Origin: Prochlorococcus marinus str. NATL2A
GTDB lineage: Bacteria; Cyanobacteriota; Cyanobacteriia; PCC-6307; Cyanobiaceae
NCBI RefSeq assembly: GCF_000012465.1
Contig: NC_007335.2
Span: 1,800,001 to 1,832,000 of the forward strand
Direction of reading: 5' to 3'
Length of the DNA stretch: 32,000 nucleotides
The stretch's first letter is position 1. Each line of letters starts with the position of its first letter. The notes beneath the pieces were generated by a model. The model had not been told where the DNA came from. It saw only the letters and a program-made list of their open reading frames with translations, and did no database searches. Both the position numbers and the translations under genes were made by a program. Shown in pieces: positions 1 to 32,000 of this stretch.

Positions 1-26
1 AAAAAAAATCACTAGAACAGCAATAG

Positions 27-668
27 ATGGAATCTTCTCTACCAGTAGTGGAATGTTTTCATTCTCTACAAGGAGAAGGAGAACATGCAGGTAGAAGCGC
101 TTACTTCATCAGATTAGCTAGTTGTAAAGTTGGATGTCCTTGGTGTGATACAAAAGATTCGTGGAATTCAGAACTTCATCCACAACAAAGCTTGATAGAT
201 TTATCAACTCAAACAGCCAAAGCCCAAGAAGAAGGTGCAGCCTTTGTTGTAATCACGGGAGGTGAGCCACTACATCATAATTTAGATGATCTCTGTAAAG
301 AAATTAGAAAATCTACACTCAATCTAGAGAAAAAATCTATTCCAATTCATCTCGAAACTAGTGGAGTAGATATGCTCAGTGGCAAGCCAGATTGGATAAC
401 ATTATCTCCTAAACGGCATTCTCCTCCACGCCTTGATAATCTCTTATCTTGCCAAGAATTAAAAGTTGTTATCCAGAATGCTGAAGATTTACTTTTTGCT
501 AAAACAATGGCTGATTCAATAAAAAATAATGGAAAAATTAAACCTCAATTATTTTTGCAAGCAGGATGGGAAAATGAAGAAGGACAAACACTTGCAATCA
601 AGTTTGTCAAAAATAATCCGGATTGGAGATTAAGTATGCAAACTCACAAATGGCTAGGTGTACTCTAA
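27..668 (+). CDS. queE: 7-carboxy-7-deazaguanine synthase (radical SAM, queuosine pathway)
   Basis: 213-aa ORF with the radical-SAM cluster motif CKVGCPWC (CX3CX2C) near the N-terminus and a C-terminal ...QTHKWLG typical of QueE. Lies directly upstream of queC. Confidence 0.85.
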   Translation: MESSLPVVECFHSLQGEGEHAGRSAYFIRLASCKVGCPWCDTKDSWNSELHPQQSLIDLSTQTAKAQEEGAAFVVITGGEPLHHNLDDLCKEIRKSTLNLEKKSIPIHLETSGVDMLSGKPDWITLSPKRHSPPRLDNLLSCQELKVVIQNAEDLLFAKTMADSIKNNGKIKPQLFLQAGWENEEGQTLAIKFVKNNPDWRLSMQTHKWLGVL

Positions 669-717
669 CCATCTATATAAATGAGATTTTGCTTCATTAG
701 ATTTAAAAATAAAAATA

Positions 718-1395
718 ATGATTGAACATACAACAATTGCATTACTTTCCGGAGGAATTGATTCAGCTACAGCTGCATGTATCGCTATGGAAGCTGGGCA
801 AAAAGTAATTGGATTATCATTTGATTATGGCCAACGACATCTTAAGGAGTTACAAGCAGCAGCAGATTTAGCAAAAAATTTAAATCTTGAGGATCATATA
901 ACAATAAAGATTGATTTGTCTTCTTGGGGTGGTTCCTCCTTGACCGACACGTCACAAGCAATACCAACTCAAGGCATACAAAAAAATACTATTCCTAACA
1001 CTTACGTTCCGGGTAGAAACACTATCTTTGTTGCTATTGGTTTGAGTCTTGCAGAAGCTCGTGGAGCCAATCGAATCGCATTAGGAATAAATGCAATGGA
1101 CTATTCTGGATATCCAGATTGTAGACCGGATTATTTAAAAGCATATCAAGAATTAGCTAACCTATCGAGCAGAGTAGGACGCGAGGGAAATGGGATAAAA
1201 CTCTGGGCTCCACTACTAGATTGGGAAAAAACAAAAATCTTTGAAGAGGCATTACGCTTAAAAATTCCTATAGAAAAAACATGGAGTTGCTATCAAGGTG
1301 AAAGTAAACCATGTGGTAAATGTGATAGTTGTCGTATTAGAGATAAAGCATTAAAAGAAATAGGTCGCGAAGATCTATGTAGTCAAAATATCTAG
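718..1395 (+). CDS. queC: 7-cyano-7-deazaguanine (preQ0) synthase
   Basis: 225 aa. PP-loop motif [12 protein letters not shown] near the N-terminus and the C-terminal zinc cysteine cluster C..CGKCDSC characteristic of QueC. Confidence 0.9.
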
Positions 1396-2735
1396 TGAAA
1401 AATATTAAACGACTACTATGTCAATGGGAATCACCTGAGCTAGTAGCCTATAAATTGATTCGAGAATGGGGAGAGGCAGGATTTATATGGCTTGATGGCG
1501 ATGGGAGTGATTTAGGTCGATGGGTCACCTTAGGAATTAATCCTTTAGAACAGTTTTGTTCTAGAGAATTAGGAAATTCAAAAAAGTACTCTAATCCTTT
1601 TAAAATTTTACGCGAATTACCGCAAGGGCATTGGACTGGTTGGTTGAGTTATGAAGCTGCATCTTGGACAGAACCACAAAACCCATGGCAAAAAAGTTCC
1701 ATGGCAACTTTATGGATAGCCTCTCATGACCCTATATTAAAATTTGATCTTCAGAAGAGAGAGCTATGGCTAGAAGGCAAAGATCCAAAACGCATCTCAA
1801 TTATGGAAAATTTTCTAAACAGTACTTTTCACCAAAAGCTTTCTAAACCAGACAGTGAAGCAGCAAAACAAGCAGAATGCAAACATAGTATTCCCCTAGA
1901 ATCTTGGGACTGGCGGTTAACAAGTCAAGAATATTCTGAAAGAGTTGATGAGATCAAAGAATGGATTGCGAACGGTGATATTTTTCAGGCTAATCTAACT
2001 ACCTCATGCCAAGCCCCATTGCCAGAATCCATGCGTCCAATAGACGTATATTCAAAACTTAAAAAATACTCCCCTGCTCCATTTGCTGGAGTAATTATTG
2101 GCGATCAGATGGCAAAAGGAGAAGCTATTATATCAACTTCACCAGAAAGATTTTTAAAAGCGTTACCCAGTGGTGAGGTGGAAACGAGACCAATCAAAGG
2201 TACTAGACCAAGAGATAGAGATCCAGAAAAAGATGCTGATTGGGCAGCAGAGCTTATTTGTAGTCCAAAAGATCATGCTGAGAATGTAATGATTGTAGAT
2301 CTACTAAGAAATGATCTTGGAAGAGTATGCCAACCTGGTTCAATCAATGTTCCTCATCTACTAGTTTTAGAAAGCTATTCACAAGTTCATCATCTGACTT
2401 CAGTAGTTAAAGGTAGACTCAATACAAATAAGACTTGGGTTGACTTGCTTGAAGCCTGCTGGCCAGGAGGTTCAGTAACAGGAGCACCGAAGCTTAGAGC
2501 ATGTAAAAGATTGTATGAACTTGAACCAACAGCGAGAGGTCCATATTGTGGATCAATATTAAATATAAATTGGGATGGAGTACTTGATAGTAATATTCTC
2601 ATTCGATCTTTAATGATTAAAGAATCTTCTATCAGTGCTCATGCTGGATGTGGAATTGTTGCAGATTCAGATAGTCAAAAGGAAGCTGAAGAAATGAATT
2701 GGAAATTGATGCCACTTTTAAACGCATTAACATGA
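1395..2735 (+). CDS. pabB: aminodeoxychorismate synthase component I (chorismate-binding enzyme family)
   Basis: 446 aa with chorismate-utilising motifs (SPERFL, PIKGTRPR, GGSVTGAPK, RGPYCGS). The GTG start overlaps the queC TAG stop by 1 nt. Assignment to PabB rather than TrpE rests on the adjacent pabC-like gene. Confidence 0.75.
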   Translation: MKNIKRLLCQWESPELVAYKLIREWGEAGFIWLDGDGSDLGRWVTLGINPLEQFCSRELGNSKKYSNPFKILRELPQGHWTGWLSYEAASWTEPQNPWQKSSMATLWIASHDPILKFDLQKRELWLEGKDPKRISIMENFLNSTFHQKLSKPDSEAAKQAECKHSIPLESWDWRLTSQEYSERVDEIKEWIANGDIFQANLTTSCQAPLPESMRPIDVYSKLKKYSPAPFAGVIIGDQMAKGEAIISTSPERFLKALPSGEVETRPIKGTRPRDRDPEKDADWAAELICSPKDHAENVMIVDLLRNDLGRVCQPGSINVPHLLVLESYSQVHHLTSVVKGRLNTNKTWVDLLEACWPGGSVTGAPKLRACKRLYELEPTARGPYCGSILNINWDGVLDSNILIRSLMIKESSISAHAGCGIVADSDSQKEAEEMNWKLMPLLNALT

Positions 2736-3559
2736 CTGAAAATAAGAACGAAAAATTAGGATGGATTAATGGTCATTGGGGAGTCTTCAAAGATTTAAAA
2801 GTGCCAATTAATGATCGAGGTCTCAACTTTGCGGATGGCATCTTTGAAACGATTTTAATTTTGAATGGAATTCCACAGCTTCTAGATGAGCATTTAAATA
2901 GATGGGAAAAAAGTGCAAGTATCTTAGAAATGAATTCCCCACCATCGAAAGAATGGTTGATTTCACTCGTTGAAGATGGCATTAATCAAGCACAATTAAA
3001 GAACATCAATGGAGTCATTCGTATTAATTGGACCAGAGGAGAATCCGAACAACGTGGAATTGATATCAGCAAGACAAGCCTTCATAGTTTTTGGTTGGAG
3101 ATAGATTCTTATCAACCAAATTTTGAATCTATATCTACAATAATTAGTCAAACCGAAAGAAGAAATTCTTTTAGCCGATTGAGTTCTTGTAAAACATTTT
3201 CCTATAACCAAGGGATTCAAGCACGTATTGAAGCAAAAAATCTAGGCTTTAATGATGCACTATTATTAAATAGTCAAGGTGAAATATGTTGCGCCACGAC
3301 AGCAAATATATTAGTAAAAAGAGAAAATAATTGGTTAACTCCACCATCTAATAGTGGTTGTCTACCTGGCATAATGCGTCAAAGAGGAATTGAGTTGAAC
3401 ATAATAAAAGAAGCTCTCATTGAAGCGACACCAAAAGATAATGATGAATGGTTTTTAATCAATAGTTTAAGTTGTCGTCCAATTCAAAAAATAAACAAAA
3501 AAGAATTAAAAATATCAACTAACCCCAAAGAATTTTGGCTGAGTTTGTTAAAAATCTAA
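2732..3559 (+). CDS. pabC: aminodeoxychorismate lyase / class IV aminotransferase fold
   Basis: The track ORF begins at 2699, but the in-frame ATG at 2732 forms an ATGA overlap with the pabB stop (2733-2735). N-terminal ING.W....L.V...DRGL.F.DG.FET is typical of class IV PLP enzymes. The start is ambiguous between 2699 and 2732. Confidence 0.7.
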   Translation: MTENKNEKLGWINGHWGVFKDLKVPINDRGLNFADGIFETILILNGIPQLLDEHLNRWEKSASILEMNSPPSKEWLISLVEDGINQAQLKNINGVIRINWTRGESEQRGIDISKTSLHSFWLEIDSYQPNFESISTIISQTERRNSFSRLSSCKTFSYNQGIQARIEAKNLGFNDALLLNSQGEICCATTANILVKRENNWLTPPSNSGCLPGIMRQRGIELNIIKEALIEATPKDNDEWFLINSLSCRPIQKINKKELKISTNPKEFWLSLLKI

Positions 3560-3581
3560 AAAATAATATCGGACAGACTAT

Positions 3582-4367
3582 CTATATAGGAATTGGAAAT
3601 GTCACTTCAGCTGGCTTTGGAGAGCAAGCTTCTACCTGAAAATCCACAACTGAACCTATTACAACAATCGCAGGAGACCTTAAATTTTCTTCTTGAACTC
3701 GGTCAAAAAGCTTTACCAAAGGGCTCTTAATATAACGTTGACCAATTACAGTCCCCTGCTCAATAACTGCCGCAGAAGTTTCAGGATTCATACCACCAGC
3801 AATCAACTCTGCTGAGATAAATTTTAAATTATGAACACCCATATATATAACGATTCCATCACTGGATTTCGCTAAAGACCGCCAATTTACAGCTGGGCGT
3901 TTTTTATCAATCCCCTCATGTCCAGTCACAAAAGTAACTGAAGATCCAGCAAGTCTATGAGTAATAGGTATCCCAACATAAGCAGGAGCAGCTATACCTG
4001 AAGTAACGCCAGGTACTACTTGTACTGGAACCCCTTTTTTATGAAGATAAGAAGCTTCTTCCGCACCTCTACCAAACAAAAATGGATCACCACCTTTTAA
4101 TCTAACAATACAAGAATAACTCTTTGATAAATCAAACAAAATATCATTCGTTGTCCTTTGAGGAACCGAGTGATGACCACGCCTCTTGCCTACTGAATGA
4201 AGTTGACAATTTGAAGAAACTAGTGCAAGTAGCTCTACAGGAACTAAAGAGTCGTATACAAGAGCATCACATTTACTAATTAGTTTTTGCGCTTTTACTG
4301 TTAATAAATCGGGATCACCAGGACCTGCTCCGACAAGATGCACAGTGCCAAACTGATTTGTATTCAT
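3582..4367 (-). CDS. cobA: uroporphyrinogen-III C-methyltransferase (SUMT, siroheme/corrin branch)
   Basis: 261 aa. N-terminal VHLVGAGPGDPDLLTVKA and later LKGGDPFLFGRG, PGVTS motifs of tetrapyrrole methylases. Its ATG (4367-4365) overlaps the TGA of the upstream ORF (ATGA). Confidence 0.9.
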   Translation of the reverse strand: MNTNQFGTVHLVGAGPGDPDLLTVKAQKLISKCDALVYDSLVPVELLALVSSNCQLHSVGKRRGHHSVPQRTTNDILFDLSKSYSCIVRLKGGDPFLFGRGAEEASYLHKKGVPVQVVPGVTSGIAAPAYVGIPITHRLAGSSVTFVTGHEGIDKKRPAVNWRSLAKSSDGIVIYMGVHNLKFISAELIAGGMNPETSAAVIEQGTVIGQRYIKSPLVKLFDRVQEENLRSPAIVVIGSVVDFQVEACSPKPAEVTFPIPI

Positions 4368-5257
4368 GGCAAGTTACCCAAAATATTAACAAGACCACAA
4401 TGAATAATATCAATCTCAAGCAAAGATTTAAGCTGCTCTCCTTTACTATCAATTTCTACATTTTTGTTTGGAGTCAAAAGATAGGGAATAGGAAGATAAT
4501 TCTTCTCCTTTTTATCGGTATCTTGATTCCATCTAGACCATGAATAAAGAGGAATATTTAGGAATTTTTCTAAGGACTTAAGAAAAACACTTGAAGTATC
4601 TGAAGAGACAGGGTGATGAATCAACGCAGGTTTAACAAAAGGACTCTGACTAGTTATCAGATCATCTATTAATGATAGCCATGGTATAAAAGAACCTAGG
4701 AAAGGAAACAATTTTATATTTTGTCCCTCTTCTTGCAAACGTTGAAATATTTTTGGTACATCACTACAAACATGACTTCCAGGTAACAAAAAAAGAGGAA
4801 CTAAAAACACTGATCTATTACCGATGTCAATTTGCTCTGGATTGTCATCAGTTAAAGCCTCTATTGAAACAGAGCGATTTTTAAGCCTCTTTAATTGGTC
4901 AACCAAAGAAAGAAGAGATGGATGTATCTCACCACCTCGAGAACCATGCACTAGTAAATGTAAATGGTGAGGAGGCTCACAATTAATTCTATTTGGTAAC
5001 AAAGACAACTTTTGATGGACATCTGAAGATGTATTAGTACTTTCAGCTAATTTATTAAAATTGAGATGATGAGAAATTCTAGATACTCGAGAACAAATAA
5101 TTTCAGGCGAGGAGAAGGGGTTGATCGAAGAAACACTCAATACAGAGGAAGAAAAAGATTCAAAAGTACTTTTCATCGAGACCTCTTTGCTATGAAAGAG
5201 GTTTGGGAAATGCTCAAAAGTGGAGCGATTAGAAGCCTCGGAGAAATTGGACGCCAA
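4364..5257 (-). CDS. CbiX/SirB-like sirohydrochlorin chelatase with long Ser-rich N-terminal region
   Basis: Motifs LLVHGSRGG and VFLVPLFLLPGSHVCSDVP match the CbiX/SirB class II chelatase signature. The ORF as drawn starts at TTG (5257). An internal ATG at 5176 (residue M28) is an alternative start. Translationally coupled to cobA. Confidence 0.6.
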   Translation of the reverse strand: MASNFSEASNRSTFEHFPNLFHSKEVSMKSTFESFSSSVLSVSSINPFSSPEIICSRVSRISHHLNFNKLAESTNTSSDVHQKLSLLPNRINCEPPHHLHLLVHGSRGGEIHPSLLSLVDQLKRLKNRSVSIEALTDDNPEQIDIGNRSVFLVPLFLLPGSHVCSDVPKIFQRLQEEGQNIKLFPFLGSFIPWLSLIDDLITSQSPFVKPALIHHPVSSDTSSVFLKSLEKFLNIPLYSWSRWNQDTDKKEKNYLPIPYLLTPNKNVEIDSKGEQLKSLLEIDIIHCGLVNILGNLP

Positions 5258-5310
5258 TACTAAATGAGAAATTATGAAACCAATTAATCAATTAAATGGA
5301 TAGATAGGAT

Positions 5311-5324
5311 GTATTGAATGATAC
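5311..5324. promoter_or_regulatory. Candidate NtcA binding site (GTA-N8-TAC) in the divergent nirA / chelatase-cobA intergenic region
   Basis: Exact GTATTGAATGATAC, centred about 93 nt upstream of the nirA ATG. nirA is a classical NtcA target in cyanobacteria. An A-rich possible -10 (TAAAAA, about 5346-5351) lies at roughly the expected spacing but is not a clean TAN3T. Confidence 0.6.
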
Positions 5325-5410
5325 CAAGATAAATAAAAAATTTGGTAAAAACTGATACATCTAAAGTTTAGATTTTAAAGGTTAATTATAAATGTCAAAC
5401 CTCAATACTA

Positions 5411-7072
5411 ATGGTTCAATACTATCTCGAAGGCAAAAAACTAAATCAAGTTGAAAAAAATAAAGCTGCTAAGGATGGACTCGAAATCGGAAAGGATATA
5501 GACAAATTTGCTGAAATGGGTTGGGAGCAAATGGATAAAACTGATTTAGAATTAAGATTGAAATGGTATGGGATGTTTTGGAGACCCAAAACCCCTGGAA
5601 AGTTTATGTTAAGGTTAAGAATACCTAATGGAATAATCAATGCAGAACAATTAAAAGTAATTGCATCAATTGTTGCGAGATATGGAGAGAATGGAAGTTG
5701 TGATATAACAACTAGACAAAATATACAACTTAGAGGTGTTTTAATTAGTGATTTGCCTGAGATATTAAATAGGTTAAAAAAAGTAAACATATCAACAACT
5801 CAATCTGGATTTGATAATCCAAGAAATGTTACTGGAAATCCCATCGCTGGAGTTGATCCAGAAGAGATTATAGACACAAGAATATATACATCAAAAATGC
5901 AAGATCATTTAACTAGCGATGGTAAAGGAAACTCAGAATTTTCAAATCTTCCAAGGAAATGGAACACAGCTATAGCAGGCTCTAAGGATAATTTTCTTTT
6001 ACATAATGATTTAATTTTTCATCCAGTTAAAATTAATGAGGTTTTAGGTTTTAGTGTTTGGATTGGAGGTGTACTTTCATCAGTAATGAATGAATATGCA
6101 GTTCCGTTGAATGCCTGGGTTGAAGAAGAAAAAATTTATGAATTAACATCAATTATTTTATCCCTCTGGAGAGATAATGGGGAACGTAATATAAGACCTA
6201 AAGGTAGGTTTAGATTTTATTTAGATAAAATTGGCATTGAAACATTTAGAAATCTTATCGAAAAACAATATGGAACATTAAAAGAAGATCCAGGGTCAAT
6301 ATTTTCAGATAAACCAAGGTCATTTTTTGGAATTCATTCTCAAAAACAAGAAGGTAAATATTTTGCAGGAATTCATGTGCCAGTAGGCCGTCTTTTGGCT
6401 GAAGATTTACAAGATCTAGCAAATATATGTGAGAATTTTGGTGATAAAGAAATAAGACTTACCGAAGATCAAAATATTATTATTACTGGTATAGATACAA
6501 ATCTAATTGAAGAATTTAAGGAGCAATCTATCTTACAAAAGTTTCCATTAGAACCAGAAACTATTGCAGCAGGTACTGTTTCTTGTACTGGAAATACCTA
6601 TTGTGGTTTCGCTCTAACAAATACAAAAGATCAAGCTTTAAAAGTCTCGCATGAATTAGACAAAGAATTAGATTTGAAAGACGAATTAAAGATTCATTGG
6701 ACTGGGTGTCCTAATAGTTGTGGTCAAGCCTATATGGGAGGAATTGGTTTAACGGGCAAAAAAGCTAAAGACAAAGAAGGAAAAACCGTTGAAGCTTATG
6801 ATATAAGCATTGGTGGATCACAAGGGCCTAATTATAAATTAGGAGAATTAATAAAAAAATCTGTCCCTCAAAATGAATTAAAAGATGTACTAAAAGATTT
6901 ACTTATTTCAGATTTTGATGCAAAAGAAAAAATATTTTTAAGTAAAAAATCTGGTTCATTAACTCGATTTATGAATTGGTTTAGTCCTCTTGGCAAAGAT
7001 AAACCGCTGATTAATCGAGCTAATGGCAGCCACGACATCTTTTCCAAATTTATGAATCGAATTAGTAATTAA
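5411..7072 (+). CDS. nirA: ferredoxin-nitrite reductase (siroheme/4Fe-4S)
   Basis: 553 aa. N-terminal KDGL...FA..GWE.....D...RLKWYGMFWRPKTPGKFMLRLRIPNG. Cluster-ligand cysteines in CTGNTYCGFA ... WTGCPNSCGQ. Has an extra C-terminal tail; see findings. Confidence 0.92.
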   Translation: MVQYYLEGKKLNQVEKNKAAKDGLEIGKDIDKFAEMGWEQMDKTDLELRLKWYGMFWRPKTPGKFMLRLRIPNGIINAEQLKVIASIVARYGENGSCDITTRQNIQLRGVLISDLPEILNRLKKVNISTTQSGFDNPRNVTGNPIAGVDPEEIIDTRIYTSKMQDHLTSDGKGNSEFSNLPRKWNTAIAGSKDNFLLHNDLIFHPVKINEVLGFSVWIGGVLSSVMNEYAVPLNAWVEEEKIYELTSIILSLWRDNGERNIRPKGRFRFYLDKIGIETFRNLIEKQYGTLKEDPGSIFSDKPRSFFGIHSQKQEGKYFAGIHVPVGRLLAEDLQDLANICENFGDKEIRLTEDQNIIITGIDTNLIEEFKEQSILQKFPLEPETIAAGTVSCTGNTYCGFALTNTKDQALKVSHELDKELDLKDELKIHWTGCPNSCGQAYMGGIGLTGKKAKDKEGKTVEAYDISIGGSQGPNYKLGELIKKSVPQNELKDVLKDLLISDFDAKEKIFLSKKSGSLTRFMNWFSPLGKDKPLINRANGSHDIFSKFMNRISN

Positions 7073-7369
7073 TTCGATTTTATAAAAAATTAGTTTTCTT
7101 ACTTTTTAAATTTATGACTCAAAGTACTTCTCAAATGAGCTACGTCTTACCTAAAGATTCTATTTCTCGTTTCATGAATTGGTTTAACAACCTTGGTAAA
7201 GATAAACCGCTGATTAATCGAGCTAATGGCAGCCACGACATCTTTTCCAAATTTATGAATCGAATTAGTAATTAATTCGATTTTATAAAAAATTAGTTTT
7301 CTTACTTTTTAAATTTATGACTTCAAGTGCCTCTCAAATGGACTACGTCCTACCAAATGAATTGGTAGA
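6964..7369. repeat. Tandem direct duplication, 2 x 203 bp, spanning the nirA 3' end, the intergenic spacer and the focA 5' end
   Basis: Position p aligns with p+203. The stretch 6995-7119 is identical to 7198-7322 (125/125). The left flank 6964-6994 has 8 mismatches in 31 nt and the right flank 7120-7164 has about 12 in 45 nt, counted by hand. Confidence 0.95.
7114..7275 (+). CDS. Small chimeric ORF (53 aa): FocA-like N-terminus + NirA C-terminal-tail-like sequence
   Basis: Not in the supplied ORF track. Hand translation of ATG 7114 to TAA 7273-7275 gives MTQSTSQMSYVLPKDSISRFMNWFNNLGKDKPLINRANGSHDIFSKFMNRISN. Residues 1-14 parallel the FocA start MTSSASQMDYVLPN. Residues 19-53 parallel the NirA end RFMNWFSPLGKDKPLINRANGSHDIFSKFMNRISN. 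It has the same upstream sequence as focA. Expression is unknown. Confidence 0.4.
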   Translation: MTQSTSQMSYVLPKDSISRFMNWFNNLGKDKPLINRANGSHDIFSKFMNRISN

Positions 7370-8228
7370 TGGAATGATTGCTGCAGGTGGCAAGAAATCA
7401 TCTGTAAGCGTAAAAAACTTGCTAATAAGAGGCTTCTATTCAGGAGCAATTTTAGGTTTAGCGACATGTCTTGCAATTACTATTGGTATTCAATCTGGGA
7501 TGCCTTGGTTAGGTTCTTTTATATTTCCTTTTGGTTTTGCAAGTATCGTTCTTTTCGGTATGGAGCTTGTTACTGGTAATTTTGCGTTACTACCAATGGC
7601 CGTATGGGCTGGAAAGAGTTCTTGGTCTGCAACTGTAAGGAATTGGCTATGGGTTTGGATCGGTAATTTTCTAGGTACAGCATTTGTTGCCGTACTACTT
7701 TCAATTAGTTTATCAAGTGCTGGAAATGTAGATCCATTAACTGCTGCTGAAGGTGGAAAAGGATGGGCAGTTGTAGCAGCAAAAATAATAGCTATACATA
7801 AAGCAAACACAGTTGTTAAATATGAAGCACTTGGAAGTACTGGTTTTTTCCTTGCATTTTTACGTGGAGTAATTGCAAACTGGCTGGTTTGTTTAGGTGT
7901 AACAATGGCACTTGTAAGTAAAAGTGTTCCAGGAAAGATACTTGCTTGCTGGCTACCTATAACTGCATTCCAAACAATGGGAATGGAGCACATAGTAGTT
8001 AATATGTTTTTGCATACAACTGGCCCTCTACTTGGTTCGGGTATTCCTTTTACAAAAGTAATTTTTTGGAATTTCTTACCAGTGACGATTGGAAATATTG
8101 TTGGAGGAATGGTATTTATTGGAATGCTTTTCTATAGCACCCACAAAACTCCTATCTCTAATGTTTTACCAGACGTAAAAGATGAAAAATTAGAACGAGA
8201 GCTCGAAGCACAACTTGGTGCAAGATAA
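7317..8228 (+). CDS. focA: formate/nitrite transporter family protein (nitrite channel)
   Basis: 303-aa polytopic membrane protein with FNT-family features (GMELVTGNF, ..VCLGV.., NIVGG). Lies immediately downstream of nirA, as in nitrite-assimilating marine picocyanobacteria. Confidence 0.88.
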   Translation: MTSSASQMDYVLPNELVDGMIAAGGKKSSVSVKNLLIRGFYSGAILGLATCLAITIGIQSGMPWLGSFIFPFGFASIVLFGMELVTGNFALLPMAVWAGKSSWSATVRNWLWVWIGNFLGTAFVAVLLSISLSSAGNVDPLTAAEGGKGWAVVAAKIIAIHKANTVVKYEALGSTGFFLAFLRGVIANWLVCLGVTMALVSKSVPGKILACWLPITAFQTMGMEHIVVNMFLHTTGPLLGSGIPFTKVIFWNFLPVTIGNIVGGMVFIGMLFYSTHKTPISNVLPDVKDEKLERELEAQLGAR

Positions 8229-8256
8229 AATTAAAAAAATTAAATTTTAAACTAAA

Positions 8257-8295
8257 TTAAGAAAGCCTAGAAAGTTGTATTCTAGGCTTTCTTAA
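8257..8295 (+). terminator. Strong hairpin downstream of focA (15-bp perfect stem, 9-nt loop)
   Basis: TTAAGAAAGCCTAGA (8257-8271), loop aagttgtat, then TCTAGGCTTTCTTAA (8281-8295), an exact reverse complement. It starts 29 nt after the focA stop. There is no clean U-tract after the 3' arm. Confidence 0.6.
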
Positions 8296-8446
8296 TATGT
8301 CTACTATTTAATAGTTATTAATAGGGTTTTAAAAGATTTTCCATTAATCTCTAAACAAATCAGATACTTGACTTGATCAATAAACAAATAGTAAATTAAA
8401 AAATTACTTTGATTAATTATTTTCTAATCCACTAAATTTAAATTCT

Positions 8447-9157
8447 ATGATTATTGAAGAAAGCAATATATGGGATACCATTAATAACGCGAAAAAAACC
8501 AAGCCAAGTGCTGAGTGGCTTAAGACTGCATACAATCCAAATATTAACTTTGAACTTAGACAAGAAATCGCTATTCGCTTGGGACAATTATCAAAAGTAG
8601 GATGGATAAAAATAAAAGATCTACTTAAGACGTATGGAAATAAAGATGAACTAATCCTTGCTGCAGGACTTACTTATCAAGATGATGCCAAAGAATGGCT
8701 CTTAAACCATCTCTATAGTGATGACACAATGAACATCAAAGTCGTAGAAGCTTTGGCTTGCTGGGGAGGAACCTTACCGATTGAGCTTATTAAAAAAACA
8801 TTAGAAGAAAAAAGTGCGCAAATGAAAATAGCTGGTTTAGAATTATTAAAATTCAAAGCTCATTTACTTTCTGATTTTGATTTACTTGAGATAGCAAAAT
8901 CTCCTTTAAATGATTTCAGAGAAGAGATAGTGATCAAAACACTGACAATAATTCAAAGACGTGAAAGCTTAGATATCTGTGAAGCCATCAGCGATGTAAT
9001 ACAAAAAGGCTCGGATAAATCTGCGTACTATGGACTAATGGCTCTTGGTTCAATCGGTACTAAAATTAGTAAAAATATCCTATTAGATTTAGTTAAAAAT
9101 TTAAAGAATACTGAGCGCAAAGAACTTGCAAAAAAACAACTTAACTTTGAAATATAA
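8447..9157 (+). CDS. HEAT/armadillo-like helical repeat protein, function unknown
   Basis: 236-aa all-helical-looking protein with recurring roughly 30-aa leucine-rich segments resembling PBS-lyase-type HEAT repeats (e.g. ...VVEALACWGG..., ...AYYGLMALGSIG...). A 6-nt gap separates it from the next ORF. Confidence 0.5.
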   Translation: MIIEESNIWDTINNAKKTKPSAEWLKTAYNPNINFELRQEIAIRLGQLSKVGWIKIKDLLKTYGNKDELILAAGLTYQDDAKEWLLNHLYSDDTMNIKVVEALACWGGTLPIELIKKTLEEKSAQMKIAGLELLKFKAHLLSDFDLLEIAKSPLNDFREEIVIKTLTIIQRRESLDICEAISDVIQKGSDKSAYYGLMALGSIGTKISKNILLDLVKNLKNTERKELAKKQLNFEI

Positions 9158-9163
9158 ACTCCA

Positions 9164-10222
9164 ATGACAAATAAATATGAAGAATTTAAAACCTATTTAA
9201 AAAAAATAGGTAGTGGTGAGTTTACAGGGAAAAGCCTTACTCGCGAAGAAACTAAATCAGCTCTCATGCTGATGCTAAAAGAAGAAGCAAGTGCAGCACA
9301 AATTGGTGGCTTCATGATTGCACATAGAATTAGACGTCCTATCCCTGAAGAACTAGCCGGGATGATTGATGCCTATATCGAACTAGGACCCAAAATTCAA
9401 TCGCCCAGCAATCAACGTCAACCTATATTTTTTGGGATGCCTTTTGATGGTAGGAAAAAAACAGCACCTATTTATCCTCTGACAACTTTACTATTACTAA
9501 CTCAGAAACAGCCTGTTATTTTGCATGGTGGTTCTCGTATGCCAGTAAAATACGGCGTTACCCATAACGAACTCTTTCAAGCCTTAGGAATAAATTTAAC
9601 CGGTCTATCCATAGAGCAACTGCAAAGTTTTTTCAACCATAACTACCTAGCTTTAATACATCAGCCAGATCATTTTCCGCTAGCTGAAAATTTAATTCCT
9701 TATAGAGATCAAATAGGTAAGCGCCCACCTCTAGCAAGTATGGAATTAATCTGGACATGTCATCAAGGAAGTCATCTACATATAAGTGGCTATGTTCATT
9801 CTCCTACTGAAGAAAGACATTGGAAAACCTTAGAACTTATGGGAGAACAAAATGTGATTACTATCAAAGGACTGGAAGGTGGAATAGATCTTTCAATAAG
9901 TCGTTCATCAACAATTGGACAGTACAAAAATCAACATGGAACTAGAACTGTTTTTCATCCCAAAGACTACGAATGTTCTGGAAAAGATATTGAATGGAGC
10001 GACATCACAGAATGGAAGAAATTTGCCTTACAAGCTCTTAATGGCGAAGGCCCTTTAACTAAAGCGTTAGAGTGGAATGCTGGTATTTACTTTTTTTATG
10101 CAGGTATAAGCTCTGATATTAAAGAAGGAATTAATAAAGCAAAAGAAGTAATCAATTCAGGATTTGCTCTCAAGCAATTAGAAAAATTAATTCATTGGAG
10201 TGACGAAAATATTGATTCCTAA
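9164..10222 (+). CDS. TrpD-like (glycosyl transferase family 3 / anthranilate phosphoribosyltransferase fold) protein with degenerate catalytic motifs
   Basis: 352 aa. The N-terminal helical domain resembles TrpD (LTREE......ML.....AAQIGGFMIAHRIR..IPEELAGM). The canonical GTGGD and KHGNR motifs are replaced by GMPFDGR and LHGGSR. Confidence 0.6.
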   Translation: MTNKYEEFKTYLKKIGSGEFTGKSLTREETKSALMLMLKEEASAAQIGGFMIAHRIRRPIPEELAGMIDAYIELGPKIQSPSNQRQPIFFGMPFDGRKKTAPIYPLTTLLLLTQKQPVILHGGSRMPVKYGVTHNELFQALGINLTGLSIEQLQSFFNHNYLALIHQPDHFPLAENLIPYRDQIGKRPPLASMELIWTCHQGSHLHISGYVHSPTEERHWKTLELMGEQNVITIKGLEGGIDLSISRSSTIGQYKNQHGTRTVFHPKDYECSGKDIEWSDITEWKKFALQALNGEGPLTKALEWNAGIYFFYAGISSDIKEGINKAKEVINSGFALKQLEKLIHWSDENIDS

Positions 10223-10240
10223 AAGTTTAAAAAAATAAAT

Positions 10241-10729
10241 TTAATACAAAGTTTTTTCCATCAAATAACGAGAAAAATGCACACCACCTATTTGGATTTC
10301 CTCAGGAGCAATAATTGTCCATCCATGACGTAAAAGCAGTTGATAACTACATAAACTTGCCTCAGTTTTTAAAGTTATTGGCTTATCTGTAAGAGTATCT
10401 GCCTCAATTTGATGTAATAGAGCCGTAGCATGCCCCTGCCGGGACGAACGCCCTCGGCAATAAAGCAATGCCAAGCGATTATGGGGATATTTTAAAGCAA
10501 ATGCTTCAATAGTTTTATCAACACAACTCACCCAGCCCACCCCTTGCTTCAAAGGTTTATCTAAAATCCCAGGAAGATATGCCAAAGCCGACCACGCTTC
10601 AATCTGTTCTTGGCTGTACAAGGATTTATCGCAAGTTCGAATAGCATCTTCATAAACTTCTCTGAGAGCCATTTCATCAGAACTCTCACAAGGTCGCAAA
10701 TATCGATTTAGACTGCTAAATGAAGCCAA
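10241..10729 (-). CDS. GNAT-family N-acetyltransferase
   Basis: 162 aa. The acetyl-CoA-binding-type segment RGRSSRQGHATALL matches the GNAT R/Q-x-x-G-x-G/A pattern and the overall size is typical. TTG start at 10729 as drawn. Confidence 0.6.
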   Translation of the reverse strand: MASFSSLNRYLRPCESSDEMALREVYEDAIRTCDKSLYSQEQIEAWSALAYLPGILDKPLKQGVGWVSCVDKTIEAFALKYPHNRLALLYCRGRSSRQGHATALLHQIEADTLTDKPITLKTEASLCSYQLLLRHGWTIIAPEEIQIGGVHFSRYLMEKTLY

Positions 10730-10775
10730 GTTCTCTGACAGTATGAGAAGGTGAATAAATTATGAGCTATTTGCA

Positions 10776-12020
10776 TTGAGAAGGCTAAAAATTCCCACCC
10801 TTTTAGGAGCTTTCATCACACTTCTAGATGATCGATTAGGCGAAACCATTGTTTTACCTTTATTACCTTTTTTATTAGAACAATTCACGACAAGCGCGAC
10901 GACTCTTGGTTTTTTAACTGGAACTTATGCGATATCTCAGTTTGCTGCAGCCCCACTAATTGGAGCTATGAGTGATCGTTTCGGTCGTAAGCCAATCATG
11001 ATCACATGTGTATCTGGTTCAGTAATAGGAATATGTCTATTTGCATTAACTGTAAGCCTGAATTGGGATAATTATTTACCTTTATGGGCCTCAACTTTAC
11101 CTTTATCTTTACTATTTTTAGCCAGAATAATTGATGGTATCAGTGGCGGTACTGCAGCTACTGCTACTACAATACTTGCAGACATATCAACTCCCGAAAA
11201 TCGCGCAAAAACCTTTGGATTAATTGGAGTAGCGTTTGGTTTGGGTTTTATTCTTGGGCCAGGATTAGGAACAGCTCTTGCTAAATTTAGTGTCACTTTA
11301 CCGGTATGGGTCGCAAGCGGATTTGCAATATTTAATCTTATTTTTGTAATTTTCTTTTTACCGGAAACACTGCCCAAAAACAAAAGAAATTTATTACCAA
11401 GAAAAAGAGATTTGAATCCAATCAGTCAGCTCTTGATTGTATTCAAAAACCCCTTAGCTAGAAGACTTTGCTTATCATTTTTTGTTTTCTTTATGGCATT
11501 TAATGGCTTTACAGCTGTTTTAGTCCTTTATTTAAAAGAAAAATTTGGATGGAGTCCTGAATTATGTAGTGCTGCTTTTATTGTCGTTGGAGTTATCGCG
11601 ATGATTGTTCAAGGAGGCCTAATTGGTCCTCTTGTAAAAAGATTTGGGGAGTCGAGATTAACTTTTGCTGGTATTGGCTTTGTAATGACAGGATGTATTC
11701 TTTTAACTCTCGCAAATATAGATACGTCAATTCCTCTTGTATTTTCTGGCGTCGCAATACTTGCAATGGGAACTGGACTAGTAACTCCTAGTTTAAGAGC
11801 ACTAATTTCAAGAAGACTAAGTTCTATTGGTCAAGGAGCAGTATTGGGAAATCTGCAGGGTTTACAAAGTCTGGGAACTTTTCTTGGAGCAATAGCAGCA
11901 GGACGCTCATATGATCTTTTGGGTCCAAGAAGTCCATTCTTTGGCACAATATTGCTTCTAATATTTGTTATGTTTTTAATTTCAGGGAAAAGTCTTACCA
12001 AGCAAAAAGTAATCTCCTAG
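10776..12020 (+). CDS. MFS transporter (DHA1/TetA-like efflux family)
   Basis: 414 aa with about 12 hydrophobic segments. MFS motif A is GAMSDRFGRKP, and the N-terminal LDD.LGETIVLPLLPF is typical of TetA-like proteins. Starts at TTG, with no upstream in-frame ATG. Confidence 0.75.
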   Translation: MRRLKIPTLLGAFITLLDDRLGETIVLPLLPFLLEQFTTSATTLGFLTGTYAISQFAAAPLIGAMSDRFGRKPIMITCVSGSVIGICLFALTVSLNWDNYLPLWASTLPLSLLFLARIIDGISGGTAATATTILADISTPENRAKTFGLIGVAFGLGFILGPGLGTALAKFSVTLPVWVASGFAIFNLIFVIFFLPETLPKNKRNLLPRKRDLNPISQLLIVFKNPLARRLCLSFFVFFMAFNGFTAVLVLYLKEKFGWSPELCSAAFIVVGVIAMIVQGGLIGPLVKRFGESRLTFAGIGFVMTGCILLTLANIDTSIPLVFSGVAILAMGTGLVTPSLRALISRRLSSIGQGAVLGNLQGLQSLGTFLGAIAAGRSYDLLGPRSPFFGTILLLIFVMFLISGKSLTKQKVIS

Positions 12021-12080
12021 ACTGATAGATGATCAAGATATTAAAATAATAATTAGAAGTTAAATAAATTGGTTATAGAT

Positions 12081-14210
12081 ATGACTAGTCCAAAAATCAA
12101 TAATGAAACTTATATTAATCGTGAACTCAGTTGGATAGATTTTAACAAACGTGTTTTAGAACTTGCTACAGAAGAGGAAACGCCATTACTAGAAAAAATT
12201 AAATTCAGTTCAATTTTTAGCAATAATTTAGACGAATTTTTTATGGTTAGAGTTGCTTCATTAAAATCACAAGTAGAAGGTGGAATCTCAAAAAGAAGCC
12301 AAGATGGAAAATCACCTGAAGAACAACTTATCGGAATTCGAAATTATTTAGACCCTATTTTAAAGACGCAGCAATATAAAACAAAACAATATATTGAAGA
12401 TGACTTTAAAAAAGAGGATATATTTATTCTTGAATATAAAGAATTAAATGAAAGACAAAAAGTTTGGATAAATAATTATTTTACCACTGCAATTTTTCCG
12501 ATACTAACTCCCTTAGCAGTTGACCCTTCTCATCCATTCCCATTTATAAGTAATCTTAGTTTAAATTTAGCTGCAATTATCGTCGATAGTGAATCAGATA
12601 AAGAGCAATTTACCCGCATAAAAATTCCTGGAGAAAGTATTTCCAGATTTATAAGTATTCCAATTGAACTACATGATAATGAATCAACAAAATACACAGG
12701 AATAGCGATTGAACAAATCATTGCAAATAATCTGTCCATGCTTTTCCCTGGAATGAGTGTTAAAGAATATTCGTTCTTTCGCGTTACAAGAGATGCTGAT
12801 CTAGAGCTTCGAGACCTTGAAGCTGATGATTTAATGAGTGCTCTAGAAGAAGGTTTACGCAAGCGCCGCAAAGGAGGTGAAGTAGTCAGGCTCGAAGTCT
12901 CTACAAATACCCCAAAAGTGATTCTTGATCTTTTACAAGAAGGGATGAATATTGACAAAGAAAACTTATATCAAATTGAGGGGTTACTAGCATTAGATGA
13001 ATTAATAGAATTAACTAATTTCAATCTTCCTAAATTAAAATTTAGAGAGCATCAAGGCGTTACTCATAATTCACTCAAAAATAGTCAATTACGAGAACAA
13101 GAAGAATTAGATACTAGAAGTAACAGCAATTTTAAAAGTATATTCTCCATTATTCGCCGTAGTGATTTACTAGTCCATCACCCATACAATCTATTCTCAA
13201 CATCAGTCGAAGAGTTTATTAATCAAGCTGCGGAAGATAAGCAAGTCATGGGAATCAAAATGACCTTGTATAGAATTTCCAAAGACTCTTTAATTATTGA
13301 TGCCCTAATAAGAGCTGCTGAGAAAGGAAAGCAAGTCATGGCTCTAGTTGAACTAAAAGCAAGATTTGATGAAGATAATAATATCCAATGGGCAAAACAA
13401 TTAGAGCAAGCTGGAGTGCATGTTGTCTATGGAGTAATTGGACTAAAAACTCATACAAAAATCGCTTTGATTATAAGAAAAGAAAAAAACAGATTAAGAA
13501 CATACTTTCATATTGGGACTGGTAATTATAATTCGAAGACGTCTAAAACATATACAGATTTTGGCTTACTGTCTTGCCAACCTGAACTTGGTCAAGATCT
13601 TATTGAACTATTTAATTATCTGACTGGATTTGCTAAACAACAATCCTACAGAAAATTATTAGTTGCACCGGTAACTCTTAGAAGTGGAATAGAAAAACTA
13701 ATAAAAAGAGAAATCAATTATGCAAAAAATGGCTTACCAGCCAAGATAATAGCCAAAATGAACTCCCTAGTTGATCCAGAAATCATAAAATTACTTTATA
13801 TAGCATCGCAGGAAGGAGTAAAAATTGAACTTATAATTAGAGGAATGTGCTGCCTATACCCTCAGAAAAAAGGGTTAAGCGAAAATATAAAAGTAACAAG
13901 CATTATTGGTAGATTTTTAGAACATTCAAGAATCTTTTGGTTTAATAACGATGGAGATGCAGAAGTATTTATTGGTAGTGCAGATTGGATGAGGCGTAAT
14001 TTAGATAGAAGAGTTGAAGCAGTTACACCTATTGAAGAGAATAAGATTAAAAAAGAAATTAAACATTTATTAGATTCTTATTTAGAAGCAAATCAAGACT
14101 CTTGGAACATGCAAAGTGATGGAAGCTATACCAAGAATCAAATTTTGAATGATAAGAAAAAATATATTCAAGAAAAAATTATTAAGCTATACAAAAAAGA
14201 AGAAAATTAA
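12081..14210 (+). CDS. ppk: polyphosphate kinase 1
   Basis: About 709 aa from the ATG at 12081; the track ORF starts at TTG 12069. N-terminal YINRELSWIDFN.RVLE and the catalytic-His region GLKTHTKIALIIR are PPK1 hallmarks. Confidence 0.92.
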   Translation: MTSPKINNETYINRELSWIDFNKRVLELATEEETPLLEKIKFSSIFSNNLDEFFMVRVASLKSQVEGGISKRSQDGKSPEEQLIGIRNYLDPILKTQQYKTKQYIEDDFKKEDIFILEYKELNERQKVWINNYFTTAIFPILTPLAVDPSHPFPFISNLSLNLAAIIVDSESDKEQFTRIKIPGESISRFISIPIELHDNESTKYTGIAIEQIIANNLSMLFPGMSVKEYSFFRVTRDADLELRDLEADDLMSALEEGLRKRRKGGEVVRLEVSTNTPKVILDLLQEGMNIDKENLYQIEGLLALDELIELTNFNLPKLKFREHQGVTHNSLKNSQLREQEELDTRSNSNFKSIFSIIRRSDLLVHHPYNLFSTSVEEFINQAAEDKQVMGIKMTLYRISKDSLIIDALIRAAEKGKQVMALVELKARFDEDNNIQWAKQLEQAGVHVVYGVIGLKTHTKIALIIRKEKNRLRTYFHIGTGNYNSKTSKTYTDFGLLSCQPELGQDLIELFNYLTGFAKQQSYRKLLVAPVTLRSGIEKLIKREINYAKNGLPAKIIAKMNSLVDPEIIKLLYIASQEGVKIELIIRGMCCLYPQKKGLSENIKVTSIIGRFLEHSRIFWFNNDGDAEVFIGSADWMRRNLDRRVEAVTPIEENKIKKEIKHLLDSYLEANQDSWNMQSDGSYTKNQILNDKKKYIQEKIIKLYKKEEN

Positions 14211-14362
14211 AAAAATTTCATAGCTTTTTTTAAATATTTAATCTATTTTTTTGATGCGCTTTATACCTAATTAGGCGAAAAATCATAAATTTTTCGTTTC
14301 AATTAGTCAACTTCTCCTTATAAGTGCTAACTTCTTAATAAATCTAATTTCAAGAGGCCAGG

Positions 14363-15388
14363 GTGATGGGGATCCCGCTGGAATCTGCCAAGGAAATTTC
14401 TGATGTTTCATCGGGAAAATCTAATTCGGCAAGCACAAGTCAAAAACTATCTGCATCAACTGTAAGTAGTCAAAAATCTCGAAGTTCTAGAAGACAAAGT
14501 AATCGTCTAGCTACTGATGCGATAGGTTTTTATCTAACAAGTATTGGCAGAGTCCCACTTCTGACTCCTGCAGAAGAAATTGAGCTTGCTCATCATGTTC
14601 AACAAATGAAAGATTTGTTGAATCTTCCTCTTGAAGAACGCTCTACCCGCCAGAAGCACAAAATAAAAATGGGTAAACGGGCAAGAGATCGCATGATGGC
14701 TGCAAATCTTAGACTTGTTGTAAGTGTTGCAAAAAAATATCAAAATCAAGGTCTCGAATTACTCGATTTAGTTCAAGAAGGTGCCATTGGATTAGAAAGA
14801 GCTGTTGATAAATTTGATCCTGCAATGGGTTATAAATTCTCAACCTATGCGTACTGGTGGATAAGGCAAGGGATGACTCGTGCCATTGATAACAGTGCTA
14901 GAACTATTCGACTGCCAATACACATCAGCGAAAAACTTTCAAAAATGCGCCGCATATCGCGTGAATTATCTCATCGATTTGGGAGGCAACCAAATCGACT
15001 CGAGTTGGCAAACGCAATGGGAATTGAACCTCAAGATCTAGAAGATCTAGTGTCTCAAAGTGCACCATGTGCCTCTCTTGATGCTCATGCAAGAGGCGAA
15101 GAAGATCGTAGTACTCTTGGAGAATTAATTCCAGACCCAAATTCTGATGAACCCATGGAAGGGATGGATAGAAGTATTCAAAAAGAACATCTCGGAGGCT
15201 GGTTATCTCAATTAAATGAGAGAGAGCAAAAAATCATGAGACTTCGCTTTGGACTTGATGGAGAAGAACCACTTACTCTAGCTGAAATTGGAAGACAGAT
15301 AAACGTTTCTAGAGAACGTGTAAGACAACTTGAGGCTAAAGCAATTTTAAAATTGAGGGTAATGACTACTCATCAAAACGCTGCCTAA
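14363..15388 (+). CDS. RNA polymerase sigma-70 family factor, group 2 (RpoD-like)
   Basis: 341 aa. Region 2 is DLVQEGAIGLERAVDKFDP..GYKFSTYAYWWIRQ. Region 4 is LTLAEIGRQINVSRERVRQLEAKAILKL. The short Ser-rich N-terminus fits a group-2 factor rather than the principal one. GTG at 14363 is followed directly by ATG at 14366. Confidence 0.85.
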   Translation: MMGIPLESAKEISDVSSGKSNSASTSQKLSASTVSSQKSRSSRRQSNRLATDAIGFYLTSIGRVPLLTPAEEIELAHHVQQMKDLLNLPLEERSTRQKHKIKMGKRARDRMMAANLRLVVSVAKKYQNQGLELLDLVQEGAIGLERAVDKFDPAMGYKFSTYAYWWIRQGMTRAIDNSARTIRLPIHISEKLSKMRRISRELSHRFGRQPNRLELANAMGIEPQDLEDLVSQSAPCASLDAHARGEEDRSTLGELIPDPNSDEPMEGMDRSIQKEHLGGWLSQLNEREQKIMRLRFGLDGEEPLTLAEIGRQINVSRERVRQLEAKAILKLRVMTTHQNAA

Positions 15389-15391
15389 ACA

Positions 15392-16045
15392 TTGCCTATT
15401 CAAATAGCTGTTTTTGTTATTGCTTTATGGATAATTATAATTTTATTGATTGCATTTTTATGTAAGAGATATTTTCCTAAACAAGAGGAGTTAAGTAGAA
15501 AAATTATTCATATAGGAACAGGGCCCGTAATTCTTTTAGCTTGGTTATTTGATATTCCAAAAAATATAGCTTTCTTATCTGCATTGTTTATCACCCTAGC
15601 CTTAGGTATTAATTATCAATATCGTTTATTACCTGCCATTGAAGATATCGAAAGAAAAAGTTTTGGAACAATTGCATATGGCATCAGTATCACACTTTTA
15701 CTTCTATTATTCTGGCCTCGCTACGCATCATCTATTTCCATTGGAGTCCTATCAATGGCTTTTGGTGATGGATTCGCGGGTTTAATCGGAAGATCTATTA
15801 ACTCTCCAAAATGGTCAGTACTTGGTCAAACAAAATCGATTGTTGGAACATTAACAATGACATCAGTAGTAGCCATAACTACTTCAATTATCTCTTCAAC
15901 TAATAATTTAGGCATACAACCACTAGATATTTTAGGTATATCACTCATAGCAACTTTTTTAGAACAAATAAGTCCTTGGGGCATTGATAATCTAACTGTT
16001 CCTATTGGAGTAACTTGTATTGGAATATGGTTAGTAGGAATATAA
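15392..16045 (+). CDS. phytol kinase / dolichol-kinase-like CTP-dependent membrane kinase
   Basis: 217-aa polytopic protein with SRKIIHIGTGP and a GDGFAGLIGR-type motif, as in the VTE5/dolichol kinase family. TTG start 3 nt after the sigma factor stop. Confidence 0.55.
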   Translation: MPIQIAVFVIALWIIIILLIAFLCKRYFPKQEELSRKIIHIGTGPVILLAWLFDIPKNIAFLSALFITLALGINYQYRLLPAIEDIERKSFGTIAYGISITLLLLLFWPRYASSISIGVLSMAFGDGFAGLIGRSINSPKWSVLGQTKSIVGTLTMTSVVAITTSIISSTNNLGIQPLDILGISLIATFLEQISPWGIDNLTVPIGVTCIGIWLVGI

Positions 16046-16059
16046 ACAGTTAACTACAT

Positions 16060-17130
16060 TTATTTGACCGATTCAGCTAGTTCTTCTAATAAAATTTCAG
16101 TTGTAGAAAAGTTTATGCATGCATCCGTAACACTTTGCCCATAGGTAAGTTTTGACAAATCTGAATTTAATTTCTGATTACCCTCAACAAGATGACTTTC
16201 TATCATTACGCCCATTAGATTCTTTGATCCACCTCTTATCTGTGCTGCTACGTCTTTTAAAACTTCTGATTGTCTACGAAAATCTTTATTAGAATTACCA
16301 TGACTACAATCAACCATCACTTTTCCAGGCATATTAAATTGTGCTAATTCATCTGCAATTAAATTAATTGCATCAAGATGGTAGTTAGTTCCATTCTTAC
16401 CACCTCTTAAAACAAGATGACCATTTGGATTACCTGTAGTACTAACTATTGAGGCATGACCATCATGATTAATTCCTAAAAAATGATGAGGTTTTGAGGC
16501 CGCTTGCATTGCATTAATCGCAATCGTAGCTGTCCCATCAGTACCATTCTTATAACCAACCGGCATTGATAATCCAGACGCCATTTCACGATGAGTCTGA
16601 CTCTCTGTCGTTCTTGCTCCAATAGCAGTCCAACTAATTAAATCAGCAATATATTGAGGAACAACTGGATCAAGTAATTCAGTTGCAGCCGGCATTCCTG
16701 CTTTGGCTAAATCAAGTAATAGACCTCTTGCCTTTCTTAAGCCAGTATTAATATCGTAAGAATTATCAAGATGAGGGTCATTAATAAGTCCTTTCCAGCC
16801 AACAGTTGTGCGTGGTTTCTCAAAGTAAACACGCATAACAATCTCAAGCTTTTGACTATATCTCTCCCTCAATGGGGCTAAACGATTTGCATATTCAATG
16901 GCCGCATCAACATCATGAACCGAACACGGTCCAACAATGACCAAAATTCTTGGATCATTACCATGAAGAATTGATTGAATCTTATTGCGAGTAGTAGAGA
17001 CAACTCCAGAGGATGCCTTATCTAAAGGCAAATCTCTATGAATTAATGCTGGTGACATTAATGGACGAGTCTCGACCACATGAAGGTCGGAGGTGCTATC
17101 CACCATTGAAAAATATGATGAGGTGGACAT
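16060..17130 (-). CDS. aroG: 3-deoxy-D-arabino-heptulosonate-7-phosphate synthase, class I
   Basis: 356 aa. EKPRTTVGWKGLINDP and the later VMVDCSHGNS motif are diagnostic of class I (AroF/G/H-type) DAHP synthases. The paralog and feedback type are not determinable. Confidence 0.88.
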   Translation of the reverse strand: MSTSSYFSMVDSTSDLHVVETRPLMSPALIHRDLPLDKASSGVVSTTRNKIQSILHGNDPRILVIVGPCSVHDVDAAIEYANRLAPLRERYSQKLEIVMRVYFEKPRTTVGWKGLINDPHLDNSYDINTGLRKARGLLLDLAKAGMPAATELLDPVVPQYIADLISWTAIGARTTESQTHREMASGLSMPVGYKNGTDGTATIAINAMQAASKPHHFLGINHDGHASIVSTTGNPNGHLVLRGGKNGTNYHLDAINLIADELAQFNMPGKVMVDCSHGNSNKDFRRQSEVLKDVAAQIRGGSKNLMGVMIESHLVEGNQKLNSDLSKLTYGQSVTDACINFSTTEILLEELAESVK

Positions 17131-17283
17131 TTAAAGCGTGATCATAGATATAAGATTAGAGAAGTATCAGTCATAGGGGGGTAATAAATTGCATTATCTG
17201 AATGTTTGTTCAAGAATCATGCGGTTGTAAACAATGAAAACAAAAGGCTCACACTCAAATACATTCTCTTTTGAGATTTAAAA

Positions 17284-19884
17284 ATGCTAAAAGATTACTT
17301 ATCACATGTTGCAGAAAGAGAAGCTTTGGGGATCCCTCCACTTCCTTTAGATGCAAAACAGACTCAAGTTTTAACAGAGTTATTAGAAAAACCAGATCAA
17401 GGTATCGATCAAAACTTCTTACTTGATCTTCTTGTTAATCGAATTCCTCCCGGAGTTGATCAAGCCTCTTATGTCAAAGCGACTTGGCTTAGCTCAATTG
17501 CTCAAGAAGAATCAAAAAGTCCGTTAGTAAATCCTCTAAAAGCAACTGAGCTTTTAGGTACAATGATTGGCGGATATAATGTAGCAGCGTTAATTGAAAT
17601 ACTAAAATCTAATAATAAAGAATTAGCAACTTCAGCCTGTAATGCACTAAGTAATACTCTTTTAGTTTATGACGCTTTAAACGACATTTTAGAGTTAGCA
17701 AAAACTAATATTTATGCAAAAAAAGTTATCAATAGCTGGTCTAATGGAGAATGGTTCACGAATAAACAACCCTTAGCTCAAGAAATAACAGTAACAGTAT
17801 TTAAAGTTGAAGGAGAAACAAATACAGACGACCTCTCTCCAGCAACTCATGCCACAACAAGACCAGATATTCCTTTACATGCTCTAGCGATGCTAGAAAC
17901 TCGAGATCCAAATGGTTTAAGGACTATTGAAGAATTAAAAAAGAAAGGATATCCAATTGCATATGTTGGCGATGTCGTTGGAACAGGAAGCTCTAGAAAG
18001 TCAGCAATTAACTCAGTCCTGTGGCATACAGGACAAGACATACCTTACGTACCAAATAAAAGAGGGAGTGGGGTTGTAATAGGAGGCAAAATTGCTCCTA
18101 TTTTCTTTAATACTGCTGAAGATTCAGGTGCACTTCCAATTGAATGCGATGTAAGCAATCTCAAAACAGGTGATGTAATTACTATTTTTCCTTACAAAGG
18201 AGAAGTTAGAAGAAGTAAAAATGAGACAAACAGTGGAGAACTTCTATCAAAATTTGACTTAAAACCACAAACTATTACTGATGAAGTAAGAGCGGGTGGG
18301 CGAATTCCTTTAATGATTGGAAGAGCTTTGACAGACAAAGTTAGAACAAAATTAAAACTTCCACCCTCTACTCTTTTTATTCGTCCTGGTCAGCCACCTG
18401 CATCAAAGTATGGGTTTACACAAGCTCAAAAAATGGTTGGAAAAGCTTGCGGTTTAGAAGGCGTGCTCCCTGGTGCAAGTTGTGAGCCAATAATGACAAC
18501 AGTTGGTAGTCAAGACACTACTGGTCCGATGACTAGAGATGAAATGAAAGAATTAGCGTGTTTAGGATTTTCTGCTGATTTAGTTATGCAGAGTTTCTGT
18601 CATACGGCAGCATATCCCAAGCCTGTTGATATCAAAACTCAAAAAGAACTCCCTGATTTTTTTGCTGAAAGAGGAGGAATAGCATTAAAACCCGGTGATG
18701 GAATTATTCACAGTTGGTTAAACAGGATGCTTTTGCCTGACACAGTCGGGACAGGTGGCGATAGTCATACACGATTCCCGTTGGGCATCTCATTTCCAGG
18801 AGGTTCGGGAGTAGTGGCATTTGCGGCAGCCATTGGTTCCATGCCTTTAGATATGCCGGAGTCAGTTCTTGTTAGATTTACAGGGTCTTTGCAAACTGGT
18901 GTCACTTTAAGAGATGTAGTTAATGCCATTCCGTGGATGGCCATACAACAAGGTCTTCTGACCGTCGCAAAAGCAAACAAAGTTAATGTGTTCAATGGAA
19001 AGATATTAGAAATTGAAGGTCTACCAAACCTAAAATTAGAGCAAGCCTTTGAGTTGACTGATGCAAGTGCAGAAAGATCTTGTGCTGGATGTACTATTCA
19101 ACTGTCTGAATCAACAATCAGTGAGTATTTAAAAAGCAATATTGTTTTACTTAAAAATATGATTGCTAGAGGATATCAAGACTCACGAACAATAAGTAGA
19201 AGAATTAAAGAAATGGAATATTGGTTAAAAAAACCAAATTTACTATCAGCCGACTCAAATGCTCAATACTCAGAAACCATCGAAATAGACTTGAATGAAC
19301 TGAAAGAACCTGTTTTAGCTTGTCCTAATGATCCTGATAACGTCAAACTTTTAAGCGAAGTCGCAGGCACTCCCATTCAAGAGGTTTTTATTGGTTCGTG
19401 TATGACTAATATTGGTCATTATCGAGCCGCTGCAAAAATTCTCGAAGGAGAGGGAAAGATATCAGCGCGATTATGGGTATGTCCGCCAACACGAATGGAC
19501 GAAGAAATTTTGAAAAAAGAAGGATACTACGAGATTTTTGAAAAAGCTGGTAGCCGAATGGAAATGCCTGGTTGTTCTCTATGCATGGGCAATCAAGCTC
19601 GTGTAGAAGATAATTCAACTGTTTTCTCAACAAGTACAAGAAATTTCAACAACAGATTAGGGAAAGGAGCTCAAGTGTTCTTAGGAAGTGCAGAATTGGC
19701 TGCTGTTTGCGCTTTGTTAGGTCATATCCCTACAACTGATGAATATCTTGCAATAGCTTCCAAAAAAGTTTCACCAATAACTGACGAAATCTACAGATAC
19801 TTAAACTTTAATGAAATACCAAACTTTATAGAAGATGGTCGTGTAATAACAAAAGAAGAAGAAGCCTCTATTTTACAAACCTAA
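17284..19884 (+). CDS. acnB: aconitate hydratase B (bifunctional aconitase 2 / 2-methylisocitrate dehydratase)
   Basis: 866 aa, starting [22 protein letters not shown], the AcnB-type N-terminal HEAT-like domain. Later Fe-S ligand regions include GSCMTNIGH and GCSLCMGNQ. Confidence 0.92.
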
Positions 19885-19894
19885 ATTGAATTAA

Positions 19895-21253
19895 ATGATC
19901 AAAAGTAAAAGTCAAAATCCAATACAAAAAAAATCAACTCAAAGCATAAAAAAACTTCTTCAGAGGAAATGGCTAAATGTAATTCTTGCTCTCATACTTA
20001 CAGGTTTAGGCGCAGCATTAACAGGAATATTATTTAAAACTGGAATTCATACATTAGAAGATTATCGATCAAATCTTCTTGCCTCTATGCCTAGATGGAT
20101 AGTTTTACCAATACTAGGAGCATTGGGAGGATTGATTTCTGGATCGCTCATTCAAAATTTTGCCCCTGCAGCAAAAGGAGCGGGCGTAAGTCACATCATT
20201 GCTTTTCTTCGCCATAAGCCAGTCCCCATGGGATTAAGAGTTGGAATAGTAAAACTGTTTGCTGGAATTATTGCTATTGGAAGTGGATTTCCGCTAGGAC
20301 CAGAAGGCCCAGCAGTACAAATGGGAGGATCTGTTGCTTGGAAAATGGCAAAATGGCTAAAAGCCCCTATTTCATTTCGCAGAGTCATAGTTGCAGCAGG
20401 CGGAGGAGCTGGAATTGCAGCAATTTTTAGTGCACCTATTGGAGGCTTTGTCTATGCAATTGAAGAACTTCTAAATTCAGCCAGACCAGTAGTCCTCTTG
20501 CTAGTAGTAGTAACAACTTTCTGGGCTGATAGTTGCGCTGATATTTTGCAAGCGATTGGACTAGATCAAAAAGCTGGTGGATTTGTTAATAATTTAGGTT
20601 TTCAATTAGAGAGAGCATATACACCTGTAATCGAATTCTTTCCAATAGATTTTTTATACCTAATTTTTTTAGGAATTATATTAGGATTATTAGCAGAAAT
20701 GTATTGCCGATATGTTTTAAAAATGCAAGTTCTAGGCAATAAATAGTTTAAAAATAAAACCATTGAAAGAATGAGTTTATCGGGTTTATTGCTCGGTACT
20801 ATGTATTCAATTATTCCTGAAAATTTTCATAATATCGAAGGATTACAAAAAATTATTGTTAATGAAAGTAGCAATTTCACACTTGCAATAAGTATATTTT
20901 TTATTTTATTCTTTGCCTCAGGCCTTGCTGCTGCTTCAGGTGCACCAGGAGGTTTGTTTTATCCAATGCTTACCTTGGGTGGAGCAATAGGTTTAGCAAG
21001 TGGTATTGGAGTCGAGACAATAACTGGGCATGTTCCAACAACCTATATTTTCGCAGGAATGGGGGGATTCGTAGCTGGATGCTCAAGAACCCCTTTAACA
21101 GCAATGTTTTTAGCCTTCGCATTAACTAAAAATCTTTTAATACTAAAGCCACTATTAATTACATGTATAGCTAGCTTTTTGACTGCCAGAATATTTAATG
21201 AACACTCAATTTATGAAAGACAAATTACAATTGAAGAAGGAGAATTAATTTAA
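19895..21253 (+). pseudogene. ClC-family chloride channel/antiporter interrupted by one in-frame TAG (20744-20746)
   Basis: Track ORFs 19895-20746 and 20771-21253 are in the same reading frame and separated only by TAG plus 8 sense codons. The ClC signature GPEGPAVQMGG is in the first part and GAPGGLFYPML in the second, so neither half has a complete selectivity filter. Confidence 0.6.
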
Positions 21254-22564
21254 TACTTTATTAAATTGTTTTAATGAATTATTGTGGCTCGTAGAATTAT
21301 AGATCATACATCTAAGACCTATCAATAATATCCAACCTAAGATATTTATTCTGCTATCAAAGAGTGGAATGTCTGTCGCATGAAAACAAATAAGAATTAA
21401 CGTAGAGGTCCACCAAGCTCGATCTACTATAATATTTTTTTGAAGATTTAAATTATTAAATATTCTCTTGAAGGAAGAAATTAATAATAAGCTAAACACA
21501 AATATATTAATTAAAAAAGAGACTATTATGCCATGACTAATTGCTAATTCTAAAGGCAAATTATGAGAGTGCCCATGAGATAAACCTGTCCTTAAAGGAT
21601 AAATAATTGAAAAAGCTGCTGCCCCCCAACCAAACCATGGTTTCTCAAAAATTAAGTTAAATGCTATTTTCCATTGACCAATGCGCGTTGCTTCAAAAGG
21701 TCTAGTATCAACGAATTGCATATCATTTAGCCTCATCCAAATAGATTCAGGAACAATACTTCTTGCAAATTGTTGAATCCCAAAGTCAAAAAATGGTAAA
21801 ACCGCAATAATCACCGGAAGAAAGCAAATAAACATAAAAGGAATTAACCAACTCCATGATGCTGAACCAAAAACTATTGGTAAGGCTAAAAAAATTGCAC
21901 CCCATGCATTTCTAGAGTCAGTCAAAATCATTCCTGAAATAAAAGCAATTAAAAGAGCACATGGAATAGCACGGTTTCTTCCAATAATAAAAGGATGCAA
22001 AACAGACGCCAAACAGAATGGCCATACACCCGATAACCATGCAGCAGTAATATTCGCGTAATCAAACAACCCAGACAATCTGCCTAGTGGCTCTCCTCCT
22101 GGAGAAATAAACCAAATTATTAAACCATCAAAAATCTGCCAAGGCCCTTCCCACCCAAGCCATAGCTGACCAAAGCCTGTTATTAAAACAGGAAGACTTC
22201 CGAAGACAAGCCAAGAAGCACATTTTTTTCTTCTTTCAGGAGTTAGCAAATATGGTTGCAAGCCCCAAAAACACAAGAAGAATGGCAACCAATTAAAAAG
22301 ACCAAGCCAAGCTAGCCAGCCGGTATGAGAACGAATTGAACCAATTATCATCAAACAAGTTACGAGCACTAGCGGATAATTCCAGTATTCACTCCAATAG
22401 AGATCTCTTCTTTTAAGACCTCCTTCAAAAAGAGCTACAAGCAAAAATACACAAGAAATTAACGCGCTGGACGGCAAACACAATACAGCTAACTGAAAAC
22501 AAGTCCAGCCAACATTGTCTGAAAAATTATTTTTTAAATTTAGGAAATAAGCATTATTAATCAT
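21245..22564 (-). CDS. O-antigen ligase (Wzy_C)-family polytopic membrane protein, IctB-like
   Basis: 439 aa with at least 10 hydrophobic segments. It has a central loop with DSRNAWGA and a later HGHSHNLPLE-type motif resembling O-antigen ligase/IctB family proteins. Its ATG overlaps the purU stop (ATGA). Confidence 0.55.
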   Translation of the reverse strand: MINNAYFLNLKNNFSDNVGWTCFQLAVLCLPSSALISCVFLLVALFEGGLKRRDLYWSEYWNYPLVLVTCLMIIGSIRSHTGWLAWLGLFNWLPFFLCFWGLQPYLLTPERRKKCASWLVFGSLPVLITGFGQLWLGWEGPWQIFDGLIIWFISPGGEPLGRLSGLFDYANITAAWLSGVWPFCLASVLHPFIIGRNRAIPCALLIAFISGMILTDSRNAWGAIFLALPIVFGSASWSWLIPFMFICFLPVIIAVLPFFDFGIQQFARSIVPESIWMRLNDMQFVDTRPFEATRIGQWKIAFNLIFEKPWFGWGAAAFSIIYPLRTGLSHGHSHNLPLELAISHGIIVSFLINIFVFSLLLISSFKRIFNNLNLQKNIIVDRAWWTSTLILICFHATDIPLFDSRINILGWILLIGLRCMIYNSTSHNNSLKQFNKVLN

Positions 22565-23415
22565 GTAAATACAGCCGTTCTGCCTCTATAAACAATAACT
22601 TGTCTTTTTAAATGCAATCTTAAAGCTCTTGCTAAAGCGACTCGCTCCAAATCTCTACCCTTTCTTATTAAATCTGATACTTCATCACGATGACTCACGT
22701 TAGATATAGTCTGTTCAATTATGGGACCAGCATCAAGATCCTTAGTGACATAATGCGCTGTTGCACCAATTAATTTTACTCCTCTATCCCAAGCTTGATG
22801 ATATGGTTGAGCCCCTTTAAAAGCAGGAAGGAAAGAATGATGAATATTAATGAGATTTGGAAACTGCTCTAAAAAAGAACTACTTAAAATTTGCATATAT
22901 TTAGCCAAAACACCTAAATCAATGTTGTACTCATGTAGTAAATCTAAAATTTTACTTTCGGAATCTGCTTTATTATTTTTATTTACTTGTATGAGCTTAA
23001 AGGGAATGGAAAAATTCGAGCAAATTTCCTCTAAATCTGAATGATTTGAGATAACTAAAGGTACATTCATACACAATTCGCCTGCCTTAACTCTCCATAA
23101 AAGATCAACTAAACAATGACTCTGCTTACTAACAAAGATTGCAACATTAGGAAAATCATCAGAGAAGCTCAAGACCGCTTTTCCATTCAATCTTTGCTCC
23201 AGTAAATTTACCTCAGAGGTGATTTCGTTTTTATCAAGCAGAAATCCATCTAAATCCCACTCAATGCGACTTAGAAACAATTTTGCATCTGCATCTGTAT
23301 GGTGATCAGCATGTCTAATATTGCCATTTTTACTCGCTATCCAACTTGCCAAATCACTTACAAGTCCTGGCTTATCAGGACAAATGAACTGCAAAATAAC
23401 TGTTTTGATGCTCAC
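22561..23415 (-). CDS. purU: formyltetrahydrofolate deformylase
   Basis: 284 aa. An N-terminal ACT-like domain (CPDKPGLVSDLASWI) is followed by a formyltransferase domain with INIHHSFLPAFKGA.PY.QA and GATAHYVT..LD.GPII. Confidence 0.88.
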   Translation of the reverse strand: MSIKTVILQFICPDKPGLVSDLASWIASKNGNIRHADHHTDADAKLFLSRIEWDLDGFLLDKNEITSEVNLLEQRLNGKAVLSFSDDFPNVAIFVSKQSHCLVDLLWRVKAGELCMNVPLVISNHSDLEEICSNFSIPFKLIQVNKNNKADSESKILDLLHEYNIDLGVLAKYMQILSSSFLEQFPNLINIHHSFLPAFKGAQPYHQAWDRGVKLIGATAHYVTKDLDAGPIIEQTISNVSHRDEVSDLIRKGRDLERVALARALRLHLKRQVIVYRGRTAVFT

Positions 23416-23489
23416 TATAGCTATATCCTTAAACTATTCTCTTTTTTAGACCACACATTGAAAATTAACAAGCAAATTTCATAGCATCT

Positions 23490-24602
23490 GTGCAAATGAA
23501 TAGCCAAAAAACAGAAAAGAAACACACCACAATCTCAATTGTTGGAGGTGGGATAGCAGGAATTACAACTGCCTTTCACTTAGGAAAAAAAGGTTATCAA
23601 GTAAATTTAATCGACCCAACATTAAATTCAGAAATAAATAATTTAAATCCAAAAAATGGAACACAAGCTAGTTTGGGTGTTCTCATGGGAAATATCTACA
23701 AAAGATCAAAAGGAAGAGCATTTTTACTAAGAAAAAAAAGTATGAAATTATGGGAAGAATGGCTTACGCAAATAAACTATTCGGAGAAAGATTTTATTCT
23801 TGAAAAACCATTAATTAAATTAGCAAGTTCAGAAAAAGAGTATCAATCAATGGTTGAATTAAGTCATAATAAAAAAAATTATGGAATTGAACTTTTAAAT
23901 AAAAATTCTTTAGATTTCTGGAATTCTACATTTGAGACAAGATTAATAGGGGGATTAATATCTCGTGAAGATGGTCGATTAAATCCAATAAAGTTAATCA
24001 AGTCATTAATAGAAAGTCTTGATCAAATCAAGATAAATAAAATCTACAAAAGTGTTATTAGCATAAGTAAAAATAGTAATTTAAATGATAAAAGCTGGAC
24101 TATTAACCTTGAAAATAATCAATCTATTAATCAAGATTATATCATCATTTGTTCTGCATTAAATACTCAAAATTTATTAAAACCATTAGGTCATGAAATA
24201 CTTTTAGAACCAATATTAGGACAAGTTATTGAATTAGAATTAAAAAAAGAAATTCAGAATTGGAAAAAATGGCCTGCAATATTAAATTATCAATCTATAA
24301 ACTTTATACACCATGATCCCAATCGCATGCTTATAGGAGCAACTGTCGAAAAAGGAACTAAACCAAGCCTATTAGATAAACAAAAAATGCTAAATCTGAG
24401 AAACGGTTCTCCAAAGTGGATGATCAATGCAAAAGTCAGTCATGAATGGAGCGGAATAAGAGCTAGACCAACTAATGAGGCTGCTCCCTTATTAAAACAA
24501 TTAGAACCAGGTCTATTAATTAATACAGGTCACTACAGGAATGGTGTTTTGTTAGCTCCAGCTTGTGCCGAATGGATTGGACTTCAAATTGAGGGCCAAT
24601 AA
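23490..24602 (+). CDS. thiO: FAD-dependent glycine oxidase-like oxidoreductase (DAO family)
   Basis: 370 aa. The dinucleotide fold is ISIVGGGIAGITTAFHL, and the C-terminal GHYRNGVLLAPA is typical of ThiO. GTG at 23490, with an in-frame ATG at 23496. Very AT-rich and Lys/Asn-rich. Confidence 0.6.
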   Translation: MQMNSQKTEKKHTTISIVGGGIAGITTAFHLGKKGYQVNLIDPTLNSEINNLNPKNGTQASLGVLMGNIYKRSKGRAFLLRKKSMKLWEEWLTQINYSEKDFILEKPLIKLASSEKEYQSMVELSHNKKNYGIELLNKNSLDFWNSTFETRLIGGLISREDGRLNPIKLIKSLIESLDQIKINKIYKSVISISKNSNLNDKSWTINLENNQSINQDYIIICSALNTQNLLKPLGHEILLEPILGQVIELELKKEIQNWKKWPAILNYQSINFIHHDPNRMLIGATVEKGTKPSLLDKQKMLNLRNGSPKWMINAKVSHEWSGIRARPTNEAAPLLKQLEPGLLINTGHYRNGVLLAPACAEWIGLQIEGQ

Positions 24603-24622
24603 ATATTAATTAATCTATTTAT

Positions 24623-26515
24623 TTATTTTGTCTCTGTAAAGTCTGCATCAATAACATCATCACCATCAACTTTACTATCCGTATTAGAATCTGCTGCGGC
24701 TTGAGAAGCATCATTCGCTTGTTGATATACAGAAGCTCCTAAGGAATACAATTCTTGTTGTAGCTCCTCAACTAGCGTCTTCATGGATTCATAGTCATCT
24801 TTTTCGGTCGCTTCTTTTAACTTAATGCGTTTCTCTTCAACTTTCGCTTTTGCTGCTTCATCAACTTTATCGCCAAGCTCACCGATTTGTTTTTCAGCCT
24901 GATAAACAAGTGTTTCAGCTTGATTTTTAATATCAATTTTTTCACGCTTTTCTTTATCTGCAGAAGCATTCATTTCTGCATCTTTAACCATTTTATCAAC
25001 TTCGTTATCCGACAAAGTGGATGCTCCAGTAATAGAGATACTTTGTTCTTTACCACTTCCTTTATCTTTGGCATTAACACTAAGAATTCCATTAGCATCG
25101 ATGTCAAAAGTTACTTCAATTTGCGGCACACCCCGAGGAGCAGGAGGAATTCCATCTAAACGAAAGGTTCCTAGACTTTTATTATCAGAAGCCATCTCAC
25201 GTTCCCCTTGTAAGACGTGAATTTCTACATTGGTTTGACCATCAACTGCAGTTGAGTAAGTCTCAGCTTTTTTAGTGGGAACAGTAGTATTTCTTGAAAT
25301 CATTTTTGTCATCACCCCACCCAAAGTTTCAACCCCAAGTGACAATGGTGTTACATCAAGTAGCAAAATGTCTTTAACTTCTCCAGCAAGAACTCCACCT
25401 TGAATAGCTGCTCCAACAGCTACTACTTCATCTGGATTCACTGTTTGATTTGGATCCTTAGTAGTTACTCTTTTTACTAACTCTTTAACAGCTGGCATTC
25501 GAGTAGAGCCTCCAACCATAACAATCTCATCTATTTCACCAGTAGATAATTTTGCATCTTTCAAGGCTTGCTCTACGGGGACTCTGCAGCGATCAATCAG
25601 GTTTGAGGCCAACTCCTCAAACTTTCCTCTTGTAAGAGTCAAATCAAGATGCTTAGGCCCTTCAGGCGTAGCAGTTATAAATGGAAGATTTATTTCGCTT
25701 TGAGTAGCGTTTGATAATTCTATTTTAGCTTTTTCAGCTGCTTCAGTTAAGCGTTGAAGTGCTTGCTTATCTTGGCGTAAGTCAATGCCTTCATTACCTT
25801 TGAATGTAGAGGCCAAATGATCAACAATTACTCTATCAAAATCGTCACCACCCAAATGAGTATCTCCAGAAGTAGAGAGAACTTCGAAAACTCCATCACC
25901 AACTTCTAAAACAGATACATCAAAAGTCCCTCCACCCAAATCAAAAACTAAAATTCTTTCATTACTCTTTTTGTCTAGTCCATATGCTAAAGCAGCAGCA
26001 GTTGGCTCATTAATAATTCTTAGGACTTCTAGGCCTGCAATCTTTCCCGCATCTTTAGTTGCTTGTCTTTGTGAATCATTGAAATAAGCAGGAACTGTAA
26101 TAACTGCTTGAGTTACTGTTTCACCTAGGTATTTGCCTGCATCATCAGAAAGTTTTCTTAAAACTTGAGCACTTACTTCCTCAGGAGAAAACTGCTTATC
26201 AAGTATTGGACATTTTATTTTGACATTGGAGCCTGCTTTTTCAACTCCATAACTAACTTCCTTTGATTCGTCATTTACTTCATCAACTCTTCGACCAACA
26301 AACCTCTTTGAAGAATAAAAAGTATTTTCTGGATTCATCACCGCTTGGCGCTTGGCAATTTGCCCAACCAATTGGTCTTGATTTTTTGTATAAGCAACGA
26401 CAGATGGAGTTGTTCTAAATCCTTCAGCATTTGCTATTACTGTAGGCTTACCGCCCTCCATTACAGCGACACAACTATTTGTAGTTCCTAGATCGATTCC
26501 GACAACCTTCCCCAT
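24623..26515 (-). CDS. dnaK: molecular chaperone DnaK (Hsp70)
   Basis: 630 aa. Motifs [19 protein letters not shown] and [15 protein letters not shown] Shine-Dalgarno-like sequence lies just upstream of the ATG on the minus strand. Confidence 0.95.
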
Positions 26516-26631
26516 GGGTGAGTAGCTCCTAATTTCTTTCTTTAGCTCACATCCTCGTCAGTGAATCCTGTTTGAGGGGAGGCGTGGTTCCCGAACATTC
26601 TCTTAGCAAATTTGAATCAACATCATCAAAA

Positions 26632-27519
26632 ATGAGTACTATCACTGGAAAAACTAATCTTGTAGGACTTCTTGGACAACCAGTAAATCATTCACTGTCT
26701 CCAATTATGCACAATGCCGCATACGAAGAGATGGGACTAGACTGGTGTTATGTGGCAATGCCTTGCGAGAGTCAAGATTTAGAGAAAGTCACAAAAGCAT
26801 TAAGATTTTTAGACTTCAAAGGCCTAAATATAACTATCCCCCATAAACAAGAGGTTTTAAAGGCTTGCAACAAATTAACTGAAATTTCAAATGAAATCCA
26901 AGCAGTTAATACACTTATACCAGAAGAAAATAATCAATGGATAGGAGCAAATACTGATGTACAGGGATTCTTGACACCATTAAAAGATCATAATTTAAAG
27001 AATAAAAATGTGGTGGTAATAGGTTGCGGAGGCAGCGCTAGAGCAGTAGTAATGGGATTAAGCAGTTTAAATGTTAAAAAAGTAACAATAATTGGTAGGA
27101 ACGACAGTAGCTTAAATATTTTTGTGAAAAGCACGCGTAATTTATTATCAAGAAGGGGTATATCAATTGAAAGTATTAATAACAAAGAATTAAATGTTTC
27201 ACCATATATTCAAGAAGCCGATTTAATTATCAATACAACTCCAATAGGAATGAATGACAGTAAAACTAACCAAGAAAATGTTCCTCTTGGTCGTGAAATA
27301 TGGGACTGTCTCTCTAATAAAACTATTTTATACGATTTGATTTATACTCCAAGACCAACAAACTGGTTACAAATTGGGCAACAAAAAAATTGTTTTACAA
27401 TTGATGGGTTGGATATGCTTGTCGAACAAGGAGCTTTTTCAATAAGACTTTGGAGTGGTTTTCATGACGTACCGGTTCAGACAATGAAATCATCTGCAGA
27501 AAAACATTTAATGGTTTAA
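26632..27519 (+). CDS. aroE: shikimate 5-dehydrogenase
   Basis: The track ORF starts at TTG 26572. The ATG at 26632 gives MSTITGKTNLVGLLGQPVNHSLSPIMHN, the canonical AroE N-terminus. Also NITIPHK and GCGGSARAV. Confidence 0.85.
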   Translation: MSTITGKTNLVGLLGQPVNHSLSPIMHNAAYEEMGLDWCYVAMPCESQDLEKVTKALRFLDFKGLNITIPHKQEVLKACNKLTEISNEIQAVNTLIPEENNQWIGANTDVQGFLTPLKDHNLKNKNVVVIGCGGSARAVVMGLSSLNVKKVTIIGRNDSSLNIFVKSTRNLLSRRGISIESINNKELNVSPYIQEADLIINTTPIGMNDSKTNQENVPLGREIWDCLSNKTILYDLIYTPRPTNWLQIGQQKNCFTIDGLDMLVEQGAFSIRLWSGFHDVPVQTMKSSAEKHLMV

Positions 27520-27541
27520 TCTAAGAAAAATACTATGGGTT

Positions 27542-28000
27542 ATGCCTTCAATAGGAGCCAGATTATTAGGGGTTCTTCTATATATGATTCCATGGTCTGA
27601 CTCTCTTACCTTTGGAAATCATTTATATATAAAATATCCTTTTATTCAAATCATTCAAATACCAGCAATTCCCATAATATTAATTGAAAGATCAATACCT
27701 TTTGGGAGTTTATTATTATTTTTAGCCATCTTTTTTGGTCTGGTCAGAAATAGTAAAGTATCTTATTTTTTACGTTTTAATGCACTTCAATCATTGTTAA
27801 TAAATATTGGAGTAATCATAGTTAGTTTTATTTTCGAGATTATTTTTAGTCCTTTTTCAAACTCATTAATTATCAGAACATTCTCGAGTTCTTTATTAAT
27901 CGGTCTTTTTTTAATGATTGTTTATTCTGTTTGGTCTTGCACACAAGGAAATGAGCCGAATTTGCCGGGAATAAGCCAAGCAACAAAAATGCAATTGTGA
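27542..28000 (+). CDS. Tic20-like small membrane protein
   Basis: 152 aa with 4 hydrophobic segments. The N-terminal R..G.LLYMIPWSDSL.FG pattern resembles cyanobacterial Tic20/ycf60-like proteins. Confidence 0.5.
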   Translation: MPSIGARLLGVLLYMIPWSDSLTFGNHLYIKYPFIQIIQIPAIPIILIERSIPFGSLLLFLAIFFGLVRNSKVSYFLRFNALQSLLINIGVIIVSFIFEIIFSPFSNSLIIRTFSSSLLIGLFLMIVYSVWSCTQGNEPNLPGISQATKMQL

Positions 28001-28078
28001 AAGTTACCACTTCAGTATAAGATTAATATTCCGTCGCTCTAATAAAGAGCCTTGCAGTCCTAGTCGGAAATCTCATTC

Positions 28079-28495
28079 ATGTCTGAACAACCCTATTACG
28101 AAACCATGTACATTCTTCGCCCGGATATACCGGAAGAAGAAGTTGATAGCCATTTAAAAAAATATAGTGAGATTCTTGAGAAGTCTGAAACGGAAGTATT
28201 AGATAGTCAAATGAGAGGCAAAAGAAGACTTGCCTATCCCATTGCAAAACATAAAGAAGGAATATATGTGCAATTGAGCCACAAAGGCAACGGACAACAA
28301 GTTGCAACCTTAGAGAGAGCCATGAGGTTAAGTGAGGACGTTATTCGCTACATCACAGTTAAACAAGATGGTCCTTTGCCAACTCCAAAACCAACTTCTA
28401 AAGAAAACGAACCAGAAAAGGAAGAAGTAAAACCTACCGAAGAAAAAACTGAATCACCTTCCAAAGACGAGAAGAAAGAAGACTCTAAGGAATAA
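28079..28495 (+). CDS. rpsF: 30S ribosomal protein S6
   Basis: 138 aa. [10 protein letters not shown]...[10 protein letters not shown]...G.YV is the S6 signature. It has a Lys/Glu/Pro-rich C-terminal tail. Confidence 0.92.
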
Positions 28496-28530
28496 AAGTA
28501 AAAGCTAACTCAAATTCAAACTTCTTTATT

Positions 28531-29733
28531 TTACTTGTTTATCCAAGACCAAATTCGACTTGGCAATCCCCATACATATATAAATCCTTCAGCGGATTTG
28601 TGATTGAACTTATCCTCACTTCCATAAGTAGACATATCTGAAATATACAAACTATTTTCTTTTGACTTACGACCAATAACATCGACATTACCCTTAAAAA
28701 GCCTAACCCTGACTGTTCCATTGACTTGCTTCTGAGAATAATTAATAAATCCATCCAAAGCTTCTTTTAGAGGACTAAACCAAAAACCTTTATAAACCAA
28801 GTCTGCCCATTGTCGTTCCAGTCTAGATTTAGTATCTAATAAGTCAGCGGGTAAAGTTAAACTCTCAATTTCCTGATGAGCTTTAATTAATAAAAGCAAT
28901 CCTGGAGTTTCATAAATTTCTCGACTTTTAATTCCCACTACTCTGTCTTCAATAATATCCAAACGTCCAAAACCATGCTTTCCTGCAAGGCTATTAGCTT
29001 TTTTGATCAAAGATACTGGCTCCATTTCTTCTCCATTAATTGCAACTGGATAACCATTTTCAAACAAAATATCTGCTATCTCAGGCTCGTTTGGTGAATC
29101 AGCAATAGAGGAAGTGATGCCAAAAACCTCTTCTGATGGCATCTGAAATGGATCTTCAAGAGGACCGGCTTCAATACTTCTCCCCAAAAGATTCAAATCA
29201 ATCGAGTAGGGATTTTTTTTACTTACAGGAGGAACTATTCCATATTTTTCTCCATAGGCAATAGTTTCTTCGCGGCTCATACCCCATTCACGCGCTGGTG
29301 TAAGCAATTGCAAATCAGGAGCTAAAGCTCCAATTGTCACATCAAAGCGAACTTGATCGTTCCCTTTACCCGTACACCCGTGAGCGACTCCATCAGCATT
29401 TAATTCTCTTGCAATTTCAACAAGTTTTTTTGCAATTAATGGTCTAGCTAATGCAGTTGAAAGAGGATATCTTCCTTGATACAAAGCATTAGACCGAATT
29501 GCTGGAAAGGCAAAATCTTCAATAAAAGGCTTTACTAAATTGCCAATTAGTGATTGTGAAGCTCCTGCTGAGATAGCCTTTTTTTTGATTTCATCCAGCT
29601 CATCACCTTGTCCAAGATCTGCGGCAAAAGCAATTACATGCTCGACTCCATACTCCTCCTTCAAGTAAGGAATACAAACACTAGTATCGACCCCTCCTGA
29701 ATAAGCCAAAACAACTTTGTTAGCCTTTCCCAT
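28531..29733 (-). CDS. argG: argininosuccinate synthase
   Basis: The ATG at 29733 gives [18 protein letters not shown]-type N-terminus (here [13 protein letters not shown]) and is preceded by AAGGAG. The longer TTG-initiated track ORF (to 29760) is less likely. Also contains [12 protein letters not shown]. Confidence 0.92.
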
Positions 29734-29866
29734 ATGGTTCGCTCCTTTAAGGAAGTTCAATTCTCTTTAGTAAATATAGAGAACTATTGGACAATATTTA
29801 TGATTTAGATAATCAGTGGTGATTCAAATATTTTCAGGGGCTAAAAATTAGAGATGTGATTCAAAA

Positions 29867-30079
29867 TCATTCCCATGGCTGCTTTATAGATTTTCCTGAT
29901 TGGCGGCTTTCAGTTAAGAATCCTATTAACCACACAGAAACAAAAGCTAAGGAAGTTAACCCAAAAAAAATAAGTACATAAATTAACCAAGCATCAATAT
30001 TATGACCAAAAATCAACAAATCTTGGACATCATTATTAGTAGTGAAAATAAAATAAATTTGTGAAAGCTTAAAAGTCAC
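29867..30079 (-). CDS. hypothetical small membrane protein
   Basis: 70-aa ORF with one clear hydrophobic helix (WLIYVLIFFGLTSLAFVSVWLIGFL). No recognisable motif. Its coding status is uncertain. Confidence 0.3.
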   Translation of the reverse strand: MTFKLSQIYFIFTTNNDVQDLLIFGHNIDAWLIYVLIFFGLTSLAFVSVWLIGFLTESRQSGKSIKQPWE

Positions 30080-30092
30080 TTAATAACAAAAA

Positions 30093-30299
30093 TTAAATTG
30101 AAGGATTTAAAGAAAAAGATCTCTTAAGCAAAAAATAAATTAAAAGAAAAAGAGAAGGACCAAAGACCAACAACCATACTAAAAAATGGTTTATATGAAA
30201 GGGATTAGGATGAACAATGCCTGCAGCACGAAGAGAAATACTTACTAAGAGAGCTATTACCCAAGTAAAAGACATCAATATCAGCTTTGAAGTCAGCAT
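30093..30299 (-). CDS. hypothetical small membrane protein
   Basis: 68-aa ORF with two hydrophobic helices. No recognisable motif. Its coding status is uncertain. Confidence 0.3.
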   Translation of the reverse strand: MLTSKLILMSFTWVIALLVSISLRAAGIVHPNPFHINHFLVWLLVFGPSLFLLIYFLLKRSFSLNPSI

Positions 30300-30357
30300 A
30301 AAGATTAGAAAATTAATCCATAATGCATTATGTTAATTCATCGATCATAATATTGAT

Positions 30358-30633
30358 ATGAGCGATCTAGAAAAAATCAATTTATCTGATTTAGACGGTA
30401 TTAACCCCGCGCTAACTAGATATGGTAGACAAGAACCTGCTCCTGTTCTACCACTAAGAGAAGAACCCGATTTATTATCTTGGCTAGAAACAAGTGGAAG
30501 ATTAGTGTCTGATCAAGATTCAAATGATCAAGAAATAAGTACAGTTGAAGAAGAAGAACTTTCAGCTTTAATGGGAGAAAAAGAAGACTATAAGGCTGAA
30601 GAAGAACCAAGCGATGAAGAATGGGAAGATTAA
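30358..30633 (+). CDS. acidic conserved cyanobacterial protein (DUF3134-like)
   Basis: 91 aa. NPAL.R..RQEPAPVLPLREEPDLLSWLETSGRL resembles the DUF3134 family as I recall it. It has a very acidic C-terminus. Confidence 0.5.
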   Translation: MSDLEKINLSDLDGINPALTRYGRQEPAPVLPLREEPDLLSWLETSGRLVSDQDSNDQEISTVEEEELSALMGEKEDYKAEEEPSDEEWED

Positions 30634-30649
30634 TTTACTAGCTTAAATT

Positions 30650-31765
30650 TTGAAAAAATCTAATAAGCTTTTAGATAACAAAAAACTATCATTTTATAAT
30701 AGTGTTAATAATCATATATTAGTTTTATTTGGATTAATATCAATTACTTGTGTCTTTTCTGATTTTTATTATAAAACTAGCAATTTAACTATTCCCTTTA
30801 TAATTACAACGCTTGTATCATCAATTATTACTTTTATTGGTATACCTAAGTTAAAAAAGATAAAGATTAAACAAATCATTAGAGATGAAGGACCGAAAAA
30901 TCATTTTCTTAAGCAAGGAACTCCAACAATGGGTGGAATTTTCTTTATACCCATTGGAATAATAGTAAGCAACATTTTATATTTCAACCAAGAGAATTAT
31001 AATATTATTTTGACTTTAAGCTTTGTTATTATATTTTTTATGTTTATTGGTTTTATAGACGATTTTCTAAGTTTAAAAAAAAAATTAAATACTGGTCTAA
31101 GCTCTAACCAAAAAATACTTTTACAATCTTTGATCAGTCTCATTTTTATTCTTATTTGTGCATCTAATAATTTAATACCTCAAAATATACAAATAGCTAA
31201 TAAAGTATTTAATATAGGAAATTTAATTTATCCTTTAGGAATATTTGTATTATTAGCCGAAAGTAATTCAACGAATTTGACGGATGGTTTAGATGGTTTA
31301 TTGAGTGGCTGTAGCGTATTAATTTTCACAGGTCTAGCTATCAGTATTTTAATTGAAAATCCAAGTAATAATTCTACACTCGCTCCTCTCTGCATAGCAA
31401 TGGCTGGAGCTTGTATGGGATTTCTTTTTCTAAACAAATATCCTGCAAAATTATTTATGGGAGATTCAGGTTCCTTAGCTATAGGAGCATCCCTAGGTGG
31501 TATAGCTTTAATATCAAATCATCTTTGGTCTCTTCTAATTATGGGGGGAATACTTGCCGCAGAATCTATCTCAGTAATAATTCAAGTAAGTATTTTTAAA
31601 ATTTCTAAACGAGTAAAGGGAAAGGGTCATAAATTATTTTTAATGACTCCGTTACATCATCATTTTGAACTTAAAGGTAACAATGAGAGTTTAATTGTAA
31701 GTAGCTTTTGGTTAATTACATTATTCTTAGTCATAATAAATCTAATTTTTTTGATTAAATCTTAA
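30650..31765 (+). CDS. mraY: phospho-N-acetylmuramoyl-pentapeptide transferase
   Basis: 371 aa, polytopic. Motifs KQGTPTMGG, NLTDGLDGL, MGDSGSLAIGA and TPLHHHFE are MraY hallmarks. TTG start as drawn. Confidence 0.9.
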   Translation: MKKSNKLLDNKKLSFYNSVNNHILVLFGLISITCVFSDFYYKTSNLTIPFIITTLVSSIITFIGIPKLKKIKIKQIIRDEGPKNHFLKQGTPTMGGIFFIPIGIIVSNILYFNQENYNIILTLSFVIIFFMFIGFIDDFLSLKKKLNTGLSSNQKILLQSLISLIFILICASNNLIPQNIQIANKVFNIGNLIYPLGIFVLLAESNSTNLTDGLDGLLSGCSVLIFTGLAISILIENPSNNSTLAPLCIAMAGACMGFLFLNKYPAKLFMGDSGSLAIGASLGGIALISNHLWSLLIMGGILAAESISVIIQVSIFKISKRVKGKGHKLFLMTPLHHHFELKGNNESLIVSSFWLITLFLVIINLIFLIKS

Positions 31766-31782
31766 CTCTTTAAATTGAAAAG

Positions 31783-32000
31783 ATGACCTATTTTACTTGG
31801 AAAGAAGAAGGACTAACTCAAGACTGTGAAACTTTAGATTCTATGGCCGCTAGATTTGAAGAATCTGCAAGACTTATGAGAAAAATGTCAGCAGAGGGTT
31901 TTAAAGTAGAAAAAAGAAATAAACGGCAGATAATCACCCATATCGATTCAAAAGTTTTTAATGATTGGGGATTTGTTAGTGAGGAGCCACCATATCAACA
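31783..32000 (+). CDS. hypothetical protein, 5' partial (runs off window end)
   Basis: Hand translation from the ATG at 31783 gives MTYFTWKEEGLTQDCETLDSMAARFEESARLMRKMSAEGFKVEKRNKRQIITHIDSKVFNDWGFVSEEPPYQ..., with no stop before the window end. Not in the track. No motif recognised. Confidence 0.4.
   Translation, partial: MTYFTWKEEGLTQDCETLDSMAARFEESARLMRKMSAEGFKVEKRNKRQIITHIDSKVFNDWGFVSEEPPYQ

What the first reader, a model, noticed from the sequence alone, without database searches (positions are those of the whole stretch)
6964..7369. 203-bp tandem duplication across the nirA-stop/focA-start junction with a mosaic identity profile
Read directly from the sequence, every base p in 6964-7166 aligns with p+203. 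The central 125 bp (6995-7119 vs 7198-7322) is perfectly identical. That core covers the last roughly 25 nirA codons, its TAA, the whole 41-bp spacer and ATGACT. Both flanks are still clearly homologous but about 26% diverged (8/31 and about 12/45 mismatches). A recent duplication would be uniformly identical and an old neutral one uniformly diverged. The mosaic therefore suggests an old duplication whose core is kept identical by gene conversion or selection. The diverged flanks argue against an assembly artefact. The decamer AAATTTATGA recurs at 7047, 7108, 7250 and 7311, which offers microhomology for slippage. The repeat also doubles whatever promoter or translation-initiation signals precede focA, at the exact point where the nitrite reductase and the nitrite channel are joined.
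Basis: seen in the sequence. Interest (0 to 1): 0.8.

Follow-up and report, generated by a model that had tools for sequence, protein, structure and literature searches.

The report
Tandem repeat rebuilds a microprotein gene
A real, old 203-bp tandem duplication in the nitrite-assimilation operon of low-light Prochlorococcus (strain NATL2A) leaves the cell with a conserved ~45-residue peptide in two forms, one fused to the end of nitrite reductase and one free-standing that borrows the start of the nitrite-channel gene, and gene conversion keeps the two copies alike.

Summary
Window 6964-7166 and 7167-7369 are a head-to-tail 203-bp repeat with a 125-bp identical core and diverged flanks. It is not an artefact: the same structure, with its unique junction, is in 11 of 15 related single-cell genomes, in metagenome contigs and in a lineage whose NirA is only 83% identical.

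The last 38 NirA residues are a fused copy of a small-protein family of 41-49 aa. That family lies free-standing between nirA and focA/nitM in nearly all marine Prochlorococcus and Synechococcus, and one paper notes it as SynWH7803_RS12335, function unknown. The duplication creates an in-frame 53-aa ORF (7114-7275): focA's spacer, ATG and 15 codons joined to the 38-codon peptide module. The LLI clade therefore carries both a tethered and a free copy.

Gene conversion is shown. In the core, copies within a genome differ by 0.9% and orthologues between genomes by 5%, and tract borders vary by genome. Unconverted copies differ mostly at synonymous sites (pS 0.62, pN 0.07). That fits an old duplication with both copies under protein-level selection.

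The microhomology and promoter-doubling ideas are not supported. Peptide function is unknown; the fusion points to NirA as a partner, and NitM gating is a speculative alternative.

The parts
5311..5358 (+). Two NtcA-type boxes (GTAN8TAC at 5311-5324 and 5345-5358) upstream of nirA; the likely operon promoter region
   Evidence: No sigma-70-like or NtcA-like site lies inside the repeat. Co-transcription of nirA, the small ORF and nitM was shown by RT-PCR in Synechococcus WH7803 (PMC9430850).
5411..7072 (+). nirA, ferredoxin-nitrite reductase, 553 aa, identical to NATL2A AAZ58788.1
   Evidence: The NCBIfam equivalog model covers residues 2-507 only. Residues 510-553 have pLDDT<50 in AlphaFold2.
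6956..7069 (+). NirA C-terminal 38 residues (SLTRFMNWFSPLGKDKPLINRANGSHDIFSKFMNRISN): a fused copy of the nirA-focA small-protein module
   Evidence: The HMM of the free small ORFs hits NirA tails of this clade at E about 1e-18 over model positions 5-47. Free-standing homologues occur in other clades.
6964..7166 (+). Repeat unit 1 (203 bp)
7167..7369 (+). Repeat unit 2 (203 bp)
6995..7119 (+). Identical core, copy 1 (125 bp); the current gene-conversion tract in this genome
   Evidence: Tract borders differ in other genomes.
7198..7322 (+). Identical core, copy 2 (125 bp)
7055..7079 (+). Hairpin spanning the nirA stop codon (10-bp perfect stem, 5-nt loop, extendable), followed by UUUUAU
   Evidence: dG -10.3 to -11.6 kcal/mol, z -2.8 to -3.2
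7073..7113 (+). Spacer 1 (41 nt): a duplicate of focA's upstream region, now the translation-initiation region of the small ORF
7114..7275 (+). Chimeric 53-aa small ORF (RefSeq WP_225866306.1): 15 focA-derived codons (MTQSTSQMSYVLPKD) joined in frame to 38 peptide-module codons
   Evidence: Intact in every two-copy locus. AlphaFold2 predicts helices 13-29 and 41-52.
7156..7167 (+). Novel junction of the duplication (focA-derived ...CCTAAAGA | TTCTATTTCTCG... module-derived), unique to the two-copy state
7258..7282 (+). Second copy of the stop-codon hairpin, here spanning the small-ORF stop
7276..7316 (+). Spacer 2 (41 nt), upstream of focA
7317..8228 (+). focA/nitM, formate/nitrite-transporter family nitrite channel, 303 aa (AAZ58789.1)

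Best explanation
The window is the nirA-focA operon of Prochlorococcus marinus NATL2A (LLI clade).

Shown:
- Marine picocyanobacteria normally carry a free-standing small gene of 41-49 codons between nirA and focA/nitM. Its consensus is M-x7-DxFSRFVNWFSxxGxDKPxINRxxGxQDFFSKLMNRISG, with two predicted amphipathic helices.
- In the LLI lineage and its sisters (NirA down to 80% identical) one copy of this module is fused in frame to the C-terminus of NirA.
- A 203-bp head-to-tail duplication of [module + stop + 41-nt spacer + first ~15 focA codons] provides a second, free-standing copy. That copy uses a duplicate of focA's initiation region and start codon.
- The two repeats undergo recurrent gene conversion. 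Each genome therefore has an identical tract, with borders that differ between genomes, flanked by old diverged ends.

Inferred:
- Conversion rarely reaches the repeat ends, and selection differs there. Real NirA and FocA sequence is constrained, whereas the junction is free to diverge.
- Order of events: the small gene plus the focA 5' end duplicated first. The upstream copy then fused to nirA by recombination between the motif-1-like tail that many Prochlorococcus NirA proteins already carry and motif 1 of the small ORF. The reverse order is not excluded.
- Both copies are transcribed from the NtcA-type promoter upstream of nirA and translated, and both are kept by selection on the peptide.

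Unknown:
- The peptide's biochemical role. The fusion argues that it works with NirA.
For: Repeat anatomy:
- The chimeric ORF is in frame and intact here, in 11 single-cell genomes, in metagenome contigs L082 and L086, and in loci L087-L089. The exact protein is indexed in 208 blocks of the collection, 20 of them with contigs >1 Mb.

Family:
- A free small ORF ends 12-61 nt upstream of focA in 71 of 80 loci, counting the fused tails.
- The family comprises 253 clusters, with no Pfam or NCBIfam model. Only 46 clusters appear among 1.84 billion representatives.
- Median dN/dS among free ORFs is 0.32.

Fusion:
- LLI NirA is 553 aa, against about 510-540 elsewhere.
- Sister clades have NirA tails such as ...DFFSRFMNWFSELGESSND* plus a free ORF. 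These are the substrates needed for a motif-to-motif deletion.

Age:
- The duplication is present in crown LLI and in the P0240/L086 lineage (NirA 83% identical), with a homologous junction.
- Unconverted copies in L011 differ at 14 synonymous and 6 non-synonymous positions (pS 0.62, pN 0.066). Orthologous pS within the clade reaches at most 0.23-0.28.

Concerted evolution:
- Core distance is 0.009 within genomes and 0.051-0.056 between genomes (p<1e-4). The flanks show the reverse.
- Minor alleles are shared by both copies in 43 cells and confined to one copy in 14. Tract borders vary.

Order of events:
- The free copy in L086 keeps the canonical free-ORF motif DFFSRFV.
- Its NirA tail has the NirA-tail-type SRFM.

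Expression context:
- There is no promoter or terminator inside the repeat, and NtcA boxes lie upstream of nirA.
- In WH7803 the orthologous 44-aa ORF is induced about 200-fold by N deprivation and co-transcribed with nirA and nitM (PMC9430850).
Against: - No direct evidence (ribosome profiling, mass spectrometry, 5'-end mapping) that the 53-aa ORF is translated in NATL2A.
- Apparent single-copy states lacking the free ORF occur in four single-cell genomes (L005, L008, L010, L012) and four metagenome contigs (L081, L083, L084, L085). If real, the free copy is dispensable. They may instead be short-read assemblies that skipped the repeat loop.
- Conversion from the selected NirA tail could by itself keep most of copy 2 open and conserved.
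- AlphaFold2 gives the NirA tail pLDDT<50, so there is no structural support for docking on NirA.
- The order of fusion and duplication rests on a few diagnostic residues.
- One frameshifted variant of the small ORF exists (P0010).
Confidence: 0.78

Rival explanations
1. Neutral relic. The duplication was a chance event and the 53-aa ORF is not functional. It looks conserved only because gene conversion keeps overwriting it from the selected NirA tail and from the selected focA 5' end.
For: Conversion is frequent and runs in both directions. The part that no selected donor can overwrite is only about 20-30 nt of junction. Apparent single-copy genomes nest among two-copy ones. One frameshifted variant exists.
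Against: The arrangement has persisted across lineages with NirA down to 83% identical and paralogue pS 0.62, yet start codon, frame and stop are intact in every two-copy locus. Differences that accumulated between unconverted copies are mostly synonymous. A free-standing copy of this ORF is retained by almost all other picocyanobacteria that have nirA-focA, at dN/dS about 0.3. Prochlorococcus genomes are streamlined (general knowledge), which argues against long retention of useless DNA.
Confidence: 0.1
2. RNA-level or regulatory function. What matters is doubling the stop-codon hairpin and the AU-rich spacer, for example two successive attenuator or processing sites that lower focA expression relative to nirA. 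The peptide would be incidental.
For: A stable hairpin (z about -3) spans each stop codon and is followed by a U-run. Stop-spanning hairpins of different sequence recur at the 3' end of the small ORF in other clades. The longest invariant runs among the 28 repeat units (32 and 17 nt) cover the hairpin arms. In WH7803 nitM is induced less (56x) than nirA (159x) and the small ORF (194x) (PMC9430850).
Against: The terminator scan finds nothing in the repeat; the stem has only two G-C pairs. In L086 the two spacers have diverged while the coding parts are homogenised, which points to selection or conversion on coding sequence. The synonymous-biased divergence of the copies needs protein-level constraint. 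This idea can coexist with the main explanation.
Confidence: 0.07
3. Assembly artefact: a repeat wrongly expanded in the assembly.
For: Short-read assemblers can mis-resolve 200-bp tandem repeats. Some related assemblies show one copy.
Against: The about 78-bp junction segment (7120-7197) is unique sequence, 26-33% diverged from its paralogues, and cannot arise from mis-joining one copy. It recurs with lineage-specific substitutions in independent single-cell, metagenome and isolate assemblies, including contigs >1 Mb.
Confidence: 0.01
4. Recent event between diverged alleles. The mosaic arose in one step by unequal recombination with DNA from a divergent strain, rather than from an old duplication plus conversion.
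For: Two allele types of the module (type A ...NWFSPLG..., type B ...NWFNNLG...) circulate in the clade, and homologous recombination is common in Prochlorococcus (PMC6370341).
Against: The focA-derived junction half is 33% diverged from every focA in the clade, yet nearly invariant among genomes (0.011). The same junction is present in a lineage with 83% NirA identity. Tract borders differ among genomes, which requires many events.
Confidence: 0.04

Closest known systems
SynWH7803_RS12335, the 44-aa ORF between nirA and nitM of Synechococcus WH7803 (Dominguez-Martin et al. 2022, PMC9430850)
   Same: Same family (alignment A1; HMM hits) and same position just upstream of focA/nitM. Two predicted helices. 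That paper already noted 44% identity to 'nitrite reductase of NATL2A', which is the fused tail described here.
   Different: The NATL2A free copy is a chimera. Its first 15 codons and its upstream region are duplicated from focA, and a second copy of the module is fused to NirA. Neither the fusion-plus-duplication architecture nor the concerted evolution is described there. Function is unknown in both.
NirP1, the nitrite-reductase-interacting small protein of Synechocystis (Kraus et al. 2024, PMC10907346)
   Same: A small protein tied to nitrite reductase and to nitrite handling. The NirA fusion here implies a NirA-associated role. That paper states that Prochlorococcus has no NirP1, so its nitrite release must work without it.
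   Different: No sequence or fold relationship. NirP1 is 76-86 aa, with an invariant Cys, three Trp and four beta-strands, and has its own NtcA-repressed promoter. This peptide is 41-53 aa, helical, with one Trp and no Cys, and is encoded inside the nirA operon.
Concerted evolution of tandem or dispersed duplicates by gene conversion (for example bacterial tufA/tufB and rRNA operons; from general knowledge)
   Same: Paralogues within a genome are more alike than orthologues between genomes. Tract borders vary. Identity decays toward the repeat ends.
   Different: The unit here is only 203 bp. It spans a gene end, an intergenic spacer and the next gene's start, so conversion homogenises a protein domain fused to an enzyme with its free-standing paralogue.
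Postulated activator of the autoinhibitory C-terminal segment of alpha-cyanobacterial NitM (Maeda et al. 2015, PMC4390861)
   Same: That work shows full-length NitM of CC9311 and MIT9313 is inactive in a heterologous host unless 21 C-terminal residues are removed, and it postulates an unknown factor specific to alpha-cyanobacteria. The small ORF is restricted to picocyanobacteria and sits immediately upstream of nitM.
   Different: No evidence links the two. FocA with that C-terminal segment also occurs in loci without an adjacent small ORF. This is a lead only.

Membership tests
Tandem duplication evolving in concert by gene conversion | Head-to-tail repeat of one unit with no intervening sequence | tested here: met
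   Period 203, 1.9 copies, 0 indels; offset-203 profile
Tandem duplication evolving in concert by gene conversion | Paralogues within a genome more similar than orthologues between genomes | tested here: met
   Core distance 0.009 within genomes vs 0.051-0.056 between; 10,000 permutations, none as low
Tandem duplication evolving in concert by gene conversion | Conversion tracts with different end points in different lineages | tested here: met
   Profiles of 12 genomes. In L086 the coding parts are homogenised and the spacers diverged.
Tandem duplication evolving in concert by gene conversion | Recombination-dependent (RecA) mechanism | not testable with these tools
   Needs genetics
nirA-nitM intergenic small-ORF family (SynWH7803_RS12335-like) | 41-49 aa protein with the two motifs D-x-F-S-R-F-V-N-W and D-F-F-S-K-L-M-N-R-I-S | tested here: met
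   Alignment A1: 36-60% identity to 33 members; D42, S45, N49 and S52 invariant. HMM E about 4e-22. Length is 53 aa because of the focA-derived N-terminus.
nirA-nitM intergenic small-ORF family (SynWH7803_RS12335-like) | Encoded between nirA and focA/nitM, ending a few tens of nt upstream of focA | tested here: met
   Stop 41 nt before the focA ATG; 12-61 nt in relatives
nirA-nitM intergenic small-ORF family (SynWH7803_RS12335-like) | Two predicted alpha-helices | tested here: met
   AlphaFold2 helices 13-29 and 41-52, pLDDT about 72 in the helices; hydrophobic moment 0.63-0.73
nirA-nitM intergenic small-ORF family (SynWH7803_RS12335-like) | N-regulated and co-transcribed with nirA and nitM | not tested
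   Shown only for WH7803 (PMC9430850). Here there is only the absence of internal promoter or terminator motifs and NtcA boxes upstream of nirA.
NirP1 | 76-86 aa, invariant Cys and three Trp, four beta-strands | tested here: not met
   53 aa, no Cys, one Trp, helical. Not a member; functional analogy untested.
Gene fusion of interacting partners ('Rosetta stone') | Two separate proteins in some genomes are one polypeptide in others | tested here: met
   Free ORF plus a shorter NirA in most clades. Full module fused to NirA in LLI and sisters; motif 2 alone at the NirA C-terminus in some Synechococcus/Cyanobium, e.g. L058, L070, P0199, P0289.
Gene fusion of interacting partners ('Rosetta stone') | Physical interaction of the separate partners | not testable with these tools
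   The monomer AlphaFold2 model leaves the tail unplaced, pLDDT<50. No multimer tool available.
Assembly artefact | Structure absent from independent assemblies; no unique junction sequence | tested here: not met
   The unique junction recurs in independent assemblies

The most novel reading that the evidence does not exclude
The peptide is the missing picocyanobacterial regulator of nitrite flux. [quoted passage not shown] It would be a functional counterpart of NirP1 in organisms that lack NirP1. LLI Prochlorococcus would keep a NirA-tethered and a free form because the two act differently, for example stoichiometric tethering versus titratable regulation, with gene conversion keeping both compatible with the same partner.
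Probability: 0.2. Interest if true: 0.8.

Novelty: new variant of a known kind. Interest (0 to 1): 0.62.

Why it matters
Nitrite uptake and release by Prochlorococcus shape the primary nitrite maximum and cross-feeding in the ocean. The 2024 NirP1 paper states that Prochlorococcus lacks NirP1, so its mechanism is open. The 2015 NitM study also left an unidentified activator of the channel.

This locus does three things:
- It shows that an overlooked, strongly N-induced small ORF is conserved across marine picocyanobacteria.
- It provides natural fusion evidence tying that ORF to nitrite reductase.
- It shows a clade that went to unusual lengths to keep both a fused and a free copy: a duplication that borrows the next gene's start, then long-term concerted evolution.

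Together these turn a 'hypothetical 47-aa ORF' into a specific, testable candidate regulator. The locus is also a compact natural example of gene conversion homogenising a protein domain with its free-standing paralogue across a gene boundary. RefSeq names these 44-53-aa proteins 'ferredoxin--nitrite reductase', which is misleading.

Tried and rejected
- **NirP1 identity.** Rejected from the paper's own family description.
- **Pfam and NCBIfam on the small ORF.** No family; only sub-threshold CspE/CspC noise.
- **Rfam on 5000-8600.** Nothing relevant.
- **Promoter and terminator scan.** Nothing inside the repeat.
- **Microhomology at the breakpoints.**
  - The decamer is internal to the unit.
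  - ATGAATTGGT occurs in both nirA (6971) and focA (7358). Recombination there would give a 184-bp, out-of-frame unit, so it was not used (read).
  - The true breakpoints are too diverged to read.
- **AlphaFold2 of full NirA.** Run to see whether the tail docks. The body is confident (pTM 0.82) but the tail has pLDDT<50, so it is uninformative.
- **Metagenome scan with the 32-nt invariant core.** Only 3 contigs, one with two copies and two with one, too few for a population frequency.
- **Co-occurrence of the small ORF with the NitM C-terminal segment.** All 80 FocA proteins have the segment, including loci without an adjacent small ORF, so there is no discriminating signal.
- **Word-indexed search with the single 53-aa protein.** Found only near-identical hits. 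A profile of diverse members was needed.
Full report
**1.

Tandem Repeats Finder reports one array at 6963-7354: period 203, 1.9 copies, 92% matches, no indels, score 679. Comparing every base p with p+203 gives 24 mismatches in 6964-7166. None fall in 6995-7119, so the 125-bp core is identical to 7198-7322.

The core contains:
- the last 25 codons of nirA;
- its TAA;
- the 41-nt spacer;
- ATGACT.

- The right flank has 16/47 mismatches, or 10/40 over its alignable part.
- Weak homology runs about 10 nt further left, to about 6953.
- The decamer AAATTTATGA starts at 7046, 7108, 7249 and 7311.

**2. Where the window comes from.**

The NirA and FocA proteins are identical to AAZ58788.1 and AAZ58789.1 of Prochlorococcus marinus NATL2A, a member of the low-light LLI clade. 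NATL2A lacks narB according to Berube et al. 2019 (PMC6370341).

**3. It is not an artefact and not strain-specific.**

A scan of one genome per species with FocA returned 80 loci.

| Source | Result |
|---|---|
| 15 closest loci (FocA 98-100% identical; single-cell genomes) | 11 have the repeat at offset 203; 4 appear single-copy |
| Metagenome contig L082 | Two copies |
| L086 (NirA 83% identical) | Two copies, offset 201 |
| Exact 53-aa product of the junction ORF | Indexed in 208 blocks of the assembly collection, 20 with contigs >1 Mb, always as nirA(553)-ORF(53)-focA(303) in the places read |

The junction segment (7120-7197) is unique sequence. It carries lineage-specific substitutions, so mis-assembly of a single copy cannot create it.

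**4.

ORF listing shows an intact 53-aa ORF at 7114-7275. It reads MTQSTSQMSYVLPKD|SISRFMNWFNNLGKDKPLINRANGSHDIFSKFMNRISN.
- The first 15 codons are a diverged copy of the focA start (MTSSASQMDYVLPNE).
- The remaining 38 codons are a copy of the NirA C-terminus.

I then looked at the same junction in more distant relatives.
- NirA there is shorter, about 510-540 aa.
- A free-standing ORF of 41-49 aa lies between nirA and focA, ending 12-61 nt before the focA ATG.
- Its consensus is M-x7-DxFSRFVNWFSxxGxDKPxINRxxGxQDFFSKLMNRISG.
- An HMM of these ORFs finds the module in 71 of 80 loci. In LLI genomes it is found twice, once at the end of NirA (E about 1e-18) and once in the 53-aa ORF (E about 1e-21).

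The 'nirA tail' is therefore a fused copy of a conserved small-protein gene, and the duplication supplies a second, free copy.

**5. The small-protein family.**

- A profile search of 5.8 billion proteins gave 253 clusters. Almost all are 41-78 aa with no Pfam domain. They are named 'conserved hypothetical' or, misleadingly, 'ferredoxin--nitrite reductase'.
- A full HMMER pass over 1.84 billion cluster representatives found only 46 clusters, so the family is narrow.
- NCBIfam has no model for it.
- Among free ORFs outside LLI the median dN/dS is 0.32.
- AlphaFold2 predicts two helices, 13-29 and 41-52, with helix pLDDT about 72. Both are strongly amphipathic, with hydrophobic moment 0.63-0.73.

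One paper has noticed a member. SynWH7803_RS12335 is 44 aa and lies between nirA and nitM. It is induced about 200-fold by N deprivation and co-transcribed with both neighbours. Its similarity to 'nitrite reductase of NATL2A' was noted there, and its function is unknown (PMC9430850).

It is not NirP1. NirP1 is 76-86 aa, with an invariant Cys, three Trp and beta-strands, and is reported absent from Prochlorococcus (PMC10907346).

**6. Gene conversion is demonstrated, not just inferred.**

I aligned the 24 repeat units of 12 two-copy genomes plus four single units. Variants inside the core are usually present in both copies of a genome. Examples:
- the H/P codon;
- the L004 GAT/GCC pair;
- the L011 spacer variants;
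- the L014 start-region variants.

| Region | Copies within a genome | Orthologues between genomes |
|---|---|---|
| Core | 0.009 | 0.051-0.056 |
| Left flank | 0.19 | 0.07-0.10 |
| Right flank | 0.33 | 0.01-0.09 |

For the core, none of 10,000 permutations reached a value as low as the observed one. Minor alleles sit in both copies in 43 genome-by-site cells and in only one copy in 14.

Tract borders differ by lineage:
- In L001, L004 and L009 the tract extends through the left flank.
- In L006 it reaches the breakpoint.
- L011 is largely unconverted.
- In L086 the coding parts are homogenised but the two spacers are diverged.

**7. The duplication is old and both copies are constrained.**

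In L011 the unconverted copies differ by 14 synonymous and 6 non-synonymous changes over 38 codons (pS 0.62, pN 0.066). Orthologous pS across the sampled clade averages 0.13-0.15 and reaches at most 0.23-0.28.

A NirA tree gives (((crown LLI, P0229), P0240), P0205). Two copies occur in crown LLI and in the P0240 lineage, and their junctions have the same structure. The event therefore predates that split.

Single-copy genomes nest among two-copy ones. L008 is sister to L050, and L012 groups with L009 and L011. They are either secondary deletions between the repeats or short-read assemblies that skipped the repeat loop. L081 and L083 are otherwise identical to two-copy sequences, which makes collapse plausible. 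I could not decide between the two.

**8. Reconstruction (inference).**

Sister clades have a NirA ending in a motif-1-like tail, for example ...DFFSRFMNWFSELGESSND*, followed by the free ORF. Recombination between that tail and motif 1 of the ORF would give exactly the LLI fused NirA.

The free copy in L086 retains the canonical free-ORF residues (DFFSRFV). Its NirA tail has the NirA-tail-type SRFM. This favours the following order:
1. Tandem duplication of [module from the conserved Asp to the stop + spacer + focA codons 1-14].
2. Fusion of the upstream copy to nirA.

The reverse order, fusion first with the duplication then restoring a free copy, is not excluded. The basal single-copy lineage P0205/L084 would fit it.

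The two allele types correspond to the ancestral identities of copy 1 and copy 2. Type A (NWFSPLG) is typical of NirA tails, and type B (NWFNNLG) is typical of free ORFs. Conversion has since moved them in both directions.

**9. Expression signals.**

- No sigma-70-like promoter or intrinsic-terminator-like site lies in 6964-7369.
- Two GTAN8TAC boxes lie at 5311-5324 and 5345-5358, upstream of the nirA start at 5411.
- Rfam finds nothing.

What is doubled is focA's AU-rich initiation region and ATG, which now serve the small ORF.

The decamers are internal to the unit and cannot account for a 203-bp duplication. A 10-nt match, ATGAATTGGT, occurs in both nirA and focA, but recombination there would give a 184-bp, out-of-frame unit.

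**10. Function.**

The biochemical role of the peptide is unknown. Three observations bear on it:
- The natural fusions argue that the peptide acts with NirA. The full module is fused in LLI, and motif 2 alone is fused in some Synechococcus/Cyanobium NirA proteins.
- AlphaFold2 models the NirA body well (pTM 0.82) but leaves the tail unplaced (pLDDT<50), so this gives no structural support either way.
- Maeda et al. 2015 showed that NitM of alpha-cyanobacteria is autoinhibited by a conserved C-terminal segment and postulated an unknown activator (PMC4390861). The small ORF immediately upstream of nitM is a candidate, but nothing here tests that.

**11. Verdict.**

The feature is a new variant of known processes: tandem duplication, chimeric ORF formation, domain fusion and concerted evolution. 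Here they act on a barely characterised small-protein gene in an ecologically important operon.

Noticed in passing
window 7055-7079 and 7258-7282; loci L015-L023, L054-L060, L064, L071, L076, L078 at the small-ORF stop: A hairpin spans the stop codon of NirA and of the small ORF (10-bp perfect stem, z about -3). Hairpins of different sequence sit at the same place in other clades, with apparent compensatory changes (e.g. GAAUUA/UAAUUC vs GUAUUA/UAAUA). This could be a conserved processing or attenuation element between the small ORF and focA. The 32-nt and 17-nt runs invariant in all 28 repeat units cover its arms.
   Followed up: partly
window 8178-8225 (FocA C-terminus); all 80 loci: The autoinhibitory C-terminal segment of FocA/NitM is HD(E/D)KLERELAAELGAR in all 65 loci outside the close LLI clade. 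The LLI clade alone has KDEKLERELEAQLGAR or KDEKLEREVAAQLGAR. The clade that rearranged the small-ORF module also changed this otherwise near-invariant segment, which may reflect co-evolution.
   Followed up: no
L018, L027, L044, L045, L048, L052, L053 (NirA C-termini); L058, L070, P0199, P0289, P0186: Many Prochlorococcus NirA proteins end in a motif-1-like tail (xFSxFMNWFSxLG...). Some Synechococcus/Cyanobium NirA proteins end in motif 2 (DFFS[KR]FMNRIS[GN]). The free small ORF is still present downstream. Exchange between the NirA C-terminus and the small ORF has therefore happened more than once.
   Followed up: partly
L005, L008, L010, L012 (single-cell genomes); L081, L083, L084, L085 (metagenome contigs): These are apparent single-copy versions: fused NirA, no free small ORF. 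Some are otherwise identical to two-copy sequences. They could be real deletions between the repeats or short-read assemblies that skipped the repeat loop.
   Followed up: partly
L086:2680-3110: In a lineage with 83% NirA identity the repeat has period 201. The module and the focA 5' part are nearly identical between copies, but the two spacers have diverged to roughly half identity. This is the opposite mosaic to NATL2A, where the spacer is inside the identical core.
   Followed up: yes
window 7156-7158 (codon D15 of the small ORF): The focA-derived codons NE (AAT GAA) have become KD (AAA GAT) in the junction copy. This places an Asp exactly where the family has its conserved Asp before FFSRF (alignment A1). 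It may be adaptive or chance.
   Followed up: no
protein P0010 (JGI contig of 3934 bp): One variant of the 53-aa ORF carries a frameshift after ...GKDKPL and ends as LIEPMAAPTSFPNL. It is either a sequencing error or a pseudogenised free copy.
   Followed up: no
RefSeq WP_225866306.1 and relatives: The annotation pipeline names these 44-53-aa proteins 'ferredoxin--nitrite reductase', evidently by similarity to NirA proteins with fused tails. The name is misleading. The original NATL2A annotation has no gene between nirA and focA.
   Followed up: yes
window 8256-8296: A 17-bp-stem palindrome lies just downstream of the focA stop (8228). It is terminator-like and probably marks the operon's end.
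   Followed up: no

What the first reader, a model, noticed from the sequence alone, without database searches (positions are those of the whole stretch)
7114..7275. Untracked 53-codon chimeric ORF: FocA N-terminus fused in frame to the NirA C-terminal tail
The duplication creates an intact ATG-to-TAA ORF that does not appear in the supplied ORF track. Its first roughly 16 residues (MTQSTSQMSYVLPKDS) are a diverged copy of the FocA start (MTSSASQMDYVLPNEL). The rest (RFMNWFNNLGKDKPLINRANGSHDIFSKFMNRISN) copies the NirA tail, and its last 29 residues are identical to it. Because 203 is not a multiple of 3, the junction had to land in frame without stops. The ORF inherits the same 41-nt upstream sequence as focA, so it has the same chance of being translated. 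The differences in the flanks include both synonymous and non-synonymous changes. As an inference, a free-standing copy of the NirA tail could mimic, compete with or regulate whatever the tail binds. Alternatively, it could be a decaying by-product.
Basis: partly seen in the sequence, partly recalled or inferred. Interest (0 to 1): 0.75.

Follow-up and report, generated by a model that had tools for sequence, protein, structure and literature searches.

The report
Rebuilt small nitrite-operon protein gene
The 53-codon ORF is real, and it is the local version of a conserved but uncharacterised small protein encoded between the nitrite reductase and nitrite channel genes of marine picocyanobacteria; in this Prochlorococcus lineage the protein was first fused to the reductase and then recreated as a separate gene by a 203-bp tandem duplication.

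Summary
ORF 7114-7275 (+, 53 aa) lies at the junction of two 203-bp tandem units (6955-7157 and 7158-7360; 182/203 identical, with a 125-nt perfect core). Its first ~15 codons and 41-nt leader come from focA, and the rest from the nirA 3' end.

The "NirA tail" is itself a captured gene. A free 40-55 aa helix-linker-helix protein sits just upstream of focA in 72 of 80 picocyanobacterial loci. Only this Prochlorococcus clade (most likely LLI) carries the whole domain on NirA.

The inferred order is:
- fusion to nirA;
- a single duplication that rebuilt a free copy;
- gene conversion between the copies;
- repeated loss or gain, leaving 1-3 copies.

The WH7803 orthologue (RS12335) is published as co-transcribed with nirA and nitM and induced about 200-fold under N limitation. 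Its function is unknown. It is not NirP1.

The family is under purifying selection. In four lineages the free copy matches the family profile better than the fused copy does.

Mechanism is inferred, not shown. I propose an amphipathic two-helix adaptor or regulator linking NirA and FocA. AF2 leaves the tail undocked, and orphan copies and a probable phage copy also exist.

Verdict: a new variant of a known but uncharacterised family, of moderate-to-high interest.

The parts
5411..6954 (+). nirA catalytic core (ferredoxin-nitrite reductase, residues 1-515)
   Evidence: NCBIfam NF007125 at 874 bits over residues 2-507, and Pfam NIR_SIR and NIR_SIR_ferr. The AF2 core is confident.
6955..7157 (+). 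Tandem unit 1: NirA C-terminal sORF-derived tail (residues 516-553, stop at 7070-7072), 41-nt spacer, and the first 44 nt of the small ORF
   Evidence: Repeat tools, exact comparison, and an HMM hit of the sORF family on the NirA tail, 66-69 bits.
7158..7360 (+). Tandem unit 2: body of the small ORF, 41-nt spacer, and the first 44 nt of focA
   Evidence: The junction was mapped with L107.
7114..7275 (+). Free-standing small ORF, 53 aa, with helix 1 (about residues 13-29), a linker, and helix 2 (about residues 41-52). It is a member of the conserved nirA-focA small-protein family.
   Evidence: ORF. HMM 72.8 bits against a profile built only from sequences outside this clade. AF2 helices H13-29 and H41-52. 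Homologues.
7073..7113 (+). 41-nt leader of the small ORF, identical to the focA leader
7276..7316 (+). 41-nt focA leader (second copy)
7049..7086 (+). AU-rich hairpin spanning the nirA stop codon (copy 1)
   Evidence: RNA fold -11.6 kcal/mol, z = -2.8. Inverted repeat I1. No significant fold in the corresponding region of the two relatives folded, one marine Synechococcus (L081) and LLIV strain MIT 0707 (L044).
7252..7289 (+). Identical hairpin spanning the small-ORF stop codon (copy 2)
7317..8228 (+). focA / nitM nitrite channel (303 aa)
   Evidence: ORF. Form_Nir_trans Pfam on orthologues. 145 relatives in genome contigs.
8447..9157 (+). Probable nirX (HEAT/armadillo-like protein), third gene of the published nitrite cassette
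   Evidence: Position and length match the HEAT_2 (weak) gene downstream of focA. Cyanorak describes nirX as 'Armadillo-like helical-containing protein'. No Pfam hit on the window protein itself.
4364..5257 (-). cbiX-like sirohydrochlorin chelatase gene, divergent from nirA
   Evidence: Pfam CbiX.
3582..4367 (-). cobA-type uroporphyrinogen methyltransferase gene (siroheme branch)
   Evidence: Pfam TP_methylase.

Best explanation
The 53-aa ORF is a genuine, probably expressed member of a small-protein family (40-55 aa, two amphipathic helices joined by a Gly/Pro-rich linker). The motifs are D-x-F-S-R-F-V-N-W and D-F-F-S-K/R-L-M-N-R-I-S. Marine picocyanobacteria encode this protein between nirA and focA, inside the nirA-sORF-focA transcript. 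History in this Prochlorococcus clade (most likely LLI): (1) NirA already carried a helix-1-like C-terminal motif (FMNWF type). Recombination between that motif and helix 1 of the downstream sORF deleted the nirA stop codon and fused the sORF to NirA. (2) A single 203-bp tandem duplication, spanning the fused tail, the spacer and the first 44 nt of focA, rebuilt a free-standing copy that uses focA's leader and start codon. (3) Gene conversion keeps the two copies nearly identical, and unequal recombination gives 1, 2 or 3 copies in nature. Proposed mechanism (inferred, not shown): the two helices are docking elements that tie nitrite reductase functionally to the FocA nitrite channel, acting as an adaptor or regulator. 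The element can work in trans (most lineages), in cis as a flexible NirA tail (single-copy relatives), or both (this window). My confidence is about 0.85 for identity and history, about 0.65 that the free copy is itself functional, and about 0.35 for the NirA-FocA coupling mechanism. The overall figure given is a blend of these.
For: Family and position: a free sORF domain ends 12-61 nt upstream of focA in 72/80 FocA-selected loci plus the window, and in about 69/80 sORF-selected metagenome loci with nirA upstream. There are 239 clusters at 90% identity, all 41-78 aa among the 120 listed, with no Pfam domain, and only 46 representatives among 1.84 billion proteins. Selection: family-wide median dN/dS is about 0.3, and 1762/2145 pairs are saturated at synonymous sites. 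Within the clade, the free copy in L107 versus the window has dN 0.081 and dS 1.07, against 0.133 and 1.19 for the NirA tail. Fusion at helix 1: 32 of 41 NirA tails outside this clade that carry an NW motif read FMNWF, whereas only 2 of 158 free sORFs do, and most of the latter read F/L-V-NW. Both copies in this clade are FMNWF followed by an sORF-type linker and helix 2. Order of events: the basal NirA lineage P0200/L109 and the lineage P0198/L110 are fused and single-copy. The window and P0199/L192/L107 lineages have two copies that share the same junction. Concerted evolution: 22 genome-concordant variable sites and no site fixed between copies. The 202-nt period is shared by both spacers in L100-L106. 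Independent constraint on the free copy: in 4/4 lineages it scores higher than its fused paralogue against a profile built from outside this clade (78.6 vs 66.3, 72.8 vs 68.9, 70.9 vs 69.6, 70.1 vs 65.5). In L192 it reads NDFFSRFVNWF, the family consensus, while the fused copy reads YSMSRFMNWF. Met1 is retained in all relatives, and Met8 is lost in P0001. Expression of the orthologue: WH7803 RS12335 is up 194-239 fold without ammonium, is co-transcribed with nirA and nitM, and has two predicted helices (PMC9430850). Link to NirA: natural fusions, plus helix-1-only or helix-2-only NirA tails in other clades. Link to FocA: constant adjacency. The one nirA cassette without focA that I examined (low-GC, possibly high-light type, L111) has no sORF and no NirA tail. 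Structure: helices H13-29 and H41-52, hydrophobic moment about 0.6, and a NirA tail 510-553 that is flexible and undocked.
Against: There is no protein-level or ribosome evidence for this ORF or for any family member, only mRNA data from one Synechococcus. Both halves of the ORF are repaired by gene conversion from selected genes (the nirA tail and the focA start), so an open frame is weak evidence of selection. Closely related genomes lack the free copy (L005, L008, L010, L012, L113, L114), so it is dispensable when the fused copy exists. A three-copy contig has a frameshifted third copy. AF2 gives no confident contact between the tail and the NirA core (pLDDT 26-38). Nine metagenome loci carry orphan copies far from nirA and focA, and a probable cyanophage carries one, so the target need not be NirA or FocA. 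The 'absent when focA is absent' rule rests on one locus type. The 4/4 profile-score comparison has little statistical weight (one-sided sign test 0.06), and the dN/dS values come from 38 codons.
Confidence: 0.6

Rival explanations
1. Passive by-product. The ORF is a junction artefact of a neutral tandem duplication. It stays open only because gene conversion keeps copying selected sequence into it from the nirA tail and the focA start. The function resides in the NirA-fused copy alone.
For: Concerted evolution is strong: 22 genome-concordant sites and no site fixed between copies. Single-copy genomes occur among close relatives. There is a three-copy contig with a frameshift. The focA-derived N-terminal residues vary freely among relatives.
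Against: The two-copy state persists in lineages separated by dS of about 1, although direct repeats are easy to lose. The free copy has lower dN than the fused copy. It matches the profile built from outside this clade better in 4/4 lineages. In L192 it has become the family consensus exactly where it differs from the fused copy. Everywhere else the family works as a free protein.
Confidence: 0.25
2. A real peptide with a different target. The two helices bind something other than NirA or FocA, for example the HEAT/armadillo protein NirX of the same cassette, ferredoxin, or the membrane surface. The NirA fusion simply delivers NirA to that partner.
For: The AF2 tail does not dock on NirA. The helices are amphipathic with low mean hydrophobicity. 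nirX is a constant cassette member. Orphan copies and a probable phage copy act away from nirA and focA.
Against: The low-GC cassette that keeps nirA and nirX but lacks focA also lacks the sORF and the NirA tail. That argues against NirX or ferredoxin alone as the partner. No direct test was possible.
Confidence: 0.2
3. RNA-level feature. What matters is the duplicated hairpin plus focA leader (an attenuator, processing site or extra translation-initiation region tuning focA expression), and the ORF is incidental.
For: An identical AU-rich hairpin spans both stop codons (-11.6 kcal/mol, z = -2.8). The WH7803 paper reports different time courses for nirA and the sORF and suggests RNA processing.
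Against: No significant fold in the corresponding region of the two relatives folded, one marine Synechococcus (L081) and LLIV strain MIT 0707 (L044). No Rfam match in the window. Conservation across the family is at the amino-acid level with saturated synonymous sites.
Confidence: 0.05

Closest known systems
SynWH7803_RS12335, the 135-bp / 44-aa ORF between nirA and nitM (focA) of Synechococcus WH7803 (Dominguez-Martin et al. 2022, PMC9430850)
   Same: Same family by sequence profile, same position between nirA and focA, and the same two predicted helices. The authors had already noted similarity to NirA of Prochlorococcus NATL2A, which is the fused tail.
   Different: The window copy has a focA-derived N-terminus and leader and a NirA-type helix 1 (FMNWF). 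It coexists with a second copy fused to NirA and evolves in concert with it. The paper proposed that the ORF evolved from nitrite reductase. My data indicate the reverse for this clade: the small protein was captured by NirA.
NirP1, the NirA-interacting small protein of Synechocystis 6803 (Kraus et al. 2024, PMC10907346)
   Same: A small cyanobacterial protein tied to nitrite reductase and N regulation, and a plausible functional analogue. The paper states that no NirP1 homologue exists in Prochlorococcus, where nitrite release occurs.
   Different: NirP1 is 76-86 aa with an invariant Cys and three Trp, and it is encoded away from nirA. The present family is 40-55 aa with one Trp and no conserved Cys, has no detectable sequence relationship to NirP1, and lies inside the nirA-focA operon.
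FocA-PflB coupling in E. coli, where an enzyme docks on the cytoplasmic N-terminal domain of an FNT channel (from my own knowledge, not checked here)
   Same: It shows the concept that an FNT-family channel is gated or coupled by direct contact with the enzyme that handles its substrate. The picocyanobacterial FocA N-terminus (SQMDYVLPNELVD) is nearly invariant across the 80 loci, apart from N-to-S in three freshwater-type loci.
   Different: There is no small adaptor in E. coli, the substrate and enzyme differ, and no interaction has been tested here.
Rosetta-stone fusions, and chimeric genes created at tandem-duplication junctions
   Same: A free protein in most genomes is fused to its neighbour's product in one clade. 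A new ORF is formed at the junction of a head-to-tail duplication spanning a gene boundary, with concerted evolution and copy-number change.
   Different: Here the junction ORF does not create a new combination of functions. It restores the ancestral free-standing gene with a borrowed start.

Membership tests
nirA-focA small-protein family (RS12335-like) | Sequence: 40-55 aa with both motifs (DxFSRFxNW... and D.FS[KR].MN[RK]IS at the C-terminus), alignable without gaps | tested here: met
   72.8 bits against an HMM built only from members outside this clade, 79 bits against the full profile, and a gap-free alignment over the last 39 columns.
nirA-focA small-protein family (RS12335-like) | Position: same strand, downstream of nirA, with the stop codon a few tens of nt upstream of focA | tested here: met
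   The stop codon is 41 nt before the focA ATG. The family range is 12-61 nt in 72 loci.
nirA-focA small-protein family (RS12335-like) | Two alpha-helices separated by a flexible linker | tested here: met
   AF2 gives H13-29 and H41-52 at moderate confidence (pLDDT 65). PSIPRED on the WH7803 orthologue gives two helices.
nirA-focA small-protein family (RS12335-like) | Co-transcribed with nirA and focA and induced when ammonium is absent | not testable with these tools
   Shown only for WH7803 by RT-PCR and qRT-PCR. No expression data are available for this genome.
NirP1 | 76-86 aa, with an absolutely conserved Cys and three conserved Trp in the last ~50 residues | tested here: not met
   The ORF is 53 aa with one Trp and no Cys. 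The family consensus has one Trp. NirP1 criteria come from PMC10907346.
NirP1 | Physical interaction with NirA | not testable with these tools
   Only indirect evidence: natural fusion to NirA. AF2 shows no intramolecular docking.
Ferredoxin-nitrite reductase (the GenBank/PGAP name of this ORF) | NIR_SIR and NIR_SIR_ferr domains with siroheme/4Fe-4S binding residues | tested here: not met
   No Pfam family and no significant NCBIfam hit on the peptide (best E 0.066, CspE, far below its cut-off), whereas NirA itself scores 874 bits. The name is transferred from similarity to the fused tail.
Junction ORF of a tandem duplication | Two head-to-tail units, with the ORF spanning the unit boundary and each half homologous to a different flanking gene | tested here: met
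   Units 6955-7157 and 7158-7360. The junction is at codon 15. The same junction occurs in all two-copy relatives.

The most novel reading that the evidence does not exclude
The peptide, and the NirA tail derived from it, is the missing adaptor that docks nitrite reductase onto the FocA nitrite channel. It would form a channel-enzyme unit that decides whether nitrite is reduced, retained or released. Copy state (free, fused or both) would tune nitrite cycling in these low-light Prochlorococcus populations at the primary nitrite maximum. Cyanophages would carry their own copy to manipulate this step. On this reading it is the picocyanobacterial functional counterpart of NirP1.
Probability: 0.25. 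Interest if true: 0.8.

Novelty: new variant of a known kind. Interest (0 to 1): 0.6.

Why it matters
Nitrite handling by these low-light Prochlorococcus populations shapes the ocean's primary nitrite maximum. The published regulator of cyanobacterial nitrite reductase, NirP1, is explicitly absent from Prochlorococcus.

This family is a candidate for that missing layer. It is conserved, N-induced and operon-embedded. Nature has fused it to NirA, which is the strongest genomic hint of a functional partnership.

The one-, two- and three-copy natural variants and the fused-only lineages provide ready-made genetic contrasts. Strains can be compared for nitrite uptake and release without genetic engineering.

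The locus is also a clean example of a gene lost by fusion and then rebuilt by a junction ORF with a borrowed start codon and kept in step by gene conversion. Finally, it exposes a systematic misannotation: 44-57 aa peptides named "ferredoxin--nitrite reductase".

Tried and rejected
- **Pfam, NCBIfam and PADLOC on the peptide:** no meaningful hit.
- **PDB profile search:** only chance hits with E >= 0.008, to haemagglutinin.
- **Rfam on the whole window:** nothing.
- **nirX as the name of this ORF:** rejected. Cyanorak describes nirX as an armadillo-like helical protein, which fits the 236-aa gene downstream of focA.
- **NirP1 homology:** rejected on length and on Cys/Trp content.
- **Literature search for the peptide motifs as strings:** no paper. 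A whole-word search for nirX returned only unrelated papers, almost all on near-infrared spectroscopy.
- **AF2 of NirA with its tail, hoping for a docking site:** the tail is disordered (pLDDT 26-38). This does not support intramolecular binding, but only about five tail-bearing sequences were in the alignment.
- **Promoter and terminator consensus scan:** nothing in the spacers.
- **tblastn of the viral homologue against cultured phage genomes:** no match. Only psbA of the viral contig resembles P-SSP10.
- **P0142 context:** the contig was too short to be informative.
- **P0164, P0135, P0154 and P0165 from the representative search:** P0164, once read, is an unrelated repetitive protein. The other three were set aside on their multi-stretch partial matches alone.
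- **'KD' before helix 1 as convergent restoration of the family's Asp:** I considered this, but NirA tails of sister lineages also have D or S-I-S there. I therefore claim only that the D codon is a junction hybrid.

Full report
**Observation**

The window carries nirA (5411-7072, 553 aa), a 53-codon ATG-to-TAA ORF (7114-7275) and focA (7317-8228), all on the + strand. Two repeat finders report a head-to-tail repeat of period 203.

Comparing the exact units 6955-7157 and 7158-7360 gives 182/203 identities. The perfect core is 125 nt (6995-7119 = 7198-7322), and all 21 mismatches lie in the two edges. The 41-nt spacer before the small ORF is identical to the spacer before focA.

The first 15 residues match FocA at 10 positions. 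The last 27 residues, not 29, are identical to NirA. The description is therefore correct apart from that count.

The ORF is not universally untracked. GenBank lists it from the internal Met8 as a 46-aa "ferredoxin--nitrite reductase" in Prochlorococcus sp. MIT 0801 and XMU1403. One relative has lost Met8 (P0001), which argues that Met1, the focA-derived start, is the real one.

**What the tail really is**

I fetched 80 loci by FocA from one genome per species and read the region upstream of focA. This showed a free-standing small ORF ending in ...FFSKLMNRIS(G/N). It sits just before focA in many Prochlorococcus lineages, including LLIV strain MIT 0707, and in marine Synechococcus including RCC307.

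A profile search of six-frame translations finds this domain, ending 12-61 nt upstream of focA, in 72 of the 80 loci and in the window. It is missing in the six loci where nirA is not adjacent, in one locus truncated upstream, and in L065, where nirA is adjacent.

In most marine Synechococcus, NirA stops at ...FGAKPKA with no tail. In several Prochlorococcus lineages NirA ends with a helix-1-like motif only (...DFFSRFMNWFSELGESS). In a few lineages it ends with a helix-2 motif only. Only the window's clade, most likely LLI, carries the whole two-helix domain on NirA.

The family has these properties:
- 239 clusters at 90% identity, all 41-78 aa among the 120 listed.
- No Pfam or NCBIfam model.
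- Named either "hypothetical protein" or, wrongly, "ferredoxin--nitrite reductase".
- Only 46 representatives among 1.84 billion proteins.
- A constant context of cobA, cbiX-like, nirA, sORF, focA and a HEAT-like gene. The HEAT-like gene is the published nirX.

**Prior knowledge**

Dominguez-Martin et al. 2022 (PMC9430850) described the WH7803 member, RS12335. It is 135 bp and 44 aa, lies between nirA and nitM (= focA), and has two predicted helices. It is up 194-239 fold without ammonium and is co-transcribed with nirA and nitM. They noted its similarity to NirA of NATL2A and CB0101. Its function is unknown.

NirP1, the known NirA-binding small protein, is 76-86 aa with an invariant Cys and three Trp. 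It is reported absent from Prochlorococcus. The present family does not meet those criteria. No paper prints the motif strings.

**History in this Prochlorococcus clade (most likely LLI)**

Helix 1 reads FMNWF in 32 of 41 NirA tails outside this clade. In free sORFs it reads F/L-V-NW in about 137 of 158 and FMNWF in only 2 of 158. Both copies in this clade have the NirA-type FMNWF followed by an sORF-type linker and helix 2. This is the signature expected if recombination between the NirA helix-1 motif and the sORF helix 1 fused the two genes.

A neighbour-joining tree of the NirA core places a fused, single-copy lineage (P0200/L109) at the base. The window lineage and the P0199/L192/L107 lineage both have two copies. 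A single-copy lineage (P0198/L110) is sister to the window.

All two-copy genomes share the same junction, LP(K/N)D|S-I-S or LPND|FFS. The simplest order is fusion first, then one duplication, then repeated loss.

The copy-number states observed are:
- **One copy:** close relatives of two-copy genomes (L005, L008, L010, L012, L113, L114).
- **Three copies:** one metagenome contig, with a 1-nt frameshift in the third copy (L108).

Recombination among these genomes could blur this tree, so the order is an inference.

**Concerted evolution**

In an alignment of both units from 15 genomes, 22 variable sites are shared by the two copies within a genome but differ between genomes. No site is a fixed difference between copies.

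The window-specific His codon is present in both copies. A lineage with a 40-nt spacer has it in both spacers, giving period 202. The SP and NN variants of helix 1 swap between copies. This explains the perfect 125-nt core with diverged edges.

**Is the free copy under its own selection?**

The family as a whole is constrained. Median pairwise dN/dS is about 0.3 among unsaturated pairs, and most pairs are saturated at synonymous sites while still aligning without gaps.

Within this clade the test is confounded, because conversion from the selected nirA tail and focA start can keep the frame open. Four observations nevertheless favour independent constraint:
- The two-copy state persists across lineages separated by dS of about 1, even though direct repeats are easily lost.
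- dN of the free copy is lower than that of the fused copy: 0.081 vs 0.133 and 0.099 vs 0.156.
- In four of four lineages the free copy scores higher than its fused paralogue against a profile built only from outside this clade.
- In L192 the free copy reads NDFFSRFVNWF, the family consensus, exactly where the fused copy reads YSMSRFMNWF. The remaining 30 codons are identical.

The samples are small: 38 codons and four lineages.

**Mechanism**

AF2 predicts two helices (13-29 and 41-52) with a flexible linker at moderate confidence. Both helices are amphipathic, with a hydrophobic moment of about 0.6.

AF2 of the full NirA gives a confident core. The tail 510-553 has pLDDT 26-38 and no contact with the core. 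I read this as a flexible tether presenting docking helices to a partner, not a self-inhibitory lid. The alignment held only about five tail-bearing sequences, so this negative result is weak.

A link to NirA is suggested by the natural fusions, which suffice in several lineages that have no free copy. A link to FocA is suggested by constant adjacency and co-transcription. In addition, the one cassette lacking focA that I could read (low GC, possibly high-light type; nirA followed 2 nt later by nirX) has neither the sORF nor a NirA tail.

I therefore commit, at about 0.35, to an adaptor or regulator coupling NirA to the FocA channel. This is analogous in concept to PflB docking on E. coli FocA, which I recall from my own knowledge and did not check. 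All steps beyond sequence, position and fusion are inference.

**Complications**

A search of metagenome contigs by the sORF profile found about 69 of 80 loci with the nirA-sORF-focA arrangement. It also found nine loci, in three sequence groups, with a 40-aa copy starting MD(F/L)FS in unrelated cellular contexts:
- between purU and tig;
- next to a 4Fe-4S membrane protein;
- next to FemAB-like and MAPEG genes.

Two viral contigs from IMG/VR carry a 48-aa homologue 1.6 kb downstream of psbA, among genes that hit only phage families of unknown function. No cultured phage has it.

These copies show that the peptide can act away from nirA and focA. They keep open other partners such as NirX, ferredoxin or the membrane.

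**RNA alternatives**

An identical AU-rich hairpin spans both stop codons (-11.6 kcal/mol, z = -2.8). The corresponding region shows no significant fold in the two relatives I folded, one marine Synechococcus (L081) and LLIV strain MIT 0707 (L044). Rfam finds nothing in the window, and the consensus scans find nothing in the spacers. Conservation is at the protein level.

**Verdict**

The ORF is the lineage-specific, rebuilt version of a conserved, N-induced, uncharacterised small protein of the nitrite operon. I file it as a new variant of a known but uncharacterised family, with interest 0.6.

Noticed in passing
L098 4977-5123 (+), identical in L099 (IMG/VR UViGs 3300025118_000016 and 3300037634_005704): There is a 48-aa homologue of the small protein (MNSIKPSNDLFSRFVNWFSNSGSDYILADSKVGGKDFFSRLMNRISTM). 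It lies on 57-81 kb viral contigs, 1.6 kb downstream of psbA, among ORFs that hit PHROGs of unknown function. No nirA or focA is nearby. It may be a cyanophage auxiliary gene. No cultured phage carries it.
   Followed up: partly
L137 2483-2617 (also L138, L139, L141); L164 2360-2617 (also L166, L167); L189 110-391 (also L191): Three groups of orphan 40-aa family members start at MD(F/L)FS and sit in cellular contexts unrelated to nirA/focA. The contexts are purU...tig, a 4Fe-4S membrane protein, and FemAB-like/MAPEG genes, with GC 0.36-0.46. The host organisms were not identified.
   Followed up: partly
L108 1235-1700: A metagenome contig carries three tandem copies: the NirA tail, an intact 53-aa ORF, and a third copy with a 1-nt deletion (47 aa, frameshifted). 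This is either real decay of an extra copy or a sequencing error.
   Followed up: partly
NirA C-termini in L027, L044, L045, L048, L052, L053 (helix 1 only) and L058, L070, P0295, P0305 (helix 2 only): Many NirA proteins outside this clade end with just one of the two motifs of the small protein. This suggests repeated exchange between the 3' end of nirA and the downstream small gene.
   Followed up: partly
L111 365-2246: In a low-GC (32%) cassette, possibly high-light type, NirA (515 aa, no tail) is followed after 2 nt by nirX, with no focA and no small ORF. This is the only cassette lacking focA that I could examine.
   Followed up: partly
window 7049-7086 and 7252-7289: An AU-rich 16-17 bp hairpin spans the stop codon of nirA and, identically, that of the small ORF, followed by UUUUAUAAAAAAUU. 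No significant fold in the corresponding region of the two relatives folded, one marine Synechococcus (L081) and LLIV strain MIT 0707 (L044). Its role (weak terminator, processing site or recombination hotspot) is unknown.
   Followed up: partly
window 8256-8296: A strong 17-bp palindromic terminator-like hairpin lies between focA (ends 8228) and the nirX-like gene (starts 8447). It may end the nirA-sORF-focA transcript.
   Followed up: no
window 1-32000: The window has no narB or napA, so this is a nitrite-only genotype. The gene order is queE-like, queC, pabB, pabC-like, cobA, cbiX-like, nirA, sORF, focA, nirX-like, trpD-like (cnaT-type), an MFS transporter (10776-12020) and ppk, followed further downstream by a sigma factor, acnB and dnaK. 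The presence of ppk fits the published pyrG-ppk location of the LLI cluster.
   Followed up: partly
public annotations of P0004, P0013, P0029, P0060, P0062, P0068, P0083, P0109, P0118: Peptides of 41-57 aa in this family are widely named 'ferredoxin--nitrite reductase' in NCBI and UniProt records. The name is evidently transferred from the NirA tail of this clade. One such record is labelled Gammaproteobacteria, probably a binning error.
   Followed up: no
window 6868-7047 (-) and 7140-7250 (-): Antisense ORFs of 59 and 36 aa mirror each other because they lie in the duplicated segment. Nothing suggests they are genes.
   Followed up: no
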